Assembly: GCA_965248055.1 (NCBI GenBank)
Contig: CBDFIJ010000004.1
Span: 672,001-736,000, forward strand
Direction of reading: 5' to 3'
DNA: 64,000 nucleotides
DNA from: Candidatus Multivoradales bacterium
Lineage (GTDB): Bacteria; Acidobacteriota; Thermoanaerobaculia; Multivoradales; JAHEKO01
Within the stretch, counting starts at the first letter, position 1; the number at the start of each line of letters is the position of its first letter. The position numbers and the translations under genes are program-made. The notes below the pieces were generated by a model, which saw nothing but the letters and a program-made list of their open reading frames with translations, was not told the DNA's origin and ran no database searches. Of the stretch, positions 1-64,000 are shown one piece after another.

Positions 1-356
1 ACGATGATCGTTCCAGTCTGCCTTTCGCTAACTAGCAACTCAACGTTGCCGCCGAGGAACCCACCCAGGGTTGCCTCTTGGAAGGTCAGCAAGTTGGTGG
101 GGTATTCCAGGTCGAAAGCGAATCCACGCACGTGATCCATTTCGTTGGCGCGAAACTCCAACTGCAACGTTGTCGGACTGCCGGAGGCGGCGTCGGTCAG
201 AAACGCGGTGTTGGCACCGGCCGAACTACTCTCAGAGAAGGTAATGCCTGCCGATGGAACAACCGGACCACCGCCCCCCCCACCCCCGCCTCCGCCACCA
301 CCACTGCAGGCAGAAACCAAGACGATCAGCAGCAAGCCACAGAGAGTTCTATTCAT
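1..356 (-). CDS. Lipoprotein with poly-Gly linker and possible cohesin-like domain (partial, runs off the window start)
   Basis: Not in the ORF track. Manual translation MNRTLCGLLLIVLVSAC-SGGGGGGGGGGG-PVVPSAGITF...GFAFDLEYPTNLLTFQEATLGGFLGG; lipobox-like VSAC; frame open to the window edge. Confidence 0.7.
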   Translation of the reverse strand, partial: MNRTLCGLLLIVLVSACSGGGGGGGGGGGGPVVPSAGITFSESSSAGANTAFLTDAASGSPTTLQLEFRANEMDHVRGFAFDLEYPTNLLTFQEATLGGFLGGNVELLVSERQTGTII

Positions 357-381
357 AGCAACAGCGGTATCGGAAGCGGAA

Positions 382-894
382 CTAAGATTCAGTACTTTCG
401 AGTAGTCGTTTCAGTTTGCGTCGAACTCTCTCGCGCCTGAGGCCGCGGAGCCGATCGATGAAAAGTATACCGTCGAGATGGTCAATTTCATGCTGAATTG
501 CCCGTGCCGCCAAACCCTCGGCTTCAACCTCAAACGTCGCACCGGTTCGATCTTGCGAGCGCACCCGGATCGCTGTCGCCCGATCCACCTTGTCGGTAAT
601 CTCAGGAATCGACAAACAGCCCTCGACGTCAGCTTCGTTGCCCTCTGAATGTTCAATCACCGGATTGACTAAAACTAGCAGAGCCTCCGGGTCCTCCCCC
701 ACCGTGATGTCGACGACCGCCACCCGTTTGGAGACCCCAATCTGCGGTGCGGCGAGACCAATCCCGGGCGCTGCATGCATGGTCTCGATCATGTCCTCGA
801 CCAGCGTTTCGAGCTCGGTATCAAAGGTTTCCACTCCAGTCGCTTCTTGCTGCAAAACCGGGTCCGGGACCAGGCGAATATCGAGAACTGTCAT
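382..894 (-). CDS. def: Peptide deformylase
   Basis: Motifs GIGLAAPQIG, EGCLS and QHEIDHLDG. Confidence 0.97.
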   Translation of the reverse strand: MTVLDIRLVPDPVLQQEATGVETFDTELETLVEDMIETMHAAPGIGLAAPQIGVSKRVAVVDITVGEDPEALLVLVNPVIEHSEGNEADVEGCLSIPEITDKVDRATAIRVRSQDRTGATFEVEAEGLAARAIQHEIDHLDGILFIDRLRGLRRERVRRKLKRLLESTES

Positions 895-899
895 GGCAA

Positions 900-1754
900 T
901 CAGACGCTCAGATGACGGGCCGCGCGGGCAATTTCAAGATCGTGGTGTTGGCCGCCGATTCGATCGGTCAGAGAACGAGTAATCGGCGCGTCGTTGTGTG
1001 GCACTTTCAGCGCCTGCTGATCAAGCACCAAGAGAGTCGCGCCACCGGGAGAGACGTAGTCCGCAGGCCATTCCTTGTTCTCAAACAAAGCCCATTCTCC
1101 GATCACATCTCCCACGCGAAAGCTGCGCAGCGTGGCGTCGGTCTTGCCACCCGTGCGTGCCTCCAAGCTTCCCAAGACCAAAACGTAGACCTGGGGATCT
1201 GAGTCCCCCCGATGCACCAGCGTCTCGCCCCGCTTGAGGGTACCGGTGCTGCTAGCTTCAAACCACCAAACCACTTCCGGGGCGGAAAATCGATCGGCAA
1301 AACTGGAGCGGACCACGCTGTCCCAAATCTTGACGAACTCGATCGCCTCGCTGCCCTTGCCGCCAGAATGACGGGTGCGCAAATAGGCCTCTCGGCCCTT
1401 GCCGCGCACCACCTCCAAACGCTGGGCACGCTCCAATTGTGCCAGCAAATCGGTGATCTTGTCGTCATCGGGAAAGTATCGACCAACCTTAGCGAGTACT
1501 GCCACCGCACGATCATAGAAGCCGTCCCGACCATAGGCTTGGCAAACATGCAGGTACTGCTCTCGGGCTTGGTTCAAGTTCTTCAATCGCAGGTAGACGT
1601 CAGCCAAGCGCAGTTGCGAATGCAGATCTCCCGGCCGCTTGCTGAGGATTGCCAGCAAACGATCTCGAGCCTGATCGTAGTGTTCGAGGGTGATTAAGTC
1701 CTCGACCGTCAGCCCAGCCGTCTCGTCCTTTTTCTTAAAAGACTTAAAAACCAT
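900..1754 (-). CDS. TPR-like plus cyclic-nucleotide-binding domain protein
   Basis: Helical N-terminus (LRLADVYLRL...A); C-terminal LKRGETLVHRGD...VYVLVLGSL...GDVIGEWALF fits a cNMP-binding fold. Confidence 0.7.
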   Translation of the reverse strand: MVFKSFKKKDETAGLTVEDLITLEHYDQARDRLLAILSKRPGDLHSQLRLADVYLRLKNLNQAREQYLHVCQAYGRDGFYDRAVAVLAKVGRYFPDDDKITDLLAQLERAQRLEVVRGKGREAYLRTRHSGGKGSEAIEFVKIWDSVVRSSFADRFSAPEVVWWFEASSTGTLKRGETLVHRGDSDPQVYVLVLGSLEARTGGKTDATLRSFRVGDVIGEWALFENKEWPADYVSPGGATLLVLDQQALKVPHNDAPITRSLTDRIGGQHHDLEIARAARHLSV

Positions 1755-1922
1755 GTGTGCTCAATTGAGGACAGATCTAGGTGGCATTCAATAGATGTGC
1801 GTGACGCGTGCCTGCTCCGATGACACATTGTAGCTGCAAATTCACGGTTTCTATGGTGCAATGATGACCTGGCCTAGTCCTTGCTTTTATCCATTAGTCA
1901 TGCGAGCCATGAGGAGGCCGTC

Positions 1923-4235
1923 ATGAGACAACAACCCCAAACATCCATTGACCGAACCGTACGCCCTGTCATTGCACGGCAGAAGCAATCGTCGACCCTA
2001 GCAACGCTGCCCTCCCTGGTGGCTATTGCAGTGCTCGCGGTTGGTTCTCTCGCCGGAGCCACAGCGGCTCAAGCCAGCGACGACAATTACGGTTTCTATC
2101 GCATCCTGGACGGCGAGGCGGTTCGCTACGGCGGCGCTGAAGATCAACGTGAGGTGACCGAGAACGAACCCTTGTTGGAAGGAGATCGGGTCTCTGTGGA
2201 GCGCGGCAGCCGTCTGGAGGTAGTCCTCCCGGATTTCTCTCGTGTTCGTCTAGATGAACTGACCCAGGTCGACTTTGAGCGTTTGCGAGTCAAAGATGAG
2301 CGAGCGGATACCTTTCGCCTACGATTGTTTGAGGGCGAGTTGCAGATTTCGGTCGACCAATCACCCGAAGAGTTTCTCTTAGAACTGGATACCGCCAGTG
2401 TCTACTTACTCGACGCCGGTAACTATCGGATCTCCGGTGGCCTTGACTACGCACGTATTTTGGTACGCGAGGGCTTTGCGGAGATTCTTACCGAGCGTGG
2501 ATCGACAATCGCTCGTACCGGCGAAGAAGTGATCATCGAAGGGAGCAGTGACCCGCAGGTGTGGGTGCAAGACGCGGGGGTCGCAGACTCCCTAGAACGT
2601 TGGGCGGACGACAACGAACGAGACTCACGTCGAGATGACCGCTACGTCGACGACCGGCTGAGCTATGCAGCTACGGACCTAGATCAAGATGGCGAATGGA
2701 TCGACGCTGGCGGTAGCTACGCTTGGCGGCCCTACCAGCGCAACGGCTGGGAGCGTCCCTACCATTCTGGCTACTGGTATGACACGCCCTACGGCGTCAA
2801 CTGGGTCTCTCAATATCGCTGGGGCTGGTTGACCAGCCACTATGGATACTGGGATTTCGATCGCCTGCACGGCTGGATGTGGTACCCCGGCGTGGCGTAC
2901 TCACCCGCCTGGGTACACTGGTACTGGGGTCCTAGCTATGTCGGATGGGTGCCCTCGGGCTACTACTATCGCCACTATGGGCGCTACGGATATGACTACT
3001 TTGGCTACGCCGGACGCGGCTGGCGCGGCTATGACAACTGGACCTTTTGCCAACGCGACCGCTTCGGCAATCGCCGACAACGGGTGTACTACGACGGTGT
3101 ACAAGTGGTTCAGCGACACGGTGGCGCGCTCAATGGTGGCATCGTCACCACCAGCACACGCGGCCTGCGACGCGAGGCCTGGGGCGACTTTGAGGACGGC
3201 AACCGGATCTTGCTGGGCAACGCCTCGCGGACCCGGGGTGGGCTGACCTATCGTCATCCTGAGGATCTGCCCGATGCGGTGGGTTACGTAACCTTGAATG
3301 CTGAAGCCCTACCCACCGCGGTGATGGATCGCAATCCGGCATTGGGTCGGCCCAACAGCAACGGCAGACCCAGCAGCAGTACGGTGACCAATCGCGGAGA
3401 TCAAGACGCTCGAGTGGCCGATGGTTTGGTAATACCAAGAGCAGGCGTGGTCGGTGATCGATCCGAGATACGACAAGGCAGACCAACCTCGGTGGCAGAT
3501 GGCGTCGGCACGACGCGCACCGGAGTCGATCAACGCACGCGCTCCCAATCAGCGCGCGAACGAGCGGCTGTTGAGCGAGATCGCCAGCGAGTGCTTCTTC
3601 CCGGTGCCCCGGTGGCGCAGCCTCGTGGCAAGTCTCTGCCCTCTGGGGATAGCCAGCCAACTGGTGACCGGCCCGTGCGTCGCGATCCAGCGCCAACGCG
3701 GACCGAAGGCAGTCGCCCTGCTGCCCCCAACGCTGGCCCCAGCGCTGGCACTAGAACTGGCGCTGGTACTAAGACTGGCACCGGTACCTGGAGCATCGAC
3801 CGCAGAGAGATTCCTCGAAGTGACACCACGCGGCCTGAGGCCCGCCCTGCGCCCAGCCGCGAGGCCAGCCGTGAAGCTAGACCTTCGGCAGATCGACCCA
3901 CTCGTTCAGAGCGTCCTTCGGCGACCTACGGCCGCGGCCAGAGCCGCCCCAGAAGCTCGACCAGCCCTTCGTCAACCCCGAGACCTCGATCAACCCCTCA
4001 GGCAAAGCCCAGGTCTACCCCTCAGCGGCGCTATGACCGACCGTCCTCAAAGGCGAAGTCTTCGAAAGCCAAAGCTAAGTCTTCAGGTCGTAGAAAACCG
4101 CGTTCCACTTCTAGCGGCGGCTCAGGCAGCTCTTCCAGTGGCGGGTCTTCCAGTGGCTCGGGGAGCAGCTCTGGGAGTTCCTCGCGGAGTGGATCGGGCT
4201 CAGCGTCGAGCAGTCGATCGGGCGGCGGCAGCTAG
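1923..4235 (+). CDS. Exported FecR/DUF6600-like protein with long low-complexity C-terminal tail
   Basis: GAGGAGG SD before ATG 1923; signal-like segment; FecR-like NEPLLEGDRV..GSRLEV; W/Y/G-rich GEW...WRPY...GYW...WGW..HYGYW...WYPG..YSPAWV; R/S/P/G-rich tail. Confidence 0.75.
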   Translation: MRQQPQTSIDRTVRPVIARQKQSSTLATLPSLVAIAVLAVGSLAGATAAQASDDNYGFYRILDGEAVRYGGAEDQREVTENEPLLEGDRVSVERGSRLEVVLPDFSRVRLDELTQVDFERLRVKDERADTFRLRLFEGELQISVDQSPEEFLLELDTASVYLLDAGNYRISGGLDYARILVREGFAEILTERGSTIARTGEEVIIEGSSDPQVWVQDAGVADSLERWADDNERDSRRDDRYVDDRLSYAATDLDQDGEWIDAGGSYAWRPYQRNGWERPYHSGYWYDTPYGVNWVSQYRWGWLTSHYGYWDFDRLHGWMWYPGVAYSPAWVHWYWGPSYVGWVPSGYYYRHYGRYGYDYFGYAGRGWRGYDNWTFCQRDRFGNRRQRVYYDGVQVVQRHGGALNGGIVTTSTRGLRREAWGDFEDGNRILLGNASRTRGGLTYRHPEDLPDAVGYVTLNAEALPTAVMDRNPALGRPNSNGRPSSSTVTNRGDQDARVADGLVIPRAGVVGDRSEIRQGRPTSVADGVGTTRTGVDQRTRSQSARERAAVERDRQRVLLPGAPVAQPRGKSLPSGDSQPTGDRPVRRDPAPTRTEGSRPAAPNAGPSAGTRTGAGTKTGTGTWSIDRREIPRSDTTRPEARPAPSREASREARPSADRPTRSERPSATYGRGQSRPRSSTSPSSTPRPRSTPQAKPRSTPQRRYDRPSSKAKSSKAKAKSSGRRKPRSTSSGGSGSSSSGGSSSGSGSSSGSSSRSGSGSASSSRSGGGS

Positions 4236-4360
4236 CCATCATTTTTCGAGATCACTGGCGACTTGCGGCTCTAACACCTCAGCCCGGAGTCTGCGCCTCA
4301 GAATCTTCTGAGCAGCGGAGGTCTCGGGGAGAAAGTCCAGCAGCCAGATTCAACACTGCG

Positions 4361-4366
4361 TAGAAT
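4361..4366 (+). promoter_or_regulatory. Putative -10 element (TAGAAT) of a leaderless transcript
   Basis: TAGAAT, then 6 nt, then GTG start at 4373; no SD. Confidence 0.4.
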
Positions 4367-4372
4367 CCGCGG

Positions 4373-4606
4373 GTGAGTGATTCTGCGTTTCGCTTTCTCT
4401 ACATTCTCTACTGCCTAGAAGGCGGGTTGGTGTTACTCCTAGCCCCGTGGCGACCTATCTGGGATCGAGTCCTGGTTCCTTCTGGTGTCTTGTGGATTTT
4501 TTGGACCTCCCATTGGACCCGTGCTTTAGCTTCGGGGATCGGCGCTCTGCTGTTGTTGAGCGCGATTTATGAAATCGTCGAATGGAGGCGCTCTCGTGCC
4601 GCATGA
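4373..4606 (+). CDS. Small membrane protein
   Basis: 77 aa with two hydrophobic segments; overlaps the start of the next gene. Confidence 0.65.
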   Translation: MSDSAFRFLYILYCLEGGLVLLLAPWRPIWDRVLVPSGVLWIFWTSHWTRALASGIGALLLLSAIYEIVEWRRSRAA

Positions 4607-5369
4607 TCTGCCTCGCGCCATGGCGATCTCTTCCCCATCGCTGGAATCTGGGGTCGATGGCGACAACTTTCTCGACCACTGGCAGGATTGGCTGCAAGCG
4701 TTGGAGAGCCAGGCTCTAGAGATCCAGTCTCGAACCATCGTTCAGATCCGCGCCAAGACTCTTTCGCCCAAAGTCTTGAACCAGGTGGTGGGTGTCGCCA
4801 AAGGCATCGTGCGCCGCAACCTACTGGTACTCAATGCCCGGGTCGACCTCGCTCTGGCTCTAGAAGTCGATGGAGTTCAGCTTCCAGAAGACGGACTTCC
4901 GGTTCGAGCGGTGCGCGCACTCGCCGGTCCTGATTTTTGGATTGGCCGCTCGGTGCATGATCTGGCGGGTGTTCGGGCCGCGGCTTCCCAGGGCGCCGAT
5001 TGGGTGACTTTGGCGCCGATCTTTGATCCCATCAGTAAACGTTCCTCCAGCGCTCCATTGGGGGTTGAGATCTTGGCCGAGGCTGCCGAGTATGGAATCC
5101 CCGTTTTTGCTCTGGGCGGGGTGACCGTTGACAATGCCAGCGTCTGCCGCGAGTCCGGTGCCTACGGAGTGGCAGGAATCTCTCTGTATAGCGCGGTCAC
5201 CAGAGCCCTGGACATCGAACCGCCGAAGTCTGACATCATCGACGCGGTGTCTAACGCGCAAGACAGTGCCAATCAACAAGACAGTGCCAATCAACAAGAC
5301 AGTGCCAATCAACAAGACAGTGCCGATGAACAAGCCAGGGCTCATGAACAAGACAGATCGATCGCTTGA
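4596..5369 (+). CDS. thiE: Thiamine-phosphate synthase (ThiE/TenI family)
   Basis: VQIRAK, LVLNARVDLALA..DGVQL, IGRSVH, GADWVTLAPIF, PVFALGGVT, GVAGI. Start codon uncertain. Confidence 0.8.
   Translation: MPHDLPRAMAISSPSLESGVDGDNFLDHWQDWLQALESQALEIQSRTIVQIRAKTLSPKVLNQVVGVAKGIVRRNLLVLNARVDLALALEVDGVQLPEDGLPVRAVRALAGPDFWIGRSVHDLAGVRAAASQGADWVTLAPIFDPISKRSSSAPLGVEILAEAAEYGIPVFALGGVTVDNASVCRESGAYGVAGISLYSAVTRALDIEPPKSDIIDAVSNAQDSANQQDSANQQDSANQQDSADEQARAHEQDRSIA
5259..5348 (+). repeat. 18-bp in-frame tandem repeat (CAAGACAGTGCCAATCAA x3 plus 2 degenerate copies)
   Basis: Directly visible; encodes QDSANQ repeats. Confidence 0.95.
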
Positions 5370-5440
5370 AGACGTCATCGCCGGATCGACTGGGCAAACA
5401 ACAGCAAGTGAACACAGCATCACAGGATAGATAGGGCGGA

Positions 5441-5842
5441 ATGATTTTGGGAGTTGGTACCGACATCGTCGCGATCGAACGCATTGAAAAGCTGGTCGAG
5501 GAGTATGGCGAGCGCTTCACCGCTAAGGTCTATACCGAACGTGAGCTGGTCAACGCGGAAGGCAAGGGGCCTCGCAGGGTGCAGCATCTCGCGGGCTTGT
5601 TTGCCGCCAAGGAAGCGGTTCTCAAAGCGCTGGGCACGGGTCAGTCACAGGGCGCGCGGCTGCAGGATGTTGAGTTGACCCCTCAGGACTCCGGAGCGCC
5701 CGAAGTCACCCTGCACGGAGCGGTTCGCGATCGATTCGAAAGTGACAAAGGGTCGGCGGTGCATGTATCGATCAGCCATGACGGCGGAATGGCGGTGGCA
5801 TTGGCAATTATTGAGACGGACGAGCCAAAGGGAGACGGATGA
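5441..5842 (+). CDS. acpS: Holo-[acyl-carrier-protein] synthase
   Basis: GVGTDIV, FAAKEAVLKALGTG and VSISHD motifs. Confidence 0.96.
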   Translation: MILGVGTDIVAIERIEKLVEEYGERFTAKVYTERELVNAEGKGPRRVQHLAGLFAAKEAVLKALGTGQSQGARLQDVELTPQDSGAPEVTLHGAVRDRFESDKGSAVHVSISHDGGMAVALAIIETDEPKGDG

Positions 5843-6339
5843 GCGCTTGGCGAGGAATCCGCGGAACCGCCTTGTTGCTAGCGCTCGGCATCCTAGCGAT
5901 CGATCAATGGTCGAAAGCCTGGATCGAGAAAGTGATCCCGATCGGTGGTCGGCGCGAGATCATTGCTGGATTCTTCAACCTCACCCACACCCGCAATGAC
6001 GGAGTCGCCTTCGGACTGTTTGCTGGCAGTGACGGCAGGTGGAAAGTGTGGCTGCTGGCTGGGTTGGCCCTGCTGGCAATTGGCGTCGTCCTGTCCCTGC
6101 TGCGCAGCACTCCAACAGAAAACCGGGTGTCGATCATTGCCTTGGGGTTGGTACTGGGCGGCGCGCTCGGCAATTTGATGGACCGGGTCGCCAGCGGCGC
6201 AGTCACCGATTTCTTGGACTTCTACCGGGGCGGGTATCACTGGCACACGTTCAATGTCGCAGACTCAGCAATCAGTGTTGGCGTCACCTTACTGCTACTG
6301 GATTCCTTGCTGCTCTCACGACGCAAGAAACTAACTTAG
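5839..6339 (+). CDS. lspA: Lipoprotein signal peptidase II
   Basis: DQWSK, NDGVAFG, GGALGNLMDR, VTDF and FNVADSAI motifs. Confidence 0.97.
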   Translation: MSAWRGIRGTALLLALGILAIDQWSKAWIEKVIPIGGRREIIAGFFNLTHTRNDGVAFGLFAGSDGRWKVWLLAGLALLAIGVVLSLLRSTPTENRVSIIALGLVLGGALGNLMDRVASGAVTDFLDFYRGGYHWHTFNVADSAISVGVTLLLLDSLLLSRRKKLT

Positions 6340-6350
6340 GATCAAACGCG

Positions 6351-7340
6351 ATGGAGAGTACGCATCGTTGGCTGGTGCCCGAAGCGGTACACGGCCAGCG
6401 GCTTGACGTTCACGTTGCCGAGCACCTGGCGGAGCCGCGCAACCAAGTGCAACAGTGGATTCGTTCCGGCGCACTGCAAATTGACGGCGACTCGGGAAAA
6501 CCTTCGACCACTTTGCTTGGCGGCGAGGAAATTGCCGTCACCCCTCCCCAACGCACCGACACCCGGGTCACCGCGGAGTCCGGCGAACTGGACATCGTCT
6601 ACCAAGATAATGTCTTGATTGTGATCAATAAACCTTCCGGCTTAGCAGTACATCCGGGCGCAGGACGAACCACTGGCACCTTGGTTCATCGGCTTCTGCA
6701 CCACTTCCCCGAGATAGAAGGCGTCGGTGGCGAGGGTCGTCCCGGAATCGTCCACCGACTCGATCTGGGCACCACCGGAGTGATGCTGGTGGCCCGCACC
6801 CAGTCTGCCTACCAAGTCCTCAGCAGCGCGTTTCAAGAGCGAAAGGTGCGCAAGATCTACCTCGGAGTCTGCGAAGGCCGCCCGAAGTCCGAAGCTGGGA
6901 CCATGGAGTGGTCGATTGGCCGCCACCCACACAAGAGAAAGCAAATGTGGGCTACTGATCGCGGCAAATCCGCGCGCACCGACTACAAGGTACTGGGAAT
7001 CGCCAGGAGGTCGGCATTACTGGAGTTGGACATCCACACCGGGCGCACGCACCAGATCCGAGTTCATCTCAAGACTCTGGGCCATCCGCTGCTGGGCGAC
7101 GCGCTCTACGGTCGTGAGCTACCGCGCAACTGGGGCCAAGACTTACAAGCGGCGATCCGGGTATTTGACCGACCCGCGTTGCACGCCTGGAAGCTACAAC
7201 TCGCCCACCCGGTCTCGGGCGAAGAGATACTGTTCATGGCGCCAATCCCAGAGGACTTTCAGAGGCTATGGCAAGGACTCGGTGGGCCAACGCTCAGTGC
7301 AGTGCCTGATCTGTCGGTCAGCGCCCCGCATACTTCCTAG
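6351..7340 (+). CDS. rluD: RluA-family pseudouridine synthase (RluD-like)
   Basis: S4 domain RLD, INKPSGLAVHPG, GIVHRLD, TGRTHQIRVH; lspA-rluD synteny. Start moved to ATG 6351. Confidence 0.9.
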   Translation: MESTHRWLVPEAVHGQRLDVHVAEHLAEPRNQVQQWIRSGALQIDGDSGKPSTTLLGGEEIAVTPPQRTDTRVTAESGELDIVYQDNVLIVINKPSGLAVHPGAGRTTGTLVHRLLHHFPEIEGVGGEGRPGIVHRLDLGTTGVMLVARTQSAYQVLSSAFQERKVRKIYLGVCEGRPKSEAGTMEWSIGRHPHKRKQMWATDRGKSARTDYKVLGIARRSALLELDIHTGRTHQIRVHLKTLGHPLLGDALYGRELPRNWGQDLQAAIRVFDRPALHAWKLQLAHPVSGEEILFMAPIPEDFQRLWQGLGGPTLSAVPDLSVSAPHTS

Positions 7341-7415
7341 AAGAACCTGAACTGCCTTTCTAGGAGTGGCCTCAATTGCGGAGTTCGCCACCACCGCTCG
7401 CCTCGACCCACACCG

Positions 7416-7885
7416 CTACTCGACGGGTTCTAGATCCTCTTCCAGTTGGATCGTCTCCAGGTAGAGCACCAGCTCCTGGATTTTGCGCGCGGCCCGTTTC
7501 TCGCCATCGACCGGCTCCGCCCCTGGAACAGGACGCAACTCAGTCTGCAGCACTTCGCCCACACCGGCATCTCTCTTGCCCCATGCGCCTGGACAAATCT
7601 GCGACCATCGATGAACTCAGCAACCCGCTTGGCAGGAAACTCTCCTTCATTTTCTGGGCTTAGAAAACGCAAATCCGACGGTTCGACCTTGAGCATCGTC
7701 GCCAACATTCCGTTGCCGTCCGCGGCTTTGCCGTGGCAACTCGCGCAATAACGTTTGAACGTCACCCTACCACTGGCTGCGTACAGAGTCGGTTCCTCCT
7801 TTTGCTCCTGGCTTATCGCCGGAGTGAGCCCCAAAACCACAGCAAAGGCAAGCGTTAAAGCGACCCCAACAAACGATTTATTCAT
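7416..7885 (-). pseudogene. Monoheme cytochrome c with a one-base frameshift (pseudogene or sequencing error)
   Basis: GGAGG SD, signal peptide, CASCH, HGAREMPVW. Adding one G at 7558-7560 restores WGEVLQ...KIQELVLYLETIQ...TAG(7416). Confidence 0.8.
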
Positions 7886-7994
7886 GATGTACCCTCCGAT
7901 GTTGTACACCGCAATTCCAGCAGTTTGGTCAGAGGGTTTGAGGTGTCTAAGCACCCTAGAACTGAGTCACAACTGGAGAAAAATCAGCAAGCAC

Positions 7995-9110
7995 TCAAGC
8001 CAACAGATCGGCGAGATCCCGGTGCTCGCGATCCTGTGATTCCGCCACCGGACCACAGGTGATCTCTCCGGCGTAGGTGTTGACCCCAGCAGCCAGATGG
8101 GGATCTCTGCGGGTGGCTTCTTCAGCTCCCAAGTCGGCCAAAGACAGCAAATGGGGCATGGTGGCGTTGTTCAGCGCGTAGGTCGACGTGCGAGGTACTG
8201 CACCCGGCATGTTGGTCACCCCGTAATGCACCACGCCGTCCACTTCATAGGTTGGCTCGGAATGGGTGGTCGCCTTGGTGGTCTCAAAACAGCCCCCTTG
8301 ATCGACCGCGACGTCGACGATCACCGAACCCGGTTTCATCTCCGCCAATAGATCTCGATTCACCAATTTGGGAGCCGAATAGCCAGGAACCAGAACCGCT
8401 CCGATCACCAGATCTGCGCGACTCAGGCCAGCAACGATGTTGTGCCGGTTGCTGGCCAAGGTGGTGAGCTGCCCGTGGAAGATCTCATCCAGATAGCGAG
8501 CCCGATCCAAATTGTTTTCCACAATCGTAACCCGTGCGCCCAGACCCAGAGCAATCCGCGCCGCGTTCAAGCCCACCACTCCCCCACCAATAATCACCAC
8601 GTCACCCGGGGGAACCCCAGGCACACCACCCAACAAGGTGCCGCGTCCGCCGAGACGACGCTGCATGAAGTAGGCCCCAACCAAGGTCGACATCCGCCCG
8701 GCAACCTCCGACATCGGCGTCAACAGCGGCAAGCGTCCGTTGCGGTCGGTAATGGTTTCGTAGGCAACGCCAGTGATCTTCTTCGCCAACAGGACGTTGG
8801 TCAGTTCCGGCAAGGGCGCCAAGTGCAAATATGTGTAGAGGGTCTGCCCCTCGCGCAGAAGGTCGTACTCACAAGCAACTGGCTCCTTAACCTTGACCAC
8901 CATCTCCGATTCGCCATACACCGCCGCCGCATCCGGCACAATCTTGGCCCCAGCGTCGACAAACTCTTGGTTGGTAATGCCACTGCCCTCACCGGCCCCA
9001 TCCTGGACTAGGACCTCATGGCCCCGTTCAGACAACTCGTGAGCCGCCGCCGGGATCATGCCGATGCGGTATTCGTGGTCTTTTACTTCGCTTGGAACGC
9101 CAACTCTCAT
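7995..9110 (-). CDS. ald: Alanine dehydrogenase
   Basis: [44 protein letters not shown]. Confidence 0.97.
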
Positions 9111-9227
9111 ATCGCTACCGGTCCTTTCGCACGCGGCTGAATGCCGAACGTTCGCTGTGGATCATTTGTCTCACTGCTGGCAACACCCCATTCGGTTCTT
9201 CGAGTCGCTCATCAATCAAGAGCGAAA

Positions 9228-9303
9228 TGGAGCGGGCAACGGGACTCGAACCCGCGACATCAAGCTTGGGAAGCTTGCACTCTACCAGCTGAGTTATGCC
9301 CGC
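9228..9303 (-). tRNA. tRNA-Gly (CCC)
   Basis: GCGGGCA-TAACTCAGCTGGTAGAGTG-CAAGC-TTCCCAA-GCTTG...GGTTCGAGTCCCG-TTGCCCGC-TCCA; 76 nt with encoded CCA. Confidence 0.97.
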
Positions 9304-9557
9304 TAAATGCCTTAACAGCTATGATTTAAGGTTCGCTACTGAATCTCTTTGATAGTCGAAGTTACCTGCGAGTTACCGCGCAGTGACTTTGACCCCTCAA
9401 GCCAGGGGGCAGCATAGCACCGCAAAACGCGACCTCATAGATCCGGTCTCTTGCTGGAGCGGGACGCGACAAATCCGCGAAACTCGCTCATAGTGGGTAC
9501 GCTTGGGATGTAGTCAGGCAGATTGGGGAAGCAAGACACCAACAGATTCACGTCTCA

Positions 9558-11306
9558 TTAGCTATGCGGTTCATCAAATAGCGGCGCAACCGAAGCCCCA
9601 GGGAGAGTTAACTGGCCAAATCTCTCTTTCGCGATCTTGGGTGCTATCTTGAATGTTGTGTCATAAGACTGCGAAGGCCTATCTAAACTTGCCCCATGCA
9701 GCATTTCTTCAACTGTGACGAGCTGTATTCGCGAATGCGAACTGCCTAGAGGCGATTCGTAAAACCCTGCAGATGCCGCCTCCGTCCGCATAGGTTTAGT
9801 TGGATTTCGGAGCGATAGCAACACCCCTATGGCAGCGCCTTCACGCTCGATCACACCGCGTAAGTCTCTGACGTGCGCCACGCTCGTCTTACCACCCTTA
9901 ACTGAGAAGATGATCTGTTTCGTATCTCCGCTGGTGTCGTCGTGGAAATAGAGTCGCCCGTCGATTCCCTTGTCAGCGCCCTTCGCGCCAGAATCTGCCT
10001 TTCGAGCGTCAGCTAGACCAAGCGCCCAAGCCTGAAATTGGAACGGATCGTCCTTGGCCAGCTGTCTGGCACCGTCAACTGCGGTTGGCTCACCCACCAC
10101 TGGCCTGTGCCAGTCAACCTCCTCGCCAAAATGGCCTCGCAAACGACTCTTGATTTGGTTGATTGCCAGGTGGGTTACATCGATCCCGATCCAAGTACGG
10201 CCCAACGCCTGGGAAGATGCCAATGCTGTTCCACATCCACAAAACGGGTCAAGAACCACATCGCCTTTGTTGCTACTTGCTGCGATTATGCGTTCCAGCA
10301 ACTTCAGCGGTTTCTGCGTCGGGTAGCCCAGCCGTTCAGCTTTTCCCGGAGGCCCAATGTCAGTCCAAACGTCCTGAAGCGGAACACCTGACATCTCGTC
10401 CAGATATCGTTTGTAGCGAGGCATGCCGCTCTTTGCGTGATACAGGCGGCGATCATGGACAAACGACTCCATATTGGATTTTGAATACGCCCAGTATCGC
10501 CCTTTGTACGGTGGTACACCATTGTATTCCCACCCAGGCTTCGGGTTCTTCCAGTCCCCATCCAGATCAGGGGCCCATCCCCCCCCCTCACGCTTCTTCA
10601 CGCGCCACAAATACTCTGTGTCGCCTCCAGGCTTTGCGGCAGTCAAATTATCGAGTTGATATCTCCTACCGGTGCCAAGTTCCTTGTGTGCGTACGAAGA
10701 CTTGATGTACTCCTCATTATAGGGAGTAAAAACCGGGTTCCAGGTCCATACTTGAGATTTCGTGTAGAAGAGAATGATGTCGTGGATATGGCCATGTCGT
10801 TTCCGTCCCTGTTTTGTATCGCTGTGTGCAGACGTACGCTTCCACACAAGTTCAGATTTGAATCTTTTTGCCCCAAAAACAGCATCGAGCAAGATCTTCA
10901 AGTAGTGGCTCGCCGTTGGATCGCAATGCAGATACATGGAACCTATTGGTTTGAGAACCCGGTGAAGCTCAACCAGCCTGGGGGCCATCATTGCTAGATA
11001 GGCAAGCATGTCAGACTCCCCTACGAGGCCGCGAAATGCTTGCAGCGCTCGGGAAACAGGACCACCGCTCTCTACAGTCTCGTGGTACGCACGTGCGGCG
11101 CCTTCGTCCCAGCGCCAAGTATCGTCAAACGCTTCAATTTGGGCTTCAGAACGTGTTCCATCCTGCTGCTTAAACAGTACGTTGTAGCTCTTGTTGGAGT
11201 TAAAAGGCGGGTCAAGGTACACCAGATCGACCGACTCGTCTTGGACATAACGACGCAGGATGTCTAGATTGTCACCGTAGAACAATTGGTTTCCGTTTTC
11301 AGCCAT
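9558..11306 (-). CDS. N6A/N4C DNA methyltransferase (beta-class motif order) with C-terminal Mrr-like restriction-endonuclease-type domain
   Basis: LDPPFNS precedes YPTQKP...VLDPFCGCGT; C-terminal PFQFQAWA...ADKGIDG...IIFSVKGG...AAIGV. Start at ATG 11306 or GTG 11333. Confidence 0.88.
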   Translation of the reverse strand: MAENGNQLFYGDNLDILRRYVQDESVDLVYLDPPFNSNKSYNVLFKQQDGTRSEAQIEAFDDTWRWDEGAARAYHETVESGGPVSRALQAFRGLVGESDMLAYLAMMAPRLVELHRVLKPIGSMYLHCDPTASHYLKILLDAVFGAKRFKSELVWKRTSAHSDTKQGRKRHGHIHDIILFYTKSQVWTWNPVFTPYNEEYIKSSYAHKELGTGRRYQLDNLTAAKPGGDTEYLWRVKKREGGGWAPDLDGDWKNPKPGWEYNGVPPYKGRYWAYSKSNMESFVHDRRLYHAKSGMPRYKRYLDEMSGVPLQDVWTDIGPPGKAERLGYPTQKPLKLLERIIAASSNKGDVVLDPFCGCGTALASSQALGRTWIGIDVTHLAINQIKSRLRGHFGEEVDWHRPVVGEPTAVDGARQLAKDDPFQFQAWALGLADARKADSGAKGADKGIDGRLYFHDDTSGDTKQIIFSVKGGKTSVAHVRDLRGVIEREGAAIGVLLSLRNPTKPMRTEAASAGFYESPLGSSHSRIQLVTVEEMLHGASLDRPSQSYDTTFKIAPKIAKERFGQLTLPGASVAPLFDEPHS

Positions 11307-11594
11307 GCCACGAAGGCTATCAGTTCGCTTCACGTGCCAATATATCCAACTGGCTTATGCGATTTCAATGTTGGAATCTTGAATCGACACCCTCAGAAAC
11401 ATGAGAGTGAACCATGCACCGGTCCAAAGACGGACCCAAGAGAGTGCGAATAGAAGCTCGTCCTGAGGTTAGATCCGAATCTAAAGAACGCATGACCGAT
11501 GGAAAGAAAACCCTTGACTGGACCGCCCGACTCATAGAAGCCGAATATTCGTAAGTGCTTGACCGCTACGCCACGATGGTGGGATGTTCCTTTG

Positions 11595-11897
11595 ATGCGT
11601 TTACGGCAACTTCGGCTGCGGAAGAGCTCAACAGGATTACTAGCGGTGATCATTTACGTGGCGATCACAGCTCTTCCTCTGCTGACGGGATCATCGCTGC
11701 ACGGGTTGGCTTCCATCGTCTTTCTTCTGACGCCTTGGATCTGGTTGATCCCGAGCGGTGGGTACCTTGCTTTGGGGACACATAGCTTCTGGATTATCTG
11801 CATCGGCGCCGCCTCGTTAAACGCGACCATCGTTTACTTGATGTTCGGTGGGCTGAGGGAGCGCGAAACTGGAGTTGGCCCCTTCTACCTTAGATAG
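11595..11897 (+). CDS. Small multi-pass membrane protein (cassette-like)
   Basis: 100 aa with about 3 hydrophobic segments; start uncertain. Confidence 0.5.
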   Translation: MRLRQLRLRKSSTGLLAVIIYVAITALPLLTGSSLHGLASIVFLLTPWIWLIPSGGYLALGTHSFWIICIGAASLNATIVYLMFGGLRERETGVGPFYLR

Positions 11898-11967
11898 GTA
11901 GATTAAGAACAGGCGGCGACCCTGGGTCTGGCCGGATCCCCGAGATGGGAAACCTTGGACCAAGCTA

Positions 11968-12469
11968 GCTCAGCGATCTCCCATCAACACATCACCCAGG
12001 CCACCAAGAATCGACCCCTCTCCTTTGTGTTTGCCTCCACCCTGTGGGGCTGCAGCGAAGATGCGGCTTGCCAGGCGGCTGAACGGTAGCGACTGGACCC
12101 AGATCTTGCCGGGGCCGGTGAGGGCGGCAAAGAACAGCCCTTCTCCGCCGAATAACGCGGTCTTGATTCCCGGCACCATTTGGATGTCGTAGGCGACGGT
12201 GGACTCCAGTGCCACCAAGCACCCGGTATCTAGCCGCAAGGTCTCTCCGACGGCCAAGTCGCGTTCCAAGATGGTGCCACCGGCGTGGACGAAGGCCATT
12301 CCGTCCCCTTCCAGCTTCTGCAGGATGAAGCCTTCACCGCCAAAGAAACCGGCGCCCAGTCTGCGGTTGAAAGCGATGCCCACCGAAACACCCTTGGCGG
12401 CACACAGGAATGCGTCCTTCTGGCAGATCAATTGGCCGTTGTGCGAGGGCAGATCGATGGGAATGATGC
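11968..12469 (-). repeat. 502-bp diverged direct copy of the 3' half of the AIM24 gene (partner 14751..15252)
   Basis: Gapless alignment at offset 2783; about 46 mismatches by hand count; only 2 amino-acid changes. Confidence 0.97.
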
Positions 12470-12710
12470 TACAGGTGCCAGCCGAATATCCGGTTCGCTG
12501 GCAGTACAGCTTCGTCAATGTAGTCGAGACCCACAGCCGATGCTGAGGGTCGATTGAGATCTCCTGGATTCTCCCCTCGACCACAATCTCTGGGCGAAGA
12601 TCCGCCTGACTTTCCTGAGCCTCGACTTTCAAGCAACCGAACAGTGGAATTAGCAATGAAAGGGCCCATCTTCCTGCCAGGTTGCCTGATCGTCTTCCTA
12701 GGTTTCCCAT
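11970..12710 (-). CDS. Chimeric ORF: exported-protein N-terminus fused to the AIM24 C-terminal half
   Basis: GGAGGGGAG SD; signal-like [10 protein letters not shown]...AQ; the junction GYSAGTCS is encoded by the repeated motif, then IIPIDLP... nearly identical to 14753..15769. Confidence 0.6.
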
Positions 12711-12895
12711 ACTCCCCTCCTGTGACCTGATCTGGGCGGATTAGTTCCGAATCTTCCTAATAGCCGCTCTTGCATGATCATCAATCTGTCATGAGTACCA
12801 GCTGAATATCCGGATCGGTTTGCGCTGGAGATTCCGGCCCAAGCGGTGGCAGAAACTAAGGAAATATTCCTAGAAAAACTAATTAGGCACTTCCT

Positions 12896-13084
12896 CTACT
12901 CAAACAGGCTCACAGCGGCGAACCAAGCAGCAGCAGCTCCAATCGCGACGATCATTCCATACGACAAAAAGGAAACCAATGCAGCGAGCGTCACCACAAC
13001 GGCGGCCATGATCACAATCCCTCGCCTGCCATATCGATGGCCAACAAGGGCCACGGCAAGAACTCCAACTGTTACAGGTGCCAG
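12896..13084 (-). pseudogene. 5'-truncated fragment of a membrane-protein gene
   Basis: Reads ...VTVGVLAVALVGHRYGRRGIVIMAAVVVTLAALVSFLSYGMIVAIGAAAAWFAAVSLFE-stop; begins at the motif with no start codon at its 5' end. Confidence 0.55.
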
Positions 13085-13294
13085 ATCAACCGTGTTACAG
13101 GTGCCAGCCGAATATCCGTGGATCTATCCTAGTGCGGAAGACGAGGAATCTTTCCACGGCCATGGCTGATACCGTTGGACTTATGAGGAAGCTCCATAGT
13201 CCTAATAGGTGCTAGCCGAATGTTCGGCTGGGACTAGTAATTCGGACTGCCAATTTGTGGGATGGGGTGTGTTGAGATTTTTGGAGGCCGGACA

Positions 13295-13690
13295 ATGCGC
13301 GATGAACAAGAGATACGAGATCTATTCAACAATTGGATAACATCAACAACCGAAGGAAATTTGGAATTAGCTCGTCAATGCATTGCCGATGACGCCGTGT
13401 TTCTTGTTCCCGGTGTTGGCGAGATGAATAAGGAAACGTTTGCTCAGGCTGCTGCGGGAGAATCACCTGAAGAATCCTCGATTGATTTTGCTCTCGATAG
13501 CAAGCTTCGTGAACTAAAGGTGTTTGGTGATCAAGCCTATCTTTGGATTGAATCGACCCTTGTATGTACTCCTAAGAATGGGGATCCGGCCACACGAATG
13601 GCGGGGCACTCCCTTTCGATATTAGAAAAGCGTGATGGCCGCTGGCAAATAATTCGAGACGCAAATACGATGACGGCGGTCCCGGAATAG
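13295..13690 (+). CDS. SnoaL/NTF2-like (SgcJ/EcaC, DUF4440-type) protein
   Basis: GGAGG SD; DEQEIRDL...W...ADDAVFLVPG...G..LSILEKRDGRWQIIRDAN pattern. Confidence 0.85.
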   Translation: MRDEQEIRDLFNNWITSTTEGNLELARQCIADDAVFLVPGVGEMNKETFAQAAAGESPEESSIDFALDSKLRELKVFGDQAYLWIESTLVCTPKNGDPATRMAGHSLSILEKRDGRWQIIRDANTMTAVPE

Positions 13691-13806
13691 GTATTTCTGA
13701 ATGTGCAACGTAACAAATCGCTCTGTTTATAGTTGCTGCCGCTGCTCAGGTACCAGGCGAATACTCGGCCTGCACACAAAACTCCGCTCGCTTTCTCCAC
13801 CCGCGA

Positions 13807-14637
13807 GTGACACCCGGTAGGAAGAAAACCTCAGTGCGAGTAATCCCTTATCCCATAGAGCGAGACCCGACCAAGAACTGGGCTCTTGGACCGGTGGCGA
13901 GCTGCGTTTCATTCATGGCTACCGAGATCGCGATGGCTGGTGTGATTATTCGGAGCCTGGAGCTGATGCCGTTGATGCCTCCCTTGATGACCCTTGCTGC
14001 TCAGGTGGTTGCGCTAAAGAAAGGACCTGAAGATCTAGAGCCGTTTGAGCGTTTTCTTTCCGAAGATATGGGGTTTTCGGGTATGTCGGAAGAGCTGGTT
14101 CGTGACGATTTCGCTCTGCCAAACTCTCACACCTTAGTAGCGCTGTGGAGTGCCATTGAGACCTGCCTTGAGGACACGATCGTCCTTACTTTGATGAACG
14201 ATGAGCGCGCTGCGACTTCCATCAGCGCAGAGGTTTCTATACCCAGCTATGACGAGGGACTACTTGACGAGCGTCAGGCGAGAGCTACGTTTCGTCGCCT
14301 TGAGAGCAAGGCCCGGCAAAGTCATGGGGTCATGGAGTCCGCCGACTGGATGCTAGGACTTATTGAAATGGCCCGAGAGCCAAGTTCAGACGCCTCGGAG
14401 GTGATGAGTGAGGTGAACGCACTACGAAACTCAATCATGCACAACGGTGGAGTATTGGACCAACGATCACTGAAGGCGGCACCAAGTCTGCGTTTCGTCG
14501 TTGGTGAGGAGATCAAAATCAAACGAGACGAGTTACGCTCCTACAACGACTCACTCAGTACTTTTGTTCAGGAACTGCTTTCTGGAGTGCTCGCGAGCCG
14601 CTATATGAGATCGAAGGAAGAACTTCAGCAATCTTGA
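13807..14637 (+). CDS. Hypothetical protein with HEPN-like RxxxxH motif
   Basis: Helical; LVALWSAIETCLED near the middle and LRNSIMHNGG near the C-terminus; start uncertain. Confidence 0.6.
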   Translation: MTPGRKKTSVRVIPYPIERDPTKNWALGPVASCVSFMATEIAMAGVIIRSLELMPLMPPLMTLAAQVVALKKGPEDLEPFERFLSEDMGFSGMSEELVRDDFALPNSHTLVALWSAIETCLEDTIVLTLMNDERAATSISAEVSIPSYDEGLLDERQARATFRRLESKARQSHGVMESADWMLGLIEMAREPSSDASEVMSEVNALRNSIMHNGGVLDQRSLKAAPSLRFVVGEEIKIKRDELRSYNDSLSTFVQELLSGVLASRYMRSKEELQQS

Positions 14638-14752
14638 AGCTCAGAGAACGCCCTTTTGTAGGTGCCAGTCGAGTATGCGGCCCTAGGTGCTGCCGCTGCT
14701 CAGGCCAGGCGAATATTCGCACAATAGTTCGAACGACACCTCCAAAGACTGC

Positions 14753-15769
14753 TCAGCGATCCCCCATCAAGACATCCCCCAGGCCACCAAGAATCGACCC
14801 TTCTCCTTTGTGTTTACCTCCACCCTGTGGGGCTGCGGCGAAGATGCGGCTTGCCAGGCGGCTGAACGGTAGCGACTGGACCCAGACCTTGCCGGGTCCG
14901 GTAAGCGCGGCAAAGAACAGTCCTTCTCCGCCAAACAGCGCGGTCTTGATCCCGGGCACCATTTGGATGTCGTAGGCGACGGTGGACTCTAATGCCACCA
15001 AGCAACCGGTATCTAGCCGCAGGGTTTCCCCAGCAGCCAGGTCGCGTTCCAAGATGGTGCCGCCAGCGTGGACGAAGGCCATTCCATCTCCTTCCAGTTT
15101 CTGCAGGATGAAGCCTTCTCCACCAAAGAAACCGGCGCCCAAGCGTCGATTGAAGGCGATGCCCACCGAAACTCCCTTGGCGGCGCACAGAAAGGCATCC
15201 TTCTGGCAGATCAGTTGGCCGTTGTGCGAGGGCAAATCGATGGGAATGATGCGCCCTGGATAGGGTGCGGCAAAAGCGACCTTCTGCTGCGTTTGATGGG
15301 TGTTGCCGAAAACCGTCATGAACAAGCTCTCCCCGGTGATCACGCGTTTCCCGGCGCTGAGGACCTTGTCCAGGAATCCGCCTTCTTGATCCTTGTGCGA
15401 ACCGTCGCCGAAGATGGTCTCCATCTCTATCCCAGGGTCCATGTACATGAACGACCCGGCCTCAGCAATGCAGGACTCCCGGTGATCGAGGGTCACTTCC
15501 ACGAACTGCATCTCCTCGCCAAAGATTTGGTAGTCGATCTCGTCTGCGGAGCGATTCACAGGCACCGGGGGTGGCGCCTGCTCGGAAAATGCTTGGGCAA
15601 AGTCCTCGTGGTCGCCAGCCACCACCCAGTTGTCCATCCCCTTGCGAAAGATGTAGGCGTTGCGGGGCAGGGCGCCACTATGAATCCTCTCCTCGACCTG
15701 GGCGATCTCCATCGGCCCTTCTTGTTTGCCATTGACTGCGGTAAACCAAACTGCTTGTGAATCACTCAT
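14753..15769 (-). CDS. GYF_2-domain plus AIM24 (TIGR00266-family) protein
   Basis: N-terminal WF..NGKQEGP...[10 protein letters not shown]; then [16 protein letters not shown]...AEAG...GESLF...[13 protein letters not shown]...QSLPFSRLA. Confidence 0.9.
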
Positions 15770-15802
15770 CTAGCTGTCCTTTTGTTGTTGAAATTGATGC
15801 TG

Positions 15803-16852
15803 CTAATACGCGTTGTTGTGAGACTCGCCGTTTCCGGAACCGTTGCTTTCGGAGCCACCGCTTTGAGAGGCACTGCTTTCGGAACCACTGAAGCGCACTT
15901 CAAACATCTTCGGCCAGTACTTACCGGTGAGAAAAAACGTGCCTCTCTGCGGATGATATGCGATGCCATTGAGGACCTCGGCTCGCCCAGGATTGGGCTG
16001 CAGCCGAGGGCGCAAGGCCGAAGAGTCAATGTGTGCCACCACCTTGCCGACACTGGGATCGATCACCAGGATTTCATCCACGGTGTAGAGGTTGGCATAG
16101 ATCAGTCCGTCGACGCATTCCAACTCGTTGAGCAGACGCACCGGAAAGCCTGGGTCAGGCACCGACATCGACCCTTGGTAGCTGAACTCCTCGACGCTGA
16201 AGGTCTGCAAGATTCGGGTGCCGTTGCTCATCCAAAGGCGCTGCCCGTCGCTGCACAGTCCCCACCCTTCACCGCGGTAACTCATGGTTGCCGTATTCTC
16301 CAACTCTAGATTCCAGTGCAACGCCCGTCCCGCTAGATAGGTGAGCTGCCAAAAGCCTCCCGGAACGGCTGCCAGCCCCTCGCCAAATAAACTCGACGAA
16401 AGCTCGTTCTGCTCCAGTACTTCGCCGGTTTGAAAATTGGTGCGACGCAGGGTCGAGGCTCCGCGTAGGCCGGTGCTTTCCCACAGATCGTCGCCGACAA
16501 ACACCAGTCCCTGGGTATACGCCAAGGGGTCATGGGGATACTCGGCAAGGATTTCGAGGCTCCACTCTTCGACCGGCGTTGGATCTACTGCCGCCTGATC
16601 TATGAGACCTGCATTTACTGCCTCTGGATTATCCTCAGCGAGCTGCTCAACCGGCTCCACTGCAGTCGCAGCAGATCCCATTGATTGTTCAACAGACGGC
16701 GATTGTTGTGGGGTGCTTTGCGCTCGGCAAGCGCCGATAGTCAAGACCGCTAGAGCCAGGATTGCCAGCGCCAGTAGCGAGCAGATCAAGACCAATCTCG
16801 AATGGACACCAGCCCACGGTGCGCAGCGTGAGGTCTTTGACAACGGAGGCAT
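15803..16852 (-). CDS. Glutaminyl-peptide cyclotransferase
   Basis: YPHDPLAYTQGL, ESTGLRG, FGEGLA, GEGWGL, LNELE, VLNGIAY, TGKYWP. Confidence 0.93.
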   Translation of the reverse strand: MPPLSKTSRCAPWAGVHSRLVLICSLLALAILALAVLTIGACRAQSTPQQSPSVEQSMGSAATAVEPVEQLAEDNPEAVNAGLIDQAAVDPTPVEEWSLEILAEYPHDPLAYTQGLVFVGDDLWESTGLRGASTLRRTNFQTGEVLEQNELSSSLFGEGLAAVPGGFWQLTYLAGRALHWNLELENTATMSYRGEGWGLCSDGQRLWMSNGTRILQTFSVEEFSYQGSMSVPDPGFPVRLLNELECVDGLIYANLYTVDEILVIDPSVGKVVAHIDSSALRPRLQPNPGRAEVLNGIAYHPQRGTFFLTGKYWPKMFEVRFSGSESSASQSGGSESNGSGNGESHNNAY

Positions 16853-16861
16853 CGCTGCGAT

Positions 16862-18847
16862 CTAGGCGCGGCGTTTACGCACGCGGTAGGCGAACCAACC
16901 AATCAAGGCGGCAAACACAAACGCACTCAACCACGGTCCTGCGGCTCCAGCCCACTCTTCGCCGATGCTCCAGGGGGTGGCCCCCCGAGCGGCAGCAATA
17001 CCGGCTGCCGCGGCGATGCCGACGCCAAGCAATCCTTCCCCGCCGACAAATCCCGAGGCCAGTAAGATGCCGCGCTCGCGACGATCATCGGCCTCCGTTT
17101 CATTGGCCGCACTACGCGTCATCCACCAGCGCAACAGGCCACCCAGAAATACCGGAACCATGGTGGCAACCGGCAGGTAGACGCCGACCGCGAAGGCCAA
17201 GCTGGGCAGTCGGAACAGCTCGGTGATCAGGGCGATCCCGGCGCCGATGGCGACCAAGCCCCAAGGCAATTCACTCTGCAGCACCCCGTCAATCACCAGT
17301 TTCATCAGCGTAGCTTGGGGCGCCGGCAGCTCGGCACTACCGAAGCCGTAGGCATTGTTGAGAATCAACACCGTGGCGCAAACAAACACCGCCGAGGTCA
17401 TGACACCGACCAGTTCTCCAATCTGTTGCCGGCGAGGCGTGGCGCCCAGCAGAAAGCCGGTCTTCAAGTCCTGCGAGGTATCGCCAGCAATCGACGCCGC
17501 GATTGCAACCACACAACCGACGGTGAGCGCTGCGATCTTTCCTTGCAGGTCAGTCCACCCGAGAAACAGGAACACTCCAGAGGTCGCCAGCAACGTGGCG
17601 ATGGTCATGCCGCTGGTTGGGTTGGAGGTCACGCCGACTAAGCCGACGATCCTGGAAGACACGGTGACGAAGAAAAACGCTGCGATCACTACCAGCACCG
17701 CCGCGAGGATCCTTCCGCCGATTCCTGGCAATGACGAAAAGGCGATCGGAAACAAACCGAGAACGGCTGCGATCACCGCCACACCGATCAGTGTCACTCT
17801 AAGATTCAGGTCCGATTCGGTGCGTTTGACCTCGGCCGCGACATGCCCGGCACGCGCCTGGAGCTGTTTGGCGCCGACTCGAAAACTCTCAATCATGGTT
17901 GGGATCGACCGAATCAGGGTGACGATACCAGCGGTCGCCACCGCCCCCGCGCCGATGTAACGCACGTAGCGGGTCCAGATCAGTCCCGGAGACATCTCGG
18001 CAATCGTCTTGACGGTCTCGGGATAGAGCGGCTCGACACGACCGGTACCCCAATAGGCGATCGCCGGAATGATCACCAGGGACGACAACAGCCCACCTCC
18101 CACCATCACCGACGCCACTCGGGGGCCGAGGATGTAGCCAACGCCAAACAGCGCTGCGGAGACCTCGCTAGCCAGTTCGCCCTTCTTCAAGAAGGGAATC
18201 TTGATGTGGAGTGCGTCGGGCAGCATCCTCGCCCAACCGACGATCAACTTAACCAGGGCTCCCACACCCAGGCCCCAGAAGACGCTGGTGGCCCCGCTGC
18301 CGCCGACCTCGCTCGCCACCAGGACTCCGGCGCAGGCGGTCCCTTCAGGATAGGGCAGCTTTCCGTGCTCACCGGCAATCAAGTAACTGCGCAGCGGGAT
18401 CATGAACAGCACCCCGATGAGGCCCCCACTCATCGCCAACAAGGTCATCTGCACTAGCGACGGCGGAGCCCCCCAGAGGAACAAAGCCGGCAAAGTGAAG
18501 ATCACCCCACTGGCCACCGAACTGGAAGCAGAGCCTACGGTTTGCGACAAGTTCGCCTCGAGAATAGTGCCGTCAGAGCCGAATCGCTTGAGCAGCCGAA
18601 AGGCCGCCACGGTAATCACCGCAACCGGGATCGAGGTCGAAATGGTTAGCCCAGCGCGCAGCCCCAAGTAGGCGTTGGCGGCGCCGAACAAGATGCCAAA
18701 GACAATGCCCGCCAACACCGCGCGCAGCGTGAATTCCGCCGGACTGGTGTTAGATGCTACATAGGGCTCATAGGTCTGCCCCTCGGGCAAGGGTTCAAAG
18801 GCTTGCTTGGGCAAACCGCGCGGTTGTGTGGGTTCAGGTGTCGTCAT
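16862..18847 (-). CDS. Oligopeptide transporter, OPT family
   Basis: AANAYLGLRAG, YPEGTACA, SNPTSGMTIATL, SQDLKTG..GATP, LPAPQATLM. Confidence 0.95.
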   Translation of the reverse strand: MTTPEPTQPRGLPKQAFEPLPEGQTYEPYVASNTSPAEFTLRAVLAGIVFGILFGAANAYLGLRAGLTISTSIPVAVITVAAFRLLKRFGSDGTILEANLSQTVGSASSSVASGVIFTLPALFLWGAPPSLVQMTLLAMSGGLIGVLFMIPLRSYLIAGEHGKLPYPEGTACAGVLVASEVGGSGATSVFWGLGVGALVKLIVGWARMLPDALHIKIPFLKKGELASEVSAALFGVGYILGPRVASVMVGGGLLSSLVIIPAIAYWGTGRVEPLYPETVKTIAEMSPGLIWTRYVRYIGAGAVATAGIVTLIRSIPTMIESFRVGAKQLQARAGHVAAEVKRTESDLNLRVTLIGVAVIAAVLGLFPIAFSSLPGIGGRILAAVLVVIAAFFFVTVSSRIVGLVGVTSNPTSGMTIATLLATSGVFLFLGWTDLQGKIAALTVGCVVAIAASIAGDTSQDLKTGFLLGATPRRQQIGELVGVMTSAVFVCATVLILNNAYGFGSAELPAPQATLMKLVIDGVLQSELPWGLVAIGAGIALITELFRLPSLAFAVGVYLPVATMVPVFLGGLLRWWMTRSAANETEADDRRERGILLASGFVGGEGLLGVGIAAAAGIAAARGATPWSIGEEWAGAAGPWLSAFVFAALIGWFAYRVRKRRA

Positions 18848-18911
18848 CCAGCTCTCCTTTGCTGCCGCGGCATGCTACTGGACCGATGGACAACGTGTCG
18901 ATTGGGCCCAT

Positions 18912-21900
18912 TCAGATCGCACGCTGGCGAGGAATCTGGACCCTCACTCGCAGCCCACCGCCCTGGCGTCGGTGCGCCTCAATCGAACCACCATGCGCCT
19001 GGACGATCCTTCGGCTAATCGGCAGGCCCAAGCCAGTACCCGTGGCATGGGTCGAGAAATAGGGCTCAAAAATCCGGTCCAGGTCACCTTCCGGTACGCC
19101 AGGCCCCCGGTCAGCCACTTCCATCACCAGAAAATTGTCGACACTTTCGTTGAGACGAATCTCCACCGGCTGTCCCTGAGCCACCCGCAGCGCGTTCTCA
19201 ATCAGGTTGCGCAGCATGCGGGTCAATTGGCGTTGATCGGCGTGCAGTTGGGAGTCCAGATCCGAGCCAAACTGGATAGTGATCGGCTCAAAGTCAGCCT
19301 CAACAGAATCAACCGGCTGATAGCTGGCTGCGATCTCCTGCACCCAGTCCTTGGCGTTGAACCACGCCGCCTCGACTTCTGGAACGCGACTGTAATCCGA
19401 GAACTCATCGGCGATCACCCGCAGATCTTCAACCTGTTCCAAGATGTTGCTGGTGCAACGATCCACCAGAGGAAAGGCGCGCGGGTCTTCCTTTTCGCGA
19501 AATACCTCGCGAAGATGCTCTGCCGACAGGCGTATTGGGGTTAGCGGATTCTTGATTTCATGCGCCACGATACGCGCCATCTCGGCCCACGCCGCCAGGC
19601 GCTCCCCGCGCACCACCTCGGTGACATCTTCGACCACCCACAACTGAGCGCCGCCCTGGTGGCGCTCAACCGGGAAACGAGCCAGATTCCAGACCCGGGA
19701 TTCGCCATCTCGATTGATGGTGATGGTCTCGGCCCAAGCAACGGAGCTGTCACCCAGTTGCACGGTAAACACCGACAGATCGCGCAGATCCTCAGCCAGG
19801 TCTTCTGGAAACCGACCTTCAGCGCGCAGCGACAGCAACGATTCGGCACTTGGGTTGGTGCGGCTGATGGTTCCGTCGTCGCGCACCAAGGTGATCGCCG
19901 TGGTGACATTGGCCAGAATTTGTTCCACCAATTCTCGTTCAACGCGCTCCCGCTTTTGGGAGGCAGAAACGTCACCGGCCATGCGATCAATCGCTGCGGC
20001 AAGCCGACCCAGATCCTGTTCCTGTGGAATCTCGATGCCCAGAGATTCGGCGCCGGCGGCAATCCTTTCCGTGCCCTCGATCATCTGCAAGATCGGTCGA
20101 CTGAAACCGCGCGCTGCGCGGGCGGTAGCCCACAAGCCAAACAGCAAGATGCCAAAGCCGATCAACAGGGTGCGCGAGCGCAGTACCCTGGCGGTGTCCG
20201 ACAACGCGGCCACCTGCGAAGTCACCGGCACCGCCAGCGTCAGCCGCGGCCCACTGTCGCCAGTCAGTCGTTTCCATGGCGCGTAGACTGCGGCCTCCCC
20301 TCCTTCGCTACTGGCGTCAAAACTGAACTCGGAAGCGCCGCGCAGAGCCAAGGCTCGGTAGACCGGCGCCGGCAGCCGAGAACTGAGCTCGCCGGAAGCG
20401 AAACGATTGCGTCGACTGGTTGCATAGACGCCACTATCCCAAAATAGATCCACATCCCGCCCGACTAGGCTGGCGACGCCGCTGAACAGCTCGTCGTCAA
20501 ACTGGGTGATACCAGCGAAGTTGGAAGGCAACGAAGCCACGTAACTGTCCAACGCGCGCCGAGCCGAACTCAAAGCAGCCTCTTCCAGGCGCTCTCGTTC
20601 TCGGCCCAGACCCCGTTCATGAAGCGTCAACAGAGACAGATTGACCAACAGCAAAGGAAGCAAGATCAGAGCGCCCAGCGTCAACGCCAACCGGCGCGGG
20701 TAAGAATGCTGCCAAGTCCGCAACTGCTGGCCAAGCCGAGAGGGCGCCAGACCTCTAGATCCGATCCACAGCAGCAGACCGGCGCAGATCAAACAAAAGG
20801 CAACTCTGCCGGCCACCCGCTCGAGCGCCAACAGCGGCCCCAAAGCGGCCAACGAGAGCTGGTAGGTACCGTCAGCCGACAGCACCGAGAACCTGTTATT
20901 CCACCAAGTTGGTCCTTTGGCTTCGAACGGCCCGACGGCAACAGCGATCATCCCCGGAGCGATCCGGTCCATGGCCCGTGCTGAAACAGTCGTGGTGTTG
21001 CCAAGCCATCCGCCCGGGCCGTGCATAGGACCGTCTTCAAAGCCACCTTCAACGCCCAAGCTACGGTGCAAGTGATAGCTGACGGTCGGCTGCCAAGCGA
21101 ACTCAAGATCGGCGAAGTATTCGCCAGCAAAGAGCAAGGTTCCGCGACCGCTGTGAATCGCCGCAACAGCAGGGTCAGCACTGATCATCTCACTGGTCGT
21201 ATCACTGGTCCTTCCACCGGTTGACCCCAGGGATCCGTCTTGAGCGGGTGCTTGGATGTCGGAAAACCGCAGACCGGACTCATAGAGCGAAAGGGTTTGC
21301 CCCTCGCTGGTCACCGCCAAGACCGACCGCAGTCCCGCCTGATTGATTTCCGAACTGCGCCACAGCCCGAACGCCAAATCCTCCACCGATCCCAGAGCTG
21401 TCTGCCCTAGAGTCAGGGACAGGACCTCGCGATCATGCAGCGAATCGGTGATGACCGCGCCCAGGGTCTCTCCCTCAGCACCGGACAGAGCATGGAGCTG
21501 GGTGCGATAACCGTGGATTCTGTGGGTCTGCGCAACCCTCTCAGCGGCGCTCCACACCAAAACTAACCACCCCGCGAGAATCAACAAACCGGCAAGCCGT
21601 GGAACTCGGAGTACCGTGCGCCGCGACCAAAGCATCATTATCAGCGCAATCACTGCGACCACCAGTGGCCGATCTAAAGACACTGCACCCACGACCAAGG
21701 CCACCGGGAACAGCAACAGTTCTAAGCCCCCAGGGCGTTGCTTTTGGGTGCGCTTATTTCGGGGGCGCCGCTGGGAAGAGGCATTTTTCGCCTCGCGCAG
21801 CAAGATCCAGCCAGCCAAACTGGTCAACCCGATCAGCACCCAAGTACCCGAAGCGACAGAGCCGAACCCAGGCACCTCGACCGTCTGTCGATCCACCAAA

Positions 21901-23012
21901 CCCCCAGATATCCATCCACCGGCGACCGCCAAAGCAGCCAAGAGAATCCATCTCCAGAGTCTGGACCCTTGATGACCGGCAAACACTCGCCGAGAAAGCA
22001 TGCCAAGAAGGGTCAACCCAGCCCAGGCGACAAGCACCCACCAAAAACTATTCACCACCGCCATCCCGACCAGAGCAAGGCTCATCGCGGCGCCCCACCG
22101 CGCATCCGATGTCGCATCGTTGGCTGCGAGTTCACTGAGCAGCGCGAGGCAAAGCATCACGGCTGCCAGCAATAGAGCCAGGGAGGAACCCGAAGAGGGC
22201 CCACCAACCGGACCGGTGTTGACCCATAGGTCGGGCCATTCTCCGCCAGGGATCACCAGTGCCCCTTCCGGAGGTGAGCCACTTTGAGCGACCGACCAAT
22301 TCGAATGAATTTCTGGGCCTGAGGTGACTGCGGCCCAGGGCAGTGCTGTCGAAGCAAACGAGCGGCCCGCAGTCACCATCCATCCCAGCCAGGGCCCATC
22401 CAGCGCCTTGCTCACAGTCAGCGTCACCGACGCTGGACGGACAAACGCCAGCGCTCCACCGTGACTAGGCAAGGTCGCTGCGAACGCACCGCCCTCCCTT
22501 CCAGGGTCGACCGGGAGTCCGGGGCCGGCCCAGGCGACCACTTGACCAGCACTGCGAATCAACGCCAAAGAACCTATCGAAGTGCGTTCCAAGCTGGCAA
22601 AAATTCGTTCCAGTTCGGCGTCATGCTGAGCTGAGGCGCCAGAAAATTCGTCGCTGGGAGGGCTCAAGTTGTCGACAACCTCAGCCGCCCGACGAGCATC
22701 GATATCCAGTTGATTCCAGAGTGCGGCGTACCCCTTTTGATTCGCCCGCGTCCATCGCGGGGAACCGACAGCTCCCGTTTGCCCGATCAGACTCATGAGG
22801 GCCGCAAGCGCGACCCCAACCGGAATAATCCAACGCCAAACACCGCCTCTGGCCGCTGACCAAACGACCAATGCCGCCGTTGTCAGCAATAGAAACAGCA
22901 CACTCCACGGCGTGACGTTACTGGCCGCGACTCCCATCGCAGCGACCAGTAGCGCCCAAGACCCTCTATCGGGCCATTCTGTTTCTTTCGACAAGGGCTG
23001 GGCAGAAGTCAT
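18912..23012 (-). CDS. Very large multi-pass membrane sensor histidine kinase (HAMP-PAS-HisKA-HATPase, NtrY-like C-terminus)
   Basis: MARIVAHEIKNPLTPI (H box), NLIENA, DRGPG, FEPYFST, GTGLGL; many TM segments; start uncertain. Confidence 0.9.
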   Translation of the reverse strand: MTSAQPLSKETEWPDRGSWALLVAAMGVAASNVTPWSVLFLLLTTAALVVWSAARGGVWRWIIPVGVALAALMSLIGQTGAVGSPRWTRANQKGYAALWNQLDIDARRAAEVVDNLSPPSDEFSGASAQHDAELERIFASLERTSIGSLALIRSAGQVVAWAGPGLPVDPGREGGAFAATLPSHGGALAFVRPASVTLTVSKALDGPWLGWMVTAGRSFASTALPWAAVTSGPEIHSNWSVAQSGSPPEGALVIPGGEWPDLWVNTGPVGGPSSGSSLALLLAAVMLCLALLSELAANDATSDARWGAAMSLALVGMAVVNSFWWVLVAWAGLTLLGMLSRRVFAGHQGSRLWRWILLAALAVAGGWISGGLVDRQTVEVPGFGSVASGTWVLIGLTSLAGWILLREAKNASSQRRPRNKRTQKQRPGGLELLLFPVALVVGAVSLDRPLVVAVIALIMMLWSRRTVLRVPRLAGLLILAGWLVLVWSAAERVAQTHRIHGYRTQLHALSGAEGETLGAVITDSLHDREVLSLTLGQTALGSVEDLAFGLWRSSEINQAGLRSVLAVTSEGQTLSLYESGLRFSDIQAPAQDGSLGSTGGRTSDTTSEMISADPAVAAIHSGRGTLLFAGEYFADLEFAWQPTVSYHLHRSLGVEGGFEDGPMHGPGGWLGNTTTVSARAMDRIAPGMIAVAVGPFEAKGPTWWNNRFSVLSADGTYQLSLAALGPLLALERVAGRVAFCLICAGLLLWIGSRGLAPSRLGQQLRTWQHSYPRRLALTLGALILLPLLLVNLSLLTLHERGLGRERERLEEAALSSARRALDSYVASLPSNFAGITQFDDELFSGVASLVGRDVDLFWDSGVYATSRRNRFASGELSSRLPAPVYRALALRGASEFSFDASSEGGEAAVYAPWKRLTGDSGPRLTLAVPVTSQVAALSDTARVLRSRTLLIGFGILLFGLWATARAARGFSRPILQMIEGTERIAAGAESLGIEIPQEQDLGRLAAAIDRMAGDVSASQKRERVERELVEQILANVTTAITLVRDDGTISRTNPSAESLLSLRAEGRFPEDLAEDLRDLSVFTVQLGDSSVAWAETITINRDGESRVWNLARFPVERHQGGAQLWVVEDVTEVVRGERLAAWAEMARIVAHEIKNPLTPIRLSAEHLREVFREKEDPRAFPLVDRCTSNILEQVEDLRVIADEFSDYSRVPEVEAAWFNAKDWVQEIAASYQPVDSVEADFEPITIQFGSDLDSQLHADQRQLTRMLRNLIENALRVAQGQPVEIRLNESVDNFLVMEVADRGPGVPEGDLDRIFEPYFSTHATGTGLGLPISRRIVQAHGGSIEAHRRQGGGLRVRVQIPRQRAI

Positions 23013-23075
23013 GGTTTCGCTTACCGCAGCCCTCCAATGCAAGGATGCAGCCGATCGGCAGGACCACGAGCCCGA

Positions 23076-24761
23076 TCAACCAAGGCCACTGTCGTCATCA
23101 CGCCGCGTTGGCGTCATCGGCAGATCGACCCCTCGTTCTGTGGCAACCTGGATGGCTTTGCCATAGCCGGCGTCAGCGTGGCGCACCACGCCCATTCCCG
23201 GGTCTCCGGTCAATACTCGCTCGATACGTTGTTCAGCTTCGCCTGAACCGTCGCAGACCACCACCATGCCGGCGTGCAGGCTGTAGCCGATGCCAACTCC
23301 TCCGCCGTGATGAATCGACACCCAAGTGGCACCGTTGACCGCGTTGAGCATGGCGTTGAGCAGAGGCCAGTCAGCGATCGCATCCGAGCCATCGATCATC
23401 CCTTCGGTCTCCCGGTTGGGCGAGGCCACCGAGCCGCAGTCCAAATGGTCCCGGCCGATGACGATCGGCGCCTTGACCCGACCGCTAGCGACTAACTGGT
23501 TGAATCGCTTGCCGGCTCGGGCGCGTTCTCCGTATCCCAGCCAACAGATCCGCGCTGGAAGTCCCTGGAAGGCGACCCGTTCACGCGCCAGATGAATCCA
23601 GCGAGCCAAAGCCTCGTCCTCTTGGAATTCGTCCAATATCGCCTCGTCGGTTGCCGCCAAATCCTCCGGATCTCCAGAAAGAACCACCCAGCGAAACGGA
23701 CCCTTTCCTTCGCAAAACAGAGGGCGAACAAACAGCGGCACGAATCCCTGGAAGTCAAAAGCGTTGCTCACTCCCTGTTCCAAGGCCTGGCCGCGTAAGT
23801 TGTTACCATAGTCAAAGGTTACCGATCCCCGTTGTTGCAGTTGCAACATCGCTCGAACGTGATCGGCGATGGTCGCCAGAGAGCGTTGCAAATAGGCCTC
23901 TGTGTCTCGCTCTCGCAACTCGCCTGCCTGCTCAAAGGACAACCCCTGCGGCACATAGCCGCGCAAAGGATCATGAGCCGAGGTTTGGTCGGTCAAGACG
24001 TCTGGAGTGATCCCTTGTTCCAAAAGCGCTTGCAGCAGGTCAACGGCATTGGCGACCACGGCGATCGACACTGCTTCCCGGTTCTTCTTGGCTTCCAGCG
24101 CACGCTCAATCGCGGTCGCAAGATCAGGGGCCTGTTGGTCCAAATAGCGGGTTTCCAAACGCCGCGCAATGCGGCTGGGGTCAACTTCCGCAATCAAAGC
24201 AGTGCCGCCGTTCATCGTCACCGCCAGCGGCTGGGCACCGCCCATCCCTCCCAGTCCAGCGGTCACGGTCAGCGTCCCGGCCAAGCTGCCATCAAAGTGC
24301 TGGCGAGCGCACTCGGCCAAGGTCTCGTAGGTGCCCTGCAGGATTCCCTGGGTGCCAATGTAGATCCACGAGCCTGCGGTCATCTGTCCGTACATCGTCA
24401 GACCCAACTCTTCCAGGCGTCGGAACTCATCGAGATGAGCCCAATGCGCCACCAGGTTCGAGTTCGCGATCAGAACCCTGGGGGCATTACTGTGGGTACG
24501 AAAGACGCCAACCGGCTTCCCAGACTGCACTATGAGGGTCTCGTCATTCTCTAGTCGCCTGAGGGTGGCGACAATCGCCTCGAAGGCTTCCCAATTACGA
24601 GCCGCCTTGCCGGAACCGCCGTAAACAATCAGCTCTTCTGGATGCTCGGCCACCGCCGGATCCAGATTGTTCATCAGCATTCTCAAAGCGGCTTCCTGCT
24701 GCCAACCTTTGCAGGAGATCTCGGTGCCCCGGGGAGCTCGGACAATACGGGATTTCGACAT
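23076..24761 (-). CDS. hutU: Urocanate hydratase
   Basis: [51 protein letters not shown]. Confidence 0.98.
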
Positions 24762-24892
24762 GGTCTCTACCTCTAGTTGGCTACACTCTGGCGACTAGGT
24801 TGAGCTTGGTGCTTACTTCGGAGTTTGTTGGCGGTATTGTTGGTGAGATCGGTTTCCAGTCACAAATCTACATTTCAGACGATGTTTCGACC

Positions 24893-26401
24893 TTACTCCA
24901 AGGATGCGGTGAGGTCTGTCAGATTGTGCAAGACAGTCTTCGCGATCTCTAGATCAGGGGACATCTGCCGATCCCGGTCCCAGCGGGGCACCTGCTCGCG
25001 CACGCGGGCGTAGCTCGCTTCGAGGGGCGGCGTCGACCGCAAGGGCCGCAGAAATTCAAATCCTTGGGCCGCAGCTAACAATTCAATCGCCACAATCTGT
25101 TCAACATTCTCCAACACCGTCAGGCACTTCAGGGCGGCGTGCATGCCCATGGAAACGTGGTCTTCCATGTCCGCCGAAGTGGGGATCGAATCGACACTGG
25201 CTGGATGAGCCAGCACCTTGTTTTCGCTCGCCAATGCGGCGCTGGTGACGTGGGCAATCATGAAGCCCGAGTCGACACCGGCGTTCTCGACCAAAAATGG
25301 AGGCAACATCGAGAAAGTCGCATTGGTCAGTTTTTCGATGCGCCGCTCAGAGATCGCACCCAACTCAGCGATTGCAATGGTCAGGCAGTCGGCAGCGATC
25401 GCCATCGGTTCCCCGTGAAAGTTGCCCCCGGACAATACTTGTTGGTCTTCAGCAAACACCAATGGATTGTCGGTGACCGAATTAAATTCTCGCTCGAGTT
25501 TGGCAATGGTATCGGTCAAGACATCACGCACGGCACCGTGTACCTGCGGCGCACAACGGATGCAGTAAGGATCCTGTACCCGGTCATCGTCTTCCAGATG
25601 CGACTGGCGAATTTCCGAGCCTTGGAGCAAGGAAAACAAATTCTTGGCCGACGCCACCTGACCCGGATGGGGACGTAAACGGTGAATTCGAGGATCAAAC
25701 GCGGTGTCGGTACCACGCACCGCCTCGGTGGTCATGGCAGCGACCAAATCCACCGCCTTGACCAATGCCGCGGCACGCAAACAGGCGTTGCCAAGAATTG
25801 AAGTCATTGCCTGGGTGCCGTTGATCAGCGCCAGACCCTCTTTGGGCTGCAAGGTCAGTGGCTTCAGGCCGCACTCCTGCAATGCTTGGGCAGCCTCGGC
25901 CGGTTCACCACACAGGGTCACCTGCCCTTCCCCGATCAAAGGCAACGCCAAATGCGCCAACGGAGCCAGGTCACCGCTGGCACCCACCGAGCCTCGGCTG
26001 GGTACCACCGGCAGCAGATCTTGGTTGAGCAGATCGAGCAACCGCTGCAGCAGCTCCACCCGCACCCCAGAATGTCCGGCTGCCATGGTGTTGGCGCGCA
26101 ACAGCAACATCCCTCGCACCACTTCCGGCGGCAAGGGATCTCCGATTCCTGCCGCGTGCGAACGGATCAAGGAGCGCTGCAGCTCCAACAGGTCGTCCTC
26201 AGCAATCCGCACCTTGGCCAACTTGCCAAAACCGGTATTAACTCCGTAGATCACCTGGCCATCAGCCAACAGCTGCTCCAACACTTGCCGGGCCAATCCG
26301 ACTTGATTCCGCGCAGAAGACTTCAGCTCCACCGGCTCAGAGCCTGAGATAACCGCGCCGAATGTTTCTAAAGTAATACTGCTGCCGTCGATGGTAATCA
26401 C
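24893..26401 (-). CDS. hutH: Histidine ammonia-lyase
   Basis: YGVNTGFG, GSVGASGDLAPL (MIO-forming ASG), QDPYCIRC.PQVHG, GGNFHG; adjacent to hutU. Confidence 0.96.
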   Translation of the reverse strand: MITIDGSSITLETFGAVISGSEPVELKSSARNQVGLARQVLEQLLADGQVIYGVNTGFGKLAKVRIAEDDLLELQRSLIRSHAAGIGDPLPPEVVRGMLLLRANTMAAGHSGVRVELLQRLLDLLNQDLLPVVPSRGSVGASGDLAPLAHLALPLIGEGQVTLCGEPAEAAQALQECGLKPLTLQPKEGLALINGTQAMTSILGNACLRAAALVKAVDLVAAMTTEAVRGTDTAFDPRIHRLRPHPGQVASAKNLFSLLQGSEIRQSHLEDDDRVQDPYCIRCAPQVHGAVRDVLTDTIAKLEREFNSVTDNPLVFAEDQQVLSGGNFHGEPMAIAADCLTIAIAELGAISERRIEKLTNATFSMLPPFLVENAGVDSGFMIAHVTSAALASENKVLAHPASVDSIPTSADMEDHVSMGMHAALKCLTVLENVEQIVAIELLAAAQGFEFLRPLRSTPPLEASYARVREQVPRWDRDRQMSPDLEIAKTVLHNLTDLTASLE

Positions 26402-26536
26402 CGCCGAATCCTACCGCGGGATTGGGGCTCGACAGGCGCTCAATCCGCTGGCTCTAGATTCGCACTGAAATAGAATGGGGGTACCGCGAGGAGATCACCG
26501 ACTACCTTGAGAAGGGCGTCAGCAAGCGCACTGCGA

Positions 26537-26562
26537 TGTAGCTACGTAGCTTCGTAGCTACA
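26537..26562. repeat. Perfect 10-6-10 inverted repeat TGTAGCTACG-TAGCTT-CGTAGCTACA
   Basis: Directly visible in intergenic DNA upstream of hutH. Confidence 0.85.
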
Positions 26563-26682
26563 GAAGACGAGGGGATCCCGCTCGGAATACTGCCTAGACT
26601 TGGAATAAAGAATTACACCGTTGTGGCTTGTGTCCCTATTTGCTCGGTTGGTCCCAAAAACGGCGGCGGGCGATTGTAGCCC

Positions 26683-27432
26683 TCAGCGTGAATGGAAGAA
26701 TCCGTCAAGCCACGTGCCACAGACTCCAGGACGGTCAACACACGTCGCGTGAGACTCAGCAGGAAAAGTGTTCCCGCACCTATCCCGCTTGCCGGTCTTT
26801 CTTACATCCCCCAGGGATTCAATACCAAGTTCCTGAAAATCCAATAGTTCGTTGAGCTCAATCCTGCCATCGCCACTAAGATCAGTCCATACAAAAAGCG
26901 AAGAGCCGCACTCAGTGAAATCGACTTCCTGGTTGCCTTCGGCATCTTGGCCACAGTAAGCGGCTAGAGCCTCGAAGCCATGCGCAAAAGGCAAATCCCC
27001 GTCTGGACCCTTGGTGACATTCCCGAAGAAATGACGCCAGGGCTCGGCACGGACGAAAGCCCGATGCGGTTACACGCATCTTTCATTACAACCGTTAACA
27101 CACTGTGTTCCCCACCAAATTGGAAAGGCAGCCGACACACCAGTATGAGCGACCGCGGCTCCGGCTTCGCAGGCTTTCAATAAGTCCGTCGCGCGCGAAA
27201 AGTTCGCGTTTGGGAAGGTCAGGATGGTCGCCCCAGTAACACAGAGAGCTGTCAGATCGCCCAGAAATTTCAAATCACAGGTCCTTTTCCAAGAGCTTCC
27301 GAGATAAGGGCCGCCGCAAGAGTTGCGTTTCCGTCAACAGCTGTCGTGGCGGTCACAGGCCCCTTGTAGCAAGCTATCCAGAGCATTCTCGACATTGGAC
27401 ATCGGCACAAGGCAAACGGCGAAAGCTCTCAT
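26683..27432 (-). pseudogene. Decayed gene: phospholipase-A2-like Cys-rich domain plus DxxGDG-type C-terminal domain
   Basis: GGAGGG SD and ATG 27432; ACDRHDSC-stop-RKRNSCGG...KRTCDLKFLGDLTALC; second stop at 27070-27072; then FFGNVT...HGFEALAAY...VWTDLSGDGRIELNEL...LGIESL...DRCGN. Confidence 0.65.
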
Positions 27433-27448
27433 CGATCAGCCCTCCAAC

Positions 27449-28081
27449 CTAATTTGGAATGCACTGTAGCCATCTAGTTACCTGATCGTCAAGACCCCGA
27501 AGTGGATTTTTCTTTCCCTTCCCGGTGGCCGAGCAAACCATCTCCAGGGTGCCCATTACCGCCAAATCGAGATCCGGTGGAAGACTAAGCAAACCATCCC
27601 AAAAAATCTCTACGTGCTCCCCTGGCGCGCCGAACGAGAGTGAAAGAAGTGGCCTGTCTGCTTCCCAGTTGTCGTCGCCCAAATATGGATCCTTCATTAT
27701 CTGAATAAACCGGCGTGACCTTTGACTGGTCCGATCGAGAAAAGGTTGCCAATAGCGCGAGACCCTAGCAAGCTCTTCTTCGTCAACCGTTAGGCACCGC
27801 TCGGGCCAGAGATCCAAGGCCGATACGGTCATGCCACCATTCGCGTCGATTCGTATTATCTTCCCGTTTTCGAACCACCCTCCTGGCCAAGGCATCGCTT
27901 GGTCCTTTCTCCTCAAAAGTCGCCCTTCCACCGGCGCCGAACATACGGTGATCGTTACGAAGTGTTTGTTCCTTCGCGTCGAAGCGCCTCTTTTCCGATC
28001 AAGACACGGTATAGATGTCATGCAGGAAGCTGCGAAGAACACAGCTACGAACAAGAAAACCAATCTCGCGTTGAAAAACAT
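27449..28081 (-). CDS. Hypothetical exported protein or lipoprotein
   Basis: Hydrophobic N-terminus ending FAASC; 210 aa; lies in a lower-GC segment. Confidence 0.6.
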   Translation of the reverse strand: MFFNARLVFLFVAVFFAASCMTSIPCLDRKRGASTRRNKHFVTITVCSAPVEGRLLRRKDQAMPWPGGWFENGKIIRIDANGGMTVSALDLWPERCLTVDEEELARVSRYWQPFLDRTSQRSRRFIQIMKDPYLGDDNWEADRPLLSLSFGAPGEHVEIFWDGLLSLPPDLDLAVMGTLEMVCSATGKGKKNPLRGLDDQVTRWLQCIPN

Positions 28082-28411
28082 TACTTATGCACCCTACCGA
28101 CCAACCAAGCGCCAAGCCAACTATTCAATTCTCCGGAAGAAAGTCATTGACTGCTTTATGACGAAGAAATACTTCCTATGGAACCCTGGATAGACGACCT
28201 CGGCAATCGTCAACAGTGGAATGCTCCAGGCGGTGGCTGGTGCTGGCTGTGGTGGGATGCTGAAGCCAATGTGTACCACGCACAGTGGGTCGAAGGCGGC
28301 GAAACCGCGTCCGGATCTACGAAAGGCGAAGCCCCCCAGGTGCTCGCTGGCGCCTACAACTGCCAGAAGAACCACCGCAGGAATTGGGGAAGCACTCACG
28401 TCTCTATCTTT

Positions 28412-29920
28412 GTGTTGGCACGAGCGCTAGGCGCAACTCCCTGGGGAATCGATGCACGGCCGGTTGAGGTCGAGGCGGATGTGCGCACCGGGGTTCCGGC
28501 GTTTCGCATTGTCGGGTTGCCAGACGCGGCAGTACGCGAGAGTCAGGAGCGGGTGGCGTCGGCGGTTCGAAACTCGGGCTTCGAGGTTCCGCCGCGAGTG
28601 TTCACCATCAATTTGGCCCCGGCGGATATCCGTAAAGAGGGGAATTACCTAGATCTACCGATTGCTTTGGCTCTGCTGTCGGCGCTGGGATACCTGAGTC
28701 CGCAATCACTCGCCAGTCGTCTCTTCTGTGGCGAGCTTGGCCTCGACGGAGGTTTGCGCGCGATTCGCGGCGGCTTGGCGGTGGCCGATTTGGCCGCGCG
28801 AACCGGGATTTCGGAGGTGGTGTTGCCGCTTGCCTCTGCCCCAGAAGCTGCTGCCTTACAAGCGGTTCCAGTTATTGCCGCGTCGGGCTTGGCGCAACTG
28901 GTCCAGCATTTGCGTGGAGTCAGCCTGATCGAACCGACCGCCGATGGAGATTTCTCCTCGGCGCTGCGCCCTTCGGAGGATCTAGCGCAGGTTCGGGGGC
29001 AGGCGACCGCCAAGAGAGCGCTGGAGATCGCCGCAGCGGGTGGCCACAATTTGTTGTTCACTGGGCCGCCGGGATGCGGCAAGACGCTCCTGGCTGGCTG
29101 TCTGCCGGGCATTCTGCCGCCCTTGACGCGTCTGGAGTCGCTGACCGTGACCAAAATTCATTCCATGGTGAGCGACGCTCCGCTCTCAGGATTGGTCACG
29201 CGACGACCGCTGCGATCGCCTCATTCTTCGATTTCTACCGCCGGACTGCTTGGCGGTGGGACCGTGCCCCGTCCTGGTGAAGTCTCCTTGGCTCATCACG
29301 GCGTACTGTTTTTGGATGAGTTGCCGGAGTTCAAACGGCAAGCCTTGGAGGGACTGAGGCAACCCCTGGAGGCTGGTCGGGTCACCATCTCCCGAGTTCA
29401 AGGCCGGTACACCTTCCCGGCACGAGTACAACTGTTGGCGGCGCGAAACCCTTGTCCCTGCGGCCATCTGGGACATCCGAGCCAGGAATGCACTTGCAGC
29501 CAATCGATGATCGAGCGCTACCGGTCGCGGATCTCCGGTCCGTTACTCGATCGGATCGATCTGCAGGTCGAAGTTGGCGCGGTGACGTGGAGCGAGGTGC
29601 GGGACACCACTGCGGAAAATTCCAAGTCGGTGGCAGCGCGGATCTCGGTGGCGCGGCAGCAGCAAAGGGACCGCAACGGAGAGCAGATCCTCAATCGCCA
29701 ACTCAACACGCGGCAGATAGAACGTTGGTGCGCGGTGGACGCCACGACCAGTGCTCTTCTCAACACCGCCTATGAACGTCTTAGCTTGTCGGTGCGGGCG
29801 CTGCACAAGGTGCAAAAGGTCGCTCGTACCATTGCCGACCTGGCCAAGGAGGCAGAGATCGGCACGGCACACATCGCCGAAGCTCTGCAGTATCGAGGGA
29901 GCTCCAAGGTCGTTCGCTAG
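28412..29920 (+). CDS. comM: YifB/ComM-family Mg-chelatase-like AAA+ ATPase
   Basis: IVGLPDAAVRESQERV, INLAPADIRKEG..DLPIA, GPPGCGKT, PGEVSLAHHGVLFLDE, SGPLLDRIDL; family start VLARA at 28412. Confidence 0.93.
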   Translation: MLARALGATPWGIDARPVEVEADVRTGVPAFRIVGLPDAAVRESQERVASAVRNSGFEVPPRVFTINLAPADIRKEGNYLDLPIALALLSALGYLSPQSLASRLFCGELGLDGGLRAIRGGLAVADLAARTGISEVVLPLASAPEAAALQAVPVIAASGLAQLVQHLRGVSLIEPTADGDFSSALRPSEDLAQVRGQATAKRALEIAAAGGHNLLFTGPPGCGKTLLAGCLPGILPPLTRLESLTVTKIHSMVSDAPLSGLVTRRPLRSPHSSISTAGLLGGGTVPRPGEVSLAHHGVLFLDELPEFKRQALEGLRQPLEAGRVTISRVQGRYTFPARVQLLAARNPCPCGHLGHPSQECTCSQSMIERYRSRISGPLLDRIDLQVEVGAVTWSEVRDTTAENSKSVAARISVARQQQRDRNGEQILNRQLNTRQIERWCAVDATTSALLNTAYERLSLSVRALHKVQKVARTIADLAKEAEIGTAHIAEALQYRGSSKVVR

Positions 29921-29961
29921 CCTAGGCCGACAATTTCACCGTCTGCAGCGACATCCCGTTC

Positions 29962-31146
29962 CTAATCAGGAAACGGAGTCGGGTCGATGCCGGGGATCAC
30001 CGCCAAGGCGTTCTTGTAGTACAGCTTCTTCAGCACCTCGTCGGGAAGATCGAGTCCGTAGAGTCTCCAGAAAGCGTGGCGCCGCCGGTAGTACTTGATG
30101 TAGTCGTCGTCAGTCTCCAGAACTCGGAAGTAGGCGTAGTACTCCTCTACGTTCCAACTGTCTTTGCCGAACATCACCCGGTCCTGGTAGTCGACCAAGA
30201 ACTGCCGAGCAAAACGTGGTTGACGCCCGAGTTCGGCCAAGACCGCGCCAATCTCGGTATAGACGTTGGGCATTTCGTCCAGCAGCCGTGCCATCCGCCC
30301 CAAGTCATTGCCAAACCACCCCAAGTGGGCGTTGATGAACTTGGTGTCTGGGTGGCGTCGGAAGACATCGTGTTGTTGTTCGACTAACTGCTCAAAGCTG
30401 GGCTCAAAATCTGGTCCCCGGTAACGACCTGGGCGTTCGATCAGTTCATACAACCGTTCATTGTGGACATCTTTGGATTGCCAAAACGGGGCCGGATCGG
30501 CGACGTGGATCAGTACCGGAATCCCCAGTTCGCCGCACGCCGCCCATACCGGATCGAGTTTGGGATGATTGGCCGGAATCAGATTGCCTTCAGCGTCTTG
30601 ATTCATCATCCCCAAACTCTTGTAGATCTTGAGCCCCTGTGCTCCGGCGGCAACATCGCGCTCCAGATCGGCGACGGTCTTTTCTACCCAATCGGGTGCA
30701 TCCCAATTCGTGAAACTGATGTTGGTGAAGTTCACCACTCGACCTGGAGCCTGCTCGTGGACCCGGCGAATCGCATTCTCCAGGTACTCACTGCTATCAA
30801 TATCAAACGAGAACGTGCCGTCTTCGTTCTCAGTCCGCTGAAATCCCCGGCCACTCAGATTCACCATCACTTGCAGGTTGATCGAGTCCATACCGGCGAT
30901 TAACTCGGCGATATCTTGATCCGCGCCGAGCTGAAATTGGTGGTTGTGGACGTCGATAAACGGATACTTAGCCTGGCTGACAAGGGTCTCTGGAACCACC
31001 AGCGTCGAGGGTGGGTCGTAGGACATAAAGGAAGTCGAAGCCATCGGATCATCGAATTGTGGTTCTTCCTGCCCGTGGATCGGCCCAAATAGCGCCAACA
31101 TGCCGACGAGGCTGAGGATTACTGCGGTGTGCTTGGTTCGATTCAT
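29962..31146 (-). CDS. Exported amidohydrolase-family protein (Amidohydro_2-like)
   Basis: Signal peptide; IDVHNH, GLKIYK, PVLIHVADP, INAHLG, MFGKD. Confidence 0.85.
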   Translation of the reverse strand: MNRTKHTAVILSLVGMLALFGPIHGQEEPQFDDPMASTSFMSYDPPSTLVVPETLVSQAKYPFIDVHNHQFQLGADQDIAELIAGMDSINLQVMVNLSGRGFQRTENEDGTFSFDIDSSEYLENAIRRVHEQAPGRVVNFTNISFTNWDAPDWVEKTVADLERDVAAGAQGLKIYKSLGMMNQDAEGNLIPANHPKLDPVWAACGELGIPVLIHVADPAPFWQSKDVHNERLYELIERPGRYRGPDFEPSFEQLVEQQHDVFRRHPDTKFINAHLGWFGNDLGRMARLLDEMPNVYTEIGAVLAELGRQPRFARQFLVDYQDRVMFGKDSWNVEEYYAYFRVLETDDDYIKYYRRRHAFWRLYGLDLPDEVLKKLYYKNALAVIPGIDPTPFPD

Positions 31147-31255
31147 GGTGTCCTTTCGATTACTGTTTCTTCTGTCGGTCGCTTCTCTAGCAAACAATCC
31201 AGGTGAAACTTCTGTTATCTCGGTTCCGTACCCCAATAGTGAGGAGCGTCAACGA

Positions 31256-31462
31256 ATGAAAATGCTAATTCTGTGGTTGATTCTTTTGGCGGTCTCAGCG
31301 CCCTTGGCTTTACTAGTCCTGGTGTTGTTTCCCTTTTTGTGGCTGCTTCTGTTGCCGTTTCGCTTGCTCGGTTACGCGGTAGAGGGCGTCTTAGGTTTTC
31401 TCCGAGGGATACTGACTTTACCGGCACGCCTGCTGGGCGCAACGAAAAGAGCAACCTGCTAA
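31256..31462 (+). CDS. Small membrane protein
   Basis: GAGGAG SD; very hydrophobic 68 aa (LFPFLWLLLLPFRLLG). Confidence 0.65.
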   Translation: MKMLILWLILLAVSAPLALLVLVLFPFLWLLLLPFRLLGYAVEGVLGFLRGILTLPARLLGATKRATC

Positions 31463-31512
31463 CAAACTTCCTTAGCCCCACTCTGCCTTTTTGCTAGCCT
31501 GCTCTTCTCCAA

Positions 31513-32955
31513 CTAATGGTCGTGGCCGGCAAATTGCGGTCGCAAGATAAATAAACCTTCGCCGATCGAGCTGACCAAAATATTGCCGCTGGGCAAGAAC
31601 GGATAGACGCTCCAAGCTCCTTCAAAGCCCGGTGCGTCGTTCGCCGGATAGGTGTCAAAAAAAGCGACTTCTTCCAGGTGCCCCTGGTCTATGTCGTGCA
31701 AAGACAGGACCCGAAGACCGCTGGTGTAGTTGGCCTCATAGACGTACTCGCCTTTGACATAAAGGTTGTGGTCAGTGGAGCTGGTGTGTGAGGTGTAGGA
31801 GCCAGTCAACCTGGGAGCGGCTAAGTTTGAGACGTCGAAAATCCTGGTGCGGGTTCCATGACCGCTTCTCAGTTCATCGAGTTCGTCGTTGACCAGTAGA
31901 TACTGGTGGTTTTCGGTCAACCAGGCTTGATGGGTATAGGCGCTTCCAGAGTACGCGGTGCGAGAAATCATCCGCGGTTGTGCTTTGTCACTGACATTGA
32001 CAATGGTCACGGTGTCTTCATTGGCTGCGAAGCAAACCTCAGCCCCGACTTGATCGGCGTCCGGGCCACGATAGATCACACACTGCACATCGTGGCTATA
32101 TCCGTCTTCGGAGAAACAGCCAGCGTATCGAGGCTGGAGTGGTTGTCGCATATCCACCATGTGCAAGCCGCCGGCACAGGTATTGGTGCCGACGATGTAG
32201 GCAAAGCCGCTTTCTTGGTTGACCCCAACGTTGTGGCTGCTGCCGAGTAGTTCTCCCTGGTTAAATCCGAGCCCGAGACCAAAGTAGTCCGCCGTGGGTG
32301 CAAAGACCTGGCCCGGAGAAGCACCTTGCAGTTGGTGCAGATCGAAAATCTGCATCCCATGCCCCGGCGAACCATCAGCCACCACTACCACATAGTGGTC
32401 GATTGTTTTCAGATCTCGCCAGGACGATGGAAAGGTCCGCGTCGGCAACACCCCCACCATGACCGGCTTGGTCGGATCGGTGACGTCAACAAAAGACACT
32501 CCGGCGGCACGACCCACCAGCGCGTACTCACGACCGGTACGTTCATCGACCCAACCCCACAGGTCATTGACAATTTCGCTATCACCAGCGCCCAACACGG
32601 AGCGCGGCACGAGTGCCAACAGGTTCATATCGTGGCAGGGAAATCCAGACGCCTGCCCTGCAGAACATGGAACGCCTGCCGCCGCGGGAGGTTCCCCTTC
32701 GGGCGGCGGCGGATCATCTTCATGCAGGTGCTCGGGTTGGCCGCTGGTCTGTGGATTCATGGCCCCAGTCGATACCTCCACCGCGGTTTCTGTCGCGACC
32801 GGTTTCATGCTGGCACTTCGGGTTCGCGCCGCACCTCGGGTTGGACTGGCCCCCCAGGCGTCGTTGACACCGAGAAACAACAGCAAGCTCAGGGTGGCGA
32901 TCCAAATCGTCCCAGCTCTCCTGGAGTAAAGTTCGTTCGTGATTAGCTCAAACAT
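31513..32955 (-). CDS. Choice-of-anchor B family / LVIVD-repeat exported protein
   Basis: NDLWGW..GREYALVG, WRDLK, SHNV, CAGGLHMVD, YSHDVQC, YTHQAWL, DHNLYV, GAWSVYPFLPSG. Confidence 0.85.
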   Translation of the reverse strand: MFELITNELYSRRAGTIWIATLSLLLFLGVNDAWGASPTRGAARTRSASMKPVATETAVEVSTGAMNPQTSGQPEHLHEDDPPPPEGEPPAAAGVPCSAGQASGFPCHDMNLLALVPRSVLGAGDSEIVNDLWGWVDERTGREYALVGRAAGVSFVDVTDPTKPVMVGVLPTRTFPSSWRDLKTIDHYVVVVADGSPGHGMQIFDLHQLQGASPGQVFAPTADYFGLGLGFNQGELLGSSHNVGVNQESGFAYIVGTNTCAGGLHMVDMRQPLQPRYAGCFSEDGYSHDVQCVIYRGPDADQVGAEVCFAANEDTVTIVNVSDKAQPRMISRTAYSGSAYTHQAWLTENHQYLLVNDELDELRSGHGTRTRIFDVSNLAAPRLTGSYTSHTSSTDHNLYVKGEYVYEANYTSGLRVLSLHDIDQGHLEEVAFFDTYPANDAPGFEGAWSVYPFLPSGNILVSSIGEGLFILRPQFAGHDH

Positions 32956-33065
32956 TCGACACCTCCAACCAGTACGCGCAGTGGCTATTGTCTCGCTATC
33001 GAGCCTCTGCAGCAAACAATCACCCCAAACTCCGTAAACTAAGCACTCTTCGATAGCCAGAAACA

Positions 33066-33884
33066 ATGTTGCCCCAACTCTTCCTTCTCAAGCTCGCCGC
33101 TGCGCTAGCGATCCTATTGGTGGCCGCCGTTGGGGTTCGCTGGGCGGTACACTTCTCTGGTAAGAAGTCGATCGGCAAGCGACAAGGCTGGGCCAACGCA
33201 TTGGCGGCAGGGATCTTTCTCGGCACCGGTTTACTCCATTTTGGAGCCAATGCCCACCGGGGTTGGATCGCGCGAGGAAGTGATTATCCCTGGGCTTCTC
33301 TGTTGATCTTGGGGGCGTTTCTGGTTCTACTGTTTGTCGAACACGTCGCATTCTCGGATGCGGCACACACCGTCGCCCACTCCCACACTGGCGGGCACGG
33401 CCATCATCACCACGAGATATCTGGGCAACCGTCTGCAGGTGGCCGCGGCACCTTCGGCATCCTGTTAGCCCTCAGCTTGCATTCGCTGTTGGCTGGCCTA
33501 GCCTTGGGCATCGCCCACGACAGCGCGACCACGACCCTGACCGCCGCCGCGATCTTGGCGCACAAACTCACCGAGGGCTTTGCCTTGGGCACGGTGCTCA
33601 GCCACACCGCCACCCGCTCCTGGCTGCATCCGTCTGCCTGGTTGTTCGTGCTGGCGACACCGCTCGGCATTCTGGTCGGCACAGTCGCCCAACGTAGCCT
33701 CAGTAACCCCACCGGGAGCACGCTGGACTTGATTGTCACCTCTTTCGCAGCAGGCACTTTTCTTTATATCGGGGCTTTTGACCTATTGCAGGATGAGTTC
33801 ATTGAACCCGAGGGACGGGTCGCCAAATGGATGTTCGCGGCATTGGGAGTCGGGCTGACGGCTCTTCTGGCAACGGTTTCTTGA
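33066..33884 (+). CDS. ZIP-family divalent metal transporter
   Basis: AAGIFLG..LLH, His-rich loop HSHTGGHGHHHH, LSLHS..GLALG, HKLTEGFALG, AAGTFLY. Confidence 0.9.
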   Translation: MLPQLFLLKLAAALAILLVAAVGVRWAVHFSGKKSIGKRQGWANALAAGIFLGTGLLHFGANAHRGWIARGSDYPWASLLILGAFLVLLFVEHVAFSDAAHTVAHSHTGGHGHHHHEISGQPSAGGRGTFGILLALSLHSLLAGLALGIAHDSATTTLTAAAILAHKLTEGFALGTVLSHTATRSWLHPSAWLFVLATPLGILVGTVAQRSLSNPTGSTLDLIVTSFAAGTFLYIGAFDLLQDEFIEPEGRVAKWMFAALGVGLTALLATVS

Positions 33885-34107
33885 GAATAGACCCCGTGGA
33901 GTGCTTGGAGGCAAAAACATAGAGCGCACTGCCTGGAGGTCTATAAGCCATCTACCAAGGCATCGAACAGTCCGTTGCACCGCAGTGCTGACAATGCTGT
34001 GGGTGGCGTCGCCTCTGCTGGCCCAGCCTCCCCAGAACATGCACCACCAAGAACACCCGCAAGAGTCTCCGATTCTGGCTGCCTACGACTTCGAAAGCCC
34101 TTCTCCG

Positions 34108-35344
34108 GGTGGTCTCATTCGGTCATCGCAACAGTTCAGCCAATTTTTCGGTCGGTTTCATCCATCCGAGCGTTTTTCGAGGTCGATCATTAAGCATATG
34201 AGCAACATGGTCGAGATGGCCCTGGCTGTGGACCTCGAGGTCGGTTCCCTTTGGGAAGTACTGGCGCAGTAACCCGTTGGTATTCTCGTTGCTTCCTCGC
34301 TGCCATGGGCTATGTGGATCACAGAAGTAGACTTGGACTCCCGTGTCGATGGTGAACTTGAGATGGGCAGCAAGCTCTTTCCCGCGATCCCAGGTCAAGG
34401 AGACTGCGAGATGTCTAGGCAGCGTCTTGATCTTCTTTGCTAGCAACGAACAGACATGTTGGCTGGTCCTATTTCGGCCGACAGAGAGCAACATGACATA
34501 TCTAGTTTGACGTTCGACCAGGGTGGCAATCGCCGATTGCCCAAGCGCTCCAATAATGAGATCGCCTTCCCAATGCCCAGGAACAGCGCGATCTTCGATC
34601 TCAGCAGGGCGGTCTGAAATGAGGACCATGCCCTTGATGTACCCGCCAGGATCTTTGCGTCCATGAGGTTTGCGGCGGGTGCGTTTCGAACGGAGGCAAG
34701 CCGAGAGTTCTTTTCGCAACGCTCCCCGCGATTGAACAAACAGAGACTGGTAGATCGTTTCATGTGACACGCGTAGCTCGGAGTCGTTTGGGTTCTCGAC
34801 CATTAGTCTCGCACTGATCTGCTCAGGAGACCAAAGCTTGTTCAGCATCGCTTCAACTTGAACACGGAGCCCTGGACATCGTCTCAGCTTCGAGATCTTA
34901 GGTCTCCTGGCTCTCCTGTAGGCCGCCTCGTCAGCCCGAACAGCCCGATAACGTCGGCGACCTCCATTGGCATTGACCTCACGTGAGATCGTCGACGGCG
35001 CTCGCTTGAGATGGCGGGCGATCACTCGATACGAAGCGCCTCCACTTAGATGGCGAGAGATCTCCTCGCGTTCGGCTAACGACAACCGTAGCTCTGAGCG
35101 ACTTGTCTCTCGCGCTGGTAGGCCTCCTGATGAATTCAACAGCCTCTGGACGGTCTTTGTTGAGCATCTGGCTGTGGCAGCAGCTTCTTCGAAGCTGCTG
35201 CCCTTGCCCACTAGGGACCGTACCTCCAATCGCTCTCCACGGGTAAGCCGCATGCCTCGGATTCGTCTCTTTACCATCCCAACACCTCCTGAGAATCTCT
35301 ATCAAACAATTCTCCAAGTGTTGCGATGATCGTTTGAGACCACC
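34108..35344 (-). mobile_element. IS30-family insertion sequence (1237 bp)
   Basis: 26-bp IRs GGTGGTCTCATTCGGTCATCGCAACA / GGTGGTCTCAAACGATCATCGCAACA (3 mismatches); 3-bp target duplication CCG. Confidence 0.95.
34123..35277 (-). CDS. IS30-family transposase
   Basis: RAPSTISREV, WSPEQI, SHETIYQ, GHWEGDL, TWDRGKE, PWQRGSNENTNGLLRQYFPK. Confidence 0.97.
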   Translation of the reverse strand: MVKRRIRGMRLTRGERLEVRSLVGKGSSFEEAAATARCSTKTVQRLLNSSGGLPARETSRSELRLSLAEREEISRHLSGGASYRVIARHLKRAPSTISREVNANGGRRRYRAVRADEAAYRRARRPKISKLRRCPGLRVQVEAMLNKLWSPEQISARLMVENPNDSELRVSHETIYQSLFVQSRGALRKELSACLRSKRTRRKPHGRKDPGGYIKGMVLISDRPAEIEDRAVPGHWEGDLIIGALGQSAIATLVERQTRYVMLLSVGRNRTSQHVCSLLAKKIKTLPRHLAVSLTWDRGKELAAHLKFTIDTGVQVYFCDPHSPWQRGSNENTNGLLRQYFPKGTDLEVHSQGHLDHVAHMLNDRPRKTLGWMKPTEKLAELLR

Positions 35345-35925
35345 CCGTCGGGGCCGGACACCTTCTGGGTGCGACAGAGCGGTGACGGAGAGGTGGCGCT
35401 CAGCAATGCCTTCCGAGTCGCAGGTTCACGGTCGCTGCACATTTCAGAAGTCCCCGACAACCGCGACTTCGCCAAGTTATTGGCATATTTCTGTGAGGCG
35501 GACGAAGGCACAGTCTTTGTTCAGTACTACATCCTGCTCACCGAGCCCCGGCAACACTTCAACTTTGCCCTCGCCGGTCCGGGTTGGTTTCTCAACATGA
35601 ACAAAGGTACCCATGCGATCTAGTTGCAAACTGCCAACGGTAGTTTGCAACACTTGGTCGGCGGCGCAGACAGAGGTTGGCAATAACTCTTCGCTCCTCG
35701 GCCTTTCGCTTGGTACTTCATCGACTTGTCTACCACGTGGATTCTGGAACCTACGACCTTGCAATCTACGAAGAAGGGTTTCGAGACGCCGGTGGTTGAC
35801 CTGAGGGGCGTCACCAACGTCAATGGGCAGCCCGGCTCCTCGCGATGTTTACCAATTCGTCAATCAAATCGGCCTCACCGTATACACCCCGCAGGGGTGC
35901 CTCCTTATCGTTGTCCGCTATTGAG

Positions 35926-37177
35926 TGACCTAGATCAAACACCTGTGAGACAGCGCCGTTAGTCGCCGAGGCTGTGGGGGATGTGGGAATCTCGTGAGAG
36001 ATTTCCAAGGGCTGTGGGAAGGCAAGCGTAGCTGGCTTTGCACCAGCCCATCATCATCCACAGCCGTGACAAGTAAAAAGGGGGCCAAGATCCTTCGGGT
36101 CTATCGAATAACCCAAAACGAAGGGAGGCCCCCAGATGCAAATCGTCGCACTCGATCGCAGTATCTACAAGTACTACCGTGAAGACATCGTTGTCTTAAG
36201 CTCTCAGGCTCGTGATCGGCTGCGCTTGGTTGCGAGCTTCGAGCAACTACGCGACAAGGGGATCTCGGGTGAAGAAGCAGCTCAGATCTTGGGCAAGAGT
36301 CGAGCTACCCTTTACCGCTGGCGCAAACGCCTTGAGCGTGGCCCCCGACATCTAGAACCGATATCAAGCCGACCCAAGCGGGTGCGTAAGGCTGACTGGT
36401 CACCTGAATTGGTACAGAGAGTCGAAAGTCTCCGTCGAGACTTTCCTGCCTGGGGCAAGGAAACCCTAGCGCCGCTGATCCAGGGCGAGGGCTTTGAGGT
36501 ATCAGAAGCCACTGTCGGGCGTATCTTGCGCAAACTAATGGATCGAGGGGTAATCCACCGGGTACGCTACCGGCGCCAGAAGTACAAAAACTCCCGGCGT
36601 ATGCGCCGGCTCCACGCTCAGCGACTGCCGAAATGGTGTCCCCGACCAACGCGCCCTGGCGAGCGACTGCAGATCGACACGCTGCATCTGGTCCCTGCTC
36701 CAGGCAAGTGGCTCAAACACTTTTCAGCCTCCTGTCCGGTCAGCCGGTGGACAGTGGGAGAGATCTATCAACGTGCCACTTCTCGCTGTGCAGCACGCTT
36801 TTTAGACAAAGTCATTGCCGAGTGTCCGTTTGACATCACCTCGATCCAAGTGGACGGTGGTAGTGAATTTATGGATGAATTTGAGAAAGCCTGCCGAGAT
36901 AGAGGTATCACCCTCTATGTGCTGCCGCCAAAGAGTCCGAAGCTCAACGGCACCGTCGAACGAATGCAGGAAACCTGGAGAGGAGAGTTTTATGAAATGT
37001 ATGAGCTACCCGATACTGTCTCGGCTTTGAGACCTTACATCCAGAGATTCCAGGACCTCTACAACACCTACAGGCCGCACAAGAGCTTGAAAAGAAAACC
37101 CCCGGCAAGGTACCTTCTAAAGCTCGACCCAGGGGTCGTGCTCCCGCCGACTGTCTCAAAGGTACTGATCTAGGACA
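35926..37177 (+). mobile_element. IS481-like insertion sequence (1252 bp)
   Basis: Imperfect IRs TGACCTAGATCAAACACCTGTGAGACAG / TGTCCTAGATCAGTACCTTTGAGACAG; 5-bp target duplication TTGAG at 35921 and 37178. Confidence 0.88.
36136..37173 (+). CDS. DDE (rve) transposase, IS481-like
   Basis: HTH SRATLYRW; QIDT, QVDGGSEF, SPKLNGTVER, YNTYRPHKSL in a single ORF. Confidence 0.92.
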   Translation: MQIVALDRSIYKYYREDIVVLSSQARDRLRLVASFEQLRDKGISGEEAAQILGKSRATLYRWRKRLERGPRHLEPISSRPKRVRKADWSPELVQRVESLRRDFPAWGKETLAPLIQGEGFEVSEATVGRILRKLMDRGVIHRVRYRRQKYKNSRRMRRLHAQRLPKWCPRPTRPGERLQIDTLHLVPAPGKWLKHFSASCPVSRWTVGEIYQRATSRCAARFLDKVIAECPFDITSIQVDGGSEFMDEFEKACRDRGITLYVLPPKSPKLNGTVERMQETWRGEFYEMYELPDTVSALRPYIQRFQDLYNTYRPHKSLKRKPPARYLLKLDPGVVLPPTVSKVLI

Positions 37178-37182
37178 TTGAG

Positions 37183-37212
37183 TTGACATTTCCTACCCCA
37201 ATCCACCAAAAT
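37183..37212 (+). promoter_or_regulatory. Putative sigma70 promoter for the M23 gene (and possibly secA)
   Basis: TTGACA-N18-CAAAAT about 75-100 bp upstream of ATG 37285. Confidence 0.45.
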
Positions 37213-37284
37213 TCACCAGCACGGTGAAAACGCCACAACAATAAGTATTAAAAGTCTAGGTAACGAACGCACGGGGCCATTCCG

Positions 37285-38130
37285 ATGGGGCTGAATCATA
37301 CGCTCAAGTTTGAGCTTCGCTCAGGGGTCGAGAGGTACTTCCACTTCTCCACCCGGCAGGCGCTGACCATCAGCGCGATTGTCACTGGATGTTGCCTTAT
37401 CGCACTCACGGTAGGTTCGCTCTACATGACCAAGAACGCCGCCGCGTTTGAGGTCAGCAAGTTGCAACAGGAAAACGTTCTACTCCGTCAGGAGAACAAC
37501 GGCCTAGAAGGCACAGTCCGTCAGTTGGTGCAACGGGTCGATGAATTCGAGGACCGCACCGAACAACTGGCTTTGATCGCGGGCATTGATCCCCAGGATC
37601 AGGCGCTCTCCTTTGGCGTTGGTGGCGCCGATGCAGAGAGCTTGGACTTACAAGCCACGGAACTCCAGTCTCGTTTTGATGAGGTCGAAGACGCATTGCG
37701 CAAGCGTCGACAACGCCTTGCCTCGACCCCCAGCTTGCGCCCGGTAATCGGCCTGATCACCAGCAGTTACGGGGGCCGACGTGATCCGATCACCGGTGCT
37801 CCAGCCATCCACCCAGGAGTTGATATTGGCGCGCGACCGGGTCGCCCAGTGGTCGCCACCGCTGATGGCGTGGTCACCCGCGCCGGACGGAATGGCGGTC
37901 TGGGTAAAGCCGTCTACATTTCGCACGGATACGGCATGACCACTCGCTACGGTCATTTGTCTAAGTTTGTGGTCGAGCCCGGCCAGAAAGTGCGCCGAGG
38001 AGAAACCATCGGCTATGTAGGTCGAACCGGTAGAGCTACCGGCTACCACTTGCACTACGAAGTCCGTCGTCATGGTCAGTCGACCAACCCGCTTGACTAC
38101 ATGCTCACGGACTACGAGTCCGCCTCATAA
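37285..38130 (+). CDS. M23-family peptidoglycan peptidase with TM anchor and coiled coil
   Basis: HPGVD, ATADG, TRYGHLS, GRATGYHLHYEV. Confidence 0.92.
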   Translation: MGLNHTLKFELRSGVERYFHFSTRQALTISAIVTGCCLIALTVGSLYMTKNAAAFEVSKLQQENVLLRQENNGLEGTVRQLVQRVDEFEDRTEQLALIAGIDPQDQALSFGVGGADAESLDLQATELQSRFDEVEDALRKRRQRLASTPSLRPVIGLITSSYGGRRDPITGAPAIHPGVDIGARPGRPVVATADGVVTRAGRNGGLGKAVYISHGYGMTTRYGHLSKFVVEPGQKVRRGETIGYVGRTGRATGYHLHYEVRRHGQSTNPLDYMLTDYESAS

Positions 38131-38283
38131 CCGTCCCCCCTAGAATTCAATTTCGGCCTGACAGACGCTTGATTGCGATCTGTATTGGTCCTGTCTTTGC
38201 TAGTATTTTTTCTCCTAGCGATAACTGCCCCAAGAAATCTACCCAGTCAACTCAGTCCGCACCTAACCAAGAGAATTCCGCTG

Positions 38284-40968
38284 ATGTTTAACCGCGCCCT
38301 CACCAAAGTTTTCGGTAGTCAACATGAACGCGACCTCAAGAAGATGCAGCCGGGCGTCGACGCGATCAACGCCCTGGAAGCCGACATTCGTGCCTTAAGC
38401 GACGCTGAGCTGCGTTCCAAGACCGGTGAATTTCGCCAACGTGTGGACCGCGGACAGCGGCTGGATGACCTACTGCCAGAAGCCTTTGCGGTGGTGCGCG
38501 AAGCGGCATGGCGCAGTGTGCAAATGCGGCCCTATGACGTGCAACTGATTGGTGGCATGGTACTTCACGAAGGGCGCATTGCCGAGATGAAGACCGGTGA
38601 GGGAAAGACCTTGGTGGCGACGTTGCCGGTCTACCTCAACGCCCTATCCGGTCGCGGGGTTCACGTAGTTACGGTCAACGATTACCTAGCTCGCCGCGAT
38701 GCTGAGTGGATGGGACAGGTTTACCGTTTTCTTGGGATGGATGTTGGAGTTATCCAACACGGATTGACCGACGAAGAACGCCGCCAGGCCTACGCTGCCG
38801 ACATCACCTACGCCACCAACAATGAGCTGGGCTTCGACTACTTGCGCGACAACATGAAGCTGGACGTAAGCTCGATGGTGCAACGAGATCATCACTACGC
38901 GATCGTCGATGAAGTCGACTCGATCCTGATCGACGAAGCACGGACACCGTTGATCATTTCCGGACCTTCGGAAGAGTCGATCGACAAGTACTACCAACTG
39001 GACCGCATCATTCCTCGTTTCGACCGAGGGGAGGAAATCGAAGAAGGCGATCGCAAATACACCACCGGGGACTTTCTGGTGGATGAAAAGGCACAGACCA
39101 TCACTTTGACTGAGGAGGGAGTGGCCAAGGTTGAGAAGTTGCTGTCAATTGAAAACCTCTACGACATCGAGAACATGGAGATTCTGCACGGGGTCAACCA
39201 GGGTCTCCGCGCGCACCATCTGTTCAAGCGCGACGTCGGCTACTTGGTCAAAGATGGCCAAGTGGTGATTGTCGATGAGTTCACCGGCCGCATGATGCCA
39301 GGCCGTCGCTGGTCGGATGGGCTACATCAGGCAATCGAAGCCAAAGAAGGGGTGCGGATAGAAAAAGAGAACCAGACCCTGGCCACTATCACCTTCCAAA
39401 ACTATTTCCGCATGTACCAGAAGCTCGGCGGTATGACCGGTACCGCGGAAACAGAGGCCACTGAATTTGGCGAGATCTACGACCTGGACGTAACCGTGAT
39501 TCCCACTAATCAACCGATGGTGCGCCAGGATCAGCCGGACTTGATCTATCGCACCGCAGCCGAGAAGTGGGATGCGGTGGCCGAAGACATTGCCGAAAAG
39601 AGCAAACTGGGGCAGCCGACCCTAGTCGGCACGGTTTCCATTGAGACCAGTGAGTCGCTGGCCAAGAAGCTCAAACGCAAAGGCGTTCCGCATGTAGTGC
39701 TCAACGCCAAATACCACGAGCGAGAAGCTCCGATTGTCGCCCAAGCAGGTCGCAAAGGTTCGGTCACCATTGCCACCAACATGGCTGGACGCGGTACTGA
39801 CATCGTCTTGGGAGGCAACCCTGAAGGACTCGCGCGCTCGGAGTTCAACCCAGAAGAGGACAGCGAAGGCTACGCCGCTGCTTTGGCTCGTTACGAGGAG
39901 ACCTGCCAACGAGAACGTCAGGAAGTTCTAGATGTCGGCGGCTTGTACATCCTGGGCACCGAGCGCCACGAATCCAGGCGCGTGGACAACCAACTGCGAG
40001 GCCGTTCCGGACGCCAGGGCGACCCAGGAGAATCCCGTTTTTACCTGTCTCTAGAGGACGACTTGATGCGCATCTTCGCCTCCGATCGGGTGCAGGCGTT
40101 TATGGGCAAGATCGGCATGCAGGAGGGCGAGGCGATCGAAGCGAGCATGGTCACCCGTGCTATTGAGCGCGCTCAGACCCAAGTGGAAGGGCGTAACTTC
40201 GAGATCAGAAAGCACCTCCTTGAGTATGACGATGTGATGAACAAGCAGCGGGAAGCGATCTACCTGTTGCGGCGAGAAATCCTTGAGGGCAAGGAAGGAC
40301 GCGACTACGTGGATCGAGTCTCGCAGGATGTCATCGACTACATGATCGAGACCCACTGCTCGGCGGACCAGCCAGCCAGCGAGTGGAATCTTGCCGACTT
40401 GGCGACCGACTACCTGTCTTACTTTGACCTTTCCCTGCGCGAACTCAGGGATGACTGGCGCACTTTGGATGTCGCAGAGTTGCAGCAGCAACTACTCCAG
40501 TTTGCCACCAAAAAGTACGACGGCAAAGAAGACAAGCAGGGCCCCGAGGCGATGAGAGCGTTGGAGCGTCGCTTCATGCTGACCGTGGTCGATCGCTCCT
40601 GGAAAGATCATTTGTTCGCGCTCGATCATCTCAAGGAAGGCATCAACCTGCGCGCGCACGGCCAGCGCAATCCGCTTCAGGAGTACAAGAAAGAAAGCTT
40701 CGAGATGTTTCAAGCGCTGAAAGAGCGTCTAGAAGACGAGATCGTCAAGGGCGTCTATCGTGCTGAACCGATCAGCCCCGAAGAAATGGCCGAGAGAATG
40801 CGCCAGGTACAGCGTCAGCGCAACTTACGCTTCTCCACTCCCCACGCCGCCGGACCGACGCTGCCCCGAACCGTGGTGCGCGACGGTAAGAAGGTCGGAC
40901 GCAACGATCCGTGTCCCTGTGGGTCCGGCAAGAAGTATAAGAAGTGCCACGGATCTACCAATTCATAA
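38284..40968 (+). CDS. secA: Preprotein translocase subunit SecA
   Basis: [40 protein letters not shown] motif [18 protein letters not shown]. Confidence 0.99.
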
Positions 40969-40973
40969 CAGAT

Positions 40974-41031
40974 CATTCTTAATAGGCCATTCCTAATAGG
41001 CCAGCCCTAGCAGATCCATTCGTAAACGGCC
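40974..41031 (+). repeat. 14-bp direct repeat CATTC(T/C)TAATAGGC x2 plus one degenerate copy
   Basis: Visible just after the secA stop. Confidence 0.7.
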
Positions 41032-41212
41032 CAGAACGGGTTGATCGCTAACGTACTTCGCTTCGCACCGGCTTAGGTATCATCCCGCAATCGGCATCCA
41101 GTGTCTCGCGGCAAGGATCTGGAGCCATATCTTGGCCTCTGATAATCTGCCTACCCACGCGACCTGAGTTCATCCGGCTTGAACCGTCGCATTTTCCTCC
41201 GGAGATTTGACC

Positions 41213-42688
41213 ATGACCGGTTCCAGTGACAGTCAAATTTTAGCCCCAGCATTGACCTTTGACGATGTCCTCATCGAACCTGCTTTTTCTCGCATTCACC
41301 CGAGTCAAGTAGATCTGGGCAGCCAGCTATCGCGCAACATTCGGCTGGCGACGCCATTGGTGTCTGCGGCGATGGACACCGTGACCGAGTCCCAACTGGC
41401 AATCGCACTGGCTCAGGAAGGCGGCATGGGCATCGTGCATAAGAACCTTTCGATTGAGGACCAGGCGCGGGAAATTGATCGAGTGAAGCGCTCTGAAGCC
41501 GGCATGATCGTTGACCCGGTGACCTTGAAGCCGGACGAGTCTTTGCGCACCGCCCACGAACTCATGAGCCGCTACAAGATCTCTGGACTGCCGATCACCG
41601 ACAATGACGGGCAGTTGGTCGGTATCTTGACCAATCGCGACCTCCGGTTTGAGGAGAATCTCGATAGCAAAGTCTCAGATCTGATGACCAAGGACCATCT
41701 GGTCACAGTTCCGGAAGGGACCACGTTGGAAGAGGCCAAGCGCGAGCTGCACAAGCACCGCATTGAAAAGCTGCTAGTGGTGGACGACAGCGGCACTCTT
41801 AAAGGCTTGATCACGGTCAAAGATATTCAGAAGGCGATGCAGTTTCCCAATGCCTCTAAGGACGACCTGGGTCGATTGAGGGTTGGGGCCGCAGTGGGCG
41901 CTTCGGGAGATTCTCTGGAGCGCGCGAAGGCTCTGGTCGCGGCTGGAGTAGACGTCCTGGTGGTGGATTCCTCGCACGCCCACTCAGAGGGCGTTTTTGC
42001 CGCCGTCGAACAGTTGCGAAAAGCGTTTCCAGATATCGATCTGATCGCCGGCAACGTGGCAACGGCGGAAGGTGCCCAAGGATTGGCCGAACGAGGCGTT
42101 GACGCGATCAAGGTCGGCATCGGTCCAGGCTCGATCTGCACCACGCGGGTCGTTACCGGGGCTGGTATGCCGCAGATCACAGCGATCAGCGAAACCGCTG
42201 CTGCTGCCGGCGAGATCCCGATCATCGCCGATGGCGGCGTCAAATTCTCCGGGGACCTGACCAAGGCATTGGCTGCCGGCGCTTCGACGGTGATGATCGG
42301 CTCGCTGTTTGCGGGAACCGAAGAGAGCCCAGGTGAGACCATTCTTTACCAAGGAAGAACCTATAAGGCTTATCGAGGGATGGGCTCGCTCTCAGCGATG
42401 GCTCAAGGGGCCGCCGATCGCTACTTCCAGGACTCTGGTAAAGAATTGTCGAAGCTGGTGCCCGAAGGTATTGAGGGCATGGTCCCCTTTAAGGGCAGCG
42501 TACACCGCATGCTGGCTCAAATGACCGGTGGCTTGCGCTCGGGCATGGGCCTAGCAGGCTGCGCAACCGTTGAAGAACTACGGACTCAAGTCCGCTTTCG
42601 TAAGGTGACCGCAGCGGGGCTTAAAGAGAGTCACGCTCACGATGTGGTGATCACCAAAGAGGCACCCAACTATTGGGTCGAACGCTAG
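41213..42688 (+). CDS. guaB: IMP dehydrogenase
   Basis: [18 protein letters not shown] pair, [17 protein letters not shown]. Confidence 0.98.
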
Positions 42689-42699
42689 AGGACGCTCTA

Positions 42700-43009
42700 G
42701 TCTTTCAGTATTCCACTAATCGCCTCGTTGCATCTTTGCGCGAAATGGCATCGCCAACCCTCGACCGGGCACGCGGGTCGCATTCGCGAGTTGCTCAGTG
42801 ACCTCTATCGCTTTGAGTTGCGCAGCGCCCGACGCCAACATCGGGAGCTGGTGGAGTTCTTTAGTGAGCAGCCGCTTGAGCCGCTACGCGAAGAAGTCTC
42901 ACGCCTGCGTGATAAGTACTGGATGCTGTCGGTCCGACGTCGCCAGTGGGACTGGAAACCCAGCGGCGTTAGATCAACCGGACCGTTCGACTCGCACCAA
43001 GCTAACTAA
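42700..43009 (+). pseudogene. Small hypothetical gene with a possibly frameshifted 5' end
   Basis: Coherent C-terminal part IRELLSDLYRFELR...LRDKYWMLS; no clean start or SD. Confidence 0.35.
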
Positions 43010-43033
43010 TTGTAGGCTCCGAGCGACAGCAAT

Positions 43034-45421
43034 CTATCGCCGCCACCCGAGCCCAAAGCCGGTAACTTCGATGTCGCGTTTGAGTGGGCGTAAGTGCGCG
43101 GTTTCAAATTTCTCGGTCAGCGGGTCGACCTTCTTTCGCATCGCTTCTAGATCTTCCTGCAACGTCGATTCCAGCTCTTTGAGGTCGGCTTCAAGCTTGT
43201 CTAGCGACTCCTCTGCCCGCTGTACGTCTTTCGACTCTTTGCGCGAGCGTCCGGCGTGGCGGACGGCGGAATGGGTTCTAGACACGGTGGTGGCAGAGAG
43301 CCGCTTGCGCCCCAATACCGCGCCGAGTATCGCAGTGCCAAACGAGACCACAGCAGAGAGCTTCTCGTTTCGCGCCTGGTCCTCCTGCTTCTCCAGCTCT
43401 TCGGTGGCGCTCCGAATGCGCTTTTCAAGTGCCTCTTGTTTCTTGGCGTACTTTTCTCGCAGTTCCTCGGTGCGGCGATCCCGCTCGGCCCGAGCGAGTT
43501 GCCCCAGACGAATACGAAAGTCTCGCTCGTCCTCACCCGGAGAAGACTGCTGATCCAACTCCGCGCTGCGAAACACCGCCACCCGGCGCGAGCGATAGAG
43601 GTGATCAACGAAGTGGCGCTTCCACGACGAGTAGGAACGGGGAGACGCAGCGTCAGCCGCCAAACTGGCGAAAGCTGCCGGCGCGTGCGGTTCCCCGCGG
43701 AGGTCATCAAGATGAGCGTCGAGTAGCTCGGATTCGGTCCAGTCGACATCCACTTGGGAGCCTTCCAAAGGCAACCAAAAAACCACCTCTTCATGATGCT
43801 CAAGGGTCTTGCCTCGATTGGTGTAAAACAGGCGGGCAGCGCCGACTAGGCCGGGCAGATAGACCTCAGTGCCTCGCCCGCTACCAGCGGGAACATAGAA
43901 CTGATCAATCTCAGGATCAACCATCGGTGGCCTACTGACCGCAGGGGTTGGAGCCTTGCTGTCGTCCTCGCCGAGGTTGCTGTTTTGGTCAACGGAAGTC
44001 GCTTCGCCGCTGACAGCGGAACGAAAGGGGTCCATCAAGCGACGGATCTCACCGCGGGCCAGCGGACCACGTAGGTACGACATCGCCCAACGGGTGTGGA
44101 ACAAGACCGGCGCTGGTTCATGCACGTTGTGCAACAAGAACACTCTCTTGCCCAACTGCGAGAGGATCTGATCCAACTCTTTGCGCCCCAACGAACCGGC
44201 CAACGACTCCAGCCCCTCGAGCACCCGTTCCTTGTCTCTCTCGGTCTGCAGGCGACCGAGGAACCAAGTTCCGGCGTTGGATAGGCCTTTGTAGTCCAAG
44301 TCGACTGGATTCTGGGTCGACAACACCACCCCAAGACCGTGAGCGCGGGCCTGCTTGAGCAATGTCAACATTGGCTTTTTCGACGGCGGTTCGCCGATCG
44401 GTGGCATATAGCCAAACACTTCATCCATGTACAGCAGAGCCCGAAGGTTGGAAGTTCCTGGCTGGCTGCGCACCCATCCAACCACCTGATTAAGCAACAG
44501 AGCGACAAAGAACATCCGCTCTTTTTCGGAGAGATGGGCAATGCTGAAGATCGCGATCTGCGGTTTGCCGTTCGGGTCATAGAGCATCTTGCCAATGTCG
44601 AGCGGGGCTCCGCTGAGCCACAGATCAAATCCCGGCGACGCCAACAGCGCGTTCATTTTCATCGCCAACTTAAAACGCTCTTTTGCTGGGTAGAACGACT
44701 CCAGTTCCAACACCCCAATCCGGGTCACCGGTGGCTCCTGAATCAGGCGGATCAACCCGCCGAGATCAACGTCTTCACCCAACTTCCATTGATGGTCGAT
44801 CAAGGTTGACAACAAGAGATGTTCTTTGCTCTGGACCGGATCTGCCTCTAGACCTAAGAGGGAGAGCAGGCTGGTTACCGTGGTCTCAATGCGGTCGCCA
44901 TACAGGTCGCGATCCGAGGACACCCCTGCTCTCGGTGCTTCCAGTGAGGCCAGGATGGAAACAGGAAGCCCAGCTTCGCTGCCGGGGGTGTAGATGCGGC
45001 AATCGCAGGCTTGGCGCAAGCGCTCGATACGCTCTCCGTCTTGATCCCAATCAGACAGCCCTTTTTTCCAGAAACCAGCTTGATCGCTGGCGTAGTCGGC
45101 AACTGACTTATCTTTACGTCGGGCGTCGTCACCTTGAACCCAAGGCTCAAATTCGGCACCACTGAGGTTGGGAAACGTGAGCATCAAGTTGCCCATATCT
45201 CCCTTGGGATCGATGACGATCGCCGGGATGCCGTCGATCGCCGCCTCCTCCAAGAGCGATACACACAGCCCGGTCTTTCCACTGCCGGTCATACCGACGC
45301 AGACCGCGTGGGTGGTCAAGTCCGCCGCGTCGTAGAGCAGCGGCGCCGCTTCAATGGTCTTTTTCTCGAGATCGTAAGGACGCCCGAGATAAAAGGCCCC
45401 TAACTTTTCGTACGCTTTCAT
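43034..45421 (-). CDS. HerA/FtsK-superfamily ATPase with coiled-coil C-terminus
   Basis: VGMTGSGKT, IDPKGD, YMDEVFGY, LLKQARAHG..LSTQNPVDLDYK. Confidence 0.88.
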   Translation of the reverse strand: MKAYEKLGAFYLGRPYDLEKKTIEAAPLLYDAADLTTHAVCVGMTGSGKTGLCVSLLEEAAIDGIPAIVIDPKGDMGNLMLTFPNLSGAEFEPWVQGDDARRKDKSVADYASDQAGFWKKGLSDWDQDGERIERLRQACDCRIYTPGSEAGLPVSILASLEAPRAGVSSDRDLYGDRIETTVTSLLSLLGLEADPVQSKEHLLLSTLIDHQWKLGEDVDLGGLIRLIQEPPVTRIGVLELESFYPAKERFKLAMKMNALLASPGFDLWLSGAPLDIGKMLYDPNGKPQIAIFSIAHLSEKERMFFVALLLNQVVGWVRSQPGTSNLRALLYMDEVFGYMPPIGEPPSKKPMLTLLKQARAHGLGVVLSTQNPVDLDYKGLSNAGTWFLGRLQTERDKERVLEGLESLAGSLGRKELDQILSQLGKRVFLLHNVHEPAPVLFHTRWAMSYLRGPLARGEIRRLMDPFRSAVSGEATSVDQNSNLGEDDSKAPTPAVSRPPMVDPEIDQFYVPAGSGRGTEVYLPGLVGAARLFYTNRGKTLEHHEEVVFWLPLEGSQVDVDWTESELLDAHLDDLRGEPHAPAAFASLAADAASPRSYSSWKRHFVDHLYRSRRVAVFRSAELDQQSSPGEDERDFRIRLGQLARAERDRRTEELREKYAKKQEALEKRIRSATEELEKQEDQARNEKLSAVVSFGTAILGAVLGRKRLSATTVSRTHSAVRHAGRSRKESKDVQRAEESLDKLEADLKELESTLQEDLEAMRKKVDPLTEKFETAHLRPLKRDIEVTGFGLGWRR

Positions 45422-45531
45422 GGACTCCTCCCGATCAAATTCAGCCAAAGTTGTTGAACCCGGCCGGACCGCTAGATGCTACCCCACCTGATCAACGCGC
45501 CGACGCTGCCGAGCCAACCGCAGAATGAGCG

Positions 45532-46725
45532 CTAAGCCCAAGATCCAGGATCAAGATGGTACGGCAGTGGGGTCAAGTTCTCGCAACGCTCCTGGCCAAC
45601 GACCAGCATGTCCTCCAAGCGAATCCCCCACCCTGCCTCGGGGTCGTAGAGCCCCGGCTCGATGGTGATGACATCACCTTCTTTGAGCCGCCCTTTGCTT
45701 CCCGATCGTAGATTCGGAAGTTCATGCAACTGATAGCCCAGGCCGTGTCCCAGGGAATGCACCATGCCGCGCCGGGTACGGCGGTCGATGCGCTGAGTCA
45801 GATAGCCAGCGTCTTCAATCGGATCCAGCGCTCGATCAACAACAGTGTTGATCGAAGCATCAATCGTTGCCTCTTCGGTCGACCCTTGTAGCGCCTGCAG
45901 GACCATGGAGTGCGCCCGGATGACGGCCTCTGGTATTGGTGGCAAGCAAAAAGTACGGCTGCAGTCGGCGTATTGGGTGCCGCGAGGAAACAGATCCACC
46001 ACCATGGTTTCTCCTGGACGGATCCGGTCCTGGTTGTTTCCCGTGGTGTGTGGCACCGCCGACGCGCTCCCAACTGCGACGATACTACCGTGCGGCTGAT
46101 CGACACCGTGATCGGCAAAATGATGAGCAATGGTGCGCCGAAGATCCCCCACGGTAAGTTCTGTACTGTCCGACTCCACCGAGGTCAGTTGCTGCGCCAG
46201 CTTATGGAAAGCTCCCGCGACAATGCCGCCCATGCGACGCGCTTCCTTCACTTCATCTGTGGTCTTGGCCCGTCGCCAAGAGCGCAACGTCTGGGTCGCA
46301 CTCGCGAGTTGCCATCCGCGGGCAGCCAAGACGCGCACTAGATCCAGAATGCCGCCGGCATCCAGTGCCCCGCCCAGGCCAATTGTGCCAGGGGGTATCT
46401 GCAGTTTTCGCAGCAGTCGAACCGCCGCCCGACCCAACAGCTCACCCTGAGAGCGAGTCTCTCGTCGCAGAGAGTTGAGATCGAGTTCTTGTGGACCCCA
46501 GTTCGAGACCCCGGTAGCGGCCGCCTCTTCGCGCTCCATGTCGGTGAAGTAAACCAGGTTGGGTTTTCCCTCTTGGTCAAGCAACCCGAGAACCAAACCC
46601 AAATGATGGCCTTGCGTCAGTCGACAGAGATCCGGATGATCGCCGCTCTCACCGACCAACAAGATTCCGCCCCAGCCCAGATCTTGAATCAAGGCTCTGA
46701 GCCGGCTGTCGGTCATCTCCGGCAA
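45532..46725 (-). CDS. Xaa-Pro peptidase family (M24)
   Basis: PH, VDLFP..YADCSRTF, HSLGHGLG..HE, TIEPGLY, GIRLED. Confidence 0.9.
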   Translation of the reverse strand: MPEMTDSRLRALIQDLGWGGILLVGESGDHPDLCRLTQGHHLGLVLGLLDQEGKPNLVYFTDMEREEAAATGVSNWGPQELDLNSLRRETRSQGELLGRAAVRLLRKLQIPPGTIGLGGALDAGGILDLVRVLAARGWQLASATQTLRSWRRAKTTDEVKEARRMGGIVAGAFHKLAQQLTSVESDSTELTVGDLRRTIAHHFADHGVDQPHGSIVAVGSASAVPHTTGNNQDRIRPGETMVVDLFPRGTQYADCSRTFCLPPIPEAVIRAHSMVLQALQGSTEEATIDASINTVVDRALDPIEDAGYLTQRIDRRTRRGMVHSLGHGLGYQLHELPNLRSGSKGRLKEGDVITIEPGLYDPEAGWGIRLEDMLVVGQERCENLTPLPYHLDPGSWA

Positions 46726-46749
46726 GGTCAGTTCCGAGAGGGAAAAACG

Positions 46750-47079
46750 CTAGACGTGGTTGCCCAGGAATTTCTGGATCGCATTCTTTGGCATCGCGCC
46801 CAAGACACGATCAGCCACCTCGCCGCCCTTGAACAAGATCATGGTGGGGATGCTCGAGACTTGGTACTGAAATGCCAATTCGCGGTTTTCGTCGACATTG
46901 ACCTTGGCGATCTGCACCTGACCGTCCATCTCTTCAGCAACTTCGTCAAGCACCGGTGCCACCATCCGGCAAGGACCACACCACTCTGCCCAAAAATCCA
47001 CCAGCACGGGGGTTTCGGACTCAAGTACTTCGGTCTGAAAAGTGTCGTTGGTTACTTGCTTTACTTTTTCGCTAGCCAT
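46750..47079 (-). CDS. trxA: Thioredoxin
   Basis: VDFWAEWCGPC. Confidence 0.97.
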   Translation of the reverse strand: MASEKVKQVTNDTFQTEVLESETPVLVDFWAEWCGPCRMVAPVLDEVAEEMDGQVQIAKVNVDENRELAFQYQVSSIPTMILFKGGEVADRVLGAMPKNAIQKFLGNHV

Positions 47080-47162
47080 TTTTGCTGAAAACTCCTTGAT
47101 TACCTCAGCAACTTTGTGTGCCGATTCTATCCTTTCGAAACCGTACTAATATTTCAGTACGA

Positions 47163-48113
47163 TCAATCTCTACTATGGGAACACGCGACAAGCGGTTTGT
47201 ATTCTCGCGCCCGCCGAGCATCAATTTCAATTTGCTCTTGCAGTCTTTCCAAGGAATCAAACCGCACTTCATCGCGCAACCGATGTTGCACACAAATCTC
47301 AGCCCGGACCCCGTAGACGTCCTCATCGAAGTCCAAGATATGCGCTTCAGCCAGGGTCGGCCCGTCCGCCTCCACGGTCGGTCGGTTACCGATATTGGCT
47401 ACCGCACGGTAGACCTCTCCCTGGAGTGAAACCTCGCCGACATAGACCCCGTTCTTGGGTACCAACTCCTGATCGCAGGCCAGGTTGATGGTGGGAAACC
47501 CGAGCGTTCTCCCACGCTGAGCTCCGCGCACCACAATTCCGGTCAGGGCGTAAGGCCGCCCCAACATCGCGGCGGCTTTCTCCGGCTCCCCTTGCAACAG
47601 CGCCCGACGGATGCGGGTGCTGGAAACTGGGCGCCCCTCATGCATCACTTCTTCAACCCCCACCGCGCGGAAACCGAAATCTCGACCCATGCTGTGCAGC
47701 AACGACATGTCGCCCTCGCGACCGTGGCCGAAGACAAAGCCTGCGCCGACATAGATTTCGCGTATTCCCAAGCGCTCAAGGAGAAAGTCGCGCACGAAAC
47801 GACGCGCCGGGATACGCGAAAAATCGGGAGTAAAAAAGACTTCGTAGAGGGCATCCAGGCCGCACGAGGCGAGCAGGTCTTCCTTCTGCTCGTCGCTGGT
47901 CAATCGAAGCGGGGCCCGCGCCGGATCGAGAAGCTTGAGCGGATGTGGGTCAAAGGTGACCGCCACCGCAGGGACTCCCAACGTTTGCCCACGATCTCGG
48001 ACCGCTTCTAAGAGCTCTCTTTGGCCACGGTGTACCCCGTCGAAGTTGCCGATCGCGCCGACCATGCCGCGTTCAAACTCCCCCTCTTGCCAAGCGTTAC
48101 GGTAAATCTTCAT
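47163..48113 (-). CDS. ribF: Bifunctional riboflavin kinase / FAD synthetase
   Basis: GNFDGVHRGQ, SSTRIR, GRTLGFPTIN, EAHILDF. Confidence 0.96.
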   Translation of the reverse strand: MKIYRNAWQEGEFERGMVGAIGNFDGVHRGQRELLEAVRDRGQTLGVPAVAVTFDPHPLKLLDPARAPLRLTSDEQKEDLLASCGLDALYEVFFTPDFSRIPARRFVRDFLLERLGIREIYVGAGFVFGHGREGDMSLLHSMGRDFGFRAVGVEEVMHEGRPVSSTRIRRALLQGEPEKAAAMLGRPYALTGIVVRGAQRGRTLGFPTINLACDQELVPKNGVYVGEVSLQGEVYRAVANIGNRPTVEADGPTLAEAHILDFDEDVYGVRAEICVQHRLRDEVRFDSLERLQEQIEIDARRAREYKPLVACSHSRD

Positions 48114-49501
48114 CCCGTCACCAACTCCATTGTTTTCATCGGGTTGACTGGCAACACCACTGCGCTGTCTACGATGTGGCCGACGACGTCATCGGCATGG
48201 GCTTCGGTTATCTCCACTTGAGACAACGAACCGGCGGGAGCGAAACCATCATTGATCAGCACTCTTCCGTCGATACCGGGGGCCAAGCCCCGGTGGCGCC
48301 CTTGCAACAGCAGGTCGGTTTCGTCGCACGCCCCCTCTACCAATACTTCAATGGTCTCCCCAACCAATCGCTTGCGACGCGCCAGCGAGATCGGTCGTTG
48401 CAGCTCCTTCAATTGATCCGCCCGACGTTGGGCGACCATCCTCGGCACCCGGTCCGCCAACTCTGCAGACGGAGTGCCGTCTTCGGGGCTGTACTGGAAC
48501 ACCCCCAGATGGTCGAAGCGGGCTTGTTCGACAAACTCCGTGAGGTTGTCAAACTCTTCCTCGGTCTCCCCAGGAAAGCCGACAATAAAGGTGGTGCGCA
48601 GCCAGATGTCAGGCGCCAATTTACGAGCACTCTGGACTAGGTCCAGATAGCGGGCGGCTGAACCCGCACGTTTCATGCGCTTGAGAGCGCGGCGATCGGC
48701 GTGCTGCAAAGGAATATCCAAGTAGGAGCAAAATCGCTCTTCGCCTCCCATCAACGCCAGCAGGCCACGATCCAGGGTTGCCGGATAGGCGTAGAGAAAG
48801 CGAATCCAAGGAACTGTAGTCTTCTCCAACAGGGCTTCCATCAGGCTGCGCAGACCCTCTCGACCGAGTCCCAGGTCTTCTCCGTAGCGGGTGGTGTCTT
48901 GCGCCACCAAACACAGTTCTTGAATGCCCTGCTGTTCCAATTGCTGCGCTTCGGCAACCAAGCTATCGACCGTTCGACTGCGGAATCGTCCCCGCCACTG
49001 AGGGATGGCGCAGAAGGTACAAGGATTGTCACAGCCTTCAGCGACTTTGAGATATGCGCTAGTCGCCGAGGTCAAGACCCTGGGTGAAGTGTGGTCAAAG
49101 ATCGCTTGAGATGCGCTCACCTGCGGCTGATCGGAACCCAGTTGTACCACCTCGCCCACCGAGGCCAAGCCGTCCAAGTCGATAAAGCCATCGACCTCCG
49201 GCAATGCGTCGGAAAGCTCCTTACCGTGCTTGTTCACCATGCAGCCAGCCACCAACACCCGACTAGGACCGCCGTTCTTTTTTAGCTCGGTCATCTCCAG
49301 AATGGTGTCGATCGACTCTTCCCGAGCTTCGCCAATGAAGCCACAGGTATTGACGATCACGGTGTCAGCACTCGCCGCATCGGCGGTAATCTCATAGCCA
49401 TCGCGGGTTAGGTGACCCAACATCACTTCACTGTCAACGAGATTTTTGGCGCAGCCAAGGCTGACAATTCCCACGCGTCTTTTTGTCCGTTCAGCTGCCA
49501 T
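48110..49501 (-). CDS. rimO: Ribosomal protein S12 methylthiotransferase
   Basis: SLGCAKNLVDSE, NTCGFI, AEGCDNPCTFC, AQDTTRYG, TRAM-like C-terminus. Confidence 0.95.
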   Translation of the reverse strand: MAAERTKRRVGIVSLGCAKNLVDSEVMLGHLTRDGYEITADAASADTVIVNTCGFIGEAREESIDTILEMTELKKNGGPSRVLVAGCMVNKHGKELSDALPEVDGFIDLDGLASVGEVVQLGSDQPQVSASQAIFDHTSPRVLTSATSAYLKVAEGCDNPCTFCAIPQWRGRFRSRTVDSLVAEAQQLEQQGIQELCLVAQDTTRYGEDLGLGREGLRSLMEALLEKTTVPWIRFLYAYPATLDRGLLALMGGEERFCSYLDIPLQHADRRALKRMKRAGSAARYLDLVQSARKLAPDIWLRTTFIVGFPGETEEEFDNLTEFVEQARFDHLGVFQYSPEDGTPSAELADRVPRMVAQRRADQLKELQRPISLARRKRLVGETIEVLVEGACDETDLLLQGRHRGLAPGIDGRVLINDGFAPAGSLSQVEITEAHADDVVGHIVDSAVVLPVNPMKTMELVTG

Positions 49502-49577
49502 GGAAGAATGCTAACAAAGCGGGAGCACAACCGCTTACGGGTTGGAGTTTCTTCACAATAACCATTGGAGTCCACGC

Positions 49578-51467
49578 ATGAACAACAACACAGGTCTGCT
49601 CACCCTTACCCTGACTCTCGGCTTCCTCACAGCTAGCTTGGGGTGCGTTGCGCCAAGCACTGAGTCCGATCAAACAGAAAACATCCAAGGAGAGACCGCT
49701 GTGCCTCAAGACCCCCATAGCTACGCCCACCCGGAGCAGGTCGCGGTGTCACACATTGCTCTGGATCTAGCGGTGGACTTCGATGCCAAGACGCTGAGCG
49801 GATCGGCCACTCTGGACCTCGATCGTCATGATCTGCAGGCTCCGTTGTTGTTGGATACCCGAGACCTGACAATCACCGCAGTCACCGACGAGTCCGGGCA
49901 AGCCCTGGACTACGCGGTTGGCGACAGTGATCCATGGTTGGGGTCGCCACTGGAAATCAACCTGGGCTCCGACACCCAACAAGTGCAGGTCTCCTACCAA
50001 ACCTCACCCACCGCGGGAGCCTTGCAGTGGCTTGACCCCAGCCAAACTGCTGGCGAGCTGCCATTCTTGTTCAGCCAATCTCAGGCCATCTTGGCCAGGA
50101 CTTGGGTACCTTGCCAGGACACCCCAGCGGTGCGTTTCACCTACAGCGCCACGATCGAAGCACCTCCCGGTTTTCTCGCCTTGATGAGTGCGGTGAACCC
50201 CCAAGAGATGTCCGAAGACGGTCAGTACTCCTTTCAAATGGAGCAACCGATCCCGTCCTATCTATTGGCGTTGGCGGTCGGCGACCTGCGTTTCGCAGCG
50301 ATCGGTGAGCACACTGGGGTCTACGCGGAACCGGCGACGGTTGAGGCCGCCGCCTGGGAGTTTGTCGAGGTGGATCAGATGCTGGAAGCAGCGGAACGGC
50401 TTTATGGAAAGTACGCCTGGGGTCGCTATGACCTGTTGGTTCTGCCCCCCAGTTTTCCCTTTGGTGGAATGGAGAATCCCCGCTTGACCTTTGCTACCCC
50501 AACGATTCTGGCCGGAGATCGATCGCTGGTGTCTTTGGTGGCCCACGAGTTGGCACACTCCTGGTCCGGCAATCTGGCGACCAACGCCAACTGGAACGAC
50601 TTTTGGCTCAACGAGGGATTCACCACCTACATCGAGCTACGATTGATGGAGGAAGTCTACGGCCCTGAGTATGCACAAATGCTGAGCGCCTTGTCGTACC
50701 AGGACTTGGTCGCCGACGTCGAGGAAAAGGGAGCCACATCCGTCGCTACCCACCTGCGCCTGGATCTGGCCGGGCAAGACCCCGATGAGGGCATGACCGC
50801 GATTGCCTATGACAAGGGCGCCCTACTGCTGCGCACCTTGGAGCAAGAACTTGGGCGCGCTGAACTCGACGGCTTTCTGATGTCCTGGTTTGACCAGAAC
50901 GCCTTCCAACCGGTGACCACCGGACAACTGATGGCGGCACTGCGTTCGACTTTCCCGGATCGCGGAGAGTTGTGGCAACAGGTCGAACAAAATTGGATCG
51001 ATGGACCGGGTATTCCGCAGCCCCACGCCTCTGTCAACGCCGCCGGATTCCAAGCAGTGGATCAAGCGTTAACCGCTTGGAGCAGTGCGGCACAGTTGCC
51101 CGACTGGCAGACCTGGAACACTCATCAACGATTGCATTTCTTACGCAACCTGCCGAGCGATCTCTCGCTGAATCAGTTAACAGCTCTCGATGACGCTCTG
51201 GGCCTAACAACAGCAGGCAACGCCGAGATCGCGGCGCGCTGGTTCCAGGTGGCCATCGAAGCTGGCTATCAGCCCGCCTACGGCCGGCTGGAGGAGTTTC
51301 TGCTCCGCGTCGGTCGCCGAAAGTTTCTCAAGCCGCTCTACGAAGCCTTGGCCAAGACGGAAGAGGGGACAACTTGGGCGCGGGAGGTCTACGCTCGAGC
51401 ACGACCTGGATACCACGCGGTCTCGCAGGGAACTCTTGACGAGATCTTGGGGTGGTCTGAGGGCTAG
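49578..51467 (+). CDS. M1-family aminopeptidase (leukotriene-A4-hydrolase-like), probable lipoprotein
   Basis: ASLGC lipobox-like; GGMEN, HELAHSW...WLNEG, YDKG. Confidence 0.93.
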   Translation: MNNNTGLLTLTLTLGFLTASLGCVAPSTESDQTENIQGETAVPQDPHSYAHPEQVAVSHIALDLAVDFDAKTLSGSATLDLDRHDLQAPLLLDTRDLTITAVTDESGQALDYAVGDSDPWLGSPLEINLGSDTQQVQVSYQTSPTAGALQWLDPSQTAGELPFLFSQSQAILARTWVPCQDTPAVRFTYSATIEAPPGFLALMSAVNPQEMSEDGQYSFQMEQPIPSYLLALAVGDLRFAAIGEHTGVYAEPATVEAAAWEFVEVDQMLEAAERLYGKYAWGRYDLLVLPPSFPFGGMENPRLTFATPTILAGDRSLVSLVAHELAHSWSGNLATNANWNDFWLNEGFTTYIELRLMEEVYGPEYAQMLSALSYQDLVADVEEKGATSVATHLRLDLAGQDPDEGMTAIAYDKGALLLRTLEQELGRAELDGFLMSWFDQNAFQPVTTGQLMAALRSTFPDRGELWQQVEQNWIDGPGIPQPHASVNAAGFQAVDQALTAWSSAAQLPDWQTWNTHQRLHFLRNLPSDLSLNQLTALDDALGLTTAGNAEIAARWFQVAIEAGYQPAYGRLEEFLLRVGRRKFLKPLYEALAKTEEGTTWAREVYARARPGYHAVSQGTLDEILGWSEG

Positions 51468-51489
51468 GCACTGGCCCACCTATGGCGGT

Positions 51490-51655
51490 ATCGGGACGCT
51501 ATCAAAGCCGTGCGGGAGGGTGTCTGTCTGCGAGGCTGTTTTCGGCGAGCAGTATCTGTTCTGGAGTAGTTCCCGGCCCCCCGCCTTCACGCCCGCCGGG
51601 ATGACGGGCAAGAGAGCCCATTCGCCCGCACGACGAGCAATGGGTAGCACCACCG
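51490..51655. ncRNA. Structured intergenic RNA candidate (unassigned)
   Basis: Long-range pairings 51498-51503/51643-51648 and 51509-51516/51625-51632, plus an inner hairpin GCCCG/CGGGC; lies between convergent genes. Confidence 0.4.
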
Positions 51656-51680
51656 GGCCGACGGGCCGCGAATGAGGCCT

Positions 51681-53621
51681 CTAGCTGGCGGTCGCGGTGT
51701 CTACCGAAGCTGCCACCGGATGCTCAACCGGAGGAGCGACCTCGCGCACCGAATCCTCGGCCGGAGCGGACGGTGATTCCGGCTTGGAGTCGGTGCCACG
51801 ATCGCCTTCCAAAAACAGATGCTCGCCCTCGAGCACGTCCACCGCATAACGGTAGTTCTTGGCATCGTCGTTGTGCCACAGATCGTGGAACAAGCGATCG
51901 ACTTCGCGTCGGGTATTGATACAAAAAATATCGGCCGATTGCAGCGCTGACTTGGCTCCCTCATGCCCGATCTTCTTTATCGCCGTGGCGCGGGAGGCAG
52001 CGGCCGCCATGGCGAATAACTCATCGGCGATGTCCACCAGACGAAAAAGGAATCCCTGCTTGTTCTGCAGACCACCCTGGTGAACCAGCATGCCGTGAAA
52101 TACCTGACGTGCGAGTTTGCGCGACTTGCGATCGACAAAACGCATGTGGGGCGCCAAGTCACCAAACTCAGCATAGCGAGGCCATCTACCCCAACCCAGC
52201 CAGCGGGTGGGATACCAGACGCCGTAGAACGCTGCGCTGCGTAGTAGGGCACCCATCTTGGCACCCAAACCCTGTTTTGGATCGATCAAGGCACCGGCGA
52301 CCTGTAAGTGTTTATCGACCGCTTCCCGAGCCATGAACAGATGCATGATCTCGCTAGATCCTTCAAAGATGCGGTTAATTCTGAAATCGCGCATCATGCG
52401 CTCAATCCCGATTCCCTTGACTCCACGACTTTGCAGCGATTCTTCAGTTTCGTATCCAATGCCGCCACATACCTGCATGGTGTCGTCGATTAAGTCCCAG
52501 CCGACTTCGGTGTTCCACAACTTGCAGGCCGCAGCCTCCAAGCGAATATCGTAGTTACCCGCGTCAGCCATGGCGGTGGTGGTACGCACCATAGACTCCA
52601 TGGCGAAGGTCTTAGCAGCCATGTTGGCGATCAGTTGGGCAACTGCCTCGTGTTTGCCCACCGGTCGACCCCACTGCACTCGCTGCGAGGCGAATTCACG
52701 GCAGGCTTCGACGCATTCCTTGGCTGCGCCTACCGCGCCGTTGGGAATCGATAGACGACCGTCATTGAGCGTGGTGAGCGCGATCTTCAGTCCTCTCCCC
52801 TCTTTGCCGATCAGATTTTCGACCGGCACTCGGACATTGTGAAAACTAACCACCGCGTTGGCCAAAGCACGCAAACCCATGAAATGGCACCGGTGATCCA
52901 CTACCACGCCCTGCCAGTCAGCCTCGACCACAAAGGCGCTGATCTTGCCGCTATCGGCATGCCGGGCCATCACCACAAACAGCTTGGCGATGGTGCCATT
53001 GGTGCACCACAACTTGACGCCATTCATGATGTAGCTCTTGCCGTCTTCGGAGAGTTCGACCGAGGTCGCCAACCGTGCCGGGTCAGAGCCCACGTCGGGT
53101 TCGGTCAAGGCAAAGGCTGAGATCTCCCCAGCGGCACAACGCGGCAAGTACTCCTGCTTGAGATCGTCACTTCCGAACAACTTGAGTGGATTGGGGACGC
53201 CGATCGACTGATGGGCGGAAAGCAGCGCCGATACGTTGCCATCGACCCGCCCCACGTACTCCATAACCGTTTGGTACTCGGTATTGGAGAAACCAAGACC
53301 ACCGTACTTCTTGGGGATCTTCATGCCGAAAGCGCCGATCTCGCGCAGGCCATCGATCAGTTCCGGTGGATACTCACCAGTGCGATCAATGGCAACCGAA
53401 TCCGTGCGATCTAAAAGCGCTATGAACTTGGCGTAGAATTCCGAAAACTCACTGGTGGGACGCTCTCGTAAAGGGAACGGATGCACCAGTTCCAAGTGAA
53501 AATTGCCGAGAAACAACTCTTTTAGAAAGCTGGGCTGCTTCCATTCCTTCTGCCGCGAAGCTTCCGCCAGTTCGCGGGCCTCGCTCTCGGTTGCATGCCT
53601 TACTTTGTTGGGTTCACTCAT
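51681..53621 (-). CDS. Acyl-CoA dehydrogenase (long, ACAD9/VLCAD-like)
   Basis: AHQSIG, AFALTEPDVGSD, NGVKLWCTNG, RVQWG, RDFRINRIFEG. Confidence 0.94.
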   Translation of the reverse strand: MSEPNKVRHATESEARELAEASRQKEWKQPSFLKELFLGNFHLELVHPFPLRERPTSEFSEFYAKFIALLDRTDSVAIDRTGEYPPELIDGLREIGAFGMKIPKKYGGLGFSNTEYQTVMEYVGRVDGNVSALLSAHQSIGVPNPLKLFGSDDLKQEYLPRCAAGEISAFALTEPDVGSDPARLATSVELSEDGKSYIMNGVKLWCTNGTIAKLFVVMARHADSGKISAFVVEADWQGVVVDHRCHFMGLRALANAVVSFHNVRVPVENLIGKEGRGLKIALTTLNDGRLSIPNGAVGAAKECVEACREFASQRVQWGRPVGKHEAVAQLIANMAAKTFAMESMVRTTTAMADAGNYDIRLEAAACKLWNTEVGWDLIDDTMQVCGGIGYETEESLQSRGVKGIGIERMMRDFRINRIFEGSSEIMHLFMAREAVDKHLQVAGALIDPKQGLGAKMGALLRSAAFYGVWYPTRWLGWGRWPRYAEFGDLAPHMRFVDRKSRKLARQVFHGMLVHQGGLQNKQGFLFRLVDIADELFAMAAAASRATAIKKIGHEGAKSALQSADIFCINTRREVDRLFHDLWHNDDAKNYRYAVDVLEGEHLFLEGDRGTDSKPESPSAPAEDSVREVAPPVEHPVAASVDTATAS

Positions 53622-53830
53622 GCCTGGCCTCCGGTGTCAATACGCTTCATCTGCCAGTGCGGACTGCCAATGCCGCGATGTGGCATAAATCTTACCGCGC
53701 TGCGGCATTGATCCTAGCAAACCGTCGTCAACAAGCCAAATCGGTCTCCATACGATGCCAACCCGCTCAGCCAATTCCTTCCATCACGGACTTGGTCGCG
53801 CCAAAAAAATAGGCACCACTGCCACGACAA

Positions 53831-55126
53831 TTAGGGATAAATCCTGGTCAAGGTCCTGGGGTAGGGAATGGTCTCGCGGATATGGTGGATGCCACACATC
53901 CAACCTACGAACCGCTCTAAGCCCATGCCGAAACCGCTGTGCGGAAAGGTACCGTGCCGACGCACGTCCAAGTACCACTGAAACGCATCTTCGGGCAGGT
54001 CGTGTTGGCGAATCCGCTCGAGTAGCAGGTCGTAGTCATGGATGCGCTGGCTGCCGCCAATAATCTCGCCGTAGCCTTCGGGGGCCAATACATCCAAAGC
54101 CAGGGCAAGTTTCGGGTCTTCTGGTGCTGGCTGCATGTAAAACGCTTTGATCTCGGTCGGGTACTTCTGCACCATCACCGGTTTAGCGAAGTGGTTGGCC
54201 AACGCGCTCTCCTCTTCGGCGCCGAAGTCGTCACCCCAGGTCACTGCAAAGCCCTGCTCTACCAACATTTTCACCGCTTCGGTGTAGGAGATCCTGGGAA
54301 ACGGACCACACACCGCCTGCAACGGTTCCAAGTCCCGTTCCAGCACCTTGAGCGGCTCGGAGCAACGATCGAGAACCCGACTGACCACTTGACAGAGAAA
54401 GTCCTCGGCCAGATCACAAAGGCCGTCAAATTCAAGACCGGCCACCTCTGGCTCGACCATCCAAAACTCGGTGAGATGGCGACGGGTTTTCGATTTTTCC
54501 GCGCGAAACGTCGGTCCGAAGCAGTAGACCTTACCCAGCGCCGCGGCTGCAGGTTCTAAATAGAGTTGCCCCGACTGGCTGAGATAGGCCTCTTCACCAA
54601 AATAGTCGGTGGAAAATAATGTCGAAGTGCCCTCGCAAGCCGCCGGTGTCAAAATCGGCGAGTCAATCAGCACAAAATCTCGATTGTAAAAGTAGTCGCG
54701 AATCGCCTGCACCACCTCGTTGCGTACCTGCAAAATCGCCCGAGGGCGACTGGAACGCAGCCATAGGTGCCGGTGGTCCATTAGGAAGGCGGTACCGTGC
54801 TCTTTGGGCGAGATCGGAAATTCGTTGCCTGCGGCGTGGCGGATTACCTGCGCGGCGTGAATCTCGACACCCCCAGGAGCCCGTTGATCCTCGCTCACGT
54901 TGCCGACAATCGAGACAAAGTCCTCTTGCGTTAAGGTCGAGGCGATCTCCCAACTGGCGTCGTTCAAGTCACTCTTGGAGCACACCACTTGCACCGCGTC
55001 GGTGCCCAGCCGAACCGTGGCAAAAGCAATCTTTCCCGAGGATCGAGATTGCATAATCCAGCCGTCGAACTTCACGGTCTCGCCCGCTTGGGCGCGTAGT
55101 TGTTGCAAAGTAGATACAGAGGTCAT
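53831..55126 (-). CDS. asnS: Asparagine--tRNA ligase
   Basis: HRHLWLRS, LSQSGQLY, FRAEKSKTRRHLTEFWM, GEIIGGSQR, PHSGFGMGLER. Confidence 0.95.
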   Translation of the reverse strand: MTSVSTLQQLRAQAGETVKFDGWIMQSRSSGKIAFATVRLGTDAVQVVCSKSDLNDASWEIASTLTQEDFVSIVGNVSEDQRAPGGVEIHAAQVIRHAAGNEFPISPKEHGTAFLMDHRHLWLRSSRPRAILQVRNEVVQAIRDYFYNRDFVLIDSPILTPAACEGTSTLFSTDYFGEEAYLSQSGQLYLEPAAAALGKVYCFGPTFRAEKSKTRRHLTEFWMVEPEVAGLEFDGLCDLAEDFLCQVVSRVLDRCSEPLKVLERDLEPLQAVCGPFPRISYTEAVKMLVEQGFAVTWGDDFGAEEESALANHFAKPVMVQKYPTEIKAFYMQPAPEDPKLALALDVLAPEGYGEIIGGSQRIHDYDLLLERIRQHDLPEDAFQWYLDVRRHGTFPHSGFGMGLERFVGWMCGIHHIRETIPYPRTLTRIYP

Positions 55127-55291
55127 CAATATTCTCCAGGCGGGGCTTTCCAGATACGGTTTTCTAGAAGTGAGTCTCCAGATGCAGTGCCCACCAAATT
55201 ACCCAGCCGTGATCATAGCAACGCCTACCACGCTTCACAGTACCTTCCAGGGCCTTTCTCGTGCCTCCCCGAAACTGGAAACGCTTGTGCT

Positions 55292-55957
55292 CTAACCGTC
55301 GATCTCCAGCTTGGTACTCGCGTGTTCAGCCGCCACTTGCTCGGCTTGCTTCTTGGTCGGACCGACCCCGAGCCCCACCACCTCATCTTCCAGCAAACAT
55401 TCGACGGTGAAGGTCTTCTCGTGATCCGGGCCAGTGCTATCTCTCAAACGATAACTCGGCAGCGACATTGAGCGTGCCTGTAGCCACTCCTGAAGTCGCC
55501 CCTTGTGATCCGCCGCCGGGATTGGGCCAGAAAACAGAGGTTCCAGGAGTTTCTCGGCTGCCCAAAGTCCCGAATCCAAATAGGCGGCGCCTACGATCGC
55601 CTCCATAGCATCGGCCAGCACTCCCTCTTTCTCGGCTCCCCCACTCGCGCTCTCCCCGCGCCCAAGACGGAGAAATTCTCCGATCCCGTAGCGCCGTGCC
55701 AGAGAAGCAAGCGCCGGGCGACTCACTAGTCGACTCTTTAGTTGAGACAGGACCCCTTCCTGTTCCTCAGGGTTTGCGCGAAACAGCCCTTCGACCACCA
55801 CCAACTCAACGACCGCATCCCCCAAAAGTTCCAGGCGCTCGTTGTCTGGGCAGTTCTGTTCTGAGGCAAACGAGCGATGGGTCAAGGCGCGGTCGAGTAG
55901 TTCGCGATCTTCAAACGTCAATCCCAGCCCTTGTTCCACGGGGCTCAGCTCACTCAT
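55292..55957 (-). CDS. rnc: Ribonuclease III
   Basis: ALTHRS, NERLELLGDAV, ADAMEA, dsRBD. Confidence 0.96.
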   Translation of the reverse strand: MSELSPVEQGLGLTFEDRELLDRALTHRSFASEQNCPDNERLELLGDAVVELVVVEGLFRANPEEQEGVLSQLKSRLVSRPALASLARRYGIGEFLRLGRGESASGGAEKEGVLADAMEAIVGAAYLDSGLWAAEKLLEPLFSGPIPAADHKGRLQEWLQARSMSLPSYRLRDSTGPDHEKTFTVECLLEDEVVGLGVGPTKKQAEQVAAEHASTKLEIDG

Positions 55958-57783
55958 CGGCGGTGAAACTGTTTTTCCAGGTCAAGATCGGACATCCGTA
56001 GCATCACCGGGCGTCCGTGAGGGCAGGCGTAGGGGTTGTCCGCGGCAAACAACTCGGAGATCAAATCCTCCGTTTCTTGGGGGTTCAAGACATCGTGCAT
56101 CTTGACTGCGCGTCGGCACGAGAGTCCGGCGGCCAAGACCTCTTCAAAGCGAGCGACCAGCTGATCGACCGGCAGATCGGCGGCAGCCACTTCCCGGAGA
56201 AATGTTTCGACCTGGGTATGCGACAACATTGCCGGGAGCGCGGAAATCGCCACCGTTCCCCCCGACAGCACCTCAATATCAAACCCCGCCTTGCTGGCGA
56301 ATTCCTGAGCATCTGCCAGCCGCTCGCTTTCGTCGCTTGAAACTTCAACCATCAGGGGCGTCAACAACGTCTGTTGTTCAATCGGAGATCCGGTACTGGC
56401 CTTCAAAATCCGCTCGAATAACACGCGCTCATGAGCCACATGCTGATCGATTAAGTAGAGCGCATCCGGCCCTTCGGCGAGGATCAACGAGGCCTTGTAC
56501 TGCCCGAGGATGCGAAACGGTCGCTCGCGCCCATCCCTACCGCTCAACGGAATCACTCTCTCGGACGGTTCCGGGGCCGGACTGGGTTCCGAGATTCGGT
56601 CGCGGATTACGCTTGCGCTGAACCCCTCCGCCCCGGCACCAGCCTCAGCTACATCGCCCGGCTGATCGCCGGCGGTGAGGTTCCAAGTCTCGGTCGGTTG
56701 CGATGCTCGGCCCAACCCTTGCCAAGCACCTGGGCTGCTCAGCGGCAGATCGAAGACGGTATCGACCGGGGCTTGTTCGTGACCGCGCGCCAACGCCAGA
56801 CCGTGGCGCAAACGTCGATAGACCCGCGAGTTGAGGCTGGCGTCGCGAAACCGCACTTCGTGCTTTTGCGGGTGCACGTTGACGTCGACCTGATCCGGCG
56901 AAAGTTGCAGAAACAGGAACAAAGACGGAAATTCTCCACCACCCCACTCATCGCGCGCTGCGCGATAGAACAAGGCCATCAGCGCCCGATCTCTGAGCAG
57001 CCTGCCGTTGACAAAAACAAAGGCTTTTCGACCTCGCACCGTCTGCTTATCGCCGACCATGCCCCAAATCGATTCTTCGCTCTCTGGAGAGTCGCCAAAG
57101 GGAACTAGGTGTTCGGCAAGGCGGCGACCAAAAAGCTGATCCACACGGGTCCGCAACCCGCTATAGGCATCGGGATCGACCAACTTCGGCGCCTCAATCA
57201 ACGCTCCAGCTTGGCTATCCAGGCTAAAGCCAATGTCACGATGAACCAAAGCGTAGGCGCTGACCACCTCCACGCACCGGCGCTGTTCGGTGGCTGCTTG
57301 CTTGAGGAACTTGCGCCTCGCCGGTACATTGTAAAAAAGCGAAGAAACCTCGATACCGGTACCGATGGGATAGGGAATCGGCTCCGCCACCGTCTGCTCT
57401 CCACCCTCAACCCGCACGTGAAAACCACCTCCGGCTTGATCGGTGGTACGTAAATCGACTTGACTCACCGCGGCGATGGCTGCCAGCGCTTCACCACGAA
57501 ACCCCAAAGTTGCAATCGCCTCCAAGTCCGCCAGTTGCTCCAATTTGCTGGTTGCGTGACGCTGGAACGCGAGCACAGCATCTTGGGCGTCCATCCCCTG
57601 GCCGTCGTCACGAACGCTCAAATACTCGCGTCCGCCGCCGCCCAACTCAATCTTGATCTGCGAAGAGTTGGCGTCTAAGGAATTCTCCAGCAACTCTTTG
57701 ACCACCGACGCCGGCCGCTCCACCACTTCGCCGGCAGCGATCTGAGTGATCAGGCGATCGGCAAGCGGCTTGATCCTGCTCAA
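55954..57783 (-). CDS. mutL: DNA mismatch repair protein MutL
   Basis: IAAGEVVERPASVVKELLENSLDA, GFRGEALA, DQHVAHERVLFE, CPHGRP. Start moved to TTG 57783. Confidence 0.97.
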   Translation of the reverse strand: MSRIKPLADRLITQIAAGEVVERPASVVKELLENSLDANSSQIKIELGGGGREYLSVRDDGQGMDAQDAVLAFQRHATSKLEQLADLEAIATLGFRGEALAAIAAVSQVDLRTTDQAGGGFHVRVEGGEQTVAEPIPYPIGTGIEVSSLFYNVPARRKFLKQAATEQRRCVEVVSAYALVHRDIGFSLDSQAGALIEAPKLVDPDAYSGLRTRVDQLFGRRLAEHLVPFGDSPESEESIWGMVGDKQTVRGRKAFVFVNGRLLRDRALMALFYRAARDEWGGGEFPSLFLFLQLSPDQVDVNVHPQKHEVRFRDASLNSRVYRRLRHGLALARGHEQAPVDTVFDLPLSSPGAWQGLGRASQPTETWNLTAGDQPGDVAEAGAGAEGFSASVIRDRISEPSPAPEPSERVIPLSGRDGRERPFRILGQYKASLILAEGPDALYLIDQHVAHERVLFERILKASTGSPIEQQTLLTPLMVEVSSDESERLADAQEFASKAGFDIEVLSGGTVAISALPAMLSHTQVETFLREVAAADLPVDQLVARFEEVLAAGLSCRRAVKMHDVLNPQETEDLISELFAADNPYACPHGRPVMLRMSDLDLEKQFHRR

Positions 57784-58388
57784 AATCCCGCTCCGTGCCA
57801 ACCCTGTACATCCCGGCTCGAAGAAACCAAACCGTGTGTGGACAGGAACCGATAGGCCAAAGCCACTGGGAAAGCGGCCAGCAGTAAGCCCAACAAGGTC
57901 ACCGGCAGTGCTGAGACCCGTGCGCCTCGCTGCAACCAAAAGGCGATCGCGGTTGCCAAACCAGTGGCTACCAAAAAGCTCGCCGCATCCCCCACCAAAG
58001 AGCGTCCTAGAGTCCTCCTCTGCAACAGCCACCCCGCCACCCACGCCCCTGCGGCCGCGGCCAGCGCTCGCGCACCGACCTGCCAAACCACATACCTAGC
58101 TCCACCCTGGCCAAGAATCAAAGGCAGTTCAAACAAAGTACCCATCAAGATAATCAACACCGCGCTGCCCGCTCTCCAGCCGCCCCACAGGCCACCAGCC
58201 AACGCCGCCACCCAAAGAAACAAGAACAATCCGGCCCACAACCCAGGCACAAGGATCGGCAACGCCGCGGCTGTCAGCAGGGCCGCCAAACTGAACCCAA
58301 GCAATTTCAGAGTGCGAAGAATCGTCCTGAGATCCCCAGGAGAGTCGTAGGCCGGGTCATGACCGAGTGCCGGTCGAGAAGCTGTCAT
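57780..58388 (-). CDS. Hypothetical membrane protein
   Basis: About 5-6 hydrophobic segments; its stop overlaps the mutL start. Confidence 0.7.
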   Translation of the reverse strand: MTASRPALGHDPAYDSPGDLRTILRTLKLLGFSLAALLTAAALPILVPGLWAGLFLFLWVAALAGGLWGGWRAGSAVLIILMGTLFELPLILGQGGARYVVWQVGARALAAAAGAWVAGWLLQRRTLGRSLVGDAASFLVATGLATAIAFWLQRGARVSALPVTLLGLLLAAFPVALAYRFLSTHGLVSSSRDVQGWHGAGF

Positions 58389-58451
58389 CGGAAAATTCCT
58401 TGGGTTGGGGTCTGGTTCATGGGGTTCAAGAGCGTTTGCTGCAACTTCGTG

Positions 58452-59687
58452 TCAACTGGTTGTCGGGTTTGACTCTACTGTGATCGATGACTCAGGGAGC
58501 TGTGCACTCAGCACACGCAAGGCATTCTCTCCCATCACCCCGCGAACGGTTTCCGCAGAGAGCCCAACTCTCAGAAGCTCTTGCGTCAACACCGAAAGTT
58601 GGGCGGCGTCAAACGGCACCGAAGTCGCCCCGTCAAAATCCGAACCCAAGGCCACCGACTTCGACCCGGCAATCGCCACCGCGTGTTGAATCGCCCTGGC
58701 AATCGCTGGGACATCGTCGCCACAGGTCGCCCCCCGCCAGAAGCCGATGCCAATCAAACCACCGGTCGCGGCAATGCGACGGATCTGACCATCGGACAAA
58801 TTTCTCGGACCGGGACAAGTGCCCCGAACTCCGGTGTGGGAGACCAGCACCGGATGGGTCGCAACCCGCAGCACATCCTCGATCAACGCGGGCGAGGCAT
58901 GGGCGAGGTCGACGATCCCGTTCCGTTGCTCAATCGCCATGACCATCTGGCGACCAAACGCAGTAAGGCCCCCTTGTTTCATCCCGTGCGCTGAGCCTCC
59001 CAAACGATTGTCAAAGAAATGTGCCAAACCGAAGATTCGATAACCCAAGGTAAACAACCGATCAAGATTCTCGGCACGACCTTCCAAGGCCTGCATCCCC
59101 TCGATCGCCAACAGACCTCCGATCTGTGTGCTCTCTTCATTCTGCAGAAGCTGACGCAAGTCGCGCTGGTTCTCGATCAACGTCAAGCTTTTGCCCTGCG
59201 CACGGCGCAGGCGTTTTGCCTGAAACTTCGCCCGTTGGAAATCACTCCACCACGATCTCAGTGGCCAACCCTGAGCGATCACCAAGGGTAGCATCGCGTC
59301 GCTCGGTGTATTGTGTTGGTAGTTCTGACCTCTTGGAGTGCGAATCACAGCGCTGAAAACCTGCAGTCGCACGTTGCCAGCCTGCAGCCGCGGCAGGTCC
59401 GAATGACCCCGCTGGGAACGGCGCCGCAAGTTTCGCGACCACAGCAGAAAATCGTTGTGCAGATCCACTGTCCTCAAGGATTGATGGAACTCGCTGGCTT
59501 GGGCTTCAACCTTGGGTATCGTGGCCCCGGTCAGCGTGTTCATCCTGCCATCGACAACGCCGGGGACGATGGCGGTGAACACGATCAAGACGATCGCTGC
59601 CAGCAGCATCACACCGATCAGTATTCGCTTAGCCCAGGACACTATTTCTCTACTCGTGGTTCGTTGGCTGTGGCTCGTTAGCAACAT
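58452..59687 (-). CDS. Membrane dipeptidase (peptidase M19)
   Basis: DLHND, AIEG, DLAHAS, VSHTG, RNLSD, LGSDFDG. Confidence 0.92.
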   Translation of the reverse strand: MLLTSHSQRTTSREIVSWAKRILIGVMLLAAIVLIVFTAIVPGVVDGRMNTLTGATIPKVEAQASEFHQSLRTVDLHNDFLLWSRNLRRRSQRGHSDLPRLQAGNVRLQVFSAVIRTPRGQNYQHNTPSDAMLPLVIAQGWPLRSWWSDFQRAKFQAKRLRRAQGKSLTLIENQRDLRQLLQNEESTQIGGLLAIEGMQALEGRAENLDRLFTLGYRIFGLAHFFDNRLGGSAHGMKQGGLTAFGRQMVMAIEQRNGIVDLAHASPALIEDVLRVATHPVLVSHTGVRGTCPGPRNLSDGQIRRIAATGGLIGIGFWRGATCGDDVPAIARAIQHAVAIAGSKSVALGSDFDGATSVPFDAAQLSVLTQELLRVGLSAETVRGVMGENALRVLSAQLPESSITVESNPTTS

Positions 59688-59787
59688 CGCATTGGGTCGA
59701 ACTGGTTCTCTCGTGGTTCAACCTGTGGGGTTCGCTACCCAGTGCCACTACCCAAGTGCCTTGCGTAGCCGAAAGAAGAAATCCTGC

Positions 59788-62499
59788 CTACGAATCAAGA
59801 TGGATCGCTTTGGCGGCGGCCAGCCGAGCCAGCGGCACGCGAAACGGCGAGCAAGAGACATAGTCCAGCCCACAGGTCTCGACGAACGCGATCGAGGCCG
59901 GATCTCCCCCGTGCTCCCCGCAGATGCCGAGCTTAAGGTCAGCCCGGGACTCTCGGCCTGAGACTGCTGCCATGCGCACCAACTGTCCAACGCCTTCGAT
60001 GTCCAGTTCGGTGAACGGATCGACCGAGAGGACGCCGCGCTCCAAGTACTCGCTGAGAAACTGGCTGACGTCATCGCGGGAGTAGCCCCAGGTCATCTGG
60101 GTCAGGTCGTTGGTGCCAAAGGAAAAGAAATCGGCGAACTCAGCGATCTTTCCGGCCACCAGCGCGGCGCGCGGAACCTCAATCATGGTGCCGATCGGTA
60201 TCTCGAGCACCACTCCGGACTCACTGGCCACCCGGTCCAAGACGGCCTCGATCGCGCTACGCAGCGAACGCATTTCTTCTACCGTCCCAACCAACGGCAC
60301 CATAATCTCCGGTCGTGGCGAAGCCCCTTCCTGGAGCAGTCGAACGGTTGCCCGAGCAATCGCCTCTACCTGCATGGCGTAGATCTCCGGGCTGGTGATC
60401 CCCAAACGGCATCCGCGATGACCCAGCATCGGGTTCACTTCACGGATCTCTTCGATACGTCCTTCAATCGCCGACGCCTCGACCCCCAATTCTGCGGCCA
60501 GTTGATCGATCGTTTCCCGCTCCTGCGGCAGGAATTCATGCAGCGGTGGATCCAGGAGACGAATGGTGACTGGTCGACTTGCCATCGCCCGAAAGATTCC
60601 CTCGAAGTCCCCTTGCTGTGCTGGCAGGAGCTGAGCCAAGGCGTCGGTGCGGCGTGCGGAATCGGTGTCGATAATCACGCGCCGGACCAACTGAATCCGC
60701 TCTTCACTAAAGAACATGTGCTCGGTGCGGCACAGTCCAATTCCTTCGGCTCCCAGTGCTACTGCCGCTGCGGCGTCTTCCGGAGTGTCAGCATTGGCTC
60801 GTACTCGCATTCGGCGAACTTGATCGGCCCAGCTCAACACCTGGACAAAGGCGTCCACCAGCGGATCTTCCCTGCCCTCGCCTTCGCCAGAGAGCAGCGC
60901 GCGCACCACTCGTGAAGGTCTTGTTTCCATGCGTCCGGCGATCACCTCTCCGGTACTGCCGTCGATCGAAACCCATTCTCCTTCCTCAAGTTGGCGCTCA
61001 CCCGCCTTCAAGCCGGATGGCTCGATGCGCAGTTCTCCGGCTCCGACGACACAAGGTTTGCCCAGTCCTCGGGCCACCACCGCAGCGTGCGAAGTCATAC
61101 CGCCCCGCGCGGTAAGAATGCCACTGGAGGCGTGCATTCCAACGATGTCCTCGGGCGACGTTTCGTCGCGCACCAGGATCACCGGTCCGTCGGCGGCCAT
61201 CTCAGCAGCCCGCTCCGCGGTCAGAGCGATCCGGCCACTCCCGGCACCGGGCCCAGCCGGTAGACCGCGGGCCAGTCCGCGACCATCGGCCAAAGACCGG
61301 CTCTTTTCTTGAGGATCGAAACCCGGCGCCAGCACTTGTGCCAAGTGATCCGGTTCGACCCGCGCCAACCCCAGAGTGGGATCAAGCTTGCCCTCAGCCA
61401 CCATCTCCGCTGCAATACGGATCGCTGCTGGGCCGCTGCGTTTCCCGTCACGGGTCTGCAGCATATAGAGCACACCGTCCTCAACGGTGAACTCGACGTC
61501 TTGCATATCGCGACGCTCATCTTCTAGTAATTGACAGACCTGCTCCAGTTGGACGAAGCACTCGGGGAACGCTGACTTCAGATCCTCTTCTCCGGAGTCC
61601 GAGACAATCGGCAGCGGGGTGCGGATGCCGGCAACCACGTCTTCTCCCTGCGCGTTGATCAAAAACTCGCCGTAGATCTTGGCCTCTCCGGTGGAAGGGT
61701 TGCGGGTAAAGGCTACTCCGGTGGCGCAGTTCGGCCCCCGATTGCCGAACACCATGGTCTGGACGTTGACCGCGGTGCCCAGGTCGTCAGGAATTCCGTG
61801 CAGCCGGCGATACTGCCGCGCACGGCGAATATTCCAGCTATCGAAGACCGCACCCACCGCAGCCCATAGCTGCTCGCGCGGATCGAACGGAAAGGTCTTT
61901 TCGTGCTTTGTTGCGTAGCGTAAGAACTGTTGACAGACGCCTTCTACTTGCACAGCCGACAGCTCTGCATCTGAACCCACCGAGGCAGCCGCGCGGCTAT
62001 CGCTGAGGATGGTTTCAAAACCGGCGTGGGGTACACCCAGCACCACATCGCAGTACATGGAAATCAGTCGGCGGTAGCAGTCCCAGGCGAATCGAGCGTC
62101 CCAGCCCTGTGAAATTTGCGCCCTGACGATCTCCTCGTTGAGCCCCAGGTTGAGAATGGTGTCCATCATCCCGGGCATCGAGTATTTGGCGCCCGAGCGA
62201 ACAGAGAGCAGCAGCGGGCGCTCCAACGAACCGAAGGACTTACCGCTGAGGCCCTCCAAGGTAGCCAATGCGCCGTCGAACTGCTCCGCCAAGCCCTCGG
62301 GGAACTCCCCGTCTCGCTGATGGTAAGCACGGCAGGCTTCTGTAGTGATGGTGAAGCCAGGAGGAACCGGGATTCCCAATTGGCTCATCTCCGCCAAACC
62401 AGCCCCCTTACCACCGAGTAGCTCCTTCTGATCCTTGGTGCCTTCGGTCAGACCGCGACCGGAAGCACCAGCAGCGAAGGAATAGGCGAATTTCTGCAT
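59788..62499 (-). CDS. ppdK: Pyruvate, phosphate dikinase
   Basis: GGKGAGLAEM, SVRSGA..SMPGMMDT, GGMTSHAAVVARG, GLCRTEHMF, GICGEHGG. Start ATG 62499. Confidence 0.98.
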   Translation of the reverse strand: MQKFAYSFAAGASGRGLTEGTKDQKELLGGKGAGLAEMSQLGIPVPPGFTITTEACRAYHQRDGEFPEGLAEQFDGALATLEGLSGKSFGSLERPLLLSVRSGAKYSMPGMMDTILNLGLNEEIVRAQISQGWDARFAWDCYRRLISMYCDVVLGVPHAGFETILSDSRAAASVGSDAELSAVQVEGVCQQFLRYATKHEKTFPFDPREQLWAAVGAVFDSWNIRRARQYRRLHGIPDDLGTAVNVQTMVFGNRGPNCATGVAFTRNPSTGEAKIYGEFLINAQGEDVVAGIRTPLPIVSDSGEEDLKSAFPECFVQLEQVCQLLEDERRDMQDVEFTVEDGVLYMLQTRDGKRSGPAAIRIAAEMVAEGKLDPTLGLARVEPDHLAQVLAPGFDPQEKSRSLADGRGLARGLPAGPGAGSGRIALTAERAAEMAADGPVILVRDETSPEDIVGMHASSGILTARGGMTSHAAVVARGLGKPCVVGAGELRIEPSGLKAGERQLEEGEWVSIDGSTGEVIAGRMETRPSRVVRALLSGEGEGREDPLVDAFVQVLSWADQVRRMRVRANADTPEDAAAAVALGAEGIGLCRTEHMFFSEERIQLVRRVIIDTDSARRTDALAQLLPAQQGDFEGIFRAMASRPVTIRLLDPPLHEFLPQERETIDQLAAELGVEASAIEGRIEEIREVNPMLGHRGCRLGITSPEIYAMQVEAIARATVRLLQEGASPRPEIMVPLVGTVEEMRSLRSAIEAVLDRVASESGVVLEIPIGTMIEVPRAALVAGKIAEFADFFSFGTNDLTQMTWGYSRDDVSQFLSEYLERGVLSVDPFTELDIEGVGQLVRMAAVSGRESRADLKLGICGEHGGDPASIAFVETCGLDYVSCSPFRVPLARLAAAKAIHLDS

Positions 62500-62512
62500 G
62501 GATCCTCTGCTA

Positions 62513-64000
62513 TTAGGAATCGGCGGTGTCGATCGCCCGTCGATCCACCGCCATCTGAGAAAGGTCGCCAACTTGGCCGAACAGTGCATCCACCTGCGCC
62601 AGCAAACCCAGGCGGTTGTTGCGAATGGTGCTGTCCGGGTCCATCACCAGAACTTGGTCGAAGAATCTCTCCAAGATCGGTGCGTAGCCAGCCACATGGG
62701 CCAAAGCGCCCTCGTAATCTCGTCGTTGAATGGTTGCCTCTACAACTTCTCGGTCAACACGAATCGCTTGCCACAAGTCTTTTTCAGCACTGTGTTGAAA
62801 GTGCTTTTCATCGACCGTCGACCCTGTATCTTGGCCACTCAAAATATTACGGATCCGCTTGGCGGCATCGGCAACAGTGACAAAACCACTGCCAGCTCTC
62901 GCTCGATGTAGCGCGGTGGTGCGCGCCAACGCCGCATTCGGCAGATCATCCACCGCCACCGCAGCAGCCACCTCGTCGTAGGCAAATCCACGACGCCCCA
63001 GAAGGCTGCGCACCCGGTCTTGCAGAAAGGCGGTCAGCGCTTCCATCGACTCCGCTGGGTCACCCTTGAGTTGTTCGCGGTGGAGCTCGATCGCTTCGCT
63101 AGCCAGCTGCCGTAGATCCAGTTCCAAACCGGAACCGATTAAGATCTCCACCGCCCCTTGGGCTGCACGGCGCAGCGCAAACGGATCCTTGCTGCCACTC
63201 GGGATCAGCCCCAAAGCAAAGAACCCTCCTAGCGTCACCATGCGGTCCGCGATCCCCAACAACTGTGCCACCTCCCCCTGGGGGATTGGCTCCTCACTTG
63301 AGGCTGGCTGATACTGCTGATAGATGGCCGCCGCGACCTCTTCTGGATAATCCTGTTCGCGGGCATAGACGCCACCAATCACGCCCTGCAAACTGGTGAA
63401 TTCCTTGACCACTTCACAAGTCAGATCGACTTTGGCCAAGGAAGCGGCGGTCGCCAGAAACGGTTGCAAATCACCGCGATTGAGGCTGCGGCACAAGAAA
63501 TCTCCGTAGCTGGCGATGCGAACGGTTTTGTCCTGATAGGAGCCGAGGGCGCGGTGAAAAGTCAGTCGCGCCAAGTCGGCACGGCGCTCATTGAGGCCCC
63601 GCTTGCGGTCTTCCGCGACAAAGAATCGGGCATCTTCCAGCCGGGCGGCGACCACCCATTCATTGCCCTGTCGCACCAGTCCTTGTGGATCATCCGGGCG
63701 GTCCATCACCGTGAGAAACGCTGGCAATGCCTTTCCTTGTGCTTGCACGCTGAACGCACTTTGATGGTCGCGCAGGCTAGCTTGCAGGACTTCCGCCGGG
63801 ATCCCCTCAGGATCGCAGCTCCCCACCACCACTCCTGGGATCTCGCAGACCGCCGCGAGTCGATCGAGTAGCTCATCGTCAGTCGGTACCTCTCCCCCTA
63901 GTTCGGCAGCAGCAGTGGCAAATCCCTCGGCTAGAATCTCTCGGCGACGAGCGCCACGAATCTCGATCCCCTGCTCGGCCAATGCTTGGCTGTAGTCTTG
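62513..64000 (-). CDS. glyS: Glycine--tRNA ligase beta subunit (5' end outside the window)
   Basis: GNEWVVAARLEDARFF, EFTSLQGVIG, PSGSKDPFALRR, FFDQVLVM...NRL; glyS-ppdK synteny. Confidence 0.96.
   Translation of the reverse strand, partial: QDYSQALAEQGIEIRGARRREILAEGFATAAAELGGEVPTDDELLDRLAAVCEIPGVVVGSCDPEGIPAEVLQASLRDHQSAFSVQAQGKALPAFLTVMDRPDDPQGLVRQGNEWVVAARLEDARFFVAEDRKRGLNERRADLARLTFHRALGSYQDKTVRIASYGDFLCRSLNRGDLQPFLATAASLAKVDLTCEVVKEFTSLQGVIGGVYAREQDYPEEVAAAIYQQYQPASSEEPIPQGEVAQLLGIADRMVTLGGFFALGLIPSGSKDPFALRRAAQGAVEILIGSGLELDLRQLASEAIELHREQLKGDPAESMEALTAFLQDRVRSLLGRRGFAYDEVAAAVAVDDLPNAALARTTALHRARAGSGFVTVADAAKRIRNILSGQDTGSTVDEKHFQHSAEKDLWQAIRVDREVVEATIQRRDYEGALAHVAGYAPILERFFDQVLVMDPDSTIRNNRLGLLAQVDALFGQVGDLSQMAVDRRAIDTADS

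Follow-up and report, generated by a model that had tools for sequence, protein, structure and literature searches.

Do the short repeats that separate genes and gene fragments between a tRNA-Gly gene and an AIM24 gene mark a system for capturing gene cassettes, or do they have another origin? The initial annotation of the window, by which we mean the whole 64-kb stretch of DNA that was analyzed, had read positions 11539 to 14719 as a candidate undescribed cassette-capture system built on a palindrome of about 30 bp. The repeat forms the ends of Y1 transposase elements in this genome and in its relatives, so what this part of the window contains is, most likely, an accumulation of discarded element ends and not a new gene-capture system.

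Motif copies and their neighbors in the window

Seven same-strand copies of a AGGTGCCAGCCGAATAT-like sequence, a half-site, and a partial core are found at positions 11539 to 14719, which confirms the same-orientation copies of the initial annotation. A 21-mer search allowing up to 3 mismatches matched at 12473, 13099, 13207, and 14660, all on the + strand, and gave no match in shuffled sequence (0/100 shuffles). When 2 mismatches were allowed, the 12-mer core additionally picked up 11537, 12798, 13753, and 14705; its 13 matches in the window compare with a shuffle mean of 3.7, and none of 100 shuffles reached 13. The repeat search returned one family with members at 12467, 12787, 13093, 13201, 14654, and 14694; a second family comprised 12467, 13070, and 13093. 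The chromosome-wide scan with a position weight matrix (PWM) resulted in 7 matches of at least 15 bits in the window, all within 12473 to 14680, the background of this census being ~7 to 15 matches at 14 to 16 bits in the shuffled chromosome.

All copies lie on the + strand. Copy 1 (12473..12493; 31.5 bits; 21-mer and PWM) is located at the AIM24 breakpoint, followed by copy 2 (12793..12813; 22.3 bits; PWM) and by the half-site (13070..13084; repeat search), a partial tandem copy composed of the flank and the left arm. Copy 3 (13099..13119; 29.4 bits; 21-mer, repeat search, and PWM), taken with its 6-nt flank, is 96% identical to copy 1 across 26 nt. Copy 4 (13207..13236) is the sole near-palindromic copy and also has a - strand PWM match at 13216. 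Copies 5 (13748..13768; 25.3 bits; PWM) and 6 (14660..14680; 23.3 bits; 21-mer and PWM) precede copy 7 (14698..14719; 12-mer core, repeat search, and blastn), whose left arm is 2 nt shorter. Two pairs of direct repeats are longer than the motif, with 96% identity over 26 nt (12467-12492 and 13093-13118) and 89% over 38 nt (13730-13767 and 14684-14719). Such repeats around two segments are what site-specific insertion at a site would leave.

The 12-6-12 palindrome that had been proposed as the consensus did not survive, a matching right arm being present in the 13207 copy only. Among 149 distinct copies taken from this and related genomes, the left arm of a copy pairs with its own right arm in a best stem of 3.37 nt on average, versus 3.33 +/- 0.06 nt with permuted partners; pairing in a fixed register is also at background, and the hairpin or palindrome reading was rejected. 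The motif head is AGGTGCCA, and the GTAG tag of REPs is absent. Three further readings of the motif were rejected. The - strand of some copies translates to ...RIFGWHL-stop, but the variable positions show no 3-nt period and the frames vary; a sigma-54 promoter (TGGCAC, - strand) would stand at the wrong distance, judged by eye, from any GC element; and a strand bias from replication does not agree with one replichore having both + arrays (0.68 and 1.14 Mb) and - arrays (1.29-1.40 Mb), the skew of the chromosome having its minimum near 1.92 Mb and its maximum near 0.1 Mb.

The interval is bordered on the left by the tRNA-Gly(CCC) gene (9228..9303, - strand; ARAGORN; Rfam tRNA, 68 bits) and on the right by an intact AIM24/GYF gene (14753..15769, - strand; Pfam AIM24, 2e-73, and GYF_2, 1.5e-12). 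Next to the tRNA lies an accessory gene for a fusion of an N6/N4 DNA methylase with an Mrr-like nuclease (9558..11333, - strand; Pfam N6_N4_Mtase, 5e-40, and Mrr_cat, 4e-6), which is also matched by the PADLOC MTase_II/III models. The longer intervals between copies were said to hold one gene or one truncated gene each, and for whole genes this is borne out by a SnoaL-like/DUF4440 gene of the SgcJ/EcaC family (13262..13690, + strand; Pfam DUF4440, 5e-12; TIGR02246, 1e-12) and by a 276-aa open reading frame (ORF) (13807..14637, + strand). The latter matches no Pfam, NCBIfam, or PADLOC family and is HEPN-like as a lead only, based on an Atlas lead to RiboL-PSP-HEPN (0.93, rank 27) and on RNSIMH (Rx4H) in its translation. 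Both genes start 34 to 68 nt 3' of a motif copy, much as the Y1 genes do. Among the 151 genomes of the order, including this one, the SnoaL-like gene is found in 8 (best foreign identity, 41%) and the HEPN-like gene in 2 (31%). Searching 11300-14800 against the genome with blastn gave no repeated cassettes; apart from the duplicated AIM24 segment, the IS110 fragment, and the internal repeat of 38 nt, just two other short matches of 34 and 74 nt appeared.

The 3' fragment of an AIM24 gene (residues about 173-338; 11970..12469, - strand), read through into a chimeric 246-aa ORF, ends 3 nt from the motif copy at 12473. It is 90.8% identical at the nucleotide level to 14751-15252, and the 47 differences in 501 nt amount to 40 synonymous and 3 nonsynonymous codons, a pattern that indicates a foreign origin in another lineage. 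Of the three gene breakpoints that had been assigned to motif sites, this one stands; the others found no support, as for the 72-aa piece at 12494-12710, which is present in 2/151 genomes of the order, including this one, with an unconvincing best foreign E value of 0.004.

The gap from tRNA-Gly to AIM24 is strain-variable, as had been anticipated: it measures 5.45 kb here versus 1.35 kb, with a 345-aa putative transposase-like ORF, in the one same-genus genome compared. The wider relatives of AIM24 are at best 70% identical and too distant for this comparison. The GC content is 47-55% in the island versus 58-62% in the flanks. The island is situated 5' of the tRNA-Gly gene, and genome G001 has an integrase island with a tRNA 3' repeat on the opposite side of this tRNA; the window island is therefore not explained as a classical tRNA island.

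The motif forms the ends of Y1 transposase elements

The chromosome contains 13 matches to Y1_Tnp (Pfam ID PF01797), including nine full-length gene copies that fall into about six sequence types, each having a repeat variant of its own. A motif variant is located 35 to 55 nt 5' of the ATG in the printed upstream sequence of 7/9 full-length copies; at the eighth, the upstream motif is split by an IS110 copy, and at the ninth (1142356) the motif is readable too. An inverted motif follows ~200 nt beyond the stop at 7/9 copies. Two sister elements are similar over 1481363-1482527 (~1.17 kb), with the motif within ~9 nt of either end. The predicted clustering near Y1 genes was found, 44 of the 76 PWM matches of at least 15 bits lying within 6 kb of a Y1 match, a territory of 4.2% of the chromosome (binomial p about 1e-40, where the copies are non-independent and some PWM seeds come from these same sites). 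Most copies in this genome sit amid transposases and transposase debris, and gene-less solo matches occur at 663526, 2334611, and 3286928 (PWM). The nearest Y1 match to the window cluster in the chromosome scan is 79 kb off, and the exact motif variant of the window is absent from the elements of this genome, the closest being the 1142356 and 2106590 copies.

The Y1 protein has ~295 aa (PF01797, 1e-11) and is encoded by the single gene of each ~1.2-kb element. Its HYH and the Tyr of MKYILSQ align with the HVH and the catalytic Tyr of ISDra2 TnpA (PDB ID 2xm3). The best NCBIfam model is REP_Tyr_transpos (NF047646) at 58.1 bits, below the cutoff of 80, and the IS200 model NF033573 gives 29 bits versus a cutoff of 55. 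Homologues are named "REP element-mobilizing transposase RayT" by JGI, and Pfam gave Y1_Tnp alone, with no HTH domain in the C-terminal 160 aa. The presence of several near-identical Y1 gene copies per genome suggests that the elements are still moving. The HUH (RAYT-like) enzyme suggested in the initial annotation is thus favored by a motif that flanks Y1 genes, whereas the tyrosine recombinase suggested alongside it, as well as attC or dif sites, found no support.

The Y1 protein family is present in 28/31 related genomes (27/30 leaving out one unpublished genome, G002), and the nearest named relatives of the Y1 proteins belong to Thermoanaerobaculia/Acidobacteriota metagenome-assembled genomes. 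A motif match stands at the expected upstream or downstream place in 9/11 Y1 loci of relatives; in one of these genomes, the upstream copy (locus L118) is identical to the first 19 nt of the window's motif. With up to 1 mismatch, a 16-mer is found in 40/151 genomes of the order, with ~97 matches versus ~9 for a reversed control. Relatives also have gene-less same-strand arrays (11 + copies in locus L139 and 3 in L136) and gene-less inverted doublets with a spacing of 90-121 nt (L137 and L138). In the related genome G131, the motif stands between ordinary genes of many kinds, on both strands and including between convergent genes.

IS110-family elements are RNA-guided, and one such element inserts at a fixed point within the motif. 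At 1397792 the upstream repeat of a Y1 gene is intact, whereas a sister repeat is split between ...GTGCCA and GCC... by a 1394-bp IS110-family copy. The partial core in the window (11539..11550, + strand; right part only, found by the 12-mer core search) is the same right junction and adjoins a 132-nt 3'-end fragment of an IS110-family element (11411..11542, + strand), with 98.5% identity to the termini of two complete copies, at C4 1144161 and 2105538 (transposase of the complete copy, 236 bits on NF033542 versus a cutoff of 140). The sequence runs from the IS end, ...CATAGAA, into the core, and an identical junction is found at 2-3 other insertion sites. The IS110 insertion explains the partial core at 11539 only, not the array.

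Explanations for the array

We consider the motif to be the terminal inverted repeat (TIR) of a Y1 element family and the array in the window to be a cluster of orphan ends, with no purpose-built cassette platform, at a probability of about 0.8. The elements are ~1.2 kb long, each holding one gene for a RayT-like HUH/Y1 protein of ~295 aa, with the motif 35 to 55 nt 5' of the start codon and an inverted motif ~200 nt 3' of the stop; the repeats are also found gene-less, either singly, as inverted doublets, or in local clusters. In the window, an orphan cluster of seven same-strand singles, transposase-free, occupies the low-GC, variable tRNA-Gly/AIM24 gap, which also contains the methylase-nuclease gene, the two other accessory genes, a fragment of an IS110-family element that had inserted into a motif copy, and the foreign AIM24 fragment, which is joined at one. 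The Y1 enzymes may act in trans on motif ends, and the cluster could have grown as elements inserted repeatedly, ends were duplicated, and recombination took place at or close to the ends, carrying neighboring DNA along. Against a reading as end debris stand the direct repeats that bracket two segments, the cargo starts placed like Y1 genes, a distance of 79 kb free of any Y1 gene, and the lack of hairpin support. Whole elements in decay would be expected to leave relics in both orientations, whereas the seven copies all point the same way, so that the array is not accounted for by decay alone.

Alternatively, the motif copies might be recombination sites at which gene circles were inserted serially by an enzyme acting in trans, possibly Y1 itself, so that modules of one gene each would line up in an array. 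The SnoaL-like and HEPN-like genes are bounded by same-strand copies, the cargo genes are rare across the order, and a circle with the AIM24 fragment, integrated by a single crossover, would leave the fragment joined at a motif copy; the fragment, with its signature of purifying selection in another lineage (40 synonymous versus 3 nonsynonymous), is joined exactly at one. However, the cassette capture proposed in the initial annotation is made less likely by the lack of an enzyme at the locus (Y1 at 79 kb, a tyrosine recombinase at about 200 kb) and by cargo that is not found as repeated mobile units, no module being present twice or flanked by the motif elsewhere. In addition, the motif stands between ordinary genes on both strands, including convergent pairs, in G131, most copies in this genome lie among transposases and debris, and the interval was compared with one same-genus genome. 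The two pairs of direct repeats described above, which exceed the motif in length, keep serial capture in consideration as an unlikely explanation.

Equally doubtful is the idea of the repeats as integration sites, in which neighboring DNA, excised by Y1 at one repeat as circles through one-ended cutting as in rolling-circle HUH elements, would re-enter at another repeat or by homology. Modules of one gene would then end up between direct repeats, and gene fragments could pass from one lineage to another. If this were true, the repeats would let an HUH transposase assemble cassettes without any integrase.

The copies 34 to 68 nt 5' of the SnoaL-like and HEPN-like starts and 35 to 55 nt 5' of the Y1 genes could be taken for an operator or promoter element, which we regard as very improbable since one copy lies at a gene breakpoint and others stand between convergent genes or at 3' ends, tandem copies are 23 to 45 nt apart, and inverted copies mark the far end of elements. 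There is hardly any case for attC sites of an integrase-less CALIN served by the genome's own integron integrase (C4:1492852-1493769; TIGR02249, 344 bits versus a cutoff of 265): cassette-like genes do lie beside this integrase, but the cassette boundary there is, by eye, a GCCCAAC ... GTTATCC pair, and 1487000-1493000 contains no PWM motif match. Judged by eye, the window copies have no paired R''/R' boxes or bulged stem, their right arms lack complementarity, no RYYYAAC/GTTRRRY pair was found by eye in two 116-117-nt gaps, and the motif follows Y1 genes, not intI. Just as implausible are 28-30-bp dif-like sites recombined by XerC/D, for although the 13207 copy is near-palindromic with a 6-nt center, the 149-copy test shows no palindrome shared by the family, the two 11-nt arms that enclose a 6-nt spacer in a Xer site are missing in 6/7 window copies, and, of 7 tyrosine recombinase matches, none except the integron integrase (~5 kb) is near a motif cluster.

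With the array read as orphan element ends, the genome offers a compact test case, with nine Y1 genes, an orphan array, and an IS110-family element at a fixed point of the repeat. Such arrays in Acidobacteriota-like genomes should be annotated as transposon-end debris in variable islands, and more evidence is needed before any of them is called an integron-like platform.

Comparison with known systems

Integron arrays, CALINs, and Xer-pdif modules share with the window short same-strand sites between single genes, whereas the sites here have no attC or dif architecture and follow Y1 genes, not recombinases, and no module was seen moving. The IS200/IS605 elements IS608 and ISDra2 are likewise small one-gene elements, and the Y1 HUH core aligns with ISDra2 TnpA. 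However, their own ends are dissimilar, with subterminal hairpins, in contrast to the inverted copies of one motif found here, and TnpA has about 130-150 aa, the 295-aa protein being twice as long. HUH/Y1 enzymes of IS200/IS605 and REP systems recognize hairpins. The REP/RAYT systems, with their REPtrons, REPINs, and BIMEs, resemble the elements in having a Y1 HUH transposase between short inverted repeats, repeats dispersed in intergenic DNA, inverted doublets ~100 nt apart (REPIN-like, in genome G065), and repeats that serve as IS110-family targets. They differ in that the repeats here have no GTAG head and no supported hairpin and number tens of copies, not hundreds, that multiple transposase genes were recently duplicated, and that the Y1 protein falls below the cutoff of the curated RAYT model (58.1 versus 80 bits). 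The insertion of an IS110-family element at one fixed point of a short genomic repeat has a parallel in Pseudomonas putida, where the IS110/IS1111 element ISPpu9 is described to insert into REP sequences (PMC8450116); in the genome analyzed here, the element targets a repeat of TIRYT type instead of a REP.

The suggestion of an undescribed system found no support, as Y1 genes between inverted repeats were described in 2013 as TIRtrons, their enzymes being the TIR-associated tyrosine transposases, or TIRYTs (Di Nocera et al., PMC3733652). In the accounts of PMC3733652 and 10.1101/279083, TIR repeats are found alone, in dimers, or in groups, and the Acidobacteria contain the most sharply defined TIRYT group; subclass 2.1 of Quentin et al. 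2018, with a C-terminal HTH, corresponds to the TIRYTs (10.1101/279083). The passages of these papers on the elements report sequence analysis, name binding and cleavage assays as future work, and contain no demonstration of how a Y1 enzyme handles hairpin-less ends. The repeat here is AGGTGCCAS..., of which GGTGCCAS agrees at 6/8 positions with GGGGWSAS, a signature given there for some TIRs only; several near-identical gene copies per genome and a protein in which Pfam found no HTH are differences. The shared features are a RAYT-like Y1 gene that encodes an HUH motif and a catalytic Tyr and exceeds classical RAYTs in length, flanking inverted repeats that keep a fixed distance from the gene and take the place of hairpin REPs, a moderately abundant repeat family with single, paired, and clustered copies, and prominence in Acidobacteria. 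With a Y1 protein carrying HUH and Tyr, flanking TIRs without REP hairpins, and gene-less copies of the repeat, the elements of this genome match the TIRtrons/TIRYTs as those are described in the two papers.

The repeat in the window

That the window carries a repeated motif in one orientation, as proposed in the initial annotation, is borne out by searches with a 21-mer and a 12-nt core, by repeat grouping and by a scan with a position weight matrix (PWM). The 21-mer, at up to three mismatches, matches only the + strand, at 12473, 13099, 13207 and 14660, and none of 100 dinucleotide-preserving shuffles contains any match. The 12-nt core, at up to two mismatches, indicates further sites at 11537, 12798, 13753 and 14705, its total of 13 matches comparing with a shuffle mean of 3.7 and being reached in 0 of the 100 shuffles. 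A separate repeat search also grouped the copies, and the half-site at 13070-13084 was among those it recovered. The PWM, which was made from genome coordinates and scanned across the 3.35-Mb chromosome, yields seven matches of at least 15 bits in the 64-kb window, every one inside 12473-14680.

The conserved unit is asymmetric and about 21-26 nt long. The palindrome with a 12-6-12 consensus, which had been read from the same copies, is not a feature of the family; its right arm is present in the 13207 copy only. For 149 distinct copies from the chromosome and from relatives' loci, chosen by their left 13 nt only, the best stem with the copy's own right flank averages 3.37 nt, against 3.33 +/- 0.06 for permuted flanks, and this set shows no fixed-register pairing between the arms above background.

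In three genomes, full copies have immediately upstream of them partial tandem copies composed of 5-10 nt of flank plus AGGTGC(C) (window 13070-13119 and locus L001 5493-5548; L136 of the same-genus genome G001, about 7060-7102; L139 of the related genome G131, about 7610-7652 and 16200-16249). These partial copies may have been left by cleavage, or by strand transfer, at the AGGTGC(C) point.

Y1 transposase genes with the repeat at both ends

A genome scan with the window motif at five mismatches showed related variants bunched at a few places, and in L001 a copy is located 27 nt upstream of a gene for a Y1 HUH transposase (PF01797, 1e-11). The genome has 13 PF01797 matches and 17 matches to the Y1 protein, nine of them full-length, which fall into about six sequence types with near-identical twins among some. 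A motif variant on the gene strand stands 35-55 nt before the ATG in seven of the nine full-length copies; at 1380487 (coordinates of the chromosome contig) the upstream motif is split by an IS110 element, and at 1142356 it was read separately, from the locus sequence. An inverted copy about 200 nt after the stop is readable at 7/9 full-length genes. Sister elements are alike over 1481363-1482527 (about 1.17 kb), with the motif within about 9 nt of both boundaries. Of 76 PWM matches of at least 15 bits, 44 are no more than 6 kb away from a Y1 match, territory that makes up 4.2% of the chromosome, the motif copies not being independent of one another and some matrix seeds having been taken from Y1 flanks; the window cluster accounts for a further seven, and the remaining 25 are located in other places. 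The shuffled chromosome gives about 7-15 matches at 14-16 bits.

The HYH of the Y1 protein and the Tyr of its MKYILSQ string align with the HUH and the catalytic Tyr of ISDra2 TnpA. The top curated model is "REP-associated tyrosine transposase" with 58 bits, under the cutoff of 80, and the IS200 model gives 29 bits. Homologues are labelled "REP element-mobilizing transposase RayT" by JGI and, in some cases, "transposase [Thermoanaerobaculia bacterium]" by NCBI, and the C-terminal ~160 aa yield no Pfam match.

The Y1 family is present in 28 of 31 related genomes (27/30 when the unpublished G002 is left out), with up to 25 matches each, and nine of 11 of the relatives' Y1 loci have a motif match where one is expected, either upstream or downstream. 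A locus from another family of the order (L118, its strands assigned by our reading of the match strands) has two tandem upstream copies with the first 19 nt of the window's motif in common. A 16-mer, at up to one mismatch, occurs in 40 of the order's 151 genomes and gives about 97 matches, compared to about nine for the reversed control. Gene-less copies are found in relatives too: L139 has 11, all on the + strand across 18 kb, standing between genes of both strands (among them a PIN protein, a methyltransferase, MacB/FtsX permeases, a kinase-TPR protein and an ECF sigma factor), and L136 has three on the + strand. Another related genome, G065, has inverted motif doublets with a spacing of 90-121 nt.

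Genes, fragments and insertions in the island

The interval from tRNA-Gly (9228-9303) to AIM24 measures 5.45 kb here versus 1.35 kb in the sole same-genus genome compared, where it carries a 345-aa ORF, transposase-like in appearance. On the tRNA's opposite side, the same-genus genome carries an integrase island that includes a tRNA 3' repeat. GC is 47-55% within the island and 58-62% outside. Adjoining tRNA-Gly within the low-GC island is a gene for a 591-aa protein (9558-11333, - strand) that combines an N6/N4 DNA methylase and an Mrr-like nuclease domain in a single chain.

The gene content is largely as first described, comprising a DUF4440/SnoaL-like gene (13262-13690), a 276-aa ORF (13807-14637) whose translation contains the Rx4H string RNSIMH, an intact AIM24 gene (14753-15769) and an AIM24 3' fragment (11970-12469). 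The 276-aa ORF has no family match; Atlas points weakly to RiboL-PSP-HEPN. Three gene breakpoints had been placed at motif sites; that of the AIM24 fragment, whose end is separated by 3 nt from the motif copy starting at 12473, is confirmed, and the other two are unconfirmed. The fragment and the intact copy are distinguished by 47 differences in 501 nt, corresponding to 40 synonymous and 3 non-synonymous codon changes. The fragment therefore diverged inside a working gene of another lineage and reached the locus through transfer or recombination. A 246-aa open frame on the - strand (11970-12710) runs through the motif copy at 12473 into the AIM24 C-terminal fragment and is a chimeric ORF. Its start reads by eye as a lipoprotein-type signal (…LFGC), and for the 72-aa piece at 12494-12710 a search of the order's 151 genomes gave no convincing relative.

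At 11539, the partial core is the right junction of an IS110-family insertion. Window 11411-11542 matches, at 98.5% identity, the 3' terminus of full copies of a 1394-bp element whose transposase reaches 236 bits on the IS110 model. Copies are located on the chromosome at 1379050-1380443, 1144139-1145599, 2104265-2105691 and 804837-806096. Filled and empty sister sites (empty site 1397792) show that the element enters the motif between ...GTGCCA and GCC..., and GTGCCA is found at the left junction in 4/4 full or near-full copies, two of which belong to a single 3257-bp duplication and are therefore not independent of each other. Downstream of the transposase gene comes a non-coding stretch of about 275 nt, the expected place of an IS1111-type guide (bridge) RNA. 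In element coordinates, the 804837-806096 copy ends at 1305 and the window fragment begins at 1308; the two are 122 kb apart in the same orientation and look as if a rearrangement had split one element into halves. The end of a transposase gene can be read by eye after the truncated copy.

A second repeat of about 77 nt (L001 14680-14892; L002 5515-5597, 12220-12302, 17985-18026 and 19380-19421; L152 about 4160-4260) terminates in ...TAATAAGTGGCACC and, on the opposite strand, begins directly after AGGTGCCA, because of which it resembles the end of another element inserting at the same point of the motif. Another small scrap-heap lies 8-10 kb upstream of the window start, where a 294-aa ORF, by eye an IS256/mutator-type transposase fragment, stands between two - strand motif copies (L003 7195-8547, chromosome 662194-663546). 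The genome's three other contigs (14.8, 16.7 and 28.4 kb), with a GC of 39-43% versus 57% for the chromosome, may be plasmids, phage or contamination.

Origin of the cluster and relation to known systems

The scenario we infer as most likely is that the Y1 enzymes recognise the repeat where it bounds an element and are also able to act on gene-less copies in trans. The array would grow by repeated insertion beside existing copies, local end duplication and recombination at or near the ends, and such events would link pieces of DNA that are unrelated, the AIM24 fragment and the accessory genes being examples. IS110-family elements, too, would be attracted by the repeats. This scenario accounts poorly for the same orientation of all seven window copies, for two segments bracketed by direct repeats exceeding the motif length and for the partial copies, made of flank and AGGTGC(C), that stand in tandem with full ones in three genomes.

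Because of the uniform orientation, the long direct repeats and the partial tandem copies, the idea of the initial annotation that cassettes are captured at the motif is kept alive; the claim is not established and we consider it improbable. An integron reading of the array is unlikely. The genome does encode a true integron integrase (chromosome 1492852-1493769; TIGR02249, 344 bits versus a cutoff of 265), but the stretch beside it shows, by eye, a different boundary sequence and contains no motif match in the PWM scan. Two cassette-like ORFs lie beside the integrase (L152 about 2100-5900, - strand), in an array broken by an IS-like insertion. Xer/dif sites fail as an explanation on site architecture, which does not match, and an operator fails on the positions of the copies at 3' ends, in convergent gaps, in tandem and at a gene breakpoint.

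Classical REP/RAYT and IS200/IS605 membership were both rejected, a defining feature of each being absent. RAYT-like genes with long terminal inverted repeats in place of REP hairpins are described as TIRtrons, encoding TIRYTs (Di Nocera et al. 2013, PMC3733652). The passages of that paper on TIR repeats describe moderately abundant families occurring as singles, dimers or groups, with GGGGWSAS common to some of them, and place the best-defined TIRYT group in Acidobacteria; TIRYTs are equated with subclass 2.1 by Quentin et al. (10.1101/279083). The architecture of the Y1 family fits that of the TIRtrons, an assignment by described architecture. The present family differs in its repeat, which matches GGGGWSAS at 6/8 positions, and in its Y1 protein, in which no HTH was detected. 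The motif thus represents a genuine repeat family, of a kind of element that is known but little studied.
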